A stretch of DNA of 64,000 nt from Marinilabiliaceae bacterium UBA5488 (GTDB lineage: Bacteria; Bacteroidota; Bacteroidia; Bacteroidales; Marinilabiliaceae), in contig DIPM01000005.1 in NCBI GenBank assembly GCA_002427105.1, forward strand, positions 5,572 to 69,571, written 5' to 3'. The notes beneath the pieces are model-generated. The model saw nothing but the letters and a program-made list of their open reading frames with translations, was not told the origin of the DNA and did no database searches. Below are positions 1 through 64,000 of the stretch, one piece after another (the first letter of the stretch is position 1; each line of letters opens with the position of its first letter). The position numbers were made by a program, and so were the translations under genes.

Positions 1-330
1 TGTAAGAGGCAAATCGCTGCGCTGCATGTCGGCTGTGAATACCTCCAGATAGTCGTCGAAGGGTCCCATTTTAGCTTGCACCACGTCTTTAATGAGTTCA
101 TACTCCTCTTCCGTAACGGCCTTTTCGAGGAAGTCGTCGAGCATTGTTTCAGTCTTAGGCAACATTGAAGCCTTAAGATACAGCAAGGGTAAAATCTTCA
201 GCGCGGTAGAGATAAAATCAGCTCTGGGCTGAGTTTCTACCCCTTCAAGCCAGGCACAAAACTCTCTGCCAACAGTAACAAATTCAATCACATTAGCCGA
301 GTAAACCTGATGTTCAAAACTATCTTCCAT
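1..330 (-). CDS. DUF5063-like hypothetical protein (partial; C-terminus lies outside the window)
   Basis: The minus-strand frame is open from position 1 to the ATG (rc of 328-330). I translated it by hand: MEDSFEHQVYSANVIEFVTVGREFCAWLEGVETQPRADFISTALKILPLLYLKAS... It is missing from the ORF track only because no stop codon lies inside the window. The family call is from memory. Confidence 0.6.
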   Translation of the reverse strand, partial: MEDSFEHQVYSANVIEFVTVGREFCAWLEGVETQPRADFISTALKILPLLYLKASMLPKTETMLDDFLEKAVTEEEYELIKDVVQAKMGPFDDYLEVFTADMQRSDLPLT

Positions 331-414
331 GACTCTGATTATAACAGCACAAAGGTAACAAAAAGCTAAGAACTACAATGCTAAGAACCTGAATATTGAG
401 GCTCTTAGTGAATA

Positions 415-2328
415 TTAGCCCCAGGGCTTCCACAGCAAAGCACCCACCTCATCTTCGCTAATTTTTTCAGCATCCTCGAGCCAGCGTATCACTTTCCATA
501 TCTTATCCTCATCAAAGCTCAGCTCTTTAACCAGCACATCGGCAGTCAGCACGGAGTTCTCCAATTTTTCCTTTATGGCATTTTCAATGCTTTCAAACTC
601 ACTGTCGCTCAAACGACTTTTCTTCCGGCTTATACAGACATCACAATGGCCACAATTATGCTGACATTTTTCACCGAAATAATTCAGCAAGAGCCTGCTT
701 CTACATACCGATGATGAGCTTGCATAATCAATAACAGCCTCTACCCGCTTTTGGTATTGATGCAAACGCTCCTTGTACACCTCATCGGGAAAGCGAAGGC
801 GATGAGGCTCAAATCTCTGCTGCAAATATCTAATCAGGGGGCTTCGCCGCTGAGGGATATAATGCAGCACACCCATTCTGCTACAGCTCTTAAAGGCCTC
901 GTAAACATCGCTACGCGAAACATTCAGTCTTTTTGCCAAGAGTTCTTCATCTATATTTACATAGTCAACAAAAAGACCCGTATAGCTACGTAAAAGCACC
1001 TTAATAAAAGGGTCAAGGCGCTCATTAGCCACTTGAAACTTATATAGTTCCAGGTCGCTCATCTTCATCAAGACCCGCGAAGGGATATCCGACATCTCGG
1101 TAAAATCAATATAACCTGCGCGTTGCAAAATTTTCAGACTACTGACAAGAGTTGTAACATTAAATCCAAAAGCGCTGCAAAACTTGCCGATATTAAAATC
1201 AAAAACCTGATTTTCACCATAGCCCACCGCGATTTGAAAGAAGTTTCCAAGAGCGTCATACACGCGCCTAAGCACCTCAATTTCAGGAAAGGAGGCTGCG
1301 GTGCTCCTGTCGAGGCGCTTCTTATCGTTGGGCGACCACAGAAATACAGCATAGGCCTTTTTCTCATCACGTCCGGCACGTCCTGCCTCCTGAAAATATG
1401 CTTCCAGCGAATCGGGGGCATCCACATGAACCACCAGTCGTACATCAGCCTTATCTATGCCCATTCCAAAGGCATTTGTTGCAACGATAACACGACATTG
1501 ACCTGACTTCCATTTTTTTTGCAGCTCATCCTTATTCTTCTGAAGCAGACCGGCATGAAAAAACCCGGCACTGATACCATGATTTTCAATAAGCCCGGCA
1601 AGCTCGCGCGTCTTCTTTCGACTTCGCACATACACAATAGCGCTACCCTCTACCCCATCCAGAATATTGAGTAACTGTTGCTCCTTATCTTCGGCATACC
1701 TAAGCACGTAGGCAAGATTTGAGCGCTCAAAACTCTTCTTGTAAACGTTAAACTCCGGAAACTTCAACTGTTGCTGTATATCCTTTACCACGGCCGGAGT
1801 GGCTGTTGCAGTAAGCGCCAGAACAGGCACGCCGGGCAAATGCTCACGAACCTCAGCAATCAGTCTGTAACTGGGGCGGAAGTCGTATCCCCACTGAGAA
1901 ATACAATGCGCTTCATCAACGGCTATCAGGTTGACATTCAAATACTGCAATCTATCGGTAAAAACGTTAGTAGCAAGGCGTTCAGGAGAAAGATATAAGA
2001 ATTTATAATCACCATAAGTACAGTTATCATAAGCCTTCTCTATTTCAGGCCAGCTCATCCCGGAATGAATGGCGTAGGCCTTTATACCATTACGCTTAAG
2101 ATTGTCAACCTGATCCCTCATCAAGGCAATTAAAGGAGTAATAACCAGACAAATGCCCGGTTTTGCAAGGGCAGGAACCTGAAAAGTCAATGATTTGCCT
2201 CCCCCTGTAGGCAAAAGCCCAAGGGTATCTTTTCCACTATCCACCGACCTGATAATGTCAAGCTGCAGAGGCCTAAAACTCTCGTAACCCCAATATTTTC
2301 TGAGAATATCGTGATATATGCTATCCAA
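415..2328 (-). CDS. recQ: RecQ-family ATP-dependent DNA helicase
   Basis: 637 aa. Contains FRPLQ, Walker A PTGGGKS, DEAH box (VDEAHC), QEAGRAGRD and a Zn-finger block CRSRLLLNYFGEKCQHNCGHCDVC. Confidence 0.93.
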   Translation of the reverse strand: MDSIYHDILRKYWGYESFRPLQLDIIRSVDSGKDTLGLLPTGGGKSLTFQVPALAKPGICLVITPLIALMRDQVDNLKRNGIKAYAIHSGMSWPEIEKAYDNCTYGDYKFLYLSPERLATNVFTDRLQYLNVNLIAVDEAHCISQWGYDFRPSYRLIAEVREHLPGVPVLALTATATPAVVKDIQQQLKFPEFNVYKKSFERSNLAYVLRYAEDKEQQLLNILDGVEGSAIVYVRSRKKTRELAGLIENHGISAGFFHAGLLQKNKDELQKKWKSGQCRVIVATNAFGMGIDKADVRLVVHVDAPDSLEAYFQEAGRAGRDEKKAYAVFLWSPNDKKRLDRSTAASFPEIEVLRRVYDALGNFFQIAVGYGENQVFDFNIGKFCSAFGFNVTTLVSSLKILQRAGYIDFTEMSDIPSRVLMKMSDLELYKFQVANERLDPFIKVLLRSYTGLFVDYVNIDEELLAKRLNVSRSDVYEAFKSCSRMGVLHYIPQRRSPLIRYLQQRFEPHRLRFPDEVYKERLHQYQKRVEAVIDYASSSSVCRSRLLLNYFGEKCQHNCGHCDVCISRKKSRLSDSEFESIENAIKEKLENSVLTADVLVKELSFDEDKIWKVIRWLEDAEKISEDEVGALLWKPWG

Positions 2329-2391
2329 CTTTCTAAGATAAATTATTTACAAAGTAAAAATAATCTAAATGCATAACAAAAGGCTTAGCCT

Positions 2392-2423
2392 CAAAAAAAG
2401 TGCTCCGACTTAGGGAGCACTTT
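2392..2423 (-). terminator. Intrinsic terminator downstream of the SSB-like gene
   Basis: The stem gtgctcc/ggagcac is extended by A:T pairs and has a 7-nt loop. The A-run at 2393-2399 reads as a U-tract on the minus strand. Confidence 0.6.
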
Positions 2424-2445
2424 AAAACAAACAACTGAAAATATG

Positions 2446-2760
2446 CTAATTAACAAACTCTAATTCCCTCACTTTAACACTCAACACCGAGCGTATCTCT
2501 CCATCTTTGCTTTTATAGCCTTCAGTTTCCGGAGTTCCTTCAATAATTACGCGTTTTCCCTTTTTTAGATAATCGGCAACGGAAGAGTTTAAATCGCGCC
2601 ACATAATGGCTTTGACCCACTCAGTCTTTTCCACCTTATTGCCATCCTTATCGCGGTAGTCTTGCGAAACTGCAACATTAAAATTAATCACCTTGCTGTT
2701 TCCTACCTCTTTTACTTCAGCGTCATTTCCCAGAACGCCGGTTAAAATTAATTTAAGCAT
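2446..2760 (-). CDS. ssb: Single-stranded DNA-binding (OB-fold) protein, short form without an acidic C-terminal tail
   Basis: From the internal ATG at 2760 the protein reads MLKLILTGVLGNDAEVKEV...TEWVKAIMWR...YLKKGKRVIIEG, an SSB-like pattern. The track ORF extends 12 codons further upstream. Confidence 0.75.
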   Translation of the reverse strand: MLKLILTGVLGNDAEVKEVGNSKVINFNVAVSQDYRDKDGNKVEKTEWVKAIMWRDLNSSVADYLKKGKRVIIEGTPETEGYKSKDGEIRSVLSVKVRELEFVN

Positions 2761-2895
2761 AGTAATACTGATTATTAGGTTATTAATCAAGGACATCTAA
2801 CAATCAGCAAGCTATCAGATTAAAACATTAATGTCAAGTAATTTACAATTAATGTTCAAATTATCGGAAACCATAAAACATAGTTATCTGCATAA

Positions 2896-4563
2896 TCAAT
2901 AGGTAAAACTGCTACCCCCAAGGAATTCACGCAGAATTGACGTCGGCGGAATTTCCTTAGTCAGCATAGGTTTTATGTAACTAAAGAATTTAAGTAAACG
3001 CTCAGCTTCCGAATATTCAGGTTGATTTGGCTGAACCTCAAGCAATATAGGCTCTGCATAAGGTTTTAAAACGGCCAGCTCATACAGCAAAGCGGTATTA
3101 AACATCACATCAGCCTCCTCCTGATAAGGGAAAATATGCTTTTCCTCGCCCCGCTTGACGCTTGCCCATCGACTTATAGTTTCTCTTGCCGAGTAGTTAC
3201 GATATTTGTAGTCGCGGATAATACGCCTGATCAAACGATTATCAGTAGTTGAAATACGTGTCTGATTATCAAAATTGATAGAGGTAAGAGCCGAAACATA
3301 TACTTTAAACTTAGCTTCCTCAGGGATGGATGGCGTCAATTTGGGATTAAGAGCGTGGATTCCCTCAATTATCAGGATATTGTACGGCTCCATCTTCAAC
3401 TTCTCGCCATCGTAGAAGCGCTGGCCTGTCTCAAACGAGAACTTTGGAATCTCGACCTCTTCGCCATTCAGAAGCCTTACCAGATGGTCATTGAAAAGCT
3501 CAAGGTCTATAGCTTCCAGGGTCTCGAAATCATAATCGCCGTTTTCGTCTCTGGGCGTATGCTCTCTATTCACAAAATAGTTATCGAGCGAGAGGTTCAG
3601 AGGCTTAATACCGGCTACAAGCAACTGCACCCCCATCCGCTTTCCGGTAGTAGTTTTTCCACTTGAGGAAGGACCGCTGATTAACACAATTCTAAGCTTA
3701 TTCTTACGGGCAGCAATACGGTCGGCCACCGCGGCAATTTTCTTTTCATGGAGGGCTTCGGTGACTTTAATCAGCGTCTCGGCTTTTCCATTTACGGTAG
3801 CTTTGTTAAGCTCGCTAAGATTGGTAACATCCAGAATCTTGTTCCACTGGTTATGCTCCTGGAATATTTCAAACAATTTGTTTTGAATAATAAGGTTTTC
3901 AACCTCTTTGGGATTTCCGGCTTTTGGCACCCGTAATAGCATCCCGTTGAAGTATTTATTAAGATCGAACACCTTCAGATAAGCGGTTGAGGGCACCATA
4001 TATCCATAATACAATCCAATATGCTCACCAAGTTGATAGTAGGAGGTATAATAATGTCCCCGTAGCTTAATAAGATCCTTCTTATCAGTCAGTCCCTTAG
4101 CCTCAAAGAGCTCAATAACCTCATCGGTTTCGGCTGTTATCCTGGTAAAGGGCAAGTCTTTGTCAATAATTTCATGCATTCTGTCTGCTATCGCAAAAGT
4201 ATCTTCAATAGTGAGATCCCCCCTCAGGTTGTCCAACTCGCAATAATAGCCTTTGCTAACCGAATGTTCTATCCTAAGTTTGACTCCCGGAAAAAGCTCC
4301 TGAACAGCAGCATAAAGCACAAACGACAGACTACGCACATACATTCTCATTCCGTCGGCATGCGTAATATCAAAAAATCGCACTGTTTTTGGATGAAAGA
4401 CTTCGTAGGAACATTCACGGATGCTATTATTAACAAGGGCACCCAAAATAGGATTTTCAAGTTTTATCTCCATCCTCTCAGCCACTTCGGCCAGGGTAAG
4501 ACCCCTTGGAGCCACAAGCTCCTTGTTATTATTCAAGCATTTAATATTAATCGTCTGCGCCAT
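2896..4563 (-). CDS. Nucleoside/uridine kinase-family protein with an N-terminal TGS-like domain
   Basis: 555 aa. P-loop GPSSSGKTTTGKR and a uridine-kinase-like IIEGIHALNP. The N-terminal ~250 aa resemble the TGS/ThrRS-type extension. Confidence 0.7.
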   Translation of the reverse strand: MAQTINIKCLNNNKELVAPRGLTLAEVAERMEIKLENPILGALVNNSIRECSYEVFHPKTVRFFDITHADGMRMYVRSLSFVLYAAVQELFPGVKLRIEHSVSKGYYCELDNLRGDLTIEDTFAIADRMHEIIDKDLPFTRITAETDEVIELFEAKGLTDKKDLIKLRGHYYTSYYQLGEHIGLYYGYMVPSTAYLKVFDLNKYFNGMLLRVPKAGNPKEVENLIIQNKLFEIFQEHNQWNKILDVTNLSELNKATVNGKAETLIKVTEALHEKKIAAVADRIAARKNKLRIVLISGPSSSGKTTTGKRMGVQLLVAGIKPLNLSLDNYFVNREHTPRDENGDYDFETLEAIDLELFNDHLVRLLNGEEVEIPKFSFETGQRFYDGEKLKMEPYNILIIEGIHALNPKLTPSIPEEAKFKVYVSALTSINFDNQTRISTTDNRLIRRIIRDYKYRNYSARETISRWASVKRGEEKHIFPYQEEADVMFNTALLYELAVLKPYAEPILLEVQPNQPEYSEAERLLKFFSYIKPMLTKEIPPTSILREFLGGSSFTY

Positions 4564-4723
4564 ATTTATCGTTTAATTATCAATTTCAAAACCCTGTAAA
4601 ATCTACCTTGCAATATAATCAAAAAAAGCAAAATAGCACTTTAGCAATAAATAGTCTTTTTATTAAGTAAACTCCGCTTCGTTAAAAGGAACGGCATATC
4701 TATTTTGCATTAATTAAATAAAA

Positions 4724-4743
4724 TTGCAATCTTAAGATTGCAA
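4724..4743. promoter_or_regulatory. Perfect 20-bp palindrome TTGCAATCTT/AAGATTGCAA (candidate operator)
   Basis: Read directly from the sequence. A third TTGCAAT half-site lies at 4608-4614. The palindrome sits in the 340-bp divergent intergenic region upstream of rseC-rnf. Confidence 0.5.
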
Positions 4744-4860
4744 CACAATAGGCTTATTGTCAATTAGAAACACAAATTAACATCTTATTATTTTTATTTA
4801 TTCTAAATAGAAACTACCTGTAACTTACATCTTTAAGTTAAAGTTTACGTAGAGATTACA

Positions 4861-4868
4861 TACTTTTG
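4861..4868 (+). promoter_or_regulatory. Bacteroidota-type -7 promoter box TACTTTTG (TAnnTTTG)
   Basis: Exact consensus match 37 nt upstream of the ATG at 4905. Confidence 0.55.
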
Positions 4869-4904
4869 CTAATATCCTGCCCTTATAATAAAAAGCAGAT
4901 TTCC

Positions 4905-5318
4905 ATGAGAAATATAGAACATGAGGGGGTTGTAGATCAGGTGAGCGATGATAAGATCAAAGTTAAGCTTATGAGCGTTTCTGCGTGTGCCTCGTGTCAC
5001 ACGCGAGGGGCTTGTTCTATGTCTGAATCACAGGAAAAAGAGATAGAGGTAGAGCGCAGGGGCGACTTCAAGCCCGGAGATCGGGTGATAATAGAAGGTG
5101 CCGGATGGCAAGGCCTGGCAGCCACGTGGTGGGCCTATGTTCTGCCGGTGTTACTGGTTTTAACAACACTAATCATCACCTACACAATAAGCGGACGGGA
5201 AGGGCTTGCAGGGCTTTTTTCTCTATTAATTTTGCTTCCATACTATTTAGTATTAAAAATATCTGACAAAATCATGTCAAAGTCATTTCATTTCACCATC
5301 AAACAAGTAAACGAATAA
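4905..5318 (+). CDS. rseC: RseC/MucC-family (SoxR-reducing system) protein
   Basis: Cys-rich N-terminus (SACASCHTRGAC) followed by two TM helices. It lies immediately upstream of rnfB. I prefer the ATG at 4905 over the TTG at 4866 used in the track. Confidence 0.8.
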   Translation: MRNIEHEGVVDQVSDDKIKVKLMSVSACASCHTRGACSMSESQEKEIEVERRGDFKPGDRVIIEGAGWQGLAATWWAYVLPVLLVLTTLIITYTISGREGLAGLFSLLILLPYYLVLKISDKIMSKSFHFTIKQVNE

Positions 5319-5323
5319 CAGTT

Positions 5324-6184
5324 ATGAACGTAGTTCTTCTTACAATATTAACGCTTGTCGGACTAGGTGTTATTTCAGCGGTTGTATTGTATATGGCCTC
5401 TAAAAAATTCTATGTTTTTGAGGATACCCGTATCGATGTTGTTGAGGAGATTCTCCCGGCCACGAATTGCGGGGGATGTGGCTTTCCGGGTTGTCGTGCT
5501 TTTGCCGAGGCTCTTGTAAAGGCTGACGATATATCTTCGATGAACTGTCCGGTAGGCAGTTCAGCCACGATGGCTAAGGTAGCAGAGGCATTAGGAAAAG
5601 TAGCCGGTAACGCCAAACCACAAGTTGCAGTAGTCCGTTGCAACGGCACATGCGAGCATCGTCTTAAGCTTAATAACTATGACGGTGCCATTTCCTGCGC
5701 GGTTGCGGCAGCGCTTTACGGGGGCGAGACGGGCTGCTCATACGGCTGTCTGGGCTGCGGAGACTGTGTCGAAGCCTGCAAATACGATGCGATGTATATG
5801 GACGAAGAGACCGGTCTTCCTGTTATCATAGAAGACAAATGCATCGCTTGCGGCAAGTGCGTTGAAGCCTGCCCCAAAAACATTATCGAGATGCGTAATA
5901 TCGGACCCAAAAGCCGTAGGATTTTTGTAAGCTGCGTCAACAAGGACAAGGGTCCGGTGGCTAAGAAGTCGTGCGAAGTGGCCTGTATCGGTTGCAACAA
6001 ATGCTTTAAGATCTGTCCTCACGACGCCATAACCATGGCCGACAATCTTGCCTATATTGATGATGACGCATGCAAGCTTTGTCGCAAGTGTGTTGAGGTC
6101 TGCCCAACTTTCTCTATTCACGAGCTGAACTTCCCTCCTCGCAAGAAGAAGGCAGAAGAAGAGGCGGCGGCAGTTGAGTCGTGA
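5324..6184 (+). CDS. rnfB: Rnf electron transport complex subunit B
   Basis: N-terminal TM helix, a CGGCGFPGC motif and several CxxCxxCxxxCP 4Fe-4S ferredoxin motifs. Confidence 0.92.
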   Translation: MNVVLLTILTLVGLGVISAVVLYMASKKFYVFEDTRIDVVEEILPATNCGGCGFPGCRAFAEALVKADDISSMNCPVGSSATMAKVAEALGKVAGNAKPQVAVVRCNGTCEHRLKLNNYDGAISCAVAAALYGGETGCSYGCLGCGDCVEACKYDAMYMDEETGLPVIIEDKCIACGKCVEACPKNIIEMRNIGPKSRRIFVSCVNKDKGPVAKKSCEVACIGCNKCFKICPHDAITMADNLAYIDDDACKLCRKCVEVCPTFSIHELNFPPRKKKAEEEAAAVES

Positions 6185-6259
6185 GTTATAAGTTGTGAGT
6201 TTCGGGTTTGGAGTTTTATAAGAAGCATTCATCAGAATTATAATATAGGAGGAGAAAAC

Positions 6260-7600
6260 GTGTTAAAAACATTTTCGCTTGGGGGAATACACCCGGAGGA
6301 GAACAAGCTTTCGGCCGATTGTGAGATAGAGGTTTTGCCTTTATCCCCTGTCGTAAAAGTTCCCATTTCACAGCATATAGGAGCTCCGGCACAAGCCCTT
6401 GTCAAGAAGGGCGATATCGTAAAGACAGGCCAGGTTATAGCCAAATCATCGGGTTTTGTATCTGCCAATATACACTCTCCTGTTTCGGGAACTGTTGAGA
6501 AGCTTGAAGAGGTGATTGACAGCAGCGGCTACCGTCGTACAGCAATTATTATCAAGAGCGAAGGCGACGAATGGGAAGAGGGCATTGACCGTTCTCCCGA
6601 GATTAAGAGGGAAATAAGTTCCGGCAAGGAAGAAATAATAAAGAGAATTGCCGAAGCAGGCATAGTGGGTTTAGGAGGGGCTACCTTTCCATCTCACGTA
6701 AAGCTGTCGCCTCCTCCGGGTCAAAAATGCGAGCTCCTGATAATAAATGGTGTTGAATGCGAGCCATACCTAACCGGCGACCATAGGCTAATGCTCGAAA
6801 AGGGCGAAGAGGTATTGATTGGTGTTCAACTCCTTATGAAAGCTCTTGATGTAAAGAGAGCAATTATAGGCATAGAAAACAATAAGCCTGATGCCATCAA
6901 ACATATCACCAATCTCAGCAAAGATATTGAAGGAATTAGCGTTCAGCCTTTGAAAGTTCAGTATCCTCAAGGCGGTGAAAAACAATTGATAGAAGCTTGC
7001 ATCGGGCGCCAGGTGCCTTCGGGCAAACTGCCAATAGAAGTAGGCGCTGTCGTTCACAACGTTGGAACAAGCTACGCTATTTATGAGGCTATACAGAAAA
7101 ACAAGCCTTTAATTGAACGAGTGGTTACAGTAACTGGTAAATCTGTTAAGAAGCCCGGTAACTACCTGACGCGTATCGGGACTCCCGTATCAGATTTAAT
7201 AGAGGCTGCCGGAGGTCTTCCCGAAGACACAGGAAAGGTTATAAGCGGCGGCCCCATGATGGGCAAGGCATTGAGCACTGTAGATGTACCGGTGGCCAAA
7301 GGAACTTCGGGAGTTTTGATAATGCCGGATGAGCTTTCTTCGCGCAAGCCGGTTCAGGACTGCATCCGTTGCGCCAAGTGCGTATCAGTCTGTTCTATGG
7401 GTCTGTCTCCTTATCTTTTGATGGCCTTATCTGAAAGGGCTATTTGGGACAGTGCCGAAGAAGAGAAAGTGCTTGACTGCATAGAATGTGGCTCTTGCAG
7501 CTATATCTGTCCCTCGTCACGCCCGCTTTTGGACTACATACGTCTGGGTAAAAGTAAGGTTGGGCAGATAGTAAGAAGCAGAACCACTCAACAGCAATAA
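6260..7600 (+). CDS. rnfC: Rnf electron transport complex subunit C
   Basis: GTG start preceded by AGGAGG. GGIHP N-terminus, GLGGATFP, and two C-terminal 4Fe-4S motifs (CIRCAKCVSVC, CIECGSCSYICP). Confidence 0.92.
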   Translation: MLKTFSLGGIHPEENKLSADCEIEVLPLSPVVKVPISQHIGAPAQALVKKGDIVKTGQVIAKSSGFVSANIHSPVSGTVEKLEEVIDSSGYRRTAIIIKSEGDEWEEGIDRSPEIKREISSGKEEIIKRIAEAGIVGLGGATFPSHVKLSPPPGQKCELLIINGVECEPYLTGDHRLMLEKGEEVLIGVQLLMKALDVKRAIIGIENNKPDAIKHITNLSKDIEGISVQPLKVQYPQGGEKQLIEACIGRQVPSGKLPIEVGAVVHNVGTSYAIYEAIQKNKPLIERVVTVTGKSVKKPGNYLTRIGTPVSDLIEAAGGLPEDTGKVISGGPMMGKALSTVDVPVAKGTSGVLIMPDELSSRKPVQDCIRCAKCVSVCSMGLSPYLLMALSERAIWDSAEEEKVLDCIECGSCSYICPSSRPLLDYIRLGKSKVGQIVRSRTTQQQ

Positions 7601-7626
7601 ATCTGATTATTTGATATAGATATAAT

Positions 7627-8640
7627 ATGGAGAAATTAATAGTATCACCCTCACCGCACGTGCATAGCGGCGATTCTGTTAAGAAAAACATGTATGGAGT
7701 AATTATCGCCCTGCTCCCGGCGCTGGCGGCATCATTCTGGTTTTTTGGCCTTGGCGCACTAATAGTTACCCTTACATCAATCGCAGCCTGTTTGCTTTTC
7801 GAGCATTTGATTCAGGTTTATTTGTTTAAAAGACCCAGTACCATAAGTGATGGTTCAGCCATAGTAACCGGTTTGCTCCTGGCTATGAACCTACCATCCA
7901 ATCTGCCGCTTGGTATTATTATCATAGGAGCAGCAGTAGCCATAGGAATAGGCAAGATGTCTTTTGGAGGCCTGGGCCAAAACCCCTTTAATCCGGCCCT
8001 TGTCGGGCGGGTTTTCCTGCTGATTTCTTTCCCTGCTCAAATGACCTCGTGGCCAACTCCGATTATATCCCGGACTGCCTATCTCGACGCGACTACCGGC
8101 GCTACGCCCTTATCTGTGGTAAAAGGGGGGCTAATTTCGGGCACTCCCTTATCCGAGCTGATGGCTCAAATACCTTCCTACAAGGATATGCTGATAGGCA
8201 CCATGGGCGGCTCACTGGGAGAGGTTGCTGCAATAGCTTTGTTGCTGGGCCTTGCTTACCTGCTAATTAAGAAGATAATTACCTGGCATATACCTGTGTC
8301 AGTCGTTGGTAGTGTAATCATCCTTGCGGGGATAATGCATCTGGCAGACCCGGAAGTTTATCCTTCGCCCACCTTTCACGTATTAAGCGGGGGTCTGCTT
8401 CTTGGAGCATTCTTTATGGCAACAGACTATTCAAGTTCGCCTATGGCAAACAAAGGGATGCTGACATACGGCGTTGGAATAGGGGTGTTAACGGTTCTAA
8501 TACGAACCTTTGGTTCTTATCCCGAAGGAGTGTCGTTTGCCATACTAATAATGAACAGCTTCACACCCCTTATCAACAAGTACATTAAACCAAAGCGTTT
8601 CGGCGAAAAACCGGCTATTCAAAAGGCCTATAAAAATTAA
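7627..8640 (+). CDS. rnfD: Rnf electron transport complex subunit D
   Basis: 337-aa polytopic membrane protein of NqrB/RnfD type (SPH.H N-terminus, GGxxNPF). Position in the operon fits. Confidence 0.9.
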   Translation: MEKLIVSPSPHVHSGDSVKKNMYGVIIALLPALAASFWFFGLGALIVTLTSIAACLLFEHLIQVYLFKRPSTISDGSAIVTGLLLAMNLPSNLPLGIIIIGAAVAIGIGKMSFGGLGQNPFNPALVGRVFLLISFPAQMTSWPTPIISRTAYLDATTGATPLSVVKGGLISGTPLSELMAQIPSYKDMLIGTMGGSLGEVAAIALLLGLAYLLIKKIITWHIPVSVVGSVIILAGIMHLADPEVYPSPTFHVLSGGLLLGAFFMATDYSSSPMANKGMLTYGVGIGVLTVLIRTFGSYPEGVSFAILIMNSFTPLINKYIKPKRFGEKPAIQKAYKN

Positions 8641-8652
8641 AAGACGAGTAAA

Positions 8653-9366
8653 ATGGGCAATGTAAAATCATCACTATCCAATATGGTCATCGTACTGGTG
8701 ATAATCACGCTTGTTGTAGGAGCCGTATTGGGATATGTATATCAAGTAACCAAGGAACCCATAGCATTATCGGCCTTAGCAAAACAAAACGAGGCTATCG
8801 AACTGGTAATGCCCGGATTTAACAATAATCCGATGGATGAGATGCTTGAAATAACCACGGACGAAGGTCTGGCTTTAAAACTATTTCCGGCCAAAAAAGA
8901 CGGAGAATCAATCGGAGTAGCTATCGAGACGATTTCGGGCAAGGGCTACGGAGGAAATATAAGGATAATGGTAGGAATGAAACCTGACGGGACTATCGTA
9001 AACTATGAGATACTTGAACATAAGGAGACACCGGGCTTAGGCACCAGAATGGCAGATTGGTTTAAACCTGCAGCGGAAGGCGGGAGCGAAAAGACTCGAA
9101 ACGTCTTTTTCGACAAACTCTTTGGTATAAAAGCCGAAGCAGGAAGTGGGGAGAGTAGCAAAAGCGTTATCGGTAAAAACCCCGGTAAAGACAAGCTGAA
9201 AGTATCAAAAGATGGTGGCGACATAGATGCTATAACAGCCGCAACCATAACTTCAAGAGCCTTTTTAGAAGCCATCGAAACTGCTTACAAGGCCTATATT
9301 GAAGAAGCAGCAAAAGCGGCTCCCTGCGTTCAAACTGAATTACAAGAGGAAGGAGAGATATTATGA
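8653..9366 (+). CDS. rnfG: Rnf electron transport complex subunit G (FMN-binding)
   Basis: Single N-terminal TM helix. FMN-attachment-type motif DAITAATITSRA. ATGA overlap with rnfE. Confidence 0.88.
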   Translation: MGNVKSSLSNMVIVLVIITLVVGAVLGYVYQVTKEPIALSALAKQNEAIELVMPGFNNNPMDEMLEITTDEGLALKLFPAKKDGESIGVAIETISGKGYGGNIRIMVGMKPDGTIVNYEILEHKETPGLGTRMADWFKPAAEGGSEKTRNVFFDKLFGIKAEAGSGESSKSVIGKNPGKDKLKVSKDGGDIDAITAATITSRAFLEAIETAYKAYIEEAAKAAPCVQTELQEEGEIL

Positions 9367-9947
9367 ATCAATGGAAAAATTTCACTAAGGGCCTGATTAA
9401 AGAAAACCCTGTATTTGTCCTTTTACTGGGTATGTGCCCCACTTTGGGGGTTACATCATCAGCAATTAATGGTCTGGGTATGGGTCTGGCCACGACCTTT
9501 GTGCTTATAATGGCCAACCTGGCGGTATCGCTGATAAAGGATTTCATACCCGACAAGGTTCGTATTCCATCATATATTGTGGTGATTGCGGCCTTTGTAA
9601 CAGTAGTAGAAATGGTGATGCAGGCCTACACCCCTGCCCTGTTTGACTCTCTGGGCATCTTTATACCTCTGATCGTCGTAAACTGCATCCTGCTTGGTCG
9701 CGCCGAGGCCTTCGCATCAAAAAACGGGCCTGTTGCATCGATGATAGATGGTGCTGGAATGGGTTTGGGATTTGCTCTGGCCTTGACCTTATTGGGCAGC
9801 GTGCGGGAGTTTCTTGGTGCCGGCACCTTTTTCGGACTTAGGGTTTATCCCGGCGAGTATGGCATTCTTATTTTCGTACTGGCTCCGGGTGCCTTTATAG
9901 TTCTTGGCTACCTGATTGCCATAGTCAACAAACTTAAAAAAGCTTAG
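9363..9947 (+). CDS. rnfE: Rnf electron transport complex subunit E
   Basis: 194 aa. ENPVFVLLLGMCP...NCILLGRAE is the typical RnfE/NqrD pattern. Confidence 0.9.
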   Translation: MNQWKNFTKGLIKENPVFVLLLGMCPTLGVTSSAINGLGMGLATTFVLIMANLAVSLIKDFIPDKVRIPSYIVVIAAFVTVVEMVMQAYTPALFDSLGIFIPLIVVNCILLGRAEAFASKNGPVASMIDGAGMGLGFALALTLLGSVREFLGAGTFFGLRVYPGEYGILIFVLAPGAFIVLGYLIAIVNKLKKA

Positions 9948-9959
9948 GGAGGAATTGTT

Positions 9960-10532
9960 ATGAGTTATATTCTGTTAATTATTTCGGCCATATTTGTCAA
10001 CAATATCGTGTTGGCACAATTCCTTGGAATTTGCCCGTTTTTGGGGGTTTCCAAGCGTGTATCCACTTCACTTGGGATGGCCGGTGCAGTAACCTTTGTA
10101 ATGGTAATTGCCACCATCGTGACCTGGATGGTTCAGACCTACATACTTGTTCCTTTTAACATCACCTTTTTGCAAACGATTTCATTTATTCTGATAATTG
10201 CAGCATTGGTTCAGATGGTTGAGATTGTTCTGAAAAAAGTAAGTCCCCCACTCTATCAGGCTCTGGGCGTATTTTTGCCATTAATTACCACCAACTGTAC
10301 TATTTTGGGTATTGCAGTAATGACCATCAGTAACGGCTATAATATCGTTGAAGGAGTTGTATTTTCATTTGCAACAGCCCTGGGATATGGATTAGCCATA
10401 GTCACATTTGCCGGAATCAGAGAACAGATGGATTTAATGAACACTCCCAAAGGACTAAAGGGCGCTCCAATATCGCTAATCACAGCAGGCATTATGGCAA
10501 TGGCCTTTATGGGTTTTGCGGGGATGGTATAG
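9960..10532 (+). CDS. rnfA: Rnf electron transport complex subunit A
   Basis: 190 aa. NNIVLAQFLGICPFLGVS...TNCTILG is the typical RnfA/NqrE pattern. Confidence 0.9.
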   Translation: MSYILLIISAIFVNNIVLAQFLGICPFLGVSKRVSTSLGMAGAVTFVMVIATIVTWMVQTYILVPFNITFLQTISFILIIAALVQMVEIVLKKVSPPLYQALGVFLPLITTNCTILGIAVMTISNGYNIVEGVVFSFATALGYGLAIVTFAGIREQMDLMNTPKGLKGAPISLITAGIMAMAFMGFAGMV

Positions 10533-10908
10533 TATTATCAATAGCTCCGTTGGCTGCATAAGCCGACGGAGCTATTCCGTACCTCGCTTTAAAGCTTCGT
10601 GAAAAACTGGCCAGACTTGAGAAACCGACGGCGTACATAATCTCCGAGATATTACCCGCCCGGTTCAAAATCATATCCGCCGCCTTCTGCATCCTGTAGT
10701 TTATAATGATCTCCTTAGTCGAATAGCTCGTGTATTGCTTCAGTTTTCGGTAAAGATGAGTAGCACTGAAGCCAACATCCAATGCTATCATCTCAACTGA
10801 CAGATCGGGATTGCTGATATTGCTCTCTATCACCGCCATGACTTTTTTCAAAAACACCTCATCTTCATCGCTATGCTCACTATTGTCGCCTTTTGGCCTC
10901 ATCAGCAA
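10507..10908 (-). CDS. Stand-alone AraC-family HTH domain ORF, possibly the 3' remnant of a larger (hybrid two-component type) regulator
   Basis: 133 aa containing only the AraC double-HTH (FSATHLYRKLKQ..., GFSSLASFSRSFKARYG). The ATG at 10902 follows TTG-CTG. The 3' end overlaps rnfA convergently by 26 nt. Confidence 0.55.
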   Translation of the reverse strand: MLMRPKGDNSEHSDEDEVFLKKVMAVIESNISNPDLSVEMIALDVGFSATHLYRKLKQYTSYSTKEIIINYRMQKAADMILNRAGNISEIMYAVGFSSLASFSRSFKARYGIAPSAYAANGAIDNTIPSPQNP

Positions 10909-10985
10909 GGTTTTGGTAAGACACTAAATATACAGGAGCCGACAACTATATTGCAAACCTAAGCAACGAACAGACAGCCTGTGGA

Positions 10986-11666
10986 GTGGCAAGCTACAAC
11001 GTTGTTCTAAGCTTCGAAGACGGCTCAGTAACCTTCCCGGCGGGGAAACCGGGGCATCCGGGCAACTGGGATTACTATGATGACTCAAACTACCGGGTGG
11101 AGTTTATACCCGACAACTCCCCATTGTTGCTCTGGGATGCCCGGAAGGATTATGGAAACACTATCCGCGAGTGGATGCCCGGCAATTCACTCAAGCCTTT
11201 GTGCGTGAACGATTTGGGACTTAATATATCTATGGATAGTCTGCCCTCATACAAGCATTACGACTCAATAGTTCGTGATTATACCTTTAAATACTTCTGC
11301 AAAAATGATATTGCAGGACGCAGGAATGCTTTATCAAATAAGAGCAAAATAGTAGTTGCAGTTTCGACTACAATAGAGAACCCTCAGCCACTTGAAATAG
11401 GGCTAATAACAGCCAATGGCATAGCCTTTACTGCGCAATTTCAGGCAAACACAGGAACCAATACATATAAGATACCGCTTGGAGAATTAAAACAGGGAAA
11501 ATATATTATGGTTAAAAGGCCATATCCGGAATTTATGCCATATTATCACGAATCAGAAGATAGTTTCGAACTTAATTTAAAAGATATTGAAACCATACAA
11601 TTCTCGATAAAGCAGGGACTGTCGCCAAATATAGACCTGACAGTTGCCAAAATATGGCTCGAATAA
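10986..11666 (+). CDS. Hypothetical protein, possibly a 5'-truncated remnant of a larger gene
   Basis: 226-aa ORF whose only candidate start is a GTG. The frame stays open a further 22 codons upstream (to the stop at 10917-10919) without an ATG. I recognise no family by eye. Confidence 0.4.
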   Translation: MASYNVVLSFEDGSVTFPAGKPGHPGNWDYYDDSNYRVEFIPDNSPLLLWDARKDYGNTIREWMPGNSLKPLCVNDLGLNISMDSLPSYKHYDSIVRDYTFKYFCKNDIAGRRNALSNKSKIVVAVSTTIENPQPLEIGLITANGIAFTAQFQANTGTNTYKIPLGELKQGKYIMVKRPYPEFMPYYHESEDSFELNLKDIETIQFSIKQGLSPNIDLTVAKIWLE

Positions 11667-11715
11667 CGATCTAAACAGCAAGGCTGAGATGGTTCAGACT
11701 GTTGTTTGAACCGTC

Positions 11716-12261
11716 TCAGCTATCCTCTATTACAAAGTAAAGTTTGTGATCTTCAATGCGATAATAGAGTGGCACAACATTAATCGCGGGGTATCGGTTT
11801 CTTAATCTCCTTGCCTCGGTGATTAAAAAATCGATTTCGTTGCCGATCTCGAATATTGGTGCAAACTGGTTAAAATGATCCCGGGCAAACTCTCGTTCCC
11901 AGCCTGCATTTTCAACCAGCCCTTTGATTAGGCTGTCTTTCTGCTTGCTCAGATTAACCATTCCACAGTTACTGTGACCTATCAGGGCAATATACTTAAC
12001 TCCGCCTACTGCCACGGCATAGGAGACCTTAAATTCATTATGGCGCAGATTTCCTCCTCCCGACCTCAATATAAATGCAAAATTATTCGGAATGCGTAAC
12101 TGGTTCCGGTTATCCATGCACATACTGATAAGCATCTCAGCCTTTGGAATTTCGCCAAAAGGCATATTGAAATTATGATAGTTTATTAATCGTTCAACAG
12201 GAGTATTCCTGTAGTTTTCTTTGATATCGTCAGGACTGTTAACGGCAACTAATCGATTCAT
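11716..12261 (-). CDS. Beta-class carbonic anhydrase-like protein
   Basis: 181 aa with the zinc-ligand motifs CMDNR (CxDxR) and GHSNCG (HxxC). Confidence 0.7.
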   Translation of the reverse strand: MNRLVAVNSPDDIKENYRNTPVERLINYHNFNMPFGEIPKAEMLISMCMDNRNQLRIPNNFAFILRSGGGNLRHNEFKVSYAVAVGGVKYIALIGHSNCGMVNLSKQKDSLIKGLVENAGWEREFARDHFNQFAPIFEIGNEIDFLITEARRLRNRYPAINVVPLYYRIEDHKLYFVIEDS

Positions 12262-12591
12262 ATAATCGTTTATTTTTGGATAATATTGGTAGTTTGGCTA
12301 CCCAAACTAGTACAAGGCAAAAGAGTAAAAAAAGTTCAACTATTTCTAATCAAAATATAAGTTCCTTGCTTGAAAACTATGAATGCCATTTATTAGCAAT
12401 CTAAATACCAGCCACATACAGTTTATACAAAAAATCACAAAATCGGAAGATTGATTGCCAGGCTACAATTATCAGCCATTCATAAATCGCAAAAATAAGG
12501 AAACAACCATCATTCTGCAGGGTCTAACTAAACTTTTTGGATGCTCAAACTGTTGATTATGTGAACTTATTAAACCATAAACGATATTTTT

Positions 12592-13323
12592 ATGAAACAG
12601 TTAACAATTGCATTAATCGCATTAACAGTAATGGCAGCAGGCTGTACTTCACCTGTTAGCAAGACAAGCGTGGAGGAAGTCAAAACGACCCCTGAATACA
12701 CCGGCGAAGCTGTGAATCATGAGTTTGCGGCACTTCCCTACGCCTATGACGCGCTTGAACCATATATTGATGCCCAGACCATGGAAATCCACTACAGTCT
12801 CCATCATCAGGGCTATTACAACAACTTCCTAAAGGCAGTTGAGGCAACAGGCGTTCAAAATGCATCTTTAGAGTTTATTTTCGAGAATATTTCCACACTT
12901 AGCAGCGCTGTAAAAAACAACGCGGGAGGTTACTACAATCACAGCTTTTTCTGGTCTGTTCTTGCCCCGGCAGGAAGTGGCGGGGAGCCATCGGAAGCCC
13001 TATTCGAAGCAATTAACAATGCTTTTGGATCATTAGAAGGACTTAAAGAAAAATTCAATGCCGCCGCAACCGGTCAGTTTGGAAGCGGTTGGTCATGGCT
13101 TGTAGTTCAAAAAGATGGCACTCTGGCCGTTACAGGTTCAGCTAACCAGGACAATCCGCTAATGGATATTGCTGAGGTCAAAGGACAACCTATTCTTGCG
13201 ATTGATGTTTGGGAGCACGCCTACTATCTGAAATACAAGAATAAAAGGGTCGATTACGTGCAAAATTTTTGGAATATTGTTAATTGGAATGAAGTAAACC
13301 GTCTTTACCAGGAAGCCCTATAA
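12592..13323 (+). CDS. Fe/Mn superoxide dismutase with a lipoprotein-type signal peptide
   Basis: LPYAYDALEPYIDAQTMEIHYSLHHQ and DVWEHAYYL are the SOD metal-ligand motifs. The N-terminus MKQLTIALIALTVMAAGC is lipobox-like. Confidence 0.92.
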   Translation: MKQLTIALIALTVMAAGCTSPVSKTSVEEVKTTPEYTGEAVNHEFAALPYAYDALEPYIDAQTMEIHYSLHHQGYYNNFLKAVEATGVQNASLEFIFENISTLSSAVKNNAGGYYNHSFFWSVLAPAGSGGEPSEALFEAINNAFGSLEGLKEKFNAAATGQFGSGWSWLVVQKDGTLAVTGSANQDNPLMDIAEVKGQPILAIDVWEHAYYLKYKNKRVDYVQNFWNIVNWNEVNRLYQEAL

Positions 13324-13329
13324 ACAAAT

Positions 13330-13366
13330 AAAGCGGGCGAAGCGAATGCTTCGTCCGCTTTATTTC
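13330..13366. terminator. Bidirectional intrinsic terminator between convergent genes
   Basis: The stem aaagcgggcgaagc/gcttcgtccgcttt has about 14 bp (one G:U) and a GAAT loop. Both flanks are T-rich. Confidence 0.75.
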
Positions 13367-13374
13367 CATCCTTC

Positions 13375-14088
13375 TTACTTAATTCTATCGAGATACATCT
13401 TCCTGACATCAATCAGGAAGTCCAATTGCATATCAGGATTATAAATACGGATAATGTCCTGAATGCCAAAATTCACGTGGTAGTGGCCAATGGCCGCATC
13501 AAACTCGCTTTGCTCCCAATTGAATTTCACCTTCTTTGTTAAATCCTCAAAATACTTCCAGCTCAGCATCTTGGGAATGGTGAAGTAGCCGTGATCCTTC
13601 TCTGTAACATCAAAAAAGACACCCGGATGCTTTTCATCCAGGATAAAGAATTTCTTGATACGAATTACAGCCGGACCCTGGGGTTTGCCAGCCGGCTTCT
13701 TGCGAAACTCAATTCCTTCATCCATATAGCAGGCCTGCAACTCTGATATCAACTGATAATCAGAAAGGTGGCGAACACGAATAACATGAAACTCCTTGTT
13801 ATAAAGATTAACCACTCCGGCCGCGGCATTAAAATCTGACTGGAAATACTTCCTGATATTCTGAGTTGCTCGCGTAATCTCTTCAAGGGTATAAAGTTGT
13901 TTTACCACAAAATAGATATAGAGCGGCTTACTTTCATTGGGATGCTCAGAATAATAATTATAGAAGCCCGGGAAGGGCTCAGGCGCCTCCAACACAAAGG
14001 TGTTAGGCAGAATCTGGTCATCCAGCGTACGCAAGGTCTCCTGCTTCAGAAGATTGCCGTACCTTTCGGTAAATGGTAACGGATTCAT
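13375..14088 (-). CDS. Hypothetical cytoplasmic protein (no family recognised)
   Basis: 237-aa ORF with a clean ATG, no TM segment and no signal peptide. It lies on the same strand as, and downstream of, the ABC exporter genes. Confidence 0.7.
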   Translation of the reverse strand: MNPLPFTERYGNLLKQETLRTLDDQILPNTFVLEAPEPFPGFYNYYSEHPNESKPLYIYFVVKQLYTLEEITRATQNIRKYFQSDFNAAAGVVNLYNKEFHVIRVRHLSDYQLISELQACYMDEGIEFRKKPAGKPQGPAVIRIKKFFILDEKHPGVFFDVTEKDHGYFTIPKMLSWKYFEDLTKKVKFNWEQSEFDAAIGHYHVNFGIQDIIRIYNPDMQLDFLIDVRKMYLDRIK

Positions 14089-14212
14089 AGTATATAGTAT
14101 TTATTTATTATGTAAATCTCAAAACAGCCCTAAGCTGCAACAATATGGAAATATACTTAATTTATAGTACGAATCCTTAGCTTTTCTTTATTATTTAGAA
14201 TAAGAATAGATT

Positions 14213-15982
14213 CTAATTCACTGGCTTTTCGACCATCTCTTTAACCAATCCTGCATATTTTCCGCCTAAGTCTAACAGTGATTGGTGAGTACCGCGCTCG
14301 ATAACTGCCCCGTTTTCCAGAACCAGGATAAGGTTGGAATGTTTGATGGTACAAAGACGGTGTGCTACGGCAATAACAGTACGTGTCGAAAAAATATTCT
14401 CGATAGCCATCTGGATATAATGTTCGGTAATAGAATCTACTGCACTTGTAGCCTCATCAAGGATGATAAGTTCGCGCTCGCCGCTAATGGCGCGGGCAAA
14501 GGATATAAGCTGCCCCTGGCCTTTGGAAAGATTATCGCCATTATCCTGAATCACAAAATCATACTTCTCTGGCAAGCGCTCAATAAACCTGTCGGCATAA
14601 ACAAAGCGGGCAGCTTCCTCAATATCAGCCTGTTCAATTTCCTTCCGCCCCAGTCCGATATTGAAGCCTATAGTATCATTAAAAAGATAAATATCCTGCT
14701 GCATAACTGAAACAGTCTGACGAATCTCTTGCAGAGGAATATCCCTTAACTCCATCCCGTTTATGGTAATTGAGCCCCGATATCCTGTATATGCGCCTGT
14801 GAGAAGGCGGATAATAGTTGATTTTCCCGAACCGGTAGTGCCCACCAGCGCAATGCGGTCACCTTTTCTTAAGGTGAAGGAAATATTCTTCAACACATCC
14901 GGGGCATCCGGCGAGTATCTGAAATACACCTCCTTAAATACTATCTCGTCAAATTCAATAGCTTGGGCATCACCATTAGCTGCCTCCTCCACATCCTGTT
15001 CAGACAGCACGCTGATATGGTCAAGTGCCGAAAGAGCCCTTTGTATGGTCGTAATTTGCTGGGCAAATTGGCGGACGGGAACGAACAGGCGACCCAAAGT
15101 GGTAATAAATACAATTAGCACTCCAATTGTATAATCCAGGTTCCACACCTGTGCTGCGCCAAACCAGATGACCAGAGCAGTGGCAACAGAGGTGATACCG
15201 TCAATAATGGAATAAAGCGAGCCATCATACACGTTTGAACGGTTCTGAGCATCTGCATATTGCTTGTTAAATCCGTCGTACTTTTTATATGCTGTCTCGG
15301 AGGCAGCATACAGCTGAATAGTCTTCATTCCGTAAAGGGTCTCCTGGAGATATCCTGCCGATTTTGCCAAACTACTACGCGATTCATCGAAGGCCTTTCT
15401 TATCTTCTTTCGGAAAAACCTGATAGTAAGATAGATAATAGGAACAACCAGGCCAACAACAAGTGTCAACTGCCAATTTATATAGAAGAGGTAGGCTGTC
15501 AGGGCAAGAGTCTTAATACTATCCGACAAAAGCCCAAGAATACCTGAGGCAAAGGATTCAGCAATGCTCTCCATATCACTTGTCAGGCGCGACAGAGTTA
15601 TACCAATAGGATTCTTATCATAGTAGCGCATGGGAAAGCGCAAGGAACGCCCGAAAAGCGTGCGCCTCATGTCCATAATAGCCAAACCTCCGGCCTTTGT
15701 GAAAGAGTAACTGTAAAGTCCGTCAAAAAGAAAGTTTATACCCAAAACCGCGGCTGCAATAAGGGTATAGAGTTTAAGACCCGGAATATCTCCCGTAAGT
15801 ATAAAGTCGTCGATAATACGCTCCACCAGCCACAAAAAGAGTATTCCTCCAAAGGTCGTGATAGGTATAGAAGCCAGGCTGATAAAAATCCATTTTTTAT
15901 GCGGGGCAAAATAGCGACCAAACCTCTTGATCAGTTTCCAGTCCTTAGACCTGAGAAATTCTATCTTCTTGAAAAAGCTCAT
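14213..15982 (-). CDS. ABC exporter half-transporter (TMD-NBD), catalytically canonical NBD
   Basis: 589 aa. Walker A GTTGSGKST, Walker B LIILDEATS, H-loop AVAHRL, but a non-consensus signature LSKGQGQL. Confidence 0.9.
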   Translation of the reverse strand: MSFFKKIEFLRSKDWKLIKRFGRYFAPHKKWIFISLASIPITTFGGILFLWLVERIIDDFILTGDIPGLKLYTLIAAAVLGINFLFDGLYSYSFTKAGGLAIMDMRRTLFGRSLRFPMRYYDKNPIGITLSRLTSDMESIAESFASGILGLLSDSIKTLALTAYLFYINWQLTLVVGLVVPIIYLTIRFFRKKIRKAFDESRSSLAKSAGYLQETLYGMKTIQLYAASETAYKKYDGFNKQYADAQNRSNVYDGSLYSIIDGITSVATALVIWFGAAQVWNLDYTIGVLIVFITTLGRLFVPVRQFAQQITTIQRALSALDHISVLSEQDVEEAANGDAQAIEFDEIVFKEVYFRYSPDAPDVLKNISFTLRKGDRIALVGTTGSGKSTIIRLLTGAYTGYRGSITINGMELRDIPLQEIRQTVSVMQQDIYLFNDTIGFNIGLGRKEIEQADIEEAARFVYADRFIERLPEKYDFVIQDNGDNLSKGQGQLISFARAISGERELIILDEATSAVDSITEHYIQMAIENIFSTRTVIAVAHRLCTIKHSNLILVLENGAVIERGTHQSLLDLGGKYAGLVKEMVEKPVN

Positions 15983-17727
15983 TTGCCACCTCCTTCCTGA
16001 ATATCACGGGTGTGGCGGTAAAAATCTGAGCTTTCGAGCAAATCCTTATGCTGCCCCATGGCCGCAATCTCACCATTTTCAAGTATAACATTAAAATCGC
16101 ATCGCTCCAGGACACTCATCCTGTTGGATACAATAATCAGAGTAGTATCTCTTTTTTCAAATAAGTTCTTAATTAAATATCGCTCCGTATCAGTATCAAC
16201 CGCTGAAAAGACATCGTCAAGTATCATAAGTTTTCCCGGCCAATATAGGGCACGGGCAAGGCTGATACGCTGCTTCTGACCACCTGAGAGCATCACCCCC
16301 TTTTCGCCCACTATAGTTTTCTTCCGTTTTGGGAAGCGCTCAAGTTCATCTGCCAGTGCGCTCTGCAGCACAACCTTTTCAATCTTCTCATCAAGGGGTT
16401 CAATTCCGCTGCCAAAAGCAATATTATTCTCTATGGTATCGGAAAAAAGGAAGACATCTTGGCCCACCGTGCGTACCGACTGCCTGATATCATCACCCCG
16501 CAACCGGCTTGCATCATAATCGCCAAACATAATCTGCCCCGGCTGAACCTTTAAATAGCCGTTTATACAGTTAATCAATGTTGTCTTTCCGGAGCCGAAA
16601 CCTCCGGTTATTCCAACTACCTGCCCGGGTTTAATTTCAAATGAAATATTTTTAAGGACATCTTCCTTGCCATTATGATATCTGTAGCTCAGGTTATTTA
16701 CTTTAAGACCCTTGTCGAGCAAAGTATCGCACTCAACTTCGGTCAGTGCCTCTTTATCATCATCAACTCCCTTGCGGTTCATAATGGTTTGGAGACTGGT
16801 AATTCCGACAAATCCTTGCTGGAACACAGTCAAAACCCAGCCCAGGCCGCTTATGGGGTGAGTCAGCAAAGCCGCGTAAGCTATAAACTCAGTCAGCTCA
16901 CCAATTGTAAATTCACCTTCGATGACCAACAGGCCTCCGGCAAAAAGTACCACAATCTTCAGCATTTGTTCCATGCTGCTTATCAGAGGCATCACAAAGG
17001 AACGAATCCATGATATTTTCATGGTAAAACCAAAAAGTTTTACATTTTCCTCTTCTACCTTGTCTTCTGCCCACTGATGAATATTGTAACTTTTGATTAC
17101 GCCATTGCCCGACAAAAAAGAAATAATACGTCCCGAAAGACTTTGGAGAGATTCCATTCTAAGGCGGGTATTCCTGACCATAAATGCCATTCCGAAGCGC
17201 ACAATAATAAACACAATAACGATGGGGATAATCGTATAAAGCGTTAATGAGGGCGACATTGACCACATTTTAAAGGGAGTGACAGACAAGGAGAAAGCGA
17301 TATTCACAATCTGGAGCAGTCCGAAGCCTGTAATCATCCTGACTCCGTTGATATCGTTATTTATTCGCGATATAATAGACCCGCTACTGTTATTATCGTA
17401 ATAATCTTTCCCAAAGGAAGCAAGTTTTCTGAACATCTCTCCTTTGAGTTGCCGCTCAATCAGCCGTCCCGGAACGAAAAACAGAATGCGCGAAAAAGTC
17501 CTGACTATCATTAAAAAGATAGCCAGGGCCATTATTGCTATAACCGAGCGCAGTAAAACATCATAATTATTCTCTCTGCCTGAGGCAATGGAGTCAATAC
17601 CTTGTTGCACATATTCAGGTATAGTTACCGATACCCAAATAGTAAGAATCAGGAAGATTATTCCTCCTGTGTACCACCACTTATATTTGTCTGTGTATCT
17701 AAGTAAAAACCTTAATTTTGACAACAT
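15979..17727 (-). CDS. ABC exporter half-transporter (TMD-NBD), degenerate NBD
   Basis: 582 aa. Walker A GGFGSGKTT, signature LSGGQKQR, Walker B LMILDD (Asp where the catalytic Glu is expected), H-loop position VSNRMS (Asn for His). ATGA overlap with the downstream partner. Confidence 0.9.
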   Translation of the reverse strand: MLSKLRFLLRYTDKYKWWYTGGIIFLILTIWVSVTIPEYVQQGIDSIASGRENNYDVLLRSVIAIMALAIFLMIVRTFSRILFFVPGRLIERQLKGEMFRKLASFGKDYYDNNSSGSIISRINNDINGVRMITGFGLLQIVNIAFSLSVTPFKMWSMSPSLTLYTIIPIVIVFIIVRFGMAFMVRNTRLRMESLQSLSGRIISFLSGNGVIKSYNIHQWAEDKVEEENVKLFGFTMKISWIRSFVMPLISSMEQMLKIVVLFAGGLLVIEGEFTIGELTEFIAYAALLTHPISGLGWVLTVFQQGFVGITSLQTIMNRKGVDDDKEALTEVECDTLLDKGLKVNNLSYRYHNGKEDVLKNISFEIKPGQVVGITGGFGSGKTTLINCINGYLKVQPGQIMFGDYDASRLRGDDIRQSVRTVGQDVFLFSDTIENNIAFGSGIEPLDEKIEKVVLQSALADELERFPKRKKTIVGEKGVMLSGGQKQRISLARALYWPGKLMILDDVFSAVDTDTERYLIKNLFEKRDTTLIIVSNRMSVLERCDFNVILENGEIAAMGQHKDLLESSDFYRHTRDIQEGGGK

Positions 17728-17762
17728 CCTCTATTTATACTTCTAATTATTATGGCTGAATC

Positions 17763-19094
17763 TTACTCTATTAGCTTCGAAATATCACGATTCCATTTGT
17801 TATAGTAGAGATTAAGCCACTTTTCGGCACTTGTAATCCCGGTTGATACTATTTCATTCAATGGCTCTAAGTACTTCTGTTCCGGCTCTATGGAGCATTT
17901 CAAGGCACGCCTGGCAAGACCATCCTGCGCAAAAGATAAAAGCTTAGCCGCCAGCTCATGCAAAACTACGGAATTGCTTTCAGCTCTCAGCCCTTTCACG
18001 GGTACTTCTGCACGAAGACCTATAATAGTGTCAATACCCAGGTGCAGAGCCAAACTATGAGCAGCATCAAGAGCCTGAGTATCATAAAGCAAGCCTACCC
18101 AAAAGGCAGCAAGGGCAACAATCATGGCGGGCGAACCGCTGTCGGCGCCTCGTAGCTCGATATAGCGCTTAAGTCTGACATCCGGAAAAACAGTAGTCAC
18201 ATGAGTTTCCCAATCTGCCATCGATGGTTGGAAATGATGCTTTCCTTTCATAAAATCTCTGAAGGTCATTCCATCAGCCGGATAATAGACTCCGTCACGA
18301 AAAATAAAATAGAGCGGAACGTCGAGCAGGTATTGAGTATAGCGTTCAAAGCCAAAATTATCACCGAAAATAAAAGGTAAGAATCCACATCTATCGGGAT
18401 CGGTGTCATCCCACACATGCGAACGATAGCTAAGATAGCCGTTGGGCTGCCTTTCCGTAAAAGGAGAATTCGCGAAAAGAGCTGTTATTACGGGCTGAAA
18501 TGCTTGTGCAACCTGCATTTTTCGAACCATATCAGCTTCTGAGCTGAAGTCAAGATTCACCTGAATCGAGGAGGTTCGCGACATCATGTCCAAGCCAAGG
18601 TTTCCCTTGCCGGGCATCCAGGCTCGCATATAGCTGTATCTCTCTTTAGGCATCCAGTCAAGATCTTCACGCCTCCAAAAGGGGTCGAAGCCTATCGGCA
18701 GTCTGACAAATCCCATCTTGGCGGCCATCTCCTCAAGCTTCTGCGTGTATTCTATGGTTTCCTTATACGTTTCATGCACGGTTTCGAGTTTGCTTCCCGA
18801 CAGTTCAAACTGGCCGGCAGGCTCAATTGTAATCGAGGCGCCGTCCTTTTGCAAAGCTATAATATTTCCTTTTTCAATAATTGGCAACCAGCCGTTTTCT
18901 GCTCCTTCCGATAGTATCTCTCTGATGCCCGGCCTTGAATTATACCGCAAACGAGTTAAGTCTCCGGCCTTAAGCAAAAACTGCTCATGCTCGGTACCTA
19001 TTCCCCAATCCTTCTCAGGTTTTATTCCTGCCCTGAACCAATCGGACAAGTCTGACACCTCCAACTTCTCCGACTCAACAAGCTTCTCTGTCAT
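17763..19094 (-). CDS. gshA: Glutamate-cysteine ligase, plant/proteobacterial GSH1 (GCS2) type
   Basis: 443 aa. GTEHEQF, MSRTSSIQVNLDFSSEADMVRK, ALFANSPFTE, TTVFPDVRLKRYIELRGAD and AFWVGLLYD closely match my recollection of plant GSH1. Confidence 0.85.
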   Translation of the reverse strand: MTEKLVESEKLEVSDLSDWFRAGIKPEKDWGIGTEHEQFLLKAGDLTRLRYNSRPGIREILSEGAENGWLPIIEKGNIIALQKDGASITIEPAGQFELSGSKLETVHETYKETIEYTQKLEEMAAKMGFVRLPIGFDPFWRREDLDWMPKERYSYMRAWMPGKGNLGLDMMSRTSSIQVNLDFSSEADMVRKMQVAQAFQPVITALFANSPFTERQPNGYLSYRSHVWDDTDPDRCGFLPFIFGDNFGFERYTQYLLDVPLYFIFRDGVYYPADGMTFRDFMKGKHHFQPSMADWETHVTTVFPDVRLKRYIELRGADSGSPAMIVALAAFWVGLLYDTQALDAAHSLALHLGIDTIIGLRAEVPVKGLRAESNSVVLHELAAKLLSFAQDGLARRALKCSIEPEQKYLEPLNEIVSTGITSAEKWLNLYYNKWNRDISKLIE

Positions 19095-20098
19095 TTATTC
19101 TTTATATTAAATATACAATCCAATACATATTTCTCAACATTCCGGTTCTCCCCAATGTAGGGGAAGTCGTGCATTGAAAGCATTGCCGGAGCATTAAGTT
19201 CAACAACAATATAATTTGCCGGTGAGAGCTCTGCATCAGAGTCACTAATAATAATATCTACTCCTGCTATTCGCAAGCCTGCCGCAGCTGCAGCCCTTAC
19301 AGCCACATCTTTGTAATAATCAGGCATAGTGTCGGTCACATCAATACTGTCGCCTCCGGTGCTCAGATTTGAGTTTTTTCGTAAATACACCTTTTCTCCC
19401 TTCGGCACAACTGAGTCAAGGCCAAACCCGGCAGACTCCAGATGACGCTCCACCTCTTCATCAACAACAATCTTCAAGAGAGGATAGCGATAATCGTCTC
19501 CACGCCCGATATTCTTTTCCTCAATAAGCTGCTTAATAGTTGAAAGCCCGTCGCCCACTATATTTGCAGGCTCACGATAGGCAATCGCTCTAACGACTCC
19601 ATCAATCACCAAAAAGCGATATTCCTTACCGGGGTAGTACTCTTCAATAATTACCCTGTCGGAATATTCAAAGGCCCGCTCAATGGCTCTTTGAAGCTGA
19701 CTCTGATTGGCAATGCGGGTGCTTACCCCGATACCATGATCGGTATCAACGGGCTTAACGACCAGAGGATATTCCGGCAGCTCGAATTCATTCCATTTTT
19801 CTCCTGCCTTAATCATCACCGCTTTCGCGTGATTTACGCCCTGTCTGGCCAAAAACTGCTTAGTCATCCACTTATCGTTCGAAATCCAATAAGCAATCAG
19901 GCTATTTCCGTCAGATATAGTGCCCTCAAGTATAATATATTCCTTGTTTTTATATTTAACGGCAATCAGGTTGTTATCAGCATCAATAATCTCTAATTCC
20001 AGCTTTCGCCTCAATATTTCAGCTATAATTATCTGGGTGCTAGCCTCAAAATTCTCATAGCCGCTTAGCGGAGTAAAGCTGAAAGTCAAATTCGCCAT
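19091..20098 (-). CDS. ATP-grasp ligase resembling the C-terminal (glutathione synthetase) half of bifunctional GshF
   Basis: 335 aa. PLVVKP, YLRKNSNLSTGGDSIDVTD and VVELNAPAMLSMHDFP. ATGA overlap with gshA. Confidence 0.7.
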   Translation of the reverse strand: MANLTFSFTPLSGYENFEASTQIIIAEILRRKLELEIIDADNNLIAVKYKNKEYIILEGTISDGNSLIAYWISNDKWMTKQFLARQGVNHAKAVMIKAGEKWNEFELPEYPLVVKPVDTDHGIGVSTRIANQSQLQRAIERAFEYSDRVIIEEYYPGKEYRFLVIDGVVRAIAYREPANIVGDGLSTIKQLIEEKNIGRGDDYRYPLLKIVVDEEVERHLESAGFGLDSVVPKGEKVYLRKNSNLSTGGDSIDVTDTMPDYYKDVAVRAAAAAGLRIAGVDIIISDSDAELSPANYIVVELNAPAMLSMHDFPYIGENRNVEKYVLDCIFNIKNK

Positions 20099-20212
20099 AG
20101 TCTTATAGGTTTAAATAGAACTGAAACATTAGCATTTTAATAGAACGAGGATGCAAGGCTTTTGTTCCGGGCTTATACATTATTAACCTATAGACCTAAT
20201 ATGATTAATATA

Positions 20213-20246
20213 ATTAAAAAAAAGCCGGCAAGCCGGCTTTTTTAAA
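20213..20246. terminator. Bidirectional intrinsic terminator
   Basis: aaaaaaaagccgg-caag-ccggctttttt: a GC stem with a tetraloop, flanked by A8 and T6. Confidence 0.8.
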
Positions 20247-20274
20247 AATGGATTATTTAACACAACTAAACTAA

Positions 20275-21819
20275 CTATTCAAGCACAAGTCCAACAACCG
20301 ACAAGGAAGGCATAGTAATTTCCAGCGTATTCTTAGAAAGCTTATACTTTGAAAAAGCCTTGGGGCTCACCTCATCAGGTTTATCAAATTTATTAATAGC
20401 ATTAAAAGCATTGGCAGTCAACACGGTTCCTTCATTAACCTTCTTGACTTTTCCACTTCCAAGATCCACAGTAACTTTAATAGATTTATGAGGATTTGTG
20501 TTGCTCAGGCTTACATTAACCTTTCCGTCTTTTTTGGAGGCAGTACCGGAAATAGCGGGAATTACATCATCGCCAAATTTATAATCTTCGCAAGCTATCG
20601 TAACAGGTATGTAGTTTGCATCCTGATGTACTGCATACATTTTAAAGACATGATAGCTTGGAGTAAGAATCATCTTATCCCCTTCTGTCAGTATCATAGC
20701 CTGCAAAACATTAACCAACTGAGCTATATTAGCCATCTGAACCCGCTCAGAATGGCGATGAAAGATATCAAAGGTAGTAGAGGCTATAAGTGCGTCGCGC
20801 ATAGAGTTTTGCTGAAAAAGGTGACCCGGCTCAGTTCCCGGTTCAACATCAGTCCAGATGCCCCATTCATCAACCAGCAAGCCTACGCGTTTGTCGGGGT
20901 CATACTTATCCATTACTTCCGAATGTTTGGTGATAAGCTCATCCATCCTTAAACTTTGTTTGAGTCCTTTGATATAAAGGCTCTCGTCAAAACCGGTAGC
21001 TGCAGATTTATTGCCCCAATCGCCGGTAGCAATAGTATAATAATGTACCGACAAAGCGTCCATATTGCGGCCTGCATTTTTCATCAGCACATCTGTCCAG
21101 TTAAAGTCAAAGCCATTTGCACCGCAGCCTACGCGCTCAAATTTGCCCTTGCCATACTGCAAGGCATAAAGAGAATACTGGCGCAATAAATCTGAGTAGA
21201 ACTCGGGAGTCATATCTCCTCCACAACCCCAGCTTTCGTTGCCAACCCCCAGAAACTTAACATCCCAAGGTTTATCACGACCGTTTTGGCGACGCCAGTT
21301 GGCCATTTCAACGTCCTTATCGGAAGTCATATACTCAATCCACTCGACCATTTCCTGAACAGTACCGCTTCCCACATTAGCAGAAATATAGGCATCTGCC
21401 CCAATCATTTCGCAAAGATTCAAGAACTCGTGAGTGCCAAAGCTATTGTCTTCAACTGTTCCACCCCAAAATACATTATCGATTCTGGGACGCTCATTTA
21501 CCGGCCCTACTCCGTTCTTCCAATGGTAGGTGTCAGCAAAACAACCGCCCGGCCAGCGCAATACAGGAATTTCGAGGGCTTTCAAAGCTTCTAGCACATC
21601 CTTTCTGTAGCCATTCTCGTTAGGGATATCGGAATCATGGCCTACCCAAATTCCATCGTAAATACAACGGCCAAGGTGCTCAGCAAACTGTCCGTAAATA
21701 TTCTTGTTAATCACCTGATTAGCTTGATCAAAATCAAGCTTAATGCTGTTTTCCTGCCCAGTCATTGTCAATCCGAGTGACAAGAAGAAAACTGAAATCC
21801 AAAGAAAATTTCTTTTCAT
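20275..21819 (-). CDS. abfA: Alpha-L-arabinofuranosidase, GH51, secreted
   Basis: 514 aa with a signal peptide. YGQFAEHLGRCIYDGIWVG, LRWPGGCFAD, GVGNESWGCGG and DEWGIW are GH51 motifs. Confidence 0.9.
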   Translation of the reverse strand: MKRNFLWISVFFLSLGLTMTGQENSIKLDFDQANQVINKNIYGQFAEHLGRCIYDGIWVGHDSDIPNENGYRKDVLEALKALEIPVLRWPGGCFADTYHWKNGVGPVNERPRIDNVFWGGTVEDNSFGTHEFLNLCEMIGADAYISANVGSGTVQEMVEWIEYMTSDKDVEMANWRRQNGRDKPWDVKFLGVGNESWGCGGDMTPEFYSDLLRQYSLYALQYGKGKFERVGCGANGFDFNWTDVLMKNAGRNMDALSVHYYTIATGDWGNKSAATGFDESLYIKGLKQSLRMDELITKHSEVMDKYDPDKRVGLLVDEWGIWTDVEPGTEPGHLFQQNSMRDALIASTTFDIFHRHSERVQMANIAQLVNVLQAMILTEGDKMILTPSYHVFKMYAVHQDANYIPVTIACEDYKFGDDVIPAISGTASKKDGKVNVSLSNTNPHKSIKVTVDLGSGKVKKVNEGTVLTANAFNAINKFDKPDEVSPKAFSKYKLSKNTLEITMPSLSVVGLVLE

Positions 21820-22012
21820 ACCTAAAGATTTTTTTAGTCATCGTTTGTAATTTGCCCGGGCAACATCATGCTCTTCAGCATAAGCCCCGGCTCATTTCAT
21901 AACGAAGAAATTAAACACTGCTAATAAAAGTATTTCACACTTTAAAAATAGTCTATCCTTAGATATTTGCCAACACAATTTCGAAAATTCTTTTAAGAAA
22001 AGTTGAAAACAC

Positions 22013-23428
22013 TTACTTTTTCCAAAGAGCTTCCATATCTTCAAGGGTTTTGCCCTTGGTTTCGGGAACAAAACGCCACACAAAAACAGCTGCTATTACA
22101 GCCATCAGTCCATATATCCAGTAGGCAAAGCCGTGATTAAATTTCTCAATCAGGAAAGAGCTCTTATCCATCATCGGGAAAGTCCACGAAACCAGATAAT
22201 TTGCAATCCACTGCGCTGCCACAGCGATAGCCATCACTTTCCCGCGGATACTGTTGGGAAATATTTCTGAAAGAAGAACCCATACCACGGGACCCCAGCT
22301 AACAGCGAATGAAGCCACATAACCCAGCATAAATATTAGAGAAGCAAATCCTAACTGATTAAAATAGAAGGAAAATCCTAAAGCGAACATAAAGAATCCC
22401 ATTCCAAGGGCTCCTATTATCATCAAAGGCTTCCTCCCGAACTTATCGACAGTGAGAATCGCGACAACAGTAAATGACAGATTTATTATGCCTACTATAA
22501 TGGTCTGCAACAGCGCTGTGTCAGTTCCTGAGCCCATGTTTTTGAATATTTCAGGCGCATAGTAAAGCACAACATTAATGCCTACAAATTGCTGGAAAAC
22601 AGACAATAAGATACCAATAACTACAATTGCGATACCGTAAGACAAAATTTTGCCTGAGTGACTTTCTACTGTACCCTTTATATCAGCAAGAATATTGCCG
22701 GCAACATTCTTCCCGTTAACCTTGCTAAGAATTTTCAAGGCTTCCTCATCCCTATTCTTTAACACAAGGAAACGAGGCGTTTCAGGCACAAACAAAAGGA
22801 AGAAAAGGAAGAGAGTACAAGGAACCAGCTCCGAAGCAAACATCCATCTCCAGCCTATGGTATTTAGCCAGGATTCATCACCCTGAAGCGCAATGCCGTA
22901 ATTCACGAAATAAACAACAAGCATTCCGAAGATAATAGCAAACTGGTTTAGTGCCACTAAGCGACCTCTCATTCGGGCAGGTGCAATTTCAGCAATGTAC
23001 ATGGGTGATAGCATAGATGCCATACCAACCCCGACTCCACCGATAAAGCGAAAAAAGATAAAATGCCAGATAAAGGTGTGATCTCCCTGGCCTATTGGTT
23101 TAAATAACATTTCCGGAATTGCGGATCCCAGCGCTGAGATAAAAAACAGGATACCGGCAAGTATCAAGCCGTTTCTTCGGCCAAGCTTATTGCTCACATA
23201 GCCGCCACTTAATCCACCGATAATACATCCTATCAGTGCACTAGAAACCAAAAACCCGAGCCATGAATTGGCCAGGGTCTCAGTTAAACCCATTGGTTCA
23301 ACAAAAAATTTTTCTAAGGAACTAACTGTTCCTGAAATTACTGCTGTGTCGTATCCAAACAATAAACCACCAAGAGTGGCGACAAAGGTTAGACCAATCA
23401 CATATAAGCTACTTTGACCCTTTTCCAT
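22013..23428 (-). CDS. xylE: MFS sugar porter (xylose/arabinose-proton symporter type)
   Basis: 471 aa. GGLLFGYDTAVISG, GRR motifs and PETKGKTLE. Confidence 0.88.
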   Translation of the reverse strand: MEKGQSSLYVIGLTFVATLGGLLFGYDTAVISGTVSSLEKFFVEPMGLTETLANSWLGFLVSSALIGCIIGGLSGGYVSNKLGRRNGLILAGILFFISALGSAIPEMLFKPIGQGDHTFIWHFIFFRFIGGVGVGMASMLSPMYIAEIAPARMRGRLVALNQFAIIFGMLVVYFVNYGIALQGDESWLNTIGWRWMFASELVPCTLFLFFLLFVPETPRFLVLKNRDEEALKILSKVNGKNVAGNILADIKGTVESHSGKILSYGIAIVVIGILLSVFQQFVGINVVLYYAPEIFKNMGSGTDTALLQTIIVGIINLSFTVVAILTVDKFGRKPLMIIGALGMGFFMFALGFSFYFNQLGFASLIFMLGYVASFAVSWGPVVWVLLSEIFPNSIRGKVMAIAVAAQWIANYLVSWTFPMMDKSSFLIEKFNHGFAYWIYGLMAVIAAVFVWRFVPETKGKTLEDMEALWKK

Positions 23429-23532
23429 TGGTTTTTCTTTAGAATATTAGCATAGACTACTTTTGTAGCGGAGTAAAGCTACATAATTTGAAACTGGAAA
23501 TAGTGGGAAGGTAAAAGATAATATTAAGGGAT

Positions 23533-23568
23533 AGCTTGTTGCAAGCAACACCAGTCTTGCAACAAGCT
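23533..23568. other. Perfect 13-bp inverted repeat (RNA hairpin) between xylA and xylE
   Basis: agcttgttgcaag-N10-cttgcaacaagct, read directly. No U-tract follows on the minus strand. Confidence 0.6.
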
Positions 23569-23600
23569 ACAAAGGAATTGTAAACTATCCCGGAATAATA

Positions 23601-24929
23601 TTAAATGTAAAGATTAATTAGCTGCTCATACAACTCTTGCTTTCCGCTAATCATTTTGGGCTCACCATTAGCCAAAGCAAAATCGCGAAGGTCAGTAAGC
23701 TTAAGTTTGCCGGCTTCGAACTCGGCACCTTTACCGCTGTCAAAAGAAGCATAACGCTGAGCACGCATCTTCTTGTAGTCAGATTCGTTCAATACTTTAT
23801 CAGCAATAACCAGGGCACGGGCAAACACGTCCATTCCTGAAATATGTGAGATAAATATATCTTCCAGATCTGTAGAGTTACGACGAGTTTTTGCGTCAAA
23901 GTTAACACCACCGGTTTTCAAACCTCCTGCTTCGAGGATAACCATCATAGCTTCAACCGTTTCATAGATATTAATCGGGAATTGGTCAGTATCCCAGCCA
24001 TTTTGGTAATCACCGCGGTTAGCGTCAATTGAGCCCAGCATACCGGCATCGGCTGCAACCTGAAGCTCATGTTGGAAAGTGTGACCGGCCAAAGTAGCGT
24101 GGTTAACTTCCACATTGATGCTGAAATCCTTATCTAAGCCGAAATGACGCAGGAAGCCGATAACAGTAGCGCTGTCGAAGTCATATTGGTGTTTTGTCGG
24201 CTCCATTGGCTTAGGTTCAATATAAAATGCACCTTTAAAGCCCTGTGCACGTGCGTAGTCTCTTGCCATGATGAGGAATCTTGCAAAATGCTCTTGTTCA
24301 CGCTTCATGTCTGTATTAAGAAGAGACATATAGCCTTCACGTCCACCCCAGAAGGTGTAGCCTTCGCCACCTAAAGCTATGGTTGCGTCGATAGCATTCT
24401 TAACCTGGGTAGCAGCAAATGCAACAGCGGCAAAATCAGGATTTGTAGAAGCTCCGTTCATATAGCGAGGATTGCTGAAAACGTTGGCAGTACCCCAAAG
24501 CAGCTTAACACCTGAAGCCTGTTGTTTTGCCTTAGCATAATCAACAATAGCCGCCAAATTTTTCTCATACTCGGAAAGTGAAGCTCCTTCAGAAACCAAG
24601 TCAACATCATGCCAGCAGTAATATGGTGCACCAAGCTTTGTGATAAACTCAAATGCTGCATCCATTTTCACTTTTGCAGCGCTTATGGCGTCGCCACCAA
24701 CAAACCATGGAAACTTCTTAGTTCCGCTTCCAAAAGGATCACCACCATCAGCGCAGAAGGTATGCCAGTAAGCAACGGCAAAGCGCATATGTTCTTTCAT
24801 TGTTTTCCCGGCCACTTTCTGGTCTGCATTATACCATTTAAAGGCCAATGGATTTTTTGATTCTCTTCCTTCGTATTTTATCTCTCCAATACCCGGAAAA
24901 TACTCTTTGTTACCTAATGTTATGCTCAT
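23601..24929 (-). CDS. xylA: Xylose isomerase
   Basis: 442 aa. [34 protein letters not shown] and [15 protein letters not shown]. Confidence 0.97.
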
Positions 24930-24948
24930 AATTCAACTATTAAAAAAA

Positions 24949-26421
24949 TTAAAACTTCAAATTATCTTTCCAAATTTTATATACCTCATTAACTGCAAGC
25001 TTGTCTCCATCGGGCTCAATAGCCTCAAGACATTTCAGCTTATCAAAGGCCTCTTCAGAACTCTTATATAGACCGGCTCCAAGCGCTGCCCCGCGAGCAG
25101 CTCCAAGGGCTCCGTCAGTATCGTAAAGTTCGATTCTGGCATTCAGTACATTAGACATAGTTTGGCGGAAAAGAGGGCTCAAAAACATATTAGCCTTACC
25201 TACCCTTACAACCTTTGTCTCTATGTTCATTTCATTCATAATATCCACGCCATAGCGGAAACTGAAAGCAATACCTTCCTGTGCAGCCCTGAATATGTGA
25301 TTTTGATTATGGATATTAAGGCTGATCCCTTTAAACTCTGCGCCCGGATTAGCATTGCCCAGCACTCGTTCGGCTCCGTTGCCGAAGGGATAGACTAAGA
25401 CACCTTCAGAGCCGACAGAGGCGCGGGAGGCCATCTCATTCATCTTCACATAATCAATATTTCCACCCATATTCTTGCGCAGCCACGAGTTAAGGATACC
25501 GGTGCCATTAATACACAGCAGCACCCCTATTCTTCGCTTTTCAGCACTATGGTTGACGTGCGCGAAACTGTTAACCCTGGATTGCTTATCGTGCGAGAGC
25601 ACATCACTTACCCCGTACACAACTCCTGAAGTACCGGCAGTTGCAGCCACTTCACCCGGCTCGAGCACGTTCAATGAAAAGGCGTTGTTGGGTTGATCGC
25701 CTGCGCGATAGCTAACCGGGATACCCTCTGGCAAACCAAGATCATCAGCCACCTTAGGACTAACATAGGCATGCTCTGAGAAGGTATCGACCAGGTCCGA
25801 AAGCAAGGATTGGTCAATACCATAATATTTAAACAGTTCTGATGCCGGAGCTTCTTTGTTAAAATCCCACATAATACCTTCAGTCAGACCTGAAACAGTA
25901 GTCTGCATTTTCCCTGTAAGGCGATAGGCAATATAATCGCCCGGCAACATAACTTTATAAATCCTTGCATACTTATCAGGTTCATTGTCCTTCACCCATT
26001 TAAGCTTTGACAGGGTAAAATTGCCGGGAGAGTTAAGTAGATTTGACAGGCAGTAGTCGGCCCCAAGGTCGGCAAAGGCTCTGTCGCCTATCTCAACGGC
26101 GCGGCTGTCGCTCCAAATAATTGAAGGTCGGATAACTTCGCCATCTTTATCCAGAGCAACCAATCCATGCATCTGGTATGATATACCAATGGCTTTTATG
26201 GCTTTCTTATCTATCTTGGCACTAGCCAAAACATCTTTCAAAGCGCTTTTCATATTTTCCCACCACTGCACGGGCTCTTGCTCTGCCCAACCATTTTTGA
26301 CTGCAATCATAGGCATCTCCTCCTTGGGATAAAATGCCGAGGCAGGACAACTACCATCTGAAAGTTTCAAAAGGCTCACCTTTACTGACGAGCTTCCTAC
26401 GTCTATTCCTAAAGTGTACAT
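24949..26421 (-). CDS. xylB: Xylulokinase (FGGY family)
   Basis: 490 aa. LGIDVGSSSVKVSL, QMHGLV and GGGA-type C-terminal motifs. Adjacent to xylA. Confidence 0.9.
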   Translation of the reverse strand: MYTLGIDVGSSSVKVSLLKLSDGSCPASAFYPKEEMPMIAVKNGWAEQEPVQWWENMKSALKDVLASAKIDKKAIKAIGISYQMHGLVALDKDGEVIRPSIIWSDSRAVEIGDRAFADLGADYCLSNLLNSPGNFTLSKLKWVKDNEPDKYARIYKVMLPGDYIAYRLTGKMQTTVSGLTEGIMWDFNKEAPASELFKYYGIDQSLLSDLVDTFSEHAYVSPKVADDLGLPEGIPVSYRAGDQPNNAFSLNVLEPGEVAATAGTSGVVYGVSDVLSHDKQSRVNSFAHVNHSAEKRRIGVLLCINGTGILNSWLRKNMGGNIDYVKMNEMASRASVGSEGVLVYPFGNGAERVLGNANPGAEFKGISLNIHNQNHIFRAAQEGIAFSFRYGVDIMNEMNIETKVVRVGKANMFLSPLFRQTMSNVLNARIELYDTDGALGAARGAALGAGLYKSSEEAFDKLKCLEAIEPDGDKLAVNEVYKIWKDNLKF

Positions 26422-26459
26422 AGCTTAATCTGTTCTGTTCTGTAAAAACTCAAAATATT

Positions 26460-27467
26460 TTATAAGGAATCTCTGATATATACTTGTGTAGGTACGCAAA
26501 GCTGCATAGGCGCATCGTTAACGACAAACTCGGCAGCCTTCATACCCATTAATTTAAAATCAGTAGTTATTACTGTAATACCCTTGTAAATAAATTTTTT
26601 CATTGGTGTTTCATTGTAAGAGATAATTCCGGTATCTCTGCCGGGTTCGAGCCCTTTTTGACGGCATTGCTCCAAAAACTGTCCCAACATCCTGTCACTC
26701 ACAGATAAATATGCTGTTCCTGCTTTCACATCAAACTTTGCCGCGTTAGTTTCAACCGTACATTTAATGCCATAATCGCTGCAAAACTTTTTACCAAAAT
26801 ACAGTAATTCAACCGGGTGATTAGTATAGTTTGGGTATAAGAAGACCATTTCCTTATACTTTTTCAATAGATGCTTAACAGAAAGAAGTCCATCATAGAC
26901 CGACTGTCCGAAATCCTGATAAAGCAGGTTATTGCCCGGCTTAGAATATATATTCCAGTCAATGACAAGCAATTTCTCCGAAGGAATTTGTGACAGAATG
27001 CTGTCAACCTCCGGATGGTCAAAAGGCATTACCACATATTTATGATATTTCCCAATGCTCTCTTCGATTTGACGTTTAAAAACATCAGTATTATAGTGGT
27101 GGAAACGTACATCAGCAAGTACGTTTTCCGGAAGGTTTTTTATAAACGAATCATATAAAACCTCCTTATAAGCTTTGAAGGTGTCGAGAAAGAGGAAAAC
27201 ACGTCTGATCTCTCTGGCAACGAAATAGCCCTTATTAGGAACCGAGTCAATTACTCCCTGCTCCTTCAAAAGCGAGTATGCTTTGAAAACAGTATCCCGA
27301 CTAAGTTTGTATTCTTTACAGACCTGGTTGACAGATGGCAAATGATCACCCATGCTTAGCTTATTTTCGGAAATAGCGTAATTCACCGAATCAATCAATT
27401 GCCGAAACTTAGGTACATCACCCGCCTCATTCAACTGAAATTTAAAATTATTTTCTTTCGACGACAT
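26460..27467 (-). CDS. AraR-type regulator (GntR winged-HTH plus LacI/PBP1-like sugar-binding domain)
   Basis: N-terminal GntR HTH (LPSVNQVCKEYKLSRDTVFKAYSLLKEQGVI) and a C-terminal ~230-aa periplasmic-binding-protein-like domain. I prefer the ATG at 27467 over the TTG at 27491. Confidence 0.75.
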   Translation of the reverse strand: MSSKENNFKFQLNEAGDVPKFRQLIDSVNYAISENKLSMGDHLPSVNQVCKEYKLSRDTVFKAYSLLKEQGVIDSVPNKGYFVAREIRRVFLFLDTFKAYKEVLYDSFIKNLPENVLADVRFHHYNTDVFKRQIEESIGKYHKYVVMPFDHPEVDSILSQIPSEKLLVIDWNIYSKPGNNLLYQDFGQSVYDGLLSVKHLLKKYKEMVFLYPNYTNHPVELLYFGKKFCSDYGIKCTVETNAAKFDVKAGTAYLSVSDRMLGQFLEQCRQKGLEPGRDTGIISYNETPMKKFIYKGITVITTDFKLMGMKAAEFVVNDAPMQLCVPTQVYIRDSL

Positions 27468-27691
27468 AGTGTTCTGGTCTGTTACGGTCAAAGATATAGT
27501 TTTTTAATATAGCTTGTATCAACTAAGCTGAAAATTTTTCAGAAAAAAACACCCTTGTCACGCAAACATAGTCTCTGCCTACTTTTCAAACAAGTAATAG
27601 AAGAGCTAATAATGATTGAAACAGATCGGGAGCCGAAACAAGCATGATGTATAGGCTTTTGAAAGATAAGAGGAAAATTGCTTTATGATAA

Positions 27692-28828
27692 TCAGCCTCT
27701 CTTTTTGTAGCTGAGAACAGCCCATCCGTTGAGAAATAAAGCAATCAATGCCATTGCCAACAGTTTTCCCGACACGTCAGCAAGGGTACTTCCATTCAGA
27801 TAAATCATTCTTAAAGTTTCCGTCAGGTAACTAAATGGGTTAATTGCTGCAATAAGTTGCGCCCAGGACGGCATGCCTGAAACGGGGGTAAACATGCCTC
27901 CCAGCAGAATAAGAATCAATATAAAGAACATTACAAGAAAGCTGGCCTGCTGCAAGGTCTCCGAGTAATTGGAAATAATAAGTCCAAACCCTGATATAGA
28001 AAGGATAAAGACTACTGCAGAGATAAGAACCGCAAGGATACTACCTGTGGGCCATAGTCCATACAAGAGGTAGGCCGTAAAAACGGAAATAATCATTACC
28101 ACAAGACCGACAATCCAAAAAGGGATGAGTTTTGCAAGGATGAATGCAATTCTGTTTACGGGCGTGACATTAATCTGGTTAATAGTTCCGCTTTCCTTTT
28201 CCATCACTATGTTAAGAGCCGGCAGGATGCCACATATTAGAGTTAACAATAACACCATAAATCCGGGTATCATAAAGTTTTTATAATCGAGTCCCGGATT
28301 GTATTTATATTTAGGTATAATGTCCACCTGCGGGATACTCATTAATGATGCCCTTTGCTGCGGAGGCAAGGTGTTTATTAGTTCAGCCCTCAGTTCAGAT
28401 GAGAAATCGTTTACAATCTGCATAATATAATTACTTCCCAGAAGACCTTGTGTACCGTTCACAGAGTTTACCGCCACTCTCACCTTTGAATTTTTATCCT
28501 TAACTATATCTTTATCAAAAGTGGCCGGAATCTCAACTATCATATCAGTATCACCATTCTCCATATTAAACATAGCGCTTTTATAATCGGGAGGAGTATC
28601 ATGTAAAATAAAGTACTTTGAAGCGGCCATTTTATCAATTAACCTTTTGGAATACACACTTTTGCCATGATCCACGACATCAATTTTGATATTTTTCACC
28701 TCGAAACTCACTGCCCATGGGAATACAAGCAAGACCATTATGGGATACATCACTATCATTCTGGGGATAAGCGGATTTCTGAACATCTGCTTAAACTCTT
28801 TCTCTATCAAAAATTTAATTATTTTCAT
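27692..28828 (-). CDS. ABC-2 type transporter permease
   Basis: The internal ATG at 28828 gives MKIIKFLIEKEFKQMFRNP. One N-terminal TM, a large loop and five C-terminal TMs (YbhR/YbhS-like). Confidence 0.85.
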   Translation of the reverse strand: MKIIKFLIEKEFKQMFRNPLIPRMIVMYPIMVLLVFPWAVSFEVKNIKIDVVDHGKSVYSKRLIDKMAASKYFILHDTPPDYKSAMFNMENGDTDMIVEIPATFDKDIVKDKNSKVRVAVNSVNGTQGLLGSNYIMQIVNDFSSELRAELINTLPPQQRASLMSIPQVDIIPKYKYNPGLDYKNFMIPGFMVLLLTLICGILPALNIVMEKESGTINQINVTPVNRIAFILAKLIPFWIVGLVVMIISVFTAYLLYGLWPTGSILAVLISAVVFILSISGFGLIISNYSETLQQASFLVMFFILILILLGGMFTPVSGMPSWAQLIAAINPFSYLTETLRMIYLNGSTLADVSGKLLAMALIALFLNGWAVLSYKKRG

Positions 28829-28871
28829 TTGTGAGGTTTTATAGCAAAATAAAGGCCCTTCAATAAGTAAA

Positions 28872-29978
28872 TTATTCCAATCTCTTTTTAGTGTTGGCAA
28901 CTGTAAGCAGCAAAAGGAAAAGGGTCATTCCAATCATAATTAACAACTCTTTCCAGATCATGAAAAATCCTTGCCCCTGAATCATCACTTTTCTTACAGC
29001 TTCTATAAACCAGCGTGCAGGCACGATAACCGACAGCGAGCGTAGTACGCCCGGCATATTATCTATTGGGAAAATCATTCCTGAAAGCATAAGGACGGGA
29101 ATCATTGCTGTTATAGCCGAGAAGATAACCGCGTTAACCTGTTTATCTACCAGCGTTGAGACCGTAAGTCCGTAAGTTAAGGTCAGAGAAATGTAAATAA
29201 GTGCAACCAAAAACAGTAATATCAAACTGCCATTGACAGGCACGCCCAGCACAAAATAACTTAGCAGCAGGATAATGATAAAGTCAATAAACGAAATCAC
29301 CATATATGGAATTGTTTTGGCAAAAACCATAGTTCCATGTTTTAGCGGTGATGCAAGCAGCACTTCCATTGTACCCCTTTCTTTTTCCCTTACAATAGAA
29401 ACCGAAGTCATAATAGTACAGATAATCATAAGTACCAGCCCCATTATGCCCGGCACAAACATATAAGATGATTTCATTAAAGGATTATAGATCATCCTGT
29501 TCTCTGTCTGTATCTGAAAAGGAATCTGCACCAGGTCCATATTATCCCGCTGATATCCGGCAATAATCGCCGAGGCATAAGTTGCCGCGATTGAACCACG
29601 GTTAGGATCAGAACTATTTGCGAGCAATTGGACAGCGGCCTGTCCAGAATGTACCAAATTCTCCTGGAAATTTTGCTGATAGACCACAGCCAGATCGAGT
29701 TTTCCTTTTCTCATTGCCTCTTCCATCTCATCCATAGACTGCGCATTTCCCATATTGCTGAAGTAAGGATTTTGCTTTATACGCTCGCTAATACCTTGGG
29801 TAACAGAGTCAGGCGTAGGGTCATAAAAAGCCACCTTTATGTTCTGCACCTCCATATTTATGGCGAAACCAAAGAGAAGTATCTCCACAATAGGAATTCC
29901 GATTATTATCAGCAAGGTTCTGTTATCCCTGATTATATGCAGGAACTCTTTATTTACAAATGCAATAAACTGTTTCAT
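28872..29978 (-). CDS. ABC-2 type transporter permease
   Basis: The internal ATG at 29978 gives MKQFIAFVNKEFLHIIRDN. Same topology as its paralogue. Confidence 0.85.
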   Translation of the reverse strand: MKQFIAFVNKEFLHIIRDNRTLLIIIGIPIVEILLFGFAINMEVQNIKVAFYDPTPDSVTQGISERIKQNPYFSNMGNAQSMDEMEEAMRKGKLDLAVVYQQNFQENLVHSGQAAVQLLANSSDPNRGSIAATYASAIIAGYQRDNMDLVQIPFQIQTENRMIYNPLMKSSYMFVPGIMGLVLMIICTIMTSVSIVREKERGTMEVLLASPLKHGTMVFAKTIPYMVISFIDFIIILLLSYFVLGVPVNGSLILLFLVALIYISLTLTYGLTVSTLVDKQVNAVIFSAITAMIPVLMLSGMIFPIDNMPGVLRSLSVIVPARWFIEAVRKVMIQGQGFFMIWKELLIMIGMTLFLLLLTVANTKKRLE

Positions 29979-29979
29979 T

Positions 29980-30717
29980 TTAAAATCTTTCTGCTTTACG
30001 GGCAAGTTTTCTGAAAACCTCATCCATCGAGTCGGTGTTAAATTGTTGGCGCAGTGCTGCAGGCGAATCCAGTGCCTCAATGTGCCCGTCAACCATTATA
30101 GAGACACGGTTACAATACTCCGCTTCGTCCATATAGTGAGTAGTCACAAAAACCGTGATACCGCGGTCGGCAGCATCATATATCATCTCCCAGAACTGTC
30201 GCCTCATGGCGGGGTCCACTCCACCTGTGGGCTCATCTAAAAAGACAATCTTGGGTTCATGAAAAATAGCTACAGAGAAGGCCAGCTTTTGTTTCCAACC
30301 CAAGGGAAGGTATTTCACAAGCGTATCACGTTCTTGTTCAAAATCAAGTCGCTTCAAGAGCTCATCCGTCTTATCTGCAATTTCTTTTTCAGAGAGTCCG
30401 TAAATACCCCCAAACAGACGTATATTTTCCCAGACTTTCAAATCTTCATAAAGCGAAAATTTCTGGCTCATATAGCCTATATTTCGCTTAATCAACTCAT
30501 TCTCCTTAATGATATCGTACCCGGCAACCCTTCCTTCACCGGCCGTAGGCATACTAATTCCGCAAAGCATCTGCATTGCCGTTGTCTTTCCGGCACCATT
30601 GGCACCCAGAAAGCCAAAGATTTCTCCTTCGTCAACATCAAAAGTGATGTGATCCACAGCAGTGAAATTGCCGAACTTTTTAGTCAGATTCGAAACCTCT
30701 ATTACTTTCTTTCTCAT
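29980..30717 (-). CDS. ABC transporter ATP-binding protein (canonical H-loop)
   Basis: 245 aa. GANGAGKTT, a non-consensus signature region (LPLGWKQKL), FLDEPTGGVD and TTHYMDEAE. Confidence 0.9.
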   Translation of the reverse strand: MRKKVIEVSNLTKKFGNFTAVDHITFDVDEGEIFGFLGANGAGKTTAMQMLCGISMPTAGEGRVAGYDIIKENELIKRNIGYMSQKFSLYEDLKVWENIRLFGGIYGLSEKEIADKTDELLKRLDFEQERDTLVKYLPLGWKQKLAFSVAIFHEPKIVFLDEPTGGVDPAMRRQFWEMIYDAADRGITVFVTTHYMDEAEYCNRVSIMVDGHIEALDSPAALRQQFNTDSMDEVFRKLARKAERF

Positions 30718-30721
30718 ACAG

Positions 30722-31627
30722 TTAATTTGTCAAGGCCATAAAACAATCCTCTACAGTAGGTTCTATCGGGAAAACATTCACATCTTCGAAATTTTTGTTT
30801 ATAAGATACTGCTTCAGCTCTTCTGCCTGCAGACCCTCATCAACAGTGATATGGATTTTGTCTCCAAATGCGAAGCTGCTTTTTATTAGGTGGTGAGCCC
30901 GTAATTCATGCAAAATAACCGACATCCTGCTGCCTTGCACTGCCCATAAAACTCCGGAATAATTATCTATAATACCTTGCGGAGTATCGGTGGCAATAAA
31001 CTCCCCTTCCTTTATCAGTGCGATACGGTCGCATCTTCCGGCTTCGTCCATATAAGCCGTGGAGACCAGAATAATCAGTCCCTGCTCCTTTAGCCGTGCA
31101 AGCATATCCCAGAATTCCTTCCTGGAAACCGGATCCACACCTGTTGTCGGCTCATCCAGGATCAGAATTTCAGGCTTATGTATCAAGGCACAACTAAGGG
31201 CCAATTTTTGTTTCATACCGCCGGAAAGAGCGCCGGCGCGACGGTTTTTAAAAGGCTCTATTTGCCTGTATATATCTTTTATGAGATGATAGTTTTCTTC
31301 GATAGTGGTGCCAAAAAGTGTGGCAAAAAACTTGAGATTTTCCTCGACACTTAGATCCTGATATAGCGAGAATCTGCCGGGCATATAACCTATAATTTGT
31401 CTGATAGTTTTGTAATCCTTTACCACATCATGTCCGTTCATTATTGCCGAGCCGCTGTCGGGTAAAATAAGCGAAGCCAGAATTCGGAAAAGTGAAGTTT
31501 TACCGGCTCCATCAGGACCAATCACTCCAAATATTTCCCCGTCATTTACTGTGAAAGAGACTCCCTTGAGCGCAATTATATTGTCAGCTCTGCCGTAACT
31601 CTTATATAGATTTTTTACTTCTATCAT
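30722..31627 (-). CDS. ABC transporter ATP-binding protein (H-loop His replaced by Ala)
   Basis: 301 aa. GPDGAGKTS, LSGGMKQK, ILDEPTTGVD, and STAYMDEAG where THYMDEA is expected. Confidence 0.9.
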   Translation of the reverse strand: MIEVKNLYKSYGRADNIIALKGVSFTVNDGEIFGVIGPDGAGKTSLFRILASLILPDSGSAIMNGHDVVKDYKTIRQIIGYMPGRFSLYQDLSVEENLKFFATLFGTTIEENYHLIKDIYRQIEPFKNRRAGALSGGMKQKLALSCALIHKPEILILDEPTTGVDPVSRKEFWDMLARLKEQGLIILVSTAYMDEAGRCDRIALIKEGEFIATDTPQGIIDNYSGVLWAVQGSRMSVILHELRAHHLIKSSFAFGDKIHITVDEGLQAEELKQYLINKNFEDVNVFPIEPTVEDCFMALTN

Positions 31628-31632
31628 TTCTC

Positions 31633-32529
31633 TTAAAATTTGACTTCGCCGTACATACCGATTTTCAGAAAGCCATCATTGCTGACTGCAATTTTGAGAG
31701 CATATACCAGGTTTGCACGCTCGTTTTTAGTCTGTATAGTTTTTGGGGTAAATTCCGATTTATCAGAAATCCAGCTAATAGTACCTTTGTAGGATTTCAT
31801 GCCGCCCGCTCCGTCGTCCACGCTAAGCTTAACCTCATCATTAAGCTTTGTTTGTGCAAGCTGGTCATTGGTAACATAGGCTCTCAAATACATTGTGTTT
31901 GTATCTGCAATCTTAAATAGAGGGCTGCCTATAGTGGCCAGTTCTCCGGCCTCAGCATATTTATTGAGCACGGTGCCTGAAATGGGACTGGTTATTTTGG
32001 TCTTCTCAAGCTGGTCGTCAAGTTGCGCCACCTGAATATCAAGGGCAGTACTTTGTGCAGAAATATGAGCGCTGCTTTTTTGCAAAGTTGATGTTTGAGC
32101 AGAGAGCTGACTTTCGGCTAGCTCCAACTGAGATTCAACATCATCAAGCTGTTTTTGATTGGCTGCATTGGCCGCGACCAACCTTTCCAGCCTTGCTTTT
32201 TCCCTCTTCAAAGTGTTTATCTGATCATGCAGGGCAGCTGTCTGAGCCTTGATATCAGGCTGCTGAGCCCTTAGGCCGCGTGCATTTGACAGCAAACTCA
32301 TCTTTTGGAGATAAAGTTGAGTACTGTCAATAACTCCCGCGATCTGTCCCTTTTGCAATTGATCTCCTTCACTGATATTTAATTCTAAAATACGCCCGTT
32401 TGCTTGTGAGGCAACGATTATTTCTGTTGCCTCAAAGGATCCTGTAGCATCGTAATCTTCTTCCCCATTACTGCATGAAAGTATCAGAAGCGAGATTGTA
32501 AGTGTTGATAGTAATCTAAATAGTTTCAT
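31633..32529 (-). CDS. HlyD-family membrane fusion protein (lipoprotein)
   Basis: 298 aa. The signal peptide ends in LSC. Long coiled-coil segment and a barrel-sandwich C-terminus. Confidence 0.85.
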   Translation of the reverse strand: MKLFRLLSTLTISLLILSCSNGEEDYDATGSFEATEIIVASQANGRILELNISEGDQLQKGQIAGVIDSTQLYLQKMSLLSNARGLRAQQPDIKAQTAALHDQINTLKREKARLERLVAANAANQKQLDDVESQLELAESQLSAQTSTLQKSSAHISAQSTALDIQVAQLDDQLEKTKITSPISGTVLNKYAEAGELATIGSPLFKIADTNTMYLRAYVTNDQLAQTKLNDEVKLSVDDGAGGMKSYKGTISWISDKSEFTPKTIQTKNERANLVYALKIAVSNDGFLKIGMYGEVKF

Positions 32530-32560
32530 TGTTGCAGGTATTATTATTGTAAATTGCTTT

Positions 32561-33823
32561 CTAGTTCTGATTTGTAGTATATTTCAGCGAATAAACAGAC
32601 ATGAGATATTGAATCTCGTGGAGAGTCTTGGCTTGCTTTGCAGCCTCTTCTGCATTTATTTCCTTCATCAAGTCGGAGACCGTCATAGTGCCATTTTCAA
32701 CTTTCACTTCTGCTGCCTCGCGAATCTGAGTATGCAATCTGATAATTTCATCGTCGTCTTGCATCGTTTTTATAAATTTCTCAATTTCTATTTGCTGCTG
32801 AGGAATCACGATGTTCAAATTATGCAGAAAAGTCTCTCTTTGTGAGTTAAGAGCAGATTTTTGCAAGTCGATTTTCTTCCTGTCGTTATTTAATGAGTAC
32901 AGATTTCCGAAGTTCCATGAAACACGCAAACCCCCTAAAACATAGGGTGTCAATTCATTATCAAACATATTCAGTCCCGGTTTACCATAACCACCCTGGG
33001 CAAAAGCAGCTATAGTCGGCAGGTTTTTGGCATTCAGCAGCGACTTTTGCGATTCAATAGTACTCTCTTTCGCTTCAAACACCTTCAATTCAAGCCTGTT
33101 GATTAGCGGCGGGCTTAACAAGTTTTCCGGATCCGGCTTAACAAACACAAAATCACTGCTCACTTGTTCGCCAATCAGCACAGACAACATCTGCATAAAA
33201 GCCTTGAGATTTGATTCAACATTGATGCGCTGCTGACGGGCTTTCAGCTGTTCTACTTTCACTACATTCAGGTCGTTTTCATTAGCCAAACCATTATGAG
33301 AATAAACCTGCACCTTATCGTAATTTCGCTGAAGCTCTTTATCAAGTATATCAAGTTGATTAAGTTGTTCCTTCATCAGCAAAATTCCGAAATAGATGTT
33401 ATTTACACGCTCTCTTATGCTGTAAATTTCACTTTCAAGCTGCTTTGTGTCAGCCTCGGCATTTGCTTTCAAAATCTTTTTTTGTGCCGAAATTCTTCCG
33501 CCGTCCCATATTATCTGCGTGAGCTCGGCCGCAATCCTGTACTGATCCCTATCTATAGTAGGAATATCCACTCCCGGCATATTGAGGTCAATACTTGTTA
33601 CATCTGACTGCCATGTAGCCTGGGCACTCAAAGTGCCCTGCGGCAAGTAGGCCTTGTTAGCGTTTGAAAGGTTAAACATTTTAGTTTTCTCAATAATATC
33701 ATATTGAGAAATAGCAGGATAGTTGGTCTCCGCTAATCTGTAACAATCCTCGATTGTCAGCTGGGCTGAACTCGCAAATAAACTTAAACTCAGGAATATC
33801 AAAGCAAAGAACATCCTTTTCAT
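32561..33823 (-). CDS. TolC-family outer membrane efflux protein
   Basis: 420 aa with a signal peptide and a two-repeat coiled-coil/beta architecture. First structural gene of the efflux operon. Confidence 0.85.
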   Translation of the reverse strand: MKRMFFALIFLSLSLFASSAQLTIEDCYRLAETNYPAISQYDIIEKTKMFNLSNANKAYLPQGTLSAQATWQSDVTSIDLNMPGVDIPTIDRDQYRIAAELTQIIWDGGRISAQKKILKANAEADTKQLESEIYSIRERVNNIYFGILLMKEQLNQLDILDKELQRNYDKVQVYSHNGLANENDLNVVKVEQLKARQQRINVESNLKAFMQMLSVLIGEQVSSDFVFVKPDPENLLSPPLINRLELKVFEAKESTIESQKSLLNAKNLPTIAAFAQGGYGKPGLNMFDNELTPYVLGGLRVSWNFGNLYSLNNDRKKIDLQKSALNSQRETFLHNLNIVIPQQQIEIEKFIKTMQDDDEIIRLHTQIREAAEVKVENGTMTVSDLMKEINAEEAAKQAKTLHEIQYLMSVYSLKYTTNQN

Positions 33824-33885
33824 AATCGTAATATTAGTAATTAACTCTTTTATTTAATAGCGCTATTAATGTCATGGCAAAAAAT

Positions 33886-34512
33886 TTACTTCCTCAATCG
33901 GGATAAAATGGTTTCAATAATTTCCGCTTTTCTTTTCTCCAGGGCTATATCAAGTTCCTTGTCCGACAAATTCAATGCTTTTTGAAAGAAAGGCATTATC
34001 AAAAAGGGTGTAACATTAAGAGATGCAATGCTTAGCAATAAATCTATTTCAGATATTTCGCGCACAAGGCCTTTCTCAATTCCCTCTTTCAAATCGGCCT
34101 TAAGGTGAGTCAACAAAGATTGAGGATACTGTTGCAGCTTGGTAATCAATGATTGCAAGCGCTCATAATTAGTCGATAGCTCATTGAAGATAAAAGGAAT
34201 TATCTTAGGATTCTGCTTCAAATAATCAAAATGCGCACCTACCATTCCGGCAATTTTTGAATCAAGATTGCCCTCGGGAGAGTCAACCGCCAAAATATTA
34301 TTGACTACAAGCCTCACTTTTGACTCAAACACCAAATCAAAGAGATTATCCTTTGTGCGGTAGTAATAATGCACCAAAGCCTGATTGCAGCCTGCCAGTT
34401 TTGCAATCTGCCCGGTTGATGTTTTAGCGTAACCCTGATTCAAGAACAGCTCTTCAGCTGCTTCAAAAATTCGAGTTTCCATATTACTGACTTCCGGCTT
34501 TTCCTCTTCCAT
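33886..34512 (-). CDS. TetR/AcrR-family transcriptional regulator
   Basis: 208 aa. N-terminal HTH: FLNQGYAKTSTGQIAKLAGCNQALVHYYYRTKDNLF. Confidence 0.9.
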   Translation of the reverse strand: MEEEKPEVSNMETRIFEAAEELFLNQGYAKTSTGQIAKLAGCNQALVHYYYRTKDNLFDLVFESKVRLVVNNILAVDSPEGNLDSKIAGMVGAHFDYLKQNPKIIPFIFNELSTNYERLQSLITKLQQYPQSLLTHLKADLKEGIEKGLVREISEIDLLLSIASLNVTPFLIMPFFQKALNLSDKELDIALEKRKAEIIETILSRLRK

Positions 34513-34549
34513 TTCAATTTATATAAGATATTAAAGGCAATTAATTAAT

Positions 34550-34586
34550 AAGTTTAACTGAACAGTTTAATAGCAAAATTAAACTT
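34550..34586. promoter_or_regulatory. Candidate TetR operator: AGTTTAA direct repeat plus inverted repeat AGTTTAA-N8-TTAAACT
   Basis: Read directly, 38-74 nt upstream of the TetR start codon. Confidence 0.45.
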
Positions 34587-34784
34587 ATCAATTAAACAAC
34601 CAAAACTTATGGCGTTAATATTAGTTAATATCTCCAGAAGTTGTGTTCATCTTAGTCAAAACAATAGGACTACCTGCGGAAACAAAGCCTGAATAATATT
34701 TAGTCAAAGCAGCCCTAAAAACATAAAAAAACATAATTAGAAAGAACTAAGCGGCGCGAACCCACGATAATAAAATATAATTTC

Positions 34785-34792
34785 TACCTTTG
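34785..34792 (+). promoter_or_regulatory. -7 promoter box TACCTTTG (TAnnTTTG), implying a ~170-nt leader for the helicase gene
   Basis: Exact consensus match 180 nt upstream of the ATG at 34972. Confidence 0.4.
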
Positions 34793-34971
34793 CACCCTGA
34801 TTTTTCCGTAACAGACCACACTCCCGGTCATGGTATCTTAACAACACGGAAAAGCTAATCAGATGGCGAGACCGGGTTGTCAGACAAGAGCACACAAGTG
34901 CCTGGCTGATTTTTTTTAACGGTAGCCCTGTGACAACGATGGTCACGGTCTATTAATTCTTATATATTTAG

Positions 34972-36678
34972 ATGCAGACATTTGCCGAAACCGGGCTTAA
35001 GCCCGAGATTCTTGAATCCATAGAAAAGATTGGATTCATTAAACCTACGCCTATTCAGGCTGAAACAATTCCATTTCTTTTAAACTCCGATGACGACCTT
35101 GTAGCCATGGCGCAAACAGGGACCGGGAAAACCGCGGCTTTTGGCTTGCCGGTGCTTCACAAAATGGACCTTAAGGCTAATGGAGTCCAAACCATTGTGC
35201 TTTGCCCCACACGCGAGCTTTGCCTCCAAATCACAGCTGATTTGCTTACTTATACAGAAAATCTGCCTTTCTCGGTAGTTCCTGTTTATGGTGGAGCTCC
35301 TATTTACAACCAGATTGCTGCAATACGCAAAAAGTGTGATATAGTAGTGGGAACTCCCGGCCGTGTAAACGATCTTATCCGTCGCGACAAATTAGATCTC
35401 TCCTCTATCCGCTATCTTATTCTTGACGAGGCTGACGAGATGCTTAAAATGGGCTTTAAGGAGGAGATGGATGCCATAATGGGCGAAACACCCGACAGCA
35501 AACAGACTTTACTTTTTTCGGCTACCATGCCGCCCGATATTAGCCGTATGGCCGGTAAGCATATGAATCAGCCAAAGACTATTTCTGTTAGTCGTCAGAA
35601 CATTTCCAACAGCGATATTGATCATGAGTTTGTTGTTACTTCGCCTCACAACAGCTACCAGGCTTTGCGCCGCATCGCCGATATCACACCCGACATTTAT
35701 GGTATAGTGTTCTGTCGCACACGTCAGGAGACTAAAGACATTGCTGATAAATTAATGAGCGACGGTTACAACGCCGACGCCTTGCATGGTGACTTATCGC
35801 AGGCACAGCGGGATTATGTTATGGGTCGTTTCAGAACAAGGGCGCTTCAAATACTGGTGGCAACCGACGTAGCAGCGCGCGGCCTTGATGTTGACAACCT
35901 TACCCACGTGATTCACTATCACCTTCCTGACGACCCCGAGAATTATATTCACCGAAGTGGTCGCACAGGCCGGGCAGGCCGTAAAGGTATGTCGATAGCG
36001 ATATTGGCGCCCTCAGAAACCAGAAGAGTATCGTTTTTGGAAAAACAGACAGGTAAGAAACTCACAAAAAGGGAGATTCCTGCCGGAACAGAGGTATTTC
36101 AACAACGCTTGCAAAACTATCTTACAGACCTGGTTAATACTGATACCTCAAAATTTGATATTAATAAGTATTCTGAATCAATAAGTGCAGCCTTTGAGGA
36201 TTTATCCCGCGAAGAGATTATTGAGAAACTTATTGCAAGTCAGTTCAACACTTTGCATAATCACTATGCCACTGCTCCTGATTTAAACAGCACTCCGGAG
36301 AAGAGGTCTCGCAACGATCGTGAACCATCAGGAAGAAGAGATTCAGCCGGCAAAGGAAGGTTTAGCCGTTATAGCATTAATCTGGGGGCGAAAAACAATA
36401 TTCGTCCTGACATGCTGATTAGTATCATTAACAGACAAACGCCCAATCAAAAAATTTCGATTGGTAAAATTGAAATTCAAAATAAGGTATCTTTCTTTGA
36501 GGCAGACAGTGCACAAGAAAAGCACCTGATACAGGGATTCAAAAAAGCCCGTTATAAGGGAATGATGCTTATGGTACAGCCCGAGAATGGACGAAGCGAA
36601 GGACGCAGTGCATATAGCGGCGGAGATAGCAATGGCGGAGGCCGACGAGGTGGATACTCAAGACATAAAAGAAACTAG
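34972..36678 (+). CDS. deaD: DEAD-box ATP-dependent RNA helicase (DeaD/CsdA type) with a DbpA-like RNA-binding domain and an RGG tail
   Basis: 568 aa. Q-motif, AQTGTGKT, DEAD, SAT, HRSGRTGRAG. The C-terminus ends GGGRRGGYSRHKRN. Confidence 0.93.
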   Translation: MQTFAETGLKPEILESIEKIGFIKPTPIQAETIPFLLNSDDDLVAMAQTGTGKTAAFGLPVLHKMDLKANGVQTIVLCPTRELCLQITADLLTYTENLPFSVVPVYGGAPIYNQIAAIRKKCDIVVGTPGRVNDLIRRDKLDLSSIRYLILDEADEMLKMGFKEEMDAIMGETPDSKQTLLFSATMPPDISRMAGKHMNQPKTISVSRQNISNSDIDHEFVVTSPHNSYQALRRIADITPDIYGIVFCRTRQETKDIADKLMSDGYNADALHGDLSQAQRDYVMGRFRTRALQILVATDVAARGLDVDNLTHVIHYHLPDDPENYIHRSGRTGRAGRKGMSIAILAPSETRRVSFLEKQTGKKLTKREIPAGTEVFQQRLQNYLTDLVNTDTSKFDINKYSESISAAFEDLSREEIIEKLIASQFNTLHNHYATAPDLNSTPEKRSRNDREPSGRRDSAGKGRFSRYSINLGAKNNIRPDMLISIINRQTPNQKISIGKIEIQNKVSFFEADSAQEKHLIQGFKKARYKGMMLMVQPENGRSEGRSAYSGGDSNGGGRRGGYSRHKRN

Positions 36679-36701
36679 AACCCCAAGTGAAACTAAATGA
36701 T

Positions 36702-36742
36702 AAGTCCGGTAGAACGCCCACACGTGCTACCGGACTTTTTTA
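36702..36742 (+). terminator. Intrinsic terminator of the helicase gene
   Basis: 11-bp stem aagtccggtag/ctaccggactt followed by T6. Confidence 0.8.
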
Positions 36743-36819
36743 CACATAAACCTAACCCTAAACTATATGAAACTTTAAAATTGTACATCAAACCGCGTGC
36801 CATATATCAGCACTACAGC

Positions 36820-36873
36820 AAAAAAAAGAGACTTAAAAACAAGTAGCATTGAACTCCGGCTTTAAGTCTCTTT
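36820..36873 (-). terminator. Intrinsic terminator of the outer-membrane protein gene
   Basis: 12-13-bp perfect stem aagagacttaaa/tttaagtctctt with a 23-nt loop. The A-run on the plus strand reads as a U-tract on the minus strand. Confidence 0.6.
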
Positions 36874-37012
36874 CTTCCTAAACCTAATTAACCTAACCTA
36901 AACCCATGAAAAAACTCAGGTCTTTTCTTAGGTAAATATAAGGCCATAAAAAGGAGAGCGCCAGTGTTTTTAGAAATAAAAACTCCAAGCAGCAAAAAAA
37001 ACGCTTCAGCAG

Positions 37013-38500
37013 CTAAAACTGGTATCTGAATGCTATACTCAAATTTTCACGGGCTTGAAGTTTGCTCGATTCGCTCTGGTAATACCTGAAATTGGTGGAT
37101 ATACGTGTTGTAAGAAACACATTAATCTTCATATCAAGAATTAAATCCCACTCAGCCTGCACCTTATCTTCTTTTTTGAAGTAGTCATAAAACACGTTCA
37201 TGGCTGAAGTGAGCTTGATATCTTTAAGCACATTCCAGGTGAAATTATTCTGCAGGGAGCCCCCGGTAAGGAAGAGCGACTTCTTATCTTCATCAATACT
37301 ATAGCGTGTCTGGTCGATTTTTGCAGTATCCATAACTACTGTCAACCTGCTGGTGATGGGAGCAAGAAGCAGCGTGAAGTCCTTAACTTTAAAATCCATA
37401 CCGGCAGCTAATGACATTGATGCTGGAGCCATAAACGCTGAAATGGGTCTTTCCTTTTCGCTGTCGCTACTGGCGTATCCATCAAAAAACTGCGTCCTGA
37501 AACTGTAAAGCAAACTGTAATACCACTTTTTGCTGGCATTTATACCATACTTGCTTGATATTTCAATTAAGTCATCGTTAATCCTCGATCTGCTGCCTTC
37601 ACTATCTATAAATCCAATTTTGTGTATCAGATTATTATCCCACTGGGACCTGTCATCCTTATATACTGCCGAAAAGCGCAAGTCGCTCAATAGGGCTATA
37701 GACTGCTGACCCCCTCTTACCCAGTTTTTCAAGTAAGCCTGCGACAATTGTACATGCTCAGTGCCCGAAAATTTCCAGAGGCGCTTTGGAACCTCAACCT
37801 TTTCAAGTTTACCGTGGCGCTTAACCTTAGAAGGCTGAAACAGCTGTTCAAGATACCTGGCATTGTCATCTCGTTCAAGCCTGCTTGCCTGTCCAAACAC
37901 TTTTGGAGGATCGGGCATCTCGTGCCAATCATATTGCACTAATTCAGGTGATGACATATAAAATCCGTTGCGGAACTTATCACGCGAATATCCGTCTTCC
38001 ACAATTTCAGCTCCCAGCTTATCGGCTCCACCCGGATGAGTCATAAAATTGCGGTATTCATTGAGATTTGTAACCCGGCTCTTTCCCAGTACTTCACTAA
38101 GATCGGGCAAAGGCCGGTGTTTGTATATTACAGGCAGGGCATGTGCATGATAAGTTCCGGCTCTGCTAAAAGTATAATGCAGCCTGCTTTCGGTAAGCTC
38201 AGAGCTTCGCTTTATCAGGTCTGCCTTTAGGGATGCTGAAACCATAGTCCCAAACCCACCATTCTGATACATAAAACTACTGGGGTAAAAAGCCATCTTT
38301 GACCCTCGCAACTGAAGGGGTTCAGAATGCAACTCAGATGCAGCAGCACAACGGGCATATACATCCTCAATGCCCATCATTTCAAACCACCACTCCGGGA
38401 GTTTATAATCAGGGAAATATTGCTTAATCGTATTCTCTCCCTCTGTTGTTTGCAGTGCAAACAATAACAACGCCACACTAACGATCTTTCTTAATTCCAT
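37013..38500 (-). CDS. Putative outer-membrane beta-barrel protein (DUF3078-like)
   Basis: About 495 aa from the ATG at 38500 (MELRKIVSVALLLFALQT signal peptide). The C-terminus ...SIAFRYQF ends in an aromatic residue, which is typical of OMPs. The family call is tentative. Confidence 0.6.
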   Translation of the reverse strand: MELRKIVSVALLLFALQTTEGENTIKQYFPDYKLPEWWFEMMGIEDVYARCAAASELHSEPLQLRGSKMAFYPSSFMYQNGGFGTMVSASLKADLIKRSSELTESRLHYTFSRAGTYHAHALPVIYKHRPLPDLSEVLGKSRVTNLNEYRNFMTHPGGADKLGAEIVEDGYSRDKFRNGFYMSSPELVQYDWHEMPDPPKVFGQASRLERDDNARYLEQLFQPSKVKRHGKLEKVEVPKRLWKFSGTEHVQLSQAYLKNWVRGGQQSIALLSDLRFSAVYKDDRSQWDNNLIHKIGFIDSEGSRSRINDDLIEISSKYGINASKKWYYSLLYSFRTQFFDGYASSDSEKERPISAFMAPASMSLAAGMDFKVKDFTLLLAPITSRLTVVMDTAKIDQTRYSIDEDKKSLFLTGGSLQNNFTWNVLKDIKLTSAMNVFYDYFKKEDKVQAEWDLILDMKINVFLTTRISTNFRYYQSESSKLQARENLSIAFRYQF

Positions 38501-38642
38501 TGACAAAAACACTTTTTAATGCTTGTAAAAATAGCTAATTTATTAATATTTCAAAGCCCATCGACCCTGCATAGCAAACGAGGAAACAGGGATTATTGTT
38601 GCTTTGCAAAAAAAATGCCGCAAGCCCTTAGTATTAAAGTTA

Positions 38643-38650
38643 TATATTTG
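38643..38650 (+). promoter_or_regulatory. -7 promoter box TATATTTG
   Basis: Exact TAnnTTTG match 58 nt upstream of the MATE gene start. Confidence 0.5.
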
Positions 38651-38707
38651 TAATTGTTTTGACAAAGATGCGATAAGCTTTCCCAACGAATAGAAGCAAA
38701 GTGACAG

Positions 38708-40057
38708 ATGAGGGATTTTACATCAGGGAATGAGGCCGGACTGATTTTTAAATTTGCATTGCCCTTGGTGATTGGAAATTTACTTCAACAGTTTTACCAA
38801 ATAACCGATAGTATAATAGTAGGAAAATATCTGGGAACAGCGGCGCTTGCCGCTGTTGGTGCCTCGTTTCCTATTTTCTATACCCTTATCGCTTTTATAA
38901 TAGGAATAGGGAGCGGTGCTACTATCGTAATAAGCCAGTATTACGGTGCTAAAGACTATGAGAAAGTAAGGCAAGCCATCGGAACCATTTATATATTCAT
39001 GTTCGGCTCGGGCATAGTGCTGACTATACTGGGCATAAGCTTTAGCAAGCAGATATTCGCGTTTATCAAAATAGGCGAAGATGTCATGCCGCTGGCCATA
39101 AGTTATTTTACAGTATATATGGTAGGTATGCTAGGCTTTTTCGGGTTCAACGGAACAGCCTCCGTCCTTCGGGGACTGGGCGACAGCCGCACTCCCCTCT
39201 TCTTTCTTGCCGGAGCTACGGCAGCAAATATTTTACTCGATTTGCTGTTTATAATAGTCTTCAAATGGGGCGTTGCCGGGGCAGCCTGGGCAACGGTGAT
39301 AGCGCAGGGGGGCGCATTTATAGCCACAGCTATTTATCTTAATTACCGTGAGCATCTGATACATTTCAGCATCAAGTCATTCACCTTTCACGCCGAGACT
39401 TTCCGTCAGAGCGTTAGGATAGGCTTACCAACGGGGTTTCAGCAAACCTTTGTAGCTTTGGGGATGATGGCGCTGATAAGGATTATAAATAATTTCGAGA
39501 CTGTAACCCTGGCTGCCTATGTAGCAGCCAACCGTATCGATGCCATCGCGACAATGCCTGCCATGAATCTGGGCTCGGCCTTATCTGCTTTTGTAGGACA
39601 AAACCTGGGAGCCAACAGGCTGGACAGAATTCGGCGGGGAGTATGGGCTACTCAGAAGATGGCGACAGTTGTGAGTCTTGCTGTTATGGTGGTCGTAATC
39701 TGTTGGGGCGATGACATGATGAAACTCTTCAGCGATGTTCCTGAAGTAATTAAACAAGGTCACGAATACCTAATAATTGTAAGCTCCTTTTATATACTTT
39801 TCTCATCGATGTTTGTGATGCACGGCATGCTTAGGGGCGCCGGCGCAACTTTAATCCCCATGTTTATCACTTTGATTTCCCTATGGATAGTAAGAATACC
39901 AATAGCATGGTTTTTGTCCGCACGAATTGGCGAGAAAGGTATTTGGTGGAGCATTCCTTGCGGATGGCTTATCGGCATGATTGGAACGTGGCTCTATTAC
40001 AAAAGTGGAGGTTGGAAAAAGAAAGGCGTTGTAAAGCACCCGGTCATGGAGTCATAA
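38708..40057 (+). CDS. MATE-family efflux transporter
   Basis: 449 aa, 12 TM. N-terminus: LIFKFALPLVIGNLLQQFYQITDSIIVGKYLG. Confidence 0.9.
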   Translation: MRDFTSGNEAGLIFKFALPLVIGNLLQQFYQITDSIIVGKYLGTAALAAVGASFPIFYTLIAFIIGIGSGATIVISQYYGAKDYEKVRQAIGTIYIFMFGSGIVLTILGISFSKQIFAFIKIGEDVMPLAISYFTVYMVGMLGFFGFNGTASVLRGLGDSRTPLFFLAGATAANILLDLLFIIVFKWGVAGAAWATVIAQGGAFIATAIYLNYREHLIHFSIKSFTFHAETFRQSVRIGLPTGFQQTFVALGMMALIRIINNFETVTLAAYVAANRIDAIATMPAMNLGSALSAFVGQNLGANRLDRIRRGVWATQKMATVVSLAVMVVVICWGDDMMKLFSDVPEVIKQGHEYLIIVSSFYILFSSMFVMHGMLRGAGATLIPMFITLISLWIVRIPIAWFLSARIGEKGIWWSIPCGWLIGMIGTWLYYKSGGWKKKGVVKHPVMES

Positions 40058-40067
40058 TAAACATGGA

Positions 40068-40961
40068 CTATTCGGAGTATTTAAAGAGTCTCACGTAGTC
40101 CTTGAAGGCCTTTACCGATTCCACAAAGCTAAACTTTTCAGGAAGCTCTGCCTTGAGGTCTTTGACTCTCAGACCCGAGACCAGGAAAGGAGAATCCGGA
40201 AAAATACTATGATATTCTTCCATTACCTTCTCCATCTCATCCTTAGATAAAATTGAAACAAATGACATCATAAAGATATCGGCAGGCCTCACCCTGTGAA
40301 CAGAGCGCAAATCATCGGCAGTGACCGATGCCCCAAGGTAAATCACTTCCAGCCCTTCCTTACGTGATATCAGATTATAAAAAAGAAGTTCGATCTCGTG
40401 TTTTTCATGCTTTGGCAAGAAAAAGACAATACGCGGACCCTTCCGGGTATTATTCTGCATCTCATTGTCAATTGCCACACAAAGCTTTTGGCGAATCAGG
40501 CTGGTCATAAAACACTCCTGAGCCGGAGCGATGGTACCCGCCTGCCACAGGATGGAAATCCTCTCCAGGAAAGGAAACAAAACAGTCTCGACAGTACATT
40601 CAAAACCATGTTTTATAATGGCCGCTGTAAGGGCATTAGCAAACTTGTTTTCATCGAGTTCCAGTAGAGAAATCATCATATTCTCAATTTGCACATTGCT
40701 AACACGGTTGTCGATAGCTATATCGAGCACTCTGTTTTTGATTTCTTCCTCAGTCATTCCGGCAATATGCGACACCTTAATCCCATGATGGTTAAGAATA
40801 GAAATATTCAAAAGGCGCTTGAGATCGCAATCTGAGTAAAATCGAATATTGGTATCGGTACGCTGAGGCTCAATCAATTGATACCTCCGCTCCCACATAC
40901 GTATAGTGTGCGCCTTAATTCCTGAAATTTTTTCTAAATCTTTAATCGAATACCTTCCCAT
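40068..40961 (-). CDS. MerR-family regulator with a CarH/LitR-like B12-binding-type C-terminal module
   Basis: N-terminal MerR HTH (YSIKDLEKISGIKAHTIRMWERRY). W-x9-E-C (WQAGTIAPAQEC) and E-x-H (EKHEIE) lie where CarH has Wx9EH and ExHxxG. Rossmann-like ...VIYLGASV... Confidence 0.65.
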   Translation of the reverse strand: MGRYSIKDLEKISGIKAHTIRMWERRYQLIEPQRTDTNIRFYSDCDLKRLLNISILNHHGIKVSHIAGMTEEEIKNRVLDIAIDNRVSNVQIENMMISLLELDENKFANALTAAIIKHGFECTVETVLFPFLERISILWQAGTIAPAQECFMTSLIRQKLCVAIDNEMQNNTRKGPRIVFFLPKHEKHEIELLFYNLISRKEGLEVIYLGASVTADDLRSVHRVRPADIFMMSFVSILSKDEMEKVMEEYHSIFPDSPFLVSGLRVKDLKAELPEKFSFVESVKAFKDYVRLFKYSE

Positions 40962-41075
40962 GGTTTACTACTTCCCTGTTATCGAACTATAAACGAAGCG
41001 CTAATTGGTTTTGTTCAAAAAGGGCATATTTCTCCTCAATAAAGATTAAATTAGCACTCTGATAAAAAGATGCTC

Positions 41076-41948
41076 ATGATAAAATCAATGACCGGCTACG
41101 GCAAGACCACCTGTGAACTCACAGACAAGAAAGTTCACGTAGAAATAAAATCCCTTAACAGCAAACAGTTAGACCTTAATATGCGCTTGCCCTCAATTTA
41201 TAAGGATAAGGAATTTGAGTTGCGAAATCTCTTATCCAACGAGCTGCAACGGGGCAAAGTTGACCTTATAATTACAGTTGAAACAGTGGTCTCGGAAAAG
41301 ATTCCCCAAATTAATGAGCAGGCTTTCGAACATTACTATTTACGTTTAAGTCAGCTTTCCGGAAAATTAGGCATAGAGGGGCAGACCGATTATATCCGAA
41401 CAATACTGTCGCTTCCCGAAACATTGAAGATAGAGCAGTCAGAGCCGGATGAGCAAGAGTGGTCGAGCGTTAAGAGCAGTGTTCTGGATGCCGTCGGGCT
41501 CTTTAATCAATTCCGCTGCCAGGAAGGCACAGCCATTTTTAATGATATTCAAGCACGTGTAAATAAGATCGCAGAGCTAAGCAGCCAGGTAGAGCAATAC
41601 GAAAAACCGCGGATTGAGCGCATTAAGAGTCGCATAAAGGAAGAATTGGACAATCTGAAGGATAAAAGCATTGACAACAATCGCTTTGAGCAGGAGTTGA
41701 TATATTATCTTGAAAAACTTGATATTACGGAAGAAAAGGTAAGGCTCAAAAATCATATCGAATACTTCGGCGCAAGCGCAACAGAAAATGAGCCGGTCGG
41801 CAAAAAATTAGCCTTTATCACCCAGGAAATTGGTCGTGAAATAAATACCATGGGCTCAAAAGCCAATGATGCGGATATTCAAAAGCTCGTTATCCAAATG
41901 AAAGATGAGCTGGAAAAAATCAAAGAACAACTGCTAAACATTATGTAA
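41076..41948 (+). CDS. yicC: YicC-family stress-induced protein
   Basis: MIKSMTGYGK N-terminus and a C-terminal EIGREINTMGSKAN motif. The track ORF starts 2 codons earlier. Confidence 0.88.
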   Translation: MIKSMTGYGKTTCELTDKKVHVEIKSLNSKQLDLNMRLPSIYKDKEFELRNLLSNELQRGKVDLIITVETVVSEKIPQINEQAFEHYYLRLSQLSGKLGIEGQTDYIRTILSLPETLKIEQSEPDEQEWSSVKSSVLDAVGLFNQFRCQEGTAIFNDIQARVNKIAELSSQVEQYEKPRIERIKSRIKEELDNLKDKSIDNNRFEQELIYYLEKLDITEEKVRLKNHIEYFGASATENEPVGKKLAFITQEIGREINTMGSKANDADIQKLVIQMKDELEKIKEQLLNIM

Positions 41949-41976
41949 GTGTGGTGACACTCATAAGTAATAAGTG

Positions 41977-42546
41977 ATGGAAAAGGGAAAACTAATAATA
42001 TTCTCAGCCCCCTCGGGCTCGGGAAAGACAACGATAGTGAAGCATTTGCTTTCAAAAGAATTAAACCTGGCTTTCAGCGTATCGGCCACCTCGCGCAAGC
42101 CCCGGGTAAACGAGGTGGATGGTATAGATTATTACTTTCTGGACAATGACACCTTTCAGAAGAAGATTGACAAGGGCGACTTTCTGGAGTGGGAAGAAGT
42201 ATATACGGGAGTGCGCTACGGCACCCTGAAGAACGAAGTCGAAAGGTTAATTAACGGGGGTCAAAACGTGGTTTTCGATGTTGACGTTGTAGGGGGTGTA
42301 AATATAAAAACACATTATGGCGACAAGGCTCTTGCCATATTTATCCAGGCTCCTTCTATAGCAGAGCTGCGTAAAAGGCTGAAAGCACGAAACACAGACT
42401 CGGCCGATACAATAGAAAAACGTTTAGCCAAGGCTGAACAAGAATTAGAGTATGCCCCACTGTTTGACAGGATTGTAATCAACAACATCCTCGAAAATGC
42501 CTGCAATGAAACTGAAATGCTGGTAAGAGAATTTATTAATCAATAG
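41977..42546 (+). CDS. gmk: Guanylate kinase
   Basis: SAPSGSGKTT P-loop, SATSRKPR and EWEEVY. Confidence 0.93.
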   Translation: MEKGKLIIFSAPSGSGKTTIVKHLLSKELNLAFSVSATSRKPRVNEVDGIDYYFLDNDTFQKKIDKGDFLEWEEVYTGVRYGTLKNEVERLINGGQNVVFDVDVVGGVNIKTHYGDKALAIFIQAPSIAELRKRLKARNTDSADTIEKRLAKAEQELEYAPLFDRIVINNILENACNETEMLVREFINQ

Positions 42547-42554
42547 CATTCAAG

Positions 42555-43130
42555 ATGAAGCGAATTGGCTTGCTGTTCGGCTCCTTCAACCCCCCTCACA
42601 TAGGACATCTGGCTTTGGCTAACTACATCCTTGAATACGCAGAGAAGGATGAGATATGGTTTATTGTCAGCCCACACAATCCACTTAAAGAAGCAAGTGA
42701 GCTGGTTGATGAAGATATACGTCTGGACATGGTAAGTCGTTCCATCGTCCGTGAGCCGCGTTTTAAGGCCAGTGCTTATGAATTCTCCCTGCCGCGTCCT
42801 TCATATACCATAGATACCCTCGACTCACTTGCGGCTGATTTCCCCGACTGCGATTTCAGCTTGATTATTGGTTCAGACAACTATCTCTCACTCGACAAGT
42901 GGAAGGATAAAGACAGACTTGTAAGAGAGCACAAGCTGCTGGTATATCCCCGACCCGGCTTTCCCATTGCATGCGATGATATAAGCCAAAATGTCAAAGT
43001 TGTAAAAGCTCCCCACTTTGAGATATCATCTACCATGATACGCGAAGCCATCAGGCAAAACAAAAGCGTCAGATTCTGGTTACCCTGTGGGATATACGAC
43101 TACATCCTCGAAAGAAATTTATATAAATGA
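42555..43130 (+). CDS. nadD: Nicotinate-nucleotide adenylyltransferase
   Basis: GSFNPPHIGH (HxGH) and an ISST-type C-terminal motif (EISSTMIR). Confidence 0.9.
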   Translation: MKRIGLLFGSFNPPHIGHLALANYILEYAEKDEIWFIVSPHNPLKEASELVDEDIRLDMVSRSIVREPRFKASAYEFSLPRPSYTIDTLDSLAADFPDCDFSLIIGSDNYLSLDKWKDKDRLVREHKLLVYPRPGFPIACDDISQNVKVVKAPHFEISSTMIREAIRQNKSVRFWLPCGIYDYILERNLYK

Positions 43131-43163
43131 GTCACAGTATCTTTATAATTTAAACTACTAAGC

Positions 43164-44231
43164 ATGAAGCGCAGGTATTTGCTAATTAGCAGTGCAATCA
43201 TATTGTTATTTATGGTAGCATTGATATGGAACTCCAGAAAAACCAATAACAGAGATGCAACAAATCAGGATCTGATAATTGCTTTCTACAACCTTGAAAA
43301 TCTGTTTGATACCATTGACAATCCCGGAGTAAACGACACAGAATTTACCCCCGATGATGAAAAGCAATGGACGCAGGATCGCTACAATACCAAAATTGCC
43401 AATATGGCCTATGTCCTTTCTCAAATCGGAAGGAAACATGGAAACAGCTCACCTTCCATTATTGGTCTTTGCGAAATGGAGAACATGGCTGTGCTCGAAG
43501 ATTTGGTTAACTCAGAGCCCTTAAAAGAATTCAATTACGAGATAGTTCATTACGATTCGCCCGATGCAAGAGGTATAGATGTAGCGCTTTTATATAAAAG
43601 CTCAGATTTTAAGGTGTCTAACAGCAACTCTGTCGGCTTGTTACTTATCGACGAAGGAGGCAACAGGATTGACACCCGCGACCAGTTGGTAGTGTCAGGC
43701 AAGCTGCGGGGCGAAGAAATGCACTTTATAGTAAATCACTGGCCGGCAAGGCGTTCAGGAGAAGCATCAAGTTCGCAGTTCCGCATAGCTGCGGCAAAGC
43801 TTACCCGCTCGCTGGTTGACTCCATTTTGAATATCGATGCAAATGCAAAGGTCGTTGTTATGGGTGATTTCAACGACGACCCGACAGACGAGAGCATTGT
43901 AAAACACCTGAATGCCAAGGGCACGAAAGCGTTGGAAAATAATGCGATGTATAACCCCGGCGCTTCGATTTTTGAAGAAGGTCGAGGTTCTTTGCCTTAT
44001 CGGGGCTCATGGAATCTCTTCGATCAGATTATCGTAAGCTCTTCGTTTTTGATGAAGGATAAGGAAGGATACTATCTTGACTCGGCCTACATCTTCAAGG
44101 AAGATTTCCTGCTTCAGCAAAGCGGCGACTACAAGGGATATACCTGGCGGACATACGTTGGAAATCATTACCATGGGGGCTATAGTGACCATCTCCCCGT
44201 TTATATTAGCCTAAAAAAAGATTGCAGGTAA
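43164..44231 (+). CDS. Endonuclease/exonuclease/phosphatase (EEP) family protein, membrane-anchored or secreted
   Basis: 355 aa with an N-terminal hydrophobic segment. YNLENLFD, GLCEMEN, GDFND and SDHLPV are EEP catalytic motifs. Confidence 0.85.
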   Translation: MKRRYLLISSAIILLFMVALIWNSRKTNNRDATNQDLIIAFYNLENLFDTIDNPGVNDTEFTPDDEKQWTQDRYNTKIANMAYVLSQIGRKHGNSSPSIIGLCEMENMAVLEDLVNSEPLKEFNYEIVHYDSPDARGIDVALLYKSSDFKVSNSNSVGLLLIDEGGNRIDTRDQLVVSGKLRGEEMHFIVNHWPARRSGEASSSQFRIAAAKLTRSLVDSILNIDANAKVVVMGDFNDDPTDESIVKHLNAKGTKALENNAMYNPGASIFEEGRGSLPYRGSWNLFDQIIVSSSFLMKDKEGYYLDSAYIFKEDFLLQQSGDYKGYTWRTYVGNHYHGGYSDHLPVYISLKKDCR

Positions 44232-44310
44232 AACATATTTGATAATTGCGTAGTAAAATTCTATTGCTTATATTTAAAGAGGTATTAACGGATAAAACTG
44301 ATTGTTAACG

Positions 44311-45504
44311 ATGGGTAAAGTATTAGTAATTGGCGCCGGAGGCGTCGGAACTGTTGTAGTTCACAAAATGGCAGGCCTGCCTGAAGTATTCACTGAGATA
44401 TTACTGGCCAGCCGCACTAAGAGCAAGTGCGATGCCATTGCTGCTCAAATTGGCGGCAACCGCGTTCAAACCGCGCAGATTGATGCCGATAATGTTCCGG
44501 AACTTGTCAGTTTGATTGAAAGCTTCAAACCCGACCTGGTGGTTAATGTGGCTCTTCCCTATCAGGATTTGAACATTATGGATGCTTGCCTTGAAACAGG
44601 CGTATCCTACCTGGACACAGCCAATTATGAACCAAGAGATGAAGCCAAATTTGAATACAAATGGCAATGGGCTTACCGGGACAAATTCAAAGAGGCCGGT
44701 ATTACAGCTATTTTAGGTTGCGGATTCGATCCGGGGGTAACAAGTGTATTTACCGCTTATGCTGCCAAACATCATTTTGATGAGATTCACTACCTCGACA
44801 TTGTTGATTGCAACGCCGGGGATCATGGCAAAGCCTTTGCTACCAACTTCAACCCCGAAATCAATATCCGCGAAGTAACGCAAAAAGGCAAATATTGGGA
44901 AAATGGCAAATGGATTTATACTGAGCCTCATGAAATCCATAAGCCTTTAAATTACCCTGAAATAGGACCCAAAGAGTCATATTTGATTTATCACGAGGAG
45001 TTGGAATCATTAGTAAAGAACTTTCCGACGCTCAAAAGAGCTCGATTTTGGATGACTTTCGGCCAGGAATACCTTACGCATCTGAGAGTAATTCAAAATA
45101 TCGGGATGGCAGGTATTGAGCCTATAATGTACAATGGAGTGGAAATAGTGCCCATTCAGTTTTTAAAAGCTGTTCTACCTGATCCGGGTGATTTGGGAGA
45201 GAACTATAAGGGCTGGACTTCAATCGGTTGTCGCATTAGAGGAATAAAAGACGGCAAGGAGAAAACCTACTATGTATATAACAATTGCAGCCATGAGGTA
45301 GCCTACAAAGAGACCGGCACTCAGGCAGTAAGCTATACAACGGGCGTTCCATGTATGATCGGCGCCATGATGTATCTCAAAGGTATATGGAAAAATCCCG
45401 GCGTTTTTAACGTGGAGGAATTCAATCCCGATCCTTTTATGGAGCAACTCAATCTTCACGGTTTGCCGTGGGTAGAGCTGCATGACGTGGATTTGGAACT
45501 TTAA
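44311..45504 (+). CDS. Carboxynorspermidine dehydrogenase / saccharopine dehydrogenase family
   Basis: MGKVLVIGAGGVGTVVVHK Rossmann fold, followed by LASRTKSKCD. About 397 aa from the ATG at 44311. Confidence 0.85.
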   Translation: MGKVLVIGAGGVGTVVVHKMAGLPEVFTEILLASRTKSKCDAIAAQIGGNRVQTAQIDADNVPELVSLIESFKPDLVVNVALPYQDLNIMDACLETGVSYLDTANYEPRDEAKFEYKWQWAYRDKFKEAGITAILGCGFDPGVTSVFTAYAAKHHFDEIHYLDIVDCNAGDHGKAFATNFNPEINIREVTQKGKYWENGKWIYTEPHEIHKPLNYPEIGPKESYLIYHEELESLVKNFPTLKRARFWMTFGQEYLTHLRVIQNIGMAGIEPIMYNGVEIVPIQFLKAVLPDPGDLGENYKGWTSIGCRIRGIKDGKEKTYYVYNNCSHEVAYKETGTQAVSYTTGVPCMIGAMMYLKGIWKNPGVFNVEEFNPDPFMEQLNLHGLPWVELHDVDLEL

Positions 45505-45511
45505 AGCTCAC

Positions 45512-45551
45512 AAAAAGGCCGCCTCACAACAAAATATGAGGCGGCCTTTTT
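45512..45551. terminator. Bidirectional intrinsic terminator
   Basis: 10-bp GC-rich stem ggccgcctca/tgaggcggcc flanked by A5 and T5. Confidence 0.8.
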
Positions 45552-45585
45552 CACTATCATCATTACTATCAAAGTCTGATATCAG

Positions 45586-45879
45586 CTAATATGACTTAAC
45601 TATATCCCACACAAAAGCTCTTACTCCAATCTCTTTATTACGCAAGTCAAGCTTCTTCACTGTTTTCAACAGTTCATCAACTTTCTCGTCGTCAACCATA
45701 GTTATAACTGCCGAGTTCATCTCCGGCCAGGTGTGCGACCCTTTGCGTGGCTCGCCCGTTTGGCTGCCACGACCCTGAACCTCCTCAAAAAAGGTATATC
45801 CCCTAATATTGAGCTGATCCATTATATATTCAACACGCTCTGTGTTGGCCTGATTAAATACAATAAAAACTGCCTTCAT
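45586..45879 (-). CDS. Small P-II-like (ferredoxin-fold) transporter-associated protein
   Basis: 97 aa. MKAVFIVFNQ...GYTFFEEVQGRG...VITMVDDEKVDELL follows the beta-alpha-beta pattern of the P-II family. Last gene of the RND operon. Confidence 0.6.
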   Translation of the reverse strand: MKAVFIVFNQANTERVEYIMDQLNIRGYTFFEEVQGRGSQTGEPRKGSHTWPEMNSAVITMVDDEKVDELLKTVKKLDLRNKEIGVRAFVWDIVKSY

Positions 45880-45956
45880 ATTATCTTAAATTATAGCTTT
45901 CTGCTTCGTTTCAGCAGCTTTTGTCAAGCCGCTGAAACAAGCATTAACTAATCTGT

Positions 45957-48900
45957 CTAATTATTATCCCCACTTGATGCTTCATCAACATCAATATTCA
46001 TAAACACGTACTCTTTCCTGACCTTCTTTTCCTTATCACGCTCTCCGTGTTTTGACATAATTCCGTACAGAACCGGTACCAAAACTAGAGTAACAACAGT
46101 AGAAACGATCAGACCTCCGATAATGACAATACCCATCGGACGCCACATCTCGGAGCCGGCACCAACACTTAAGGCCATGGGCAGCATACCCAAAATAGTT
46201 GTGCAAGCCGTCATCAAAACCGGACGGAGACGTGAAGCTCCCGAGAGGGCAATTGCTTCGCTAAGCTCATATCCCCTGTCGCGCATCAGGTTGGTGTAGT
46301 CAACAAGCACGATACCATTTTTCACAACTATACCGACCAGCATAATTGCACCCAAGGCGCCAATCATATCAAGGGAAACGCCCGTAATAAACAGCGCCAT
46401 AACAACTCCTGATATAGCAAATGGAACCGACATCATAATGATTAGAGGCTTGCCAAAGGACTCAAACTGCGAGGCCATTACTATATAAACCAATATAACT
46501 ATCAATAGCATCAATAAACCCATATCGGCAAAGGTCTCCTGCTGCTCCTCATAGTCGCCTGCAAGACGCAGAGTCACCCCCTGGGGCAACTGAATCGGAG
46601 CAATAACTTCTTCAATCTGCACGGCAAGTTCTCCTAAAGATGTTTTGTAGGGAGTTACCTTTACCGAAACCAGTCGCTGACGGCTCTTTCTTTCAATAGA
46701 AGGAGGAGTGAAATACTCTTCCACCACAGCAATCTCGCTAAGCTTAAGAACCCCACCGCTTGGTGTTGGAATAGAAAGGTTTTCAACAGCACTGATAGAG
46801 TTTCTATCATTCTCGGTTAACCTGACTAAAATAGCATGTTCATCGCCATCTTCTTTAAGAAAACCCGCCGTCATTCCTGTGACTCGATTATGAATATAAG
46901 AAGATACCGTTGCGGCATCCAATCCATGACGTGATAACTTCTCTTTATCCAAATCAATTTTAAGCTCGGCACGATCCTCATCGCGGCTGACTATAACATC
47001 ACGAGCTCCTTCAACATTTTCGGTGATAGTGCGACGAATAGTTTCTGCCAGGATATTGGTCTGATCGAAGTCATGACCATAAATATCAACATCAACAGTT
47101 GAAGCTGCACCACCCATACCGCTCGCCACAGAAGCTTGATAATCAATAATCTCGGGATACTGCCCCATCTCTCCTCTTAACACTTCCGCTATTTCAAATA
47201 TACTACGTTCACGTTCGGACTTATCAGAACATATAATAGTCATAGATATTTTATAATTCGACGTAGAGCTGAAAAGAGCAGAAAGACCTGCCTCGTCGTT
47301 AGAACCGGCAGAAGTGGCAATAAGCTCAATTTCGGGCGCCAACTCCATAAATCTGGCCTCCAGTGCACGCGAAGTTTTCAAAGTCTCCTCAATCCTGGTT
47401 CCTCTGTTAAGCTCGACAGTTACCGACACTCGCCCCATATCTGTCTGCTGCATAAAGTCAGTGCCTATCCATCCAAAAATCACGGGTAGCATACTAACAC
47501 CAAAAATCAGAAAAGCTATAAATACGGTACGCTTCTTCTTTTTCAGAGAAGCACGCAAGACTTTGGCATACCACTGGTCGAGCCGGTCGAAAGCACTAAC
47601 AACATGTTTGTCATACCAGGTCTTCTTTTCCTCTTCAAAGCCAAGCTCACCCTTCCTTCCAATAATGAGTTTTCTGGGTTTAAGCAAACGACTGCTCAAC
47701 ATCGGGGTTAAAGATATTGCCACAGCCAGAGAGGTTACAATTACCACAGTAACAATCCAACCCAGCTCTTTAAACATGATGCCTGCAATGCCTCCCAGCA
47801 TAGTTAAAGGTAAGAACACGGCCACAATAACAAGCGTTGATGCCAATACCGAAACCCAAACCTCATTGGTACCATAGATGGCAGCCTCCCTGGGGCTGGA
47901 GCCTCGCTCTATATGTTTCATAATATTCTCAAGCACCACAATGGCATCATCTACCACCATCCCAATAGCTATCGTAAGCGAAGAAAGAGAGATAATATTC
48001 AAAGAACTGTCGGCCACCGCCAGATACACAAAAGAAACAACCAGTGCGATTGGAATTGTTACCGCAATGATAAAGGTAGCCCTCCAGCGCCCTAAGAACA
48101 GCAATACTACTAAAACAACAAAAATAAGGGCTAAAAAAATGGTCTCTTCAAGACTGGAGATAGAATCTTTAATATCGTCGGCCGAGTCATAAATAACTGT
48201 TAGCTCCACGTCGGATGGAAGAATTTTCGATATTTTTTCCATCTCGGCTCGTACCTGCTTGCTAATCTCAACGGTATTGGCACCCGACTGTTTGGCTACC
48301 ATGATACGCACACCATCCCTGCTATTAATCTTCTCATCAAGAGTAAGATCCTTAATAGTGTCACGCACGCTGGCTATGTCGCGAACAAAGACCTGCTTGC
48401 CTTCAGAAGTAGTGGAAACAACAATATCGAGAATTTCAGAACTTTCGATATACTCACTCCTAACCTGCAACTGATATTGGTCTTTGGGCATCTTGATAGT
48501 CCCCGACGACATATTAAGGTTGTTCTTACTGATAGCCCCGCCTACTAATTCGAGCGGAATGGCATAAGCATCAAGCTTCTGCTGGTCAATATCAACATAT
48601 ACCAAACGCTCGGGTGTGCCCAGAAGGGAGATATTACCTATTCCATCAACCCTGTTGAGCTGAGGTATTACTACATCATTAAGCAGCTTATCCAGCCCCG
48701 CATAGCTTTCATTGGCAGTAACGGCATACTGCAAAATAGGCATCGAACTGGTACTGAACTTAAATATAAAGGGAGTCTTAGCACCTGATGGCAGATTGTC
48801 CTTTGCCATATCAATATATGAACGCACGTCATTAATCACCTCATCCAGGTTTATACCCCATTCCAATTCCAGGGTCACCATAGACAGGTGATCCTGGCTC

Positions 48901-49148
48901 CTGGAAGTAATCTCCTTCAATCCATCCACCGAGTTAAGGCTATTCTCAAGCAGCCTGGTAACATTTGTCTCAACCTCACTTGCATTAGCTCCCGGGTAGG
49001 AAGTCATTACCGAAATGTAAGGAGGCTCAATTTCAGGAAACTGATCAATAGGCAGCCTTTGCAAAGAAAAGACTCCGAGTACTATCACGGCTACAAACAC
49101 TAATACTGTAGTAACCGGCTTATTTATCGATGTTTTAAATATACTCAT
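45957..49148 (-). CDS. RND efflux transporter permease (AcrB/HAE1-like)
   Basis: 1063 aa with 12 TM and two large periplasmic loops. Conserved VVDDAIVVLEN and VVKNGIVLVD. Confidence 0.95.
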   Translation of the reverse strand: MSIFKTSINKPVTTVLVFVAVIVLGVFSLQRLPIDQFPEIEPPYISVMTSYPGANASEVETNVTRLLENSLNSVDGLKEITSRSQDHLSMVTLELEWGINLDEVINDVRSYIDMAKDNLPSGAKTPFIFKFSTSSMPILQYAVTANESYAGLDKLLNDVVIPQLNRVDGIGNISLLGTPERLVYVDIDQQKLDAYAIPLELVGGAISKNNLNMSSGTIKMPKDQYQLQVRSEYIESSEILDIVVSTTSEGKQVFVRDIASVRDTIKDLTLDEKINSRDGVRIMVAKQSGANTVEISKQVRAEMEKISKILPSDVELTVIYDSADDIKDSISSLEETIFLALIFVVLVVLLFLGRWRATFIIAVTIPIALVVSFVYLAVADSSLNIISLSSLTIAIGMVVDDAIVVLENIMKHIERGSSPREAAIYGTNEVWVSVLASTLVIVAVFLPLTMLGGIAGIMFKELGWIVTVVIVTSLAVAISLTPMLSSRLLKPRKLIIGRKGELGFEEEKKTWYDKHVVSAFDRLDQWYAKVLRASLKKKKRTVFIAFLIFGVSMLPVIFGWIGTDFMQQTDMGRVSVTVELNRGTRIEETLKTSRALEARFMELAPEIELIATSAGSNDEAGLSALFSSTSNYKISMTIICSDKSERERSIFEIAEVLRGEMGQYPEIIDYQASVASGMGGAASTVDVDIYGHDFDQTNILAETIRRTITENVEGARDVIVSRDEDRAELKIDLDKEKLSRHGLDAATVSSYIHNRVTGMTAGFLKEDGDEHAILVRLTENDRNSISAVENLSIPTPSGGVLKLSEIAVVEEYFTPPSIERKSRQRLVSVKVTPYKTSLGELAVQIEEVIAPIQLPQGVTLRLAGDYEEQQETFADMGLLMLLIVILVYIVMASQFESFGKPLIIMMSVPFAISGVVMALFITGVSLDMIGALGAIMLVGIVVKNGIVLVDYTNLMRDRGYELSEAIALSGASRLRPVLMTACTTILGMLPMALSVGAGSEMWRPMGIVIIGGLIVSTVVTLVLVPVLYGIMSKHGERDKEKKVRKEYVFMNIDVDEASSGDNN

Positions 49149-49242
49149 CTTAATTTATTTCAATTGTTGGGCACAGATAAGCAGGCAAGGACACAAAAGG
49201 ACGGCTTCAACAGTCACTAATCCTGCCCGATATACCTTTACT

Positions 49243-50259
49243 TTACTTTACTATATTCAACTTCACGCCATCAACCAGACGACCTTGTCCGACGACCACA
49301 GCCTCAACTCCTGCAACAATTTCGGGGGCGTGAACTTCAACCAAATCATCAACTCGTTTGCCCATAGTAACACTCACTCTTTTGGAATAACCATTATCAT
49401 TAATAAACATATAACGCTCGTTTGTACCAATCATTTTCAAGACAGACTGATAGGGAACCATCACGGCCTTAACAGCCTCAGTCTCCATAGTTGTCTGAAC
49501 ATACATCCCGGGGCGAAGCTTTCCGTTTTGATTTACAATTTTCAACTTGGCATTAAAGGTGTGAGTCGATGCATCAATTGTGGGATACACGATTTCAATA
49601 AGCGCATCAAAGCTTTCGTTTTTGTAAATATCAGAGCTCAGCCTAAGCTTCATACCTTCTTTCACATAAGGCACATAGCTTTCAGGGATGGCTATTAAGG
49701 CCTTCAGGAGGTGAGTCTGGGTAAGCTCAAGAATTGGAGGATTGCCGCCATAGAGTTCACCAACCTCATAATTTCTGGCTGATACAACTCCGCGAATAGG
49801 TGATTTCACAAAGGTATTGGATGTCAAAAAGTCCAAATTCTCTTTGGTCTGATCGTATGCAAGTTTAGTCTGATCATAAACCTGCTTTGCAACAGCACCT
49901 GTTTCGTTAAGCACCTTAACCCTGTCGTACTCAACGCCGGCATTTGAAAAAGCCAACTTCACATTATTAAGTTGCGTCTGATCCATGCGAACCAACAAAT
50001 CGCCGGGCTTTACCTGTGTTCCCACCTCGACATAAATATGTTCAATGATTCCGGTCTGTGATGGAGAAATATTAACCGTTTCATATCCTTCCAGAGTAGT
50101 TGAAATACTAATATCCCGTGCGATGGTAGTCTCCTCAAGCGACATTACTTTAACATTCTCAACGCGCTCTTCCTCAACTTCTTTAGAAGCTTTTCCACCG
50201 CAAGAGGCCATGGAAAATATAAGACTTGCAATAAGTATGTATCTGAATAAGCTGTTCAT
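49243..50259 (-). CDS. RND efflux periplasmic adaptor (MFP), lipoprotein
   Basis: 338 aa. The signal peptide ends in MASC. Lipoyl/beta-barrel pattern. Position in the operon fits. Confidence 0.88.
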   Translation of the reverse strand: MNSLFRYILIASLIFSMASCGGKASKEVEEERVENVKVMSLEETTIARDISISTTLEGYETVNISPSQTGIIEHIYVEVGTQVKPGDLLVRMDQTQLNNVKLAFSNAGVEYDRVKVLNETGAVAKQVYDQTKLAYDQTKENLDFLTSNTFVKSPIRGVVSARNYEVGELYGGNPPILELTQTHLLKALIAIPESYVPYVKEGMKLRLSSDIYKNESFDALIEIVYPTIDASTHTFNAKLKIVNQNGKLRPGMYVQTTMETEAVKAVMVPYQSVLKMIGTNERYMFINDNGYSKRVSVTMGKRVDDLVEVHAPEIVAGVEAVVVGQGRLVDGVKLNIVK

Positions 50260-50286
50260 AATTATATTGATTTTTTATTTTAAATA

Positions 50287-51576
50287 TTAGTTATTTCGGG
50301 TGTTTAGTAATTGCTCCAGTTCGATTTGTGCATTTACCAAATCAAGAAGAGACTGAACATAGGTGCTTTGAGCATTGATAAGTTCAGTGCCTGCATTGGT
50401 CAGATCAAGGCTTGACGACATACCTTGCTCGTATTTTTGCGACACATTGTTAAGCATACGTTGTACGACCACCAGGTTCTCCTTTTGAGTCTCGTAGTTT
50501 TCAAACGATGAGCTCAGATTGTAAGCCAACTGCCTGTGCTGAATAATCAGCGACTCACGTGCAGTATCATAGCTGTTAAGCTGTTTTTGATACCCAAGCT
50601 TTGCTTCCTCCAACCCTTTCATACGGCTCCAGCTTGAAAAAATCGGAACTTTCAAGCTCATGCCAAACATGTTAGGAGGAGTAGAATTCATCGTAGGCTC
50701 ATCGCTAAGAAATTCTTTTTTTGTATATGAGTAGAACGCGGTAAGTGATGGAGCAAACTCCCACTTCTTTAGCGATATCTGCTTTTTAGAGAGATTGAGG
50801 TTCTCCTGAAGTAGTTGATACGAAAAGTTATTATTAAGCATAAACTCACTATCTAAGAGGGCAACTGCATCGTTGACGCTTAAAAGCTCTTCAACACCCT
50901 GTGTCAGCTCCAGCTCAGTATTGACATCCAGTCCCAACTGAAGGCGCAGAGCATTGTAAACCATTTCGAGTGAGCGCTTTGCACTGTTCACGCCATTCTT
51001 CATTGAAGCCACTTGAACGGCGATGCGGTCGGCATCAGTCTGTTCGGATATTCCAACGGCAACGGAACTCTCAGTATAGGTTTTCATTTTCTCAAGGTTC
51101 ACCAGGTTCTTCTCCAGCAGCTCGACAGTTTGCCCCGTCACCAAGGCCGAAAAATAAAGCGTCTTGACCTGGTCAGCAACTTGCTGCTCAGTCTGTTTAT
51201 GCGTAATATCGGCCATATCGCCGGCAATCTTCTTCATCTGCACACCAACCACCTGGGCGCCGCTTAATGCAACAGCCGCGGTGGCTCCAAAAGTAATAGA
51301 GTTGGGCATCGAAATCTTAAACTCACCCAAATCCATTGAATAACCAAACATGTTTGTATAATCCGCTGTAAGACTAACTTGAGGCAGCATCGTAGCAAGT
51401 GCTTGCCAACGACTCGCCTCCGCAATTTTAATATCGAGCGAGGCGTTCTTCAACTCACGATTATGGTTCAGGGCAAAAGTCTGCGCTTCGCTAAGGCTGA
51501 GCTGCAGGCTATCCTGAGCCTTAAGCGCAGAGAAACTAATTACTGCTAAAAAAAGTACTAAAATTCTGTTTTGCAT
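50287..51576 (-). CDS. TolC-family outer membrane efflux protein
   Basis: From the ATG at 51576: MQNRILVLFLAVISFSALKAQ signal peptide, then a two-repeat TolC architecture. Confidence 0.85.
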   Translation of the reverse strand: MQNRILVLFLAVISFSALKAQDSLQLSLSEAQTFALNHNRELKNASLDIKIAEASRWQALATMLPQVSLTADYTNMFGYSMDLGEFKISMPNSITFGATAAVALSGAQVVGVQMKKIAGDMADITHKQTEQQVADQVKTLYFSALVTGQTVELLEKNLVNLEKMKTYTESSVAVGISEQTDADRIAVQVASMKNGVNSAKRSLEMVYNALRLQLGLDVNTELELTQGVEELLSVNDAVALLDSEFMLNNNFSYQLLQENLNLSKKQISLKKWEFAPSLTAFYSYTKKEFLSDEPTMNSTPPNMFGMSLKVPIFSSWSRMKGLEEAKLGYQKQLNSYDTARESLIIQHRQLAYNLSSSFENYETQKENLVVVQRMLNNVSQKYEQGMSSSLDLTNAGTELINAQSTYVQSLLDLVNAQIELEQLLNTRNN

Positions 51577-51679
51577 CTTTGCTAATTTGATTTTCCACAC
51601 ATCTATATAAAGTAATTCGAATGCAAATATCACTACAATTATCGCAATCCTAAAAACAATTCAAGGAAAGGCGGTTTGA

Positions 51680-51707
51680 TTTCAATAAACAAGCGTAATT
51701 TTTCAAT
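51680..51707. promoter_or_regulatory. Direct repeat TTTCAAT spaced exactly 21 bp (candidate LytTR response-regulator site)
   Basis: The repeats at 51680-51686 and 51701-51707 were read directly. They lie in the divergent intergenic region between the efflux operon and the LytS/LytTR genes. Confidence 0.3.
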
Positions 51708-51782
51708 CAATCAACATCTTGATATAAATCTTCTATTCGTTGAATAATCAGGCAAATAGACTAAAAATACATTTGAATCATC

Positions 51783-51790
51783 TACTTTTG
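51783..51790 (+). promoter_or_regulatory. -7 promoter box TACTTTTG
   Basis: Exact TAnnTTTG match 30 nt upstream of the GTG start at 51820. Confidence 0.5.
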
Positions 51791-51819
51791 TTGCTCAAAT
51801 AACTGAAATAAGGATTAAA

Positions 51820-52848
51820 GTGGATAAAACAAAATTCAACACGCTTATTAAGAAACTTCCCAACTATGCTTTATGGGTAATGCTATTCCTTTTTTACTTC
51901 GCCATTGGCGCACAGTTTAACTTCGTTCGGGGAACATATCAAGCCTTATTACTGACCTTCCTGCAGCTTACAGCATATTACGTCAACCTAAAATGTTTCA
52001 TGCCAAAATATTACGGCTCAAGTAAACGCCGTTATAATATTTTCTCGCTGCTCTTTGTACTAGGCCTTGCACTCTTTGGAGTCGCAATGGAAATTATCTA
52101 TGTCAAATTATTGCCCGAGTATGCACCTCCAAAACTACATCTTGCCGGAGCCTTTGCCTTCTCTTTAATTTTTGTATTGGTAGCATTTTGGGGCGGTATT
52201 ACCAAATTCTTAATTGGACGACAGGAAAAAACAAATACTGAGCTGGAAGCGCTTAGACGCGAAAATGCCGAAAGTGAACTGAAGTTTTTAAAAACCCAGA
52301 TAAATCCGCACTTCTTGTTTAATGCCCTTAACAACATATATTCGATGGCATACACGGGCGACAAGTCGACCCCTGAAAAGATAACCATGCTCTCGGATAT
52401 GCTGCGCTATGTGCTCTACGACTGCGAATCAGACTATATTTCTCTTTATAAGGAGATTGATTATATATCAAGCTTTCTGGAATTTCAGCAGTTGAAGACC
52501 GAAAATCGTCAAAACATTGAGTTTAACATCGGTTTATTCGATGAAAATTACCAAATTGCACCCATGTTTTTGGTCGGTTTTGTCGAAAATGCCTTTAAGC
52601 ACAGCAAAATTGAAAAAGACAAATCGGGCTTCGTTAGTATCTACCTATGGCAATCAAGCGAAAAGTTTTACTTCAGCGTAGAAAACAGCATGCCCGAGGT
52701 AGTTGCCATATCAAGCCAGATTAAACTGGGGGGAATAGGAATTGAAAATGCCAAAAGCAGACTGGCCTTAATGTATCCCAATAAGCACAAACTGCAAATC
52801 ACAAAAACAGATAACAGGCATAAGGTGGTTCTTGAACTTTACAAATAA
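51820..52848 (+). CDS. LytS/YehU-type sensor histidine kinase (membrane-bound)
   Basis: 342 aa with 4 N-terminal TMs. QINPHFLFNALN is the His_kinase (PF06580-type) motif. HATPase C-terminus. Confidence 0.85.
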   Translation: MDKTKFNTLIKKLPNYALWVMLFLFYFAIGAQFNFVRGTYQALLLTFLQLTAYYVNLKCFMPKYYGSSKRRYNIFSLLFVLGLALFGVAMEIIYVKLLPEYAPPKLHLAGAFAFSLIFVLVAFWGGITKFLIGRQEKTNTELEALRRENAESELKFLKTQINPHFLFNALNNIYSMAYTGDKSTPEKITMLSDMLRYVLYDCESDYISLYKEIDYISSFLEFQQLKTENRQNIEFNIGLFDENYQIAPMFLVGFVENAFKHSKIEKDKSGFVSIYLWQSSEKFYFSVENSMPEVVAISSQIKLGGIGIENAKSRLALMYPNKHKLQITKTDNRHKVVLELYK

Positions 52849-53615
52849 TGGCACAACAGGTTAAATTTAAGTGTATTGTAATAGATGATGAGTTTCTTGC
52901 CAGAAAACTGCTGGCCGACTACATTTCAAAAATTCCGCAATTTACCCTTGTCGCGTCTTTCGACTCCCCCATGGCTGCGATTGACACCATCGCAACCGGC
53001 GAAATAGACGTAGTTTTCACCGATATAGAAATGCCCGATATGTCGGGCATGGATTTTATCAAGAACATGTCGCCTCAAATGGTGCCCATTGTAGTCTTCG
53101 TTACTGCTTACCCTCAATATGCTGTTCAGGGCTTCGAAGTGAATGCGACAGAGTACCTGCTAAAACCTGTTTCTTTCACACGCTTTGTTAAGGCTGTAAA
53201 CAAAATCACTACCTATCTGACCTTCAGAAACAAACTCAAAGACCTCCCACGGGATGGAAAGCGACCGGCTCTTGAGCCAAAGAGTGATGAAAAGAATTTC
53301 ATAATAGTCAAATCGGATCGTAAGATTGTCAAACTTCTCCACAATGATATCTACTATATCGAAGGGGCACTTGAATATGTGACTTTTCATACCACAACGG
53401 GCAAAATAATGGGGCTTTTCTCCCTTCGCAACCTTGAACAAGAGCTGCCAAAGGAGAACTTTATGAGGATTCACAAATCATACATCGTTGCCCTGAACAA
53501 AATAACGGAGATACAGGGCAATCAGGTTACTGTCGACGGTAATCAGATAAGCGTAAGCAAGACTATTAAGCCGGCCCTTCTTGAGCACTTTTCGGGTTTA
53601 CATAATCATAAATAA
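52848..53615 (+). CDS. LytTR-family response regulator
   Basis: 255 aa. Receiver domain (VIDDE...DIEMPDMSG...KP) plus a LytTR C-terminus (IHKSYIV). TAATG overlap with the kinase gene. Confidence 0.9.
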   Translation: MAQQVKFKCIVIDDEFLARKLLADYISKIPQFTLVASFDSPMAAIDTIATGEIDVVFTDIEMPDMSGMDFIKNMSPQMVPIVVFVTAYPQYAVQGFEVNATEYLLKPVSFTRFVKAVNKITTYLTFRNKLKDLPRDGKRPALEPKSDEKNFIIVKSDRKIVKLLHNDIYYIEGALEYVTFHTTTGKIMGLFSLRNLEQELPKENFMRIHKSYIVALNKITEIQGNQVTVDGNQISVSKTIKPALLEHFSGLHNHK

Positions 53616-53649
53616 GTATTTATACACTTTTTTATTATGAATTAGGGGC

Positions 53650-53657
53650 TATTTTTG
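53650..53657 (+). promoter_or_regulatory. -7 promoter box TATTTTTG
   Basis: Exact TAnnTTTG match 52 nt upstream of the ATG at 53709. Confidence 0.5.
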
Positions 53658-53708
53658 CAAGTTGCTTTACAGCAAAGTAATTTGTAGAAATCGTACTAAA
53701 CTTTAATT

Positions 53709-54998
53709 ATGGGTAATAAATCGGAGAAAAGCGGGCTCTTGAATATTGGACAAGACTGGGCGTCCGTGGTGGCAGGGTTCTTAATGATAGCAATAATCTT
53801 ATTTGCCGGATATAATATACAGGTTCCATCGTTTGCCGGGAAAACCGGATGGGGAGATTTCTCATCACTTTTAGCTGGACTGTTTTCCTCACAACAAGCT
53901 CTTTCTGTTTCTGCAACTCTACTATTATTTTTGACCATCGCGATTATTGGGATAAAATTGAGCGGCGAACCACTAAAGCATTTCATCCCGGGGTTTATTA
54001 CACTTTTCGTTCTGGCTCTTGTTGCTCAGATAATCTCATCATTTACCGGCTTCAAAAACTATGGCCTTGAAACGGTAATCTTTTCGCTGGCTATCGGTTT
54101 GCTTATAGGAAACCTGACACAGCTGCCGTCCTGGATTCGTTCGGCACTGCATACAGAGCTGTATGTAAAAATAGGCTTGATTTTATTGGGCGGCACCATT
54201 TTGTTTGGCGACATCCTCAAGGCCGGTGGCCTGGGTATGATACAGGCCGTGGTAGTGGTGTTTGGCGTGTGGTACTTTGCTTTTTGGTTAGCCAAAAAAT
54301 TGAAAGTAGATGACGAATATGCCACACTACTGGCAAGTGCAGTGTCAATTTGCGGCGTGTCGGCAGCCATTGCAACGGCCGGCGCCATTAATGGCGACAA
54401 AAAGAAGCTTTCACTGGTGGTTTCGCTGGTGCTTATCGTAGCCGTCCCTATGATGGTATTTATGCCTATCCTGGCTCAATGGATAGGCCTCTCGGATGAA
54501 GTAACCGGAGCCTGGCTGGGAGGCACAATTGACACTACCGGTGCTGTTGTAGGCGCGGGAACTATTGCAGGCGAAACCGGGCTAAAGTATGCCACCATCA
54601 TAAAATTCTCACAAAACGTACTCCTTGGTGTTGCTGCTTTTGCCATATCCATATTCTGGGCCTACCGCAACAGGGATGGGGAGAAGCGCGAGCGGGTATC
54701 ATTGAGCGTACTATGGGAACGCTTTCCGAAATTCGTATTGGGATTTGTTGCGGTCTCAATAATCTACTCCTTTCTTCTGGATGCAGATACTGCCAGAGAA
54801 TCGGGCAAATTCCTTAAATCATTTAGCGGCTTTTGGTTCAATCTGGCTTTTATCAGCATAGGCCTGGAAACACGATTTGCCGATTTCAAAAAACTTGACA
54901 ACAAGGGTCCCGTAAATACCTTCTTGATTGCACAAGGCTTTAATATAATACTGACGCTGATTGTAGCCTATGTTCTATTTGAACTGATAGCTAAATAA
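53709..54998 (+). CDS. YeiH/UPF0324-family membrane protein (putative sulfate exporter family)
   Basis: 429 aa with about 11 TM. AVSICGVSAAIA is the typical YeiH motif. Confidence 0.7.
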   Translation: MGNKSEKSGLLNIGQDWASVVAGFLMIAIILFAGYNIQVPSFAGKTGWGDFSSLLAGLFSSQQALSVSATLLLFLTIAIIGIKLSGEPLKHFIPGFITLFVLALVAQIISSFTGFKNYGLETVIFSLAIGLLIGNLTQLPSWIRSALHTELYVKIGLILLGGTILFGDILKAGGLGMIQAVVVVFGVWYFAFWLAKKLKVDDEYATLLASAVSICGVSAAIATAGAINGDKKKLSLVVSLVLIVAVPMMVFMPILAQWIGLSDEVTGAWLGGTIDTTGAVVGAGTIAGETGLKYATIIKFSQNVLLGVAAFAISIFWAYRNRDGEKRERVSLSVLWERFPKFVLGFVAVSIIYSFLLDADTARESGKFLKSFSGFWFNLAFISIGLETRFADFKKLDNKGPVNTFLIAQGFNIILTLIVAYVLFELIAK

Positions 54999-55077
54999 AG
55001 CATAGGGAATCAGGATTTTATTAGGAATTAACCTCCCGTGGATGTTCCTTTTTTATAACTTGAGAAAAAAAAACTAA

Positions 55078-55902
55078 ATGGGGATATTCAACTGGGGTGG
55101 CAAAGGTGGTGAAGACAAGCTACAGCTAAAAAAGCTGGGACTTGCTCTTAGCGGAGGCAGCGCCCGGGGCCTTGCCCATATCGGAATTTTGAGGGCGCTT
55201 GAAGAAGCCAGTATTGTCCCGGATATAATTTCCGGAACCAGCATGGGTGCATTAGTGGGCGTCTTATATGCGGCAGGCCTGAGCCCGAATCAAATAAAAG
55301 ATACAGTAAACAAGGAACCCCTGCTGAAAATGGTAAGACCGGCCTGGGGTCAGCACGGCCTCTTCAAAGTTGGAGAATTACGAAAAGTGCTTGAGAAACA
55401 TATTCCGAAAGATGACTTTGGGTCCTTAAAAACTCCTTTCTATGTAGCCGTTTCAAATATTAACAAGGGTCATAAAGAAATTATCAGCGAAGGGTCTCTC
55501 TTCGATTATGTACTAGCCTCTTGTGCCGTTCCTGTAATTTTTGCTCCCATGGTTATTAATGGCACAACCTACATTGATGGTGCCCTCTACGACAACCTGC
55601 CCGCCGATGCTATACGCCCTCTTTGCAAAACCTTGATAGGGATTCATGTAAATTACATTGGTGAGCAAAAACAATTCACCAGTATTATAGATGTTGCAGG
55701 CCGGACTTTCAGCTTAAGCATCGGCGAAAACGTCCGTGCTGCCATGGAATCATGTGATTACCTGATAGATCCACCAGCAATAACAGATTTCTCACTTTGG
55801 GACTACGACAAGGCAGATGCCATAATAGAAACAGGCTATAGCTTCACCAAAGAATGGCTCGAACAGCACTCATCGCTATTATCCGACATTTCAAATCGCT
55901 AA
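55078..55902 (+). CDS. Patatin-like phospholipase
   Basis: GGSARG oxyanion motif, GTSMG (GxSxG) nucleophile and DGALYDN catalytic Asp. Confidence 0.9.
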   Translation: MGIFNWGGKGGEDKLQLKKLGLALSGGSARGLAHIGILRALEEASIVPDIISGTSMGALVGVLYAAGLSPNQIKDTVNKEPLLKMVRPAWGQHGLFKVGELRKVLEKHIPKDDFGSLKTPFYVAVSNINKGHKEIISEGSLFDYVLASCAVPVIFAPMVINGTTYIDGALYDNLPADAIRPLCKTLIGIHVNYIGEQKQFTSIIDVAGRTFSLSIGENVRAAMESCDYLIDPPAITDFSLWDYDKADAIIETGYSFTKEWLEQHSSLLSDISNR

Positions 55903-56064
55903 CTCAACAAATCATTAATCATTTAATCAATTCAACTTATTCAATCCCGAAACAGCTAATCACTTCTTTAAGTTGCCTTTGTAAACCAAGCGGCATAGCC
56001 GAGCGACAACTTCGTCGTTTCAATCTCTGTAGTCTCCTGACTACAAAAATAAAGAGCCCCCGCT

Positions 56065-56097
56065 GCCGCACGATTGCATCGTGTGGCTTATTTACAA
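56065..56097 (+). terminator. Intrinsic terminator-like hairpin 163 nt downstream of the patatin gene
   Basis: 10-bp stem gccgcacgat/atcgtgtggc (one G:U) with a triloop, followed by TTATTT. Confidence 0.55.
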
Positions 56098-56145
56098 AAC
56101 TCAGCAATTCAGCAGCAATGTCGTTTAGATAAGATTAAAAATTTC

Positions 56146-56153
56146 TATCTTTG
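56146..56153 (+). promoter_or_regulatory. -7 promoter box TATCTTTG
   Basis: Exact TAnnTTTG match 64 nt upstream of the ATG at 56217. Confidence 0.5.
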
Positions 56154-56216
56154 ACTTACCGCACAAATGCCGGCAGTATAAGGTCCAAATTAAGAAATTT
56201 TACACCTAAGTTTGAT

Positions 56217-57395
56217 ATGACAACAGTAAAAACTGCCCTTAAGCGTATAACCGTACTTGACGCCCTGAGGGGTTTTGCCCTTATCTCCATCATGCTGCTT
56301 CATAATGTTGAGCGCTTCGAAGTTTATGGTTTGCCTGATCTGCACCTATGGCTGCAAAAGTCTGACCGGGTGGTTTGGGATAGCTTTTTCTTCCTGTTTG
56401 GGGGGAAATCCTATGCAATTTTCGCTCTTTTGTTTGGAGTAACATTTTTTATTCAATCGCACAATCAGGAAAAGATAGGCAAGGATTTCAGGCCACGCTT
56501 CGTGTGGCGCATGTTTTGGCTTCTAATCTTTGGAGTGATAAACACCCTCTTTTATCAAGGGGAAATACTTGTGTTATATGCTCTTGTGGGTATTTTAATA
56601 CTACCCTTTGTACGCCTTAGCAATAAAGCTCTGCTTATATCATCAGCATTCTTCCTGCTGCAACCAATATTGTGGATACGGACTTTCGTGGCTGTTGCCC
56701 GGCCTGACTTAGGGCTTAGCGAGCCTGTCTATATGCCTTTTTATCAAGCAGTAGGAGATGTTTTGAAAAGCCCCTCCATGCTTGAAATTATGAAAAGTAA
56801 TCTTTGTACTGGGCGCATAGCCTCTTTATTATGGTATTGGGAAAACGGGCGAATAGAGCAGACTCTTGGGCTTTTCATCTTAGGCTTTTGGATGGGACGT
56901 AAAAGCCTCTTTAAAGATACAGAAGAGAACCTTCGCTTATGGCGAAAAATTATTATTATTGCCTCACTGGCTTTCTTTCCTCTCTTGCTGCTCAAATCAA
57001 ATACGGCCTGGCTCAGCTCTTCCGAAGCTGTAGCAGAATATCTTGGGCGAATTATTGGTCTATGGTCTAACTTAGCCCTGGCCACAGTTTGGGTAAGCGC
57101 TTTTGTTCTTCTATTTTATAAAACTAAAGCGGGAAAATGGCTCGACAAACTCTCGCCGGTAGGCCGCATGAGCCTGACAAACTACCTTGTCCAATCCATT
57201 ATAGGAGCCACAATTTATTACGGCTACGGACTGGCAATGTACAAATACTCGGGCTATACTACCAGCTTGTTGATAGGGGTACTGCTTGCCTCTATTCAGA
57301 TTATATACAGCACCTGGTGGTTTAAGCATTTCAAACGAGGCCCTTTAGAGGGCTTGTGGCACAGCATTACATGGCTTGGGCGTTCTAAATCCTAA
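56217..57395 (+). CDS. DUF418-family (YeiB-like) membrane protein
   Basis: From the ATG at 56217: ...RITVLDALRGFALISIMLLHN. Polytopic. C-terminal GPLEGLWHSITW is the typical DUF418 motif. Confidence 0.8.
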   Translation: MTTVKTALKRITVLDALRGFALISIMLLHNVERFEVYGLPDLHLWLQKSDRVVWDSFFFLFGGKSYAIFALLFGVTFFIQSHNQEKIGKDFRPRFVWRMFWLLIFGVINTLFYQGEILVLYALVGILILPFVRLSNKALLISSAFFLLQPILWIRTFVAVARPDLGLSEPVYMPFYQAVGDVLKSPSMLEIMKSNLCTGRIASLLWYWENGRIEQTLGLFILGFWMGRKSLFKDTEENLRLWRKIIIIASLAFFPLLLLKSNTAWLSSSEAVAEYLGRIIGLWSNLALATVWVSAFVLLFYKTKAGKWLDKLSPVGRMSLTNYLVQSIIGATIYYGYGLAMYKYSGYTTSLLIGVLLASIQIIYSTWWFKHFKRGPLEGLWHSITWLGRSKS

Positions 57396-57416
57396 ACCAG
57401 CTGATAAATTATTCAG

Positions 57417-57444
57417 GCAGCCGCGCAATAACTTGCGCGGCTGC
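57417..57444. terminator. GC-rich hairpin between convergent genes (terminator-like, weak U-tracts)
   Basis: 10-bp perfect stem gcagccgcgc/gcgcggctgc with an 8-nt loop. Confidence 0.6.
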
Positions 57445-57458
57445 TACTAATAAATTAA

Positions 57459-57830
57459 TTATTTAACCAGAAAAAGGCCTATCCAAACAGCAAACAATCC
57501 AAGCAGTACACTCCCGGATATATACAGGAGGGCTGTAAAAGAATTACCTGATTGAAACAAGCTGATATTCTCTGCCGCAAAAGCAGAAAAGGTGGTGTAA
57601 CCGCCACAAAAGCCGGTAATAAAAAGTAATTTCAAGTCGGGACTGCTAAGCTGCTGCCGCTCAAAGACTCCCAGTAAGACCCCAATTATTAAGCAGCCTA
57701 CAAAATTAGCTACAAAGGTGGCTAAGGGGAAAGTCGTCTGGAAATACTTCGTCACCACAAGCGATGTAAGATAACGCAGCATACTGCCAATTCCGCCACC
57801 CAGCCCCACCAAAACTAATGCTTTAGTCAT
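57459..57830 (-). CDS. crcB: Fluoride efflux channel CrcB/FluC
   Basis: 123 aa with 4 TM. GGGIGSMLRY and GFCGGYTTFSAF motifs. Confidence 0.92.
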   Translation of the reverse strand: MTKALVLVGLGGGIGSMLRYLTSLVVTKYFQTTFPLATFVANFVGCLIIGVLLGVFERQQLSSPDLKLLFITGFCGGYTTFSAFAAENISLFQSGNSFTALLYISGSVLLGLFAVWIGLFLVK

Positions 57831-57888
57831 AACCGTAATTTCGTCAATAATACGGGCAAATCAACTAATTGTTACCCGACAGGCGGCA

Positions 57889-59724
57889 CTATTCTACAGT
57901 AACTGATTTTGCCAGATTTCGCGGCTGATCAACGTTGCACCCACGAAGTACTGCAATATGGTAAGCCAAAATCTGCATTGGTATTATGCTCAACATTGGC
58001 GACACAAGTTCGTGACAATCCGGTATTTCAATTACGTGATCCACCATGCCTTTTATTGTTTTATCGCCCCTGGTGACAACAGCAATCACTTTGCCCTTGC
58101 GCGCTTTTACCTCCTGAATATTGCTGACCATCTTTTCGTAAGACTGGTCGTTGATAGCAAGGGCAAAGACCGGCATATTCTCATCAATAAGCGCTATTGG
58201 GCCATGCTTCATTTCAGCTGCCGGATAACCCTCGGCGTGAATATATGAGATTTCTTTAAGCTTTAGCGCGCCCTCAAGGGCTACCGGAAAGAGCAGTCCG
58301 CGCCCCATATACAGAGCATTAGACACATCTTTATACGCTGCGGCAATTTCTGCTATTTTATCTTCCTCAGCCAAAATCTCCTTAATCTTACGCGGCACAA
58401 GGGTCAATTCATGTATAAGCAATTTATAATCATCCGCCGACAAGGCCTTCCTCTTGTTTCCTAAAAGCAAAGCCATCATGGTCAAAACCGTTATCTGGGA
58501 AGTAAAGGCTTTGGTAGAAGCTACGCCAATCTCAATACCGGCATGCGTATATACACCGGCATCCGTCTCGCGCGAAATTGAAGAGCCGGCAACATTGCAG
58601 ATACCCAAAATGGTAGCTCCGCTTTCCCGCACTTTTCTGATAGCCGCCAGAGTGTCGGCCGTTTCGCCGCTTTGCGAAATGGCTATAACCAAATCATCGC
58701 TGTCAATAATAGGGTCGCGATAACGAAATTCAGAGGCATATTCGACCTCAACCGGTATTCTGGCATATTGCTCAAAGAGGTACTCGCCCACCAGTCCGGC
58801 ATGCCATGAGGTTCCACAGGCCACAATAACAATTCGTTTGGCCTTTATTAGTTGTGGCATAACATCAAGTATCCCTCCCAGAAATATTTTACTCTCGTCC
58901 ATTGCAATGCGTCCCCTGAAAGTTTCTTGGATTGTAAAGGGCTGCTCATGGATTTCCTTAAGCATAAAATGCTCATATTCACCCTTGTCGATATTTTCTA
59001 TCGACAACTCAATCTTCTTGATATCAGGAGTTTTGCTATCATTAAAAAGGTCTTTCAAATCAAGACTCTCCCGCGTGATAACCGCTACCTCCTCATCATT
59101 TAAGTATATTACCTTATCGGTATATTCAATAATAGGCGTTGCATCCGAAGCCAAAAAGTATTCATTCTCACCAACACCAATGACCAGAGGGCTGCCTTTA
59201 CGGGCTGCTATCAGCTTACCGGGTTCATCTTCGCATGAAATTACCAGCCCGTATGCCCCTACCACCTTTGTGAGAGCCAGGCGAACAGCCAGCTCGGCGC
59301 TAACCTTTTGTTCAAAATATATGTTCTCGATAAGATTAGATAATATCTCCGTATCTGTCTCGCTTTCAAACCTATATCCCCTGCTTTGCAATTCTTTGCG
59401 AAGGTGAGAGTAGTTCTCAATAATCCCGTTGTGGACGACGTAGAACTTCCCGTTCATAGATTTATGCGGATGAGCATTCACATCGCTGGGCTCGCCATGA
59501 GTGGCCCATCTGGTGTGACCCATACCAATACTTCCTGAAATATCCTTATCTTTTGAAAGCAGCTCCAGGTCTTTTACTTTGCCTTTGCACTTATAAACAT
59601 TCGTTTTGCCATTAATTAAGGCTATGCCGGCAGAGTCATAACCTCTATATTCCAGTCTTTGCAAGCCTTTTACTATAATTGGATACGCAGTCCTATCCCC
59701 TACATAAGCTACTATTCCGCACAT
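57889..59724 (-). CDS. glmS: Glutamine-fructose-6-phosphate aminotransferase
   Basis: 611 aa. MCGIVAYVG N-terminal nucleophile, two SIS domains and a C-terminal ...LAKSVTVE. Confidence 0.97.
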   Translation of the reverse strand: MCGIVAYVGDRTAYPIIVKGLQRLEYRGYDSAGIALINGKTNVYKCKGKVKDLELLSKDKDISGSIGMGHTRWATHGEPSDVNAHPHKSMNGKFYVVHNGIIENYSHLRKELQSRGYRFESETDTEILSNLIENIYFEQKVSAELAVRLALTKVVGAYGLVISCEDEPGKLIAARKGSPLVIGVGENEYFLASDATPIIEYTDKVIYLNDEEVAVITRESLDLKDLFNDSKTPDIKKIELSIENIDKGEYEHFMLKEIHEQPFTIQETFRGRIAMDESKIFLGGILDVMPQLIKAKRIVIVACGTSWHAGLVGEYLFEQYARIPVEVEYASEFRYRDPIIDSDDLVIAISQSGETADTLAAIRKVRESGATILGICNVAGSSISRETDAGVYTHAGIEIGVASTKAFTSQITVLTMMALLLGNKRKALSADDYKLLIHELTLVPRKIKEILAEEDKIAEIAAAYKDVSNALYMGRGLLFPVALEGALKLKEISYIHAEGYPAAEMKHGPIALIDENMPVFALAINDQSYEKMVSNIQEVKARKGKVIAVVTRGDKTIKGMVDHVIEIPDCHELVSPMLSIIPMQILAYHIAVLRGCNVDQPRNLAKSVTVE

Positions 59725-59764
59725 AAACTATCTGTAAATATTATTTATACTCTTTAAAACCTTT

Positions 59765-61756
59765 CTACTCCACTTCAACAGCTGCAAGCTTCCTCCTTAC
59801 CTTTCGTGCTAAGGCCTTCTTTTTACTGATGTGTTCAATTATATCTCTTACGGCAGGGTGGCTCGTAAACTCGCCTCTTACGTTTTCAAAATCAATAGCT
59901 CTGGTCTCAGCTTCTCCGTCAATTCCAAAACCGGTCTGAGATTTCAGGGTAAACTCCTTTTTTGCATCACTATACATCATCTCATCTAGCGACACAACAG
60001 CGTTTTTCCACTCTTCCACAAAAGCATCCAATTGGTCACGTGAGGCCGTGGCAACATCTATCCCTACCTCGGATTTGAGGCGCACAACAATCCAATTCCA
60101 TGCCCATATAAAATAGTTGTCCTTCCATTGCCTGTAATAGCTATTTATATCACTTATTGATCGAATTTCTCCCTTTTCTATCAAATCGATAAAACTTAAA
60201 ACAATAGACTTTGGAACCAGCAATCCGGCCATATCAATCCATTCACCGGCACCTTCGCTACCCTCAGGCCTAAGCGCCTCGCGCATTTGAGCCTCCGTTA
60301 TGTAAGAGGCTAACTCAAGTTTTTTCACTAAGCCGTTACCCAGGAATTTCACCAATCCCAGACGGTAAATTCCTATTCCGCGCTCAAGCGAGGGAGCCAT
60401 AATCTTCACACTATTATACATATAATACTCAGAGGCAGGCCCTGAAGTTCTTTTAAGCTCATTAAGAACACTCATTCCTCTGATTATTTTTTGTATAGAA
60501 TATGGACTTAAGAGGTTGAAAACTATCGAATCGAGCAAAACATTACTCTTACGCCGATCGCGTTTAGGCCATTTGCGCGCATCCCGTATAGTTCCAATGC
60601 TTCTCAGGTTTACGGCGGGCGCCAAAAAGCTCTCATCTGTGTTCTCAATAAGATAGGAAAATGGCAAATCGGAGGTGTCAGGATTACGGTAGTGACGACC
60701 CATCACCAGCGAGAAAGCGCCGATTTTTGCCGGCCATAACAGGTATGAATCGCTGGTGGTCTTACTGCCACGCTCAACAACTCCCTGATGAATAGGTCCT
60801 AACTTATACATGTGATTACTCTGGTTGGAACCACTTCCGGCGTTCAAAAACGAATAATATCCGGCTATCAATAGAGTTGATTTGTGGTGAGAAACAGTAT
60901 AAGGACCTGCAAAAATTGAACAGGCCTCTCCATGAAAACCCTGACAATTAGCAAAAAACAAGGAGTTCTCTGCCGAATATTGCTTCGCCAGGATAGTGCC
61001 CTGACCAACGAAACAATTAGAAATCATTGACATCTCGTTGACTATGCTCCCGCAAGATGTGATAAAATCTTTGGCTACAACGCCGGGGCCAAAATAACTG
61101 GGATCCTCTTTACAGCTGTTAACCGTTCCGTTCGACAAACGATAGATTCCCTCAATTTCAGCATACTCCCCAATATTAACATCCAAAATGGTGCGACAGT
61201 TGATCAGATGTGCGCCCTTTGATACTCTTCCCATGTCAGAGGCAATAGATTCGCAGTACTCATCAGTCATGCTTGTGAGTCGCTCAATCAGAACCGGACA
61301 ATGCCGATAGAATGCCATCAGGTAAGCAGTATGAGCCGACAAGTCATTGTACATTACAACCTCACGCCCGCCCGTTTCATTCAAAACGGCCACCCGACAA
61401 CCGTTGCCAAAGTATGACCTGCCACTAACCGACATAGAGTCAACGCTCTCTATTACTACATCTTCCTCAATTATATAATTCGCCAGGTGATTTTTTACCT
61501 GATTGATATATACATTGTCTCCAATACGGCAATTATGGATGGTAGCATTATATATCCCGGAAACCTTTGGCACGCAGCCGCCAGACAAGAATTTGCGCCG
61601 GAGACTGCCAATGGTAATATCTCCCGAAAAAACAACATTACGTATGTTTGTTGTCACAAAGTCTTCCTTAACCCTTACTCGCTCCCACTCGGCGCATAAG
61701 CACCCGTTTCTCTCAAGTTGGGAACACTCTTCCTGTGTTAGATTACGAAACTCCAT
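59765..61756 (-). CDS. DUF4954-family protein (predicted beta-helix repeat protein)
   Basis: 663 aa. The N-terminus MEFRNLTQEECSQLERNGC... and the periodic hydrophobic/Gly/Asn-rich turns suggest a beta-helix. Its position directly upstream of glmS matches my recollection of Bacteroidota synteny. Confidence 0.65.
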   Translation of the reverse strand: MEFRNLTQEECSQLERNGCLCAEWERVRVKEDFVTTNIRNVVFSGDITIGSLRRKFLSGGCVPKVSGIYNATIHNCRIGDNVYINQVKNHLANYIIEEDVVIESVDSMSVSGRSYFGNGCRVAVLNETGGREVVMYNDLSAHTAYLMAFYRHCPVLIERLTSMTDEYCESIASDMGRVSKGAHLINCRTILDVNIGEYAEIEGIYRLSNGTVNSCKEDPSYFGPGVVAKDFITSCGSIVNEMSMISNCFVGQGTILAKQYSAENSLFFANCQGFHGEACSIFAGPYTVSHHKSTLLIAGYYSFLNAGSGSNQSNHMYKLGPIHQGVVERGSKTTSDSYLLWPAKIGAFSLVMGRHYRNPDTSDLPFSYLIENTDESFLAPAVNLRSIGTIRDARKWPKRDRRKSNVLLDSIVFNLLSPYSIQKIIRGMSVLNELKRTSGPASEYYMYNSVKIMAPSLERGIGIYRLGLVKFLGNGLVKKLELASYITEAQMREALRPEGSEGAGEWIDMAGLLVPKSIVLSFIDLIEKGEIRSISDINSYYRQWKDNYFIWAWNWIVVRLKSEVGIDVATASRDQLDAFVEEWKNAVVSLDEMMYSDAKKEFTLKSQTGFGIDGEAETRAIDFENVRGEFTSHPAVRDIIEHISKKKALARKVRRKLAAVEVE

Positions 61757-61965
61757 CTTGGATTGAAATTAAAAAACAATCCGAAAGTACAACATATCTC
61801 TAATTAAGAGTAATTCCACATAAAAACGAAAGCTAAGCATAACAAAAAATGTTGTACAACATCCATAACGCAACCTTACGAAAGATGCATTTGTTATTTA
61901 AGCTGTCCGAAAAGAATAGCAACAATGCAAGCACATATACATAAGGTTACGAAAGAATAAGGGTT

Positions 61966-62250
61966 TTATCCTTTATAAAGTATAGAATCTTCCCACTCAG
62001 GATGCCGCTTCAAAAATGTAACTATATAAGGGCAGACAGGAATAATTTTCACTCCATTGTCTCTGCACCACTCAAACACTCCCGCGGTTAACTTAGCTGC
62101 AGCGCCCTTGCCCCTCTGTGAAACAGGAATCCAGGTATGAGTAAGCGACCAGACCTTGGGCTGACTTTCAACATACTCGATATAGGCAATATCATCGTCA
62201 AGCTTAAGTTCGAAGCGCCTATCTCCCTTTACATGAATAATGTTTTCCAT
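61966..62250 (-). CDS. Small GNAT-like N-acetyltransferase (YjdJ type)
   Basis: 94 aa. RGKGAAAKLTAGVFEWCRDNGVKIIPVCPYI is the typical motif of single-domain GNAT-like proteins. Confidence 0.75.
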   Translation of the reverse strand: MENIIHVKGDRRFELKLDDDIAYIEYVESQPKVWSLTHTWIPVSQRGKGAAAKLTAGVFEWCRDNGVKIIPVCPYIVTFLKRHPEWEDSILYKG

Positions 62251-62372
62251 AGTTATCTTATATTGTGAACATTAATTACTTAGTTCAATATTACATTATC
62301 AAACAATAAGCCTTGACATTTGTTGAGCGTTTCGCTTACTTTGTTTAACAATAACTTCTAAAACTTATAAAA

Positions 62373-62738
62373 ATGGAAAACTTAGCTTTACAAAATGCCT
62401 CTGCCTCTCTTCCTCCTTGGATCGGTTTCGTTTGGTCTGCTCTGGCCATCCTTAGTCTAGTAACCATGTGGTTTATCTTTGAAAAAGCCGGCAAACCAGG
62501 ATGGAAATCCATTATCCCAATTTACAACGTGCTGGTATTTTTGCAAATAATAGGAAAACCGTGGTGGTGGATTATTTTAGCATTTATCCCCATAGTCGGC
62601 GTTATTTTCTACATTTGGGCCATGAATTTGCTGTCAAAACGCTTCGGCAAAAGCGAATTGTTCACAGTGGGAATAATTTTTCTTCCCTACGTATTTCTGC
62701 CAATATTAGCTTTCGGTTCAGCCCAATACACTAAATAA
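62373..62738 (+). CDS. DUF5684-family small membrane protein
   Basis: 121 aa. FEKAGKPGWKSIIPIYNVLVFLQIIGKPWWW. Confidence 0.75.
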   Translation: MENLALQNASASLPPWIGFVWSALAILSLVTMWFIFEKAGKPGWKSIIPIYNVLVFLQIIGKPWWWIILAFIPIVGVIFYIWAMNLLSKRFGKSELFTVGIIFLPYVFLPILAFGSAQYTK

Positions 62739-62888
62739 ATTATCTGGAAAAAAGGGCTGCATTGCTAACATTCGCTCTATGATTTAGCGTAAAATGTGTA
62801 AGACAAATTGACTTATTTCTAATCACAATTTGCTTAATCGCAGAGCACTCCAAGTCGCACATCCCTGTGCATCAGTTTATTATTTCAG

Positions 62889-62920
62889 AATCCGGGAAAG
62901 AAGGCTTTCTTTCCCGGATT
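62889..62920 (+). terminator. Intrinsic terminator (14-bp perfect stem, GGCT tetraloop)
   Basis: aatccgggaaagaa-ggct-ttctttcccggatt followed by TCATTG. It lies 150 nt downstream of the DUF5684 stop codon. Confidence 0.7.
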
Positions 62921-63120
62921 TCATTGTTCACTTTTCTACTCTTATATTTGCTTATAAGTGAAGGCGAGGAAACTATTTCCAAAAAGTATGATTCCCGCCT
63001 CACCATAGTAAGTTAATTGTCAACATTCATTTAATATGAAATTGACCACGAGGAGTTCTTATGCAAAAGCGCTTAGGGTTCTTGTGGAAAATCCATACGA
63101 CAACAATAATTTTTAAAAGT

Positions 63121-64000
63121 ATGAAAAAGTTCGTGATACTGCTGCTGTTTGTGATGTTGGGCATGCCTGCTGCACTTGAGGCTAATGATGAGCCCTGGCT
63201 AAAGGCCGAAGAAATTCTGAAAAATATCAGCGACCCTGTATTTCGCGATAAAGACTATCTTATTACCCGACATGGAGCAAAGCCGGGAGCTGCCTATGAC
63301 AATACAAAGGCAATTAACAGGCTTATTGAAAAATGCAGCAAGCAGGGAGGCGGACGCGTGGTAGTGCCTGCCGGTGAATTCCATACCGGTCCTATCACCT
63401 TAAAAAGCAATGTAAACCTCCACCTCGAAGAAGGCGCGGTATTGAAGTTTTCTAATAATCCCGATGACTATGTTCCCTTTGTCAGAACTCGTTGGGAAGG
63501 TCTTGATGCCATAAACTATCGTCCTTTAATTTATGCTATAAACGAGACCAACATTGCCGTAACCGGCAAAGGCTTACTTGACGGTCAGGCCGATAACGAA
63601 AGTTGGTGGTGGATGAAGGAAAAAGAAGAATATGGATGGGAAGAGGGTATGAGCAGCCAATATCAGACTGGGCGTCCCAAGCTAATGGAGATGGCTGAGA
63701 AAAACCTCCCTATAGAGCAACGGCTCTTACAAAAAGAGGATTTGCTTCGTCCACAATTCATCAATCCTGTGAACTGTACCAATGTTCTTATTGAGGGTGT
63801 CACGATTAAACGTGCTCCTTTCTGGGTCTTACATCCCATGTTCTGCGAAAACGTAACAATTAGGGGCGTAAAGATTAACAGTCACGGCCCTAACAACGAT
63901 GGCTGCGACCCGGAATCCAGCAAGAATGTACTAATCGAAGATTGCGAGTTTGATACCGGCGATGATTGTATCGCGATAAAATCAGGCAGAAACAATGACG
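63121..64000 (+). CDS. Glycoside hydrolase family 28 (exo-polygalacturonase type), partial; continues beyond the window
   Basis: I translated it by hand with no stop to the window edge. Signal peptide MKKFVILLLFVMLG, then GGGRVVVPAGEFHTGPITLKSNVNLHL, NNDGCDPES and DTGDDCIAIKSGRNND, which are GH28 catalytic motifs. Confidence 0.88.
   Translation, partial: MKKFVILLLFVMLGMPAALEANDEPWLKAEEILKNISDPVFRDKDYLITRHGAKPGAAYDNTKAINRLIEKCSKQGGGRVVVPAGEFHTGPITLKSNVNLHLEEGAVLKFSNNPDDYVPFVRTRWEGLDAINYRPLIYAINETNIAVTGKGLLDGQADNESWWWMKEKEEYGWEEGMSSQYQTGRPKLMEMAEKNLPIEQRLLQKEDLLRPQFINPVNCTNVLIEGVTIKRAPFWVLHPMFCENVTIRGVKINSHGPNNDGCDPESSKNVLIEDCEFDTGDDCIAIKSGRNND

What the first reader, a model, noticed from the sequence alone, without database searches (positions are those of the whole stretch)
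14213..20098. Ligase-ligase-exporter-exporter operon: candidate gamma-glutamyl thiol peptide synthesis-and-export module
Four minus-strand genes are packed as one unit. ATGA start/stop overlaps occur at 19091-19094 and 15979-15982, and only a 35-nt gap separates 17727 from 17763. A strong terminator (20213-20246) insulates the unit from the upstream gene.

Gene 1 is a free-standing ATP-grasp ligase whose motifs (YLRKNSNLSTGGDSIDVTD, VELNAPAMLSMHDFP) resemble the C-terminal glutathione-synthetase half of bifunctional GshF. Gene 2 is a plant/proteobacterial-type glutamate-cysteine ligase (MSRTSSIQVNLDFSSEADMVRK, ALFANSPFTE, VFPDVRLKRYIELRGAD). Genes 3 and 4 form a heterodimeric ABC exporter.

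A GshF-type synthetase paired with a GSH1-type ligase, and both physically coupled to a dedicated exporter, is not a textbook glutathione locus. It suggests the product (glutathione or another gamma-Glu-Cys-X peptide) is made for export, by analogy with CydDC-mediated glutathione/cysteine export in E. coli. The organism also encodes Rnf, a periplasm-directed SOD lies 1 kb away, and glutathione synthesis is patchy in this phylum.
Basis: partly seen in the sequence, partly recalled or inferred. Interest (0 to 1): 0.72.

Follow-up and report, generated by a model that had tools for sequence, protein, structure and literature searches.

The report
Thiol-peptide synthesis genes fused to exporter operon
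One order of marine and fermentative bacteria keeps two enzymes that should build glutathione, or a close relative of it, in a fixed four-gene unit with a two-part export pump, which suggests the peptide is made partly for delivery outside the cytoplasm.

Summary
Four minus-strand genes (14213-20098) encode four proteins.

- **ATP-grasp ligase:** free-standing, and closest to the glutathione-synthetase half of GshF.
- **Glutamate-cysteine ligase:** a bona fide plant-type enzyme, above NCBIfam's curated cut-off and about 50% identical to plant GCL structures.
- **Two ABC half-transporters:** complementary degenerate and consensus ATP-site motifs mark them as an obligate heterodimeric exporter.

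The order ligase-ligase-exporter-exporter holds at 71/72, 71/72 and 65/65 informative junctions. This was tested across loci of Marinilabiliaceae and Prolixibacteraceae reached independently from the ATP-grasp, GCL and ABC sides. The flanks differ in at least 12 upstream and 15 downstream ways.

Two caveats are new. First, the ATP-grasp lies outside the GshF fusion clade (99/100 bootstraps). It has replaced residues that are invariant in GshF around the nucleophile site (DTDHG, NAPAMLSMH), so the third residue may not be glycine. Second, relatives of the ABC pair at 47-55% identity occur elsewhere without the ligases.

Best reading: synthesis of gamma-Glu-Cys-X with dedicated export. Product identity and transport are inferred, not shown. 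It is a new variant of a known kind and moderately interesting.

The parts
20218..20243 (-). Intrinsic-terminator-like hairpin ending the upstream alpha-L-arabinofuranosidase gene; it marks the 5' boundary of the unit
   Evidence: The scan found 11 pairs, 5 of them G-C, a 4-nt loop and a T run. Sequence read.
20099..20217 (-). 119-nt upstream intergenic region, the presumed promoter/leader of the unit
   Evidence: Read. No Rfam family matches it. No exact Bacteroidetes -7 box TAnnTTTG is present. The promoter is therefore not identified.
19091..20098 (-). Stand-alone ATP-grasp ligase (335 aa) of the GshF-C / cyanophycin-synthetase-G clan; predicted gamma-Glu-Cys:amino-acid ligase (glutathione-synthetase-like)
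   Evidence: Pfam ATP-grasp_6, RimK and Dala_Dala_lig_C. NF002688 GshF 311 bits on profile positions 425-753. PDB 3ln7 E 2.2e-56, 3ln6 E 1.7e-52, CphA1 7lg5 E 1.4e-47. Clade-specific motifs KPxDTDHG and ELNAPAMLSMH.
17763..19094 (-). Plant/alpha-proteobacterial-type glutamate-cysteine ligase (443 aa); its start overlaps the ATP-grasp stop by 4 nt
   Evidence: TIGR01436 525 bits against a curated cut-off of 463. Pfam GCS2 E 1.9e-70. Full-length match to plant GCL structures 6gmo/2gwc, E about 1e-126. Overlap read.
17728..17762 (-). 35-nt spacer between GCL and the first ABC gene
   Evidence: Read. No terminator-like site here.
15979..17727 (-). ABC half-transporter A (582 aa, TMD-NBD). It carries the degenerate Walker B (LDD instead of LDE) and H-loop (SNR), and a consensus LSGGQ signature.
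   Evidence: Pfam ABC_membrane plus ABC_tran. Best half-transporter structures are TmrB 5mkk_B and BmrC/YheI. Motifs are conserved in 36/36 orthologues.
14213..15982 (-). ABC half-transporter B (589 aa, TMD-NBD). It carries the consensus Walker B (LDE) and H-loop (AHR), and a degenerate signature (LSKGQ). Its start overlaps the stop of A by 4 nt.
   Evidence: Pfam. Best half-transporter structures are TM_0288, TmrA and MsbA. Motifs conserved: LDE 33/33, AHR 33/33, LS[KRQ]GQ 31/33. Overlap read.

Best explanation
The four genes form one transcription unit that makes a gamma-glutamyl-cysteine-based tripeptide thiol and moves it, or its disulfide or conjugates, out of the cytoplasm.

**Proposed steps.**
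1. The plant-type GCL joins Glu and Cys to give gamma-Glu-Cys.
2. The stand-alone ATP-grasp activates the Cys carboxylate of gamma-Glu-Cys as an acyl phosphate and adds a third amino acid. Glycine is the default, which would give glutathione. Another residue is possible because the nucleophile-site motifs differ from GshF.
3. The two ABC half-transporters assemble into an obligate heterodimer with one catalytic and one degenerate ATP site. This heterodimer pumps the peptide from the cytoplasm to the periplasm of this diderm bacterium, where it could buffer redox state or detoxify oxidants and metals.

**Shown:** gene order, overlaps, family membership of GCL, homology of the ATP-grasp, heterodimer signature, and conservation of the block.

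**Inferred:** co-transcription, identity of the third residue, and that the pump's substrate is the peptide.
For: **Ligases.**
- GCL passes the curated equivalog cut-off and aligns end to end with plant GCL structures.
- The ATP-grasp aligns over residues 8-330 with the glutathione-synthetase module of GshF. It scores higher to GshF than to any other NCBIfam family.
- It shares GshF-type features that cyanophycin synthetase lacks: the NSNLSTGGDS motif and a hydrophobic residue at the CphA1 Glu215 position.

**Spacing.** Spacing of -4, 35 and -4 nt, with no internal terminator, fits one transcript.

**Linkage.**
- The four gene families occur in 45, 43, 39 and 34 of the loci analysed. No flanking family occurs in more than 10.
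- Gene order is identical in all 34 complete loci, with at least 12 upstream and 15 downstream contexts.
- Junction integrity is 71/72, 71/72 (72/72 counted from the ABC side) and 65/65.
- Probing from ABC_A, 30/30 relatives at 62% identity or more that have upstream DNA carry GCL. All 25 whose contigs reach further also carry the ATP-grasp.
- Probing from GCL, 3/3 further lineages show the block with new flanks.

**Exporter.** The asymmetry of the two ABC proteins is conserved in all orthologues. It matches TM287/288, TmrAB and BmrCD-type exporters.

**Context.** In one sub-lineage the block lies next to YaaA (peroxide stress) and a lipoprotein-type SOD.
Against: **No experiment.** No experimental datum exists for any of the four proteins.

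**The ATP-grasp differs from GshF.**
- It is outside the GshF fusion clade (99/100 bootstraps).
- It replaces residues invariant in 71/71 GshF representatives: N120 to D, N304 to P, P305 to A.
- It replaces the residues at the catalytic and nucleophile positions: F/Y121 to H, as in cyanophycin synthetase, and H/Y/M308 to S.
- Its nearest stand-alone relatives are not next to a GCL: L058 at 61% identity, L055, L056 and L057 at 36-40%.

**The ABC pair is not a known thiol pump.**
- It matches no thiol-exporter family above cut-off: CydD 186/222 bits against 435, CydC 157/190 bits against 329.
- One true pair at 50/55% identity with the same degenerate-site signature (L131) has no ligases nearby. 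Neither do 44 ABC_A-like genes at 47-51% identity.

**Other points.**
- Two Mangrovibacterium MAG loci break the block (L043, L027).
- Intergenic gaps reach 200-380 nt in some genera, so co-transcription is not guaranteed everywhere.
Confidence: 0.55

Rival explanations
1. The ligase pair makes a cytoplasmic thiol (glutathione or an analogue) for ordinary intracellular use. The ABC heterodimer is a general-purpose exporter of drugs, lipids, peptides or thiol conjugates of toxic compounds. It is merely co-regulated with thiol synthesis as part of a stress response and is not a dedicated pump for the free peptide.
For: - The ABC proteins match generic families best (SmdA, MsbA, TmrAB, BmrCD, P-glycoprotein halves), and none above a curated cut-off.
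- Relatives with the same degenerate-site signature exist without ligases (L131; the 47-51% identity group).
- L043 keeps the ligases without the pump.
Against: - The GCL-ABC_A junction is as well conserved as the ligase-ligase junction (71/72 and 72/72), although both flanks were rearranged many times.
- Every member of the ABC clade at 62% identity or more is ligase-linked.
- A purely regulatory association would not need such strict adjacency. Export of glutathione conjugates would still make the pump functionally dependent on the ligases.
Confidence: 0.25
2. The ATP-grasp is not a glycine-adding glutathione synthetase. It adds a different amino acid to gamma-Glu-Cys, or extends it repeatedly. 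The module would then make and secrete a new gamma-glutamyl peptide: a new low-molecular-weight thiol or a metal-binding peptide.
For: - Clade-invariant changes occur at positions shown in CphA1 structures to contact the acyl phosphate and the incoming amino acid: His121 corresponds to CphA1 His267, and Ser308 to CphA1 Arg458.
- The loop N-A-P-A-M-L-S replaces the GshF-invariant N-[FY]-N-P.
- The His/MLSMH combination recurs in other stand-alone ATP-grasps that are not GCL-linked (P0129, P0248).
- The clade lies outside GshF.
Against: - Overall similarity is highest to GshF.
- Glycine is the simplest acceptor, and no sequence rule for acceptor choice in this family has been established.
- My AF2 model of the enzyme was too poor (pLDDT 60) to examine the pocket.
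Confidence: 0.15
3. The ABC pair works inwards, as an exporter-fold importer like the siderophore importers YbtPQ and IrtAB (established knowledge). It would bring in a precursor such as cystine, a gamma-glutamyl peptide or a metal chelate for the ligases.
For: Only the general precedent that type IV ABC heterodimers can import. Nothing found here points to it.
Against: - No substrate-binding protein or siderophore-interaction domain is encoded in the block.
- The closest solved relatives are exporters.
Confidence: 0.05

Closest known systems
GshF (GshAB), the bifunctional glutamate-cysteine ligase/glutathione synthetase of Streptococcus agalactiae, Pasteurella multocida and Listeria (PDB 3ln6, 3ln7)
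   Same: The ATP-grasp aligns over its whole length with the GshF glutathione-synthetase module at about 36-41% identity, including the ATP-grasp_6 subdomain and the NSN(I/L)STGGDS motif. It is genetically coupled to a GCL.
   Different: - It is not fused.
- The partner GCL is the GCS2/plant type, not the GshA (PF04262) type found in all sampled fusions.
- It lies outside the fusion clade.
- The P-loop is DTDHG instead of STN[FY]G, and the nucleophile loop is NAPAMLS instead of N[FY]NPAx[HYM].
- GshF loci in my sample (L044-L048) have no adjacent relative of this ABC pair.
Plant and alpha-proteobacterial two-gene glutathione pathway (GSH1-type GCL plus a canonical GshB/GSH2 synthetase)
   Same: The GCL is of the same family, with an equivalog-level hit and about 50% identity to Arabidopsis and Brassica enzymes.
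   Different: The second enzyme is not GshB-type; there is no PF02955/PF02951 hit. In addition, the genes are operon-linked to an exporter.
CydDC of Escherichia coli, a heterodimeric ABC exporter reported to export glutathione and cysteine to the periplasm (Pittman 2005, as cited in PMC10344953)
   Same: It is a two-gene heterodimeric TMD-NBD exporter in a diderm, with the same proposed physiological role of supplying reductant to the periplasm.
   Different: It is not orthologous: CydD/CydC models score 157-222 bits against cut-offs of 329-435. CydDC is genetically tied to cytochrome bd, not to gsh genes. From my own knowledge, its real substrate is debated.
Heterodimeric type IV ABC exporters with one degenerate ATP site (TM287/288, TmrAB, BmrCD)
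   Same: Architecture, pairing and the exact division of degenerate and consensus motifs between the two chains match. These are the best half-transporter structure hits.
   Different: Those pumps are drug or peptide exporters with no biosynthetic partner. Here the pair is locked to a two-step peptide synthesis pathway.
Cyanophycin synthetase CphA1 G domain, and the 'cyanophycin metabolism-associated ABC transporter' family NF052233
   Same: The ATP-grasp belongs to the same clan (271 bits, E 1e-47 to 7lg5) and shares the catalytic P-loop His. This is a precedent for an ABC exporter genetically associated with an ATP-grasp peptide synthetase.
   Different: - It has no CphA N domain and no Mur-ligase M domain.
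- CphA1 Glu215 and Arg458, the substrate-recognition residues, are Trp and Ser here.
- The ABC scores (224/290 bits) are far below the family cut-off of 880.
Stand-alone GshF-C-like ATP-grasps noted next to GshA-like genes in Methanobacterium (PMC7278568), and in Leptospira
   Same: They are free-standing enzymes of the same family, predicted to complete glutathione synthesis.
   Different: Leptospira-type proteins keep the GshF motifs (STNFG, NFNPVLY) and group with the fusions. The window clade does not. No exporter linkage has been reported for them.

Membership tests
GshF glutathione-synthetase module (NF002688 / TIGR01435) | Full-length homology of the ATP-grasp_6 subdomain plus ATP-grasp core to the C-terminal module | tested here: met
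   NF002688 positions 425-753 matched, 311 bits. PF18419 34 bits. 3ln7 residues 422-753, E 2.2e-56.
GshF glutathione-synthetase module (NF002688 / TIGR01435) | Fusion to an N-terminal GshA-type (PF04262) GCL domain; whole-protein score above the curated cut-off | tested here: not met
   The protein is 335 aa and stand-alone. It scores 311 bits against a cut-off of 425 and 206 against 656. All sampled fusions carry PF04262; the neighbouring GCL here is PF04107.
GshF glutathione-synthetase module (NF002688 / TIGR01435) | Family-invariant active-site motifs: P-loop K-P-x-S/T-T-N-[FY]-G and loop E-x-N-[FY]-N-P | tested here: not met
   In 71 GshF representatives, N120, N304 and P305 are 71/71 and F/Y121 is 66/71. 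The window clade has D120, H121, A303, P304 and A305, invariant in 35 members (A305 in most).
GshF glutathione-synthetase module (NF002688 / TIGR01435) | Phylogenetic position inside the GshF clade | tested here: not met
   In a neighbour-joining bootstrap, all GshF fusions are separable from the window clade in 99/100 replicates. The window clade plus P0121 has 100% support.
GshF glutathione-synthetase module (NF002688 / TIGR01435) | ATP-dependent ligation of glycine to gamma-Glu-Cys | not testable with these tools
   This needs an enzyme assay.
Plant-type glutamate-cysteine ligase (TIGR01436, GCS2) | Score above the curated equivalog cut-off, and end-to-end alignment with solved plant GCL | tested here: met
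   525 bits against a cut-off of 463. 6gmo residues 3-439 aligned to query 1-440, E 4.5e-126.
Heterodimeric type IV ABC exporter with one degenerate ATP site (TM287/288, TmrAB, BmrCD type) | Two adjacent TMD-NBD half-transporter genes. One chain has non-catalytic Walker B and H-loop with a consensus signature. The partner has catalytic Walker B and H-loop with a degenerate signature. | tested here: met
   ABC_A has LDD, SNR and LSGGQ. ABC_B has LDE, AHR and LSKGQ. These are conserved in 36 and 33 orthologues respectively. Best solved half-transporters are TmrB/BmrC for A and TM288/TmrA for B.
CydDC thiol-reductant ABC exporter (TIGR02857 / TIGR02868) | Score above the curated cut-offs | tested here: not met
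   CydD model: 186 and 222 bits against 435. CydC model: 157 and 190 bits against 329.
CydDC thiol-reductant ABC exporter (TIGR02857 / TIGR02868) | Transport of glutathione or cysteine to the periplasm | not testable with these tools
   This needs vesicle or proteoliposome transport assays.
Cyanophycin synthetase (TIGR02068) | N domain, G (ATP-grasp) domain and M (Mur-ligase) domain; Glu215 and Arg458 substrate-recognition residues | tested here: not met
   Only the G-domain region matches, at 271 bits against a cut-off of 850. Trp71 and Ser308 occupy the Glu215 and Arg458 positions. Only His267 is shared, as His121.
Canonical prokaryotic glutathione synthetase GshB (PF02951 / PF02955) | Match to the GSH-S_N or GSH-S_ATP domains | tested here: not met
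   Neither domain is among the Pfam hits at E <= 0.001.

The most novel reading that the evidence does not exclude
The stand-alone ATP-grasp, with its cyanophycin-synthetase-like catalytic His and its rebuilt nucleophile loop, adds a residue other than glycine to gamma-Glu-Cys. Marinilabiliaceae and Prolixibacteraceae would then make a previously undescribed low-molecular-weight thiol. The heterodimeric ABC pump would be its dedicated exporter to the periplasm. This would be a lineage-specific extracytoplasmic thiol redox system in a phylum where gene surveys found no glutathione pathway (PMC6282198).
Probability: 0.2. Interest if true: 0.8.

Novelty: new variant of a known kind. Interest (0 to 1): 0.55.

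Why it matters
Gene-content surveys of low-molecular-weight thiols place glutathione genes in Proteobacteria, Cyanobacteria and eukaryotes, and bacillithiol genes in Bacteroidetes (PMC6282198). Those surveys would miss a pathway built from a plant-type GCL and a non-GshB, non-GshF synthetase.

If this module works as proposed, three things follow:
- It predicts a glutathione-type thiol in an abundant order of sediment and fermenter Bacteroidota.
- It offers a genetically defined candidate for a bacterial thiol-peptide exporter. This function is still poorly pinned down even in E. coli.
- It provides a compact stand-alone synthetase with an altered active site, of possible use for making glutathione analogues.

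Cultured species carry the block, including Marinilabilia salmonicolor, Geofilum rubicundum, Anaerophaga thermohalophila and Saccharicrinis carchari. The prediction is therefore directly testable.

Tried and rejected
1. **AF2 model of the ATP-grasp.** Built from 35 homologues at 65-73% identity. It gave pLDDT 60.1 and pTM 0.53, with the active-site loops below 50. It was too poor for a fold search or pocket analysis and was not used.
2. **RNA elements.** An Rfam scan of the whole window gave no hit, so there is no known riboswitch or leader.
3. **Promoter.** A search for the Bacteroidetes promoter (TTTG N17-21 TAnnTTTG, or the -7 box alone) found nothing in 20099-20217 or in the internal junctions. 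The promoter is left unidentified. The sigma-70 scan is not meaningful for this phylum.
4. **Literature.** Searches combining GshF or glutathione with Bacteroidetes, Marinilabiliales, Prolixibacteraceae or Marinilabiliaceae found no description of this locus. The GshF structure paper (Stout 2012) is not held. The discriminating residues were therefore taken from the CphA1 paper PMC9427784.
5. **Leptospira context.** The look-up of the Leptospira stand-alone enzyme P0136 failed because it is not on record.
6. **Downstream 237-aa gene.** I considered it as a fifth member and rejected it. It adjoins the block in only 6 loci (7 with the window) and occurs elsewhere in Marinilabilia genomes.
7. **SOD and Rnf.** I considered them as functional context and rejected them as part of the unit. 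SOD adjacency is limited to one sub-lineage.
8. **Glutathione-using enzymes in the window.** Ten further window ORFs were scanned for glutaredoxin, GST, peroxidase and similar; none was found.
9. **Not possible here.** A phylum-wide presence/absence profile of the ABC pair against the ligases could not be done.

Full report
**Observation**

The region holds four minus-strand ORFs:
- 19091-20098 (335 aa)
- 17763-19094 (443 aa)
- 15979-17727 (582 aa)
- 14213-15982 (589 aa)

The first/second and third/fourth pairs overlap by the four bases ATGA, read directly. The second and third are 35 nt apart. A hairpin plus T run at 20243-20218 follows the upstream arabinofuranosidase gene. No terminator-like site lies in any internal junction.

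**What the proteins are**

*Gene 2* is a glutamate-cysteine ligase of the plant/alpha-proteobacterial type. It scores 525 bits to TIGR01436 against a curated cut-off of 463. It aligns end to end with the Arabidopsis and Brassica enzymes 6gmo and 2gwc at E about 1e-126.

*Gene 1* is an ATP-grasp protein with the small ATP-grasp_6 subdomain.
- Its best NCBIfam match is the C-terminal half of bifunctional GshF (311 bits, profile positions 425-753).
- Cyanophycin synthetase (271 bits) and N-acetylglutaminylglutamine synthetase (181 bits) come next. Ddl and RimK are far behind.
- Among solved structures the best are GshF of P. multocida (E 2.2e-56, residues 422-753) and S. agalactiae, then CphA1.
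- It has no GshB-type domain.

*Genes 3 and 4* are TMD-NBD half-transporters.
- ABC_A has Walker B LDD, H-loop SNR and a consensus LSGGQ.
- ABC_B has Walker B LDE, H-loop AHR and a degenerate LSKGQ.
- This split is kept in 36 and 33 orthologues.
- By established knowledge of TM287/288, TmrAB and BmrCD, this is the signature of an obligate heterodimer with one catalytic and one degenerate ATP site. Those proteins are indeed the best half-transporter structure hits.
- No curated ABC family, including CydD/CydC, is reached above its cut-off.

**Is the four-gene unit real?**

I approached it from three sides.

*From the ATP-grasp.* A scan of one genome per species returned 54 loci. In 43 of them, all Marinilabiliaceae or Prolixibacteraceae, the protein is 63-73% identical.
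- Gene-family clustering shows the four families in 45, 43, 39 and 34 loci. The window and the more distant L055 are counted among these, and contig ends account for the decline. No flanking family is in more than 10 loci.
- All 34 loci that hold all four genes have the same order and strand. They show at least 12 different upstream and 15 different downstream neighbours. These include LytTR regulators, LptF/G, a ChaN-type haem-binding protein, AMP-binding enzymes, YaaA and arabinofuranosidase.

*From ABC_A.* A metagenome scan returned 80 loci.
- Of the 35 loci at 62% identity or more, 30 have upstream sequence. All 30 carry GCL, and all 25 that reach further also carry the ATP-grasp.
- One of these, L059, is the source contig of the window: 99% identical, from a fermentation metagenome. 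A 98%-identical GCL is labelled Marinilabiliaceae bacterium.

*From GCL.* Three further lineages, including Saccharicrinis carchari, show the same block with yet other flanks.

*Pooled junction integrity*:

| Junction | Intact / informative |
|---|---|
| ATP-grasp to GCL | 71/72 |
| GCL to ABC_A | 71/72 (72/72 counted from the ABC side) |
| ABC_A to ABC_B | 65/65 |

The two breaks are both in Mangrovibacterium MAGs. L043 has the ligases followed by GH28, an M20 peptidase and a glycosyltransferase. L027 has the ATP-grasp followed by a RhuM fragment. Both flanks have been rearranged many times while the internal junctions almost never have. I therefore infer selection for linkage, not mere shared ancestry. 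Spacing varies (-8 to 379, -37 to 245 and -31 to 249 nt by my simple ORF calls). Co-transcription is likely in the window organism but is not proven, and it may not hold everywhere.

**Placement of the ATP-grasp**

An exhaustive search of 1.84 billion representatives found 1228 relatives at E <= 1e-30.
- The window clade collapses into one 50% cluster (P0121, 62% identity).
- The next relative is a stand-alone protein at 46%.
- Then come about 25 stand-alone proteins and about 71 GshF fusions at 35-43%, and multi-ATP-grasp or CphA-like proteins at about 30%.
- All six sampled GshF-length (C-terminal ATP-grasp) proteins carry the GshA-type PF04262 domain.

In a neighbour-joining tree the window clade groups with four other stand-alone proteins, beside the GshF clade and away from the CphA-like proteins. 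Bootstrap support is 100% for the window clade plus P0121. GshF fusions are separable from it in 99 of 100 replicates. The enzyme is therefore GshF-like but not a detached GshF domain.

**Active site**

The CphA1 structure paper lists residues that separate CphA1 from GshF (PMC9427784):

| CphA1 residue | In GshF |
|---|---|
| P-loop His267 | Tyr/Phe |
| Glu215 | Leu |
| Arg458 | Met/Tyr |

Aligning the window protein and tabulating 156 sequences gave three results.
- The Glu215 position is Trp. This is hydrophobic, like GshF.
- The P-loop is K-P-x-D-T-D-H-G. It carries the CphA-type His, and Asp in place of the Asn found in 71/71 GshF.
- The nucleophile loop is E-L-N-A-P-A-M-L-S-M-H. GshF has E-x-N-[FY]-N-P-A-x-[HYM]-x-H, with N and P in 71/71.

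All these residues except A305 are invariant in 35 clade members. The enzyme keeps GshF's NSNLSTGGDS motif. This points to the same chemistry: an acyl phosphate on a peptide C-terminus attacked by an amino acid. The pocket for the incoming amino acid is altered, however. Glycine remains the default, but I put it at only about even odds.

The nearest relatives outside the clade are in other contexts:
- L058 (61% identity): no GCL downstream.
- L055: next to a subtilase.
- L056: next to a second ATP-grasp.

The assignment of gamma-Glu-Cys as the acyl donor thus rests on GCL linkage within the clade.

**The exporter**

The result is mixed.
- Inside the clade at 62% identity or more, the pump is never found without them.
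- There is then a gap to 47-51% identity. At that level, 44 marine-metagenome loci carry an ABC_A-like half-transporter (Walker B LDN) in a fixed, different context. YceG lies upstream, a soluble double-NBD ABC ATPase follows, then a TraB/GumN protein. No ligases are present.
- One 61%-GC contig (L131) carries a true pair at 50/55% identity with the same LDD/LSKGQ asymmetry and no ligases.

The pump therefore comes from a wider exporter family and was apparently recruited once to the ligases. What it carries is inferred from linkage only.

**Comparison with what is known**

The library holds no description of this locus.
- A gene survey reported gshA-B only in Proteobacteria, Cyanobacteria, eukaryotes and one actinobacterium, with bacillithiol genes in Bacteroidetes (PMC6282198).
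- Stand-alone GshF-C-like proteins next to GshA-like genes have been noted bioinformatically in Methanobacterium (PMC7278568).
- Leptospira has stand-alone proteins that keep the GshF motifs.
- CydDC is the precedent for glutathione export to the periplasm (PMC10344953), but it is not orthologous.

The combination found here appears undescribed: a plant-type GCL, a divergent stand-alone synthetase and an operon-locked heterodimeric exporter. I file it as a new variant of a known kind.

**Verdict**

- The block is order-specific.
- The synthetase is not GshF.
- The third residue is uncertain.
- Export is inferred.

My confidence in the synthesis-plus-export reading is 0.55. The ligase half alone is about 0.85. 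The main rival is that the pump is only co-regulated (0.25). Interest is 0.55: a solid, directly testable prediction of moderate surprise for thiol-biology specialists.

Noticed in passing
window 13375-14088 (minus strand): A 237-aa protein lies 124 nt downstream of ABC_B with no terminator between them. It has no Pfam or NCBIfam match. It has 117 homologues, nearly all about 237 aa and unnamed; those that carry an organism name are Marinilabiliaceae genera. It is more conserved (77-85% identity) than the ligases. The AF2 model is confident (pLDDT 89.8, pTM 0.85) and shows two beta-alpha-beta-type halves, yet it has no significant PDB match (best E 0.04, TM 0.2). It adjoins the block in only 6 loci (7 with the window), so I do not count it as part of the unit.
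   Followed up: partly
window 12592-13323 (plus strand); L004 16578-17348, and also L021 and L026: A Fe/Mn superoxide dismutase with a lipoprotein-type signal (MKQLTIALIALTVMAAGC) faces the block. In Geofilum-type genomes a YaaA peroxide-stress gene (PF03883) is inserted between ABC_B and the 237-aa gene. This forms a small oxidative-stress neighbourhood limited to one sub-lineage.
   Followed up: partly
L090-L138 (for example L100 4839-10533): In 44 marine-metagenome contigs, a 617-aa ABC half-transporter 47-51% identical to ABC_A has a non-catalytic Walker B (LDN) and no adjacent membrane partner. It sits in a fixed context: YceG/MltG, the half-transporter, a 516-aa soluble double-NBD ABC ATPase, then a TraB/GumN protein. 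How a lone degenerate half-transporter works there is unexplained.
   Followed up: partly
L056 1575-3411: A stand-alone ATP-grasp at 40% identity to the window enzyme shares the His/MLSMH active-site signature. It overlaps a second, RimK-type ATP-grasp gene, which suggests a different two-ligase peptide pathway.
   Followed up: no
window 11716-12261 (minus strand): A 181-aa protein matches beta-carbonic anhydrase (Pro_CA) only weakly and partially: 27.5 bits, residues 78-119. It is conserved next to the SOD in close relatives (76-97% identity in L002, L059 and L089).
   Followed up: no
window 40068-40961 (minus strand): A MerR-family regulator is fused to B12-binding domains, in the style of a CarH light or B12 sensor. 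It is unrelated to the finding.
   Followed up: no
whole window; L059: The window is 99% identical to part of a 92-kb contig of a fermentation metagenome (ENA UOOK01000103). The nearest named species (Geofilum rubicundum, Alkaliflexus MAGs) are only about 61-81% identical at protein level, so the organism is an uncultured Marinilabiliaceae member.
   Followed up: yes
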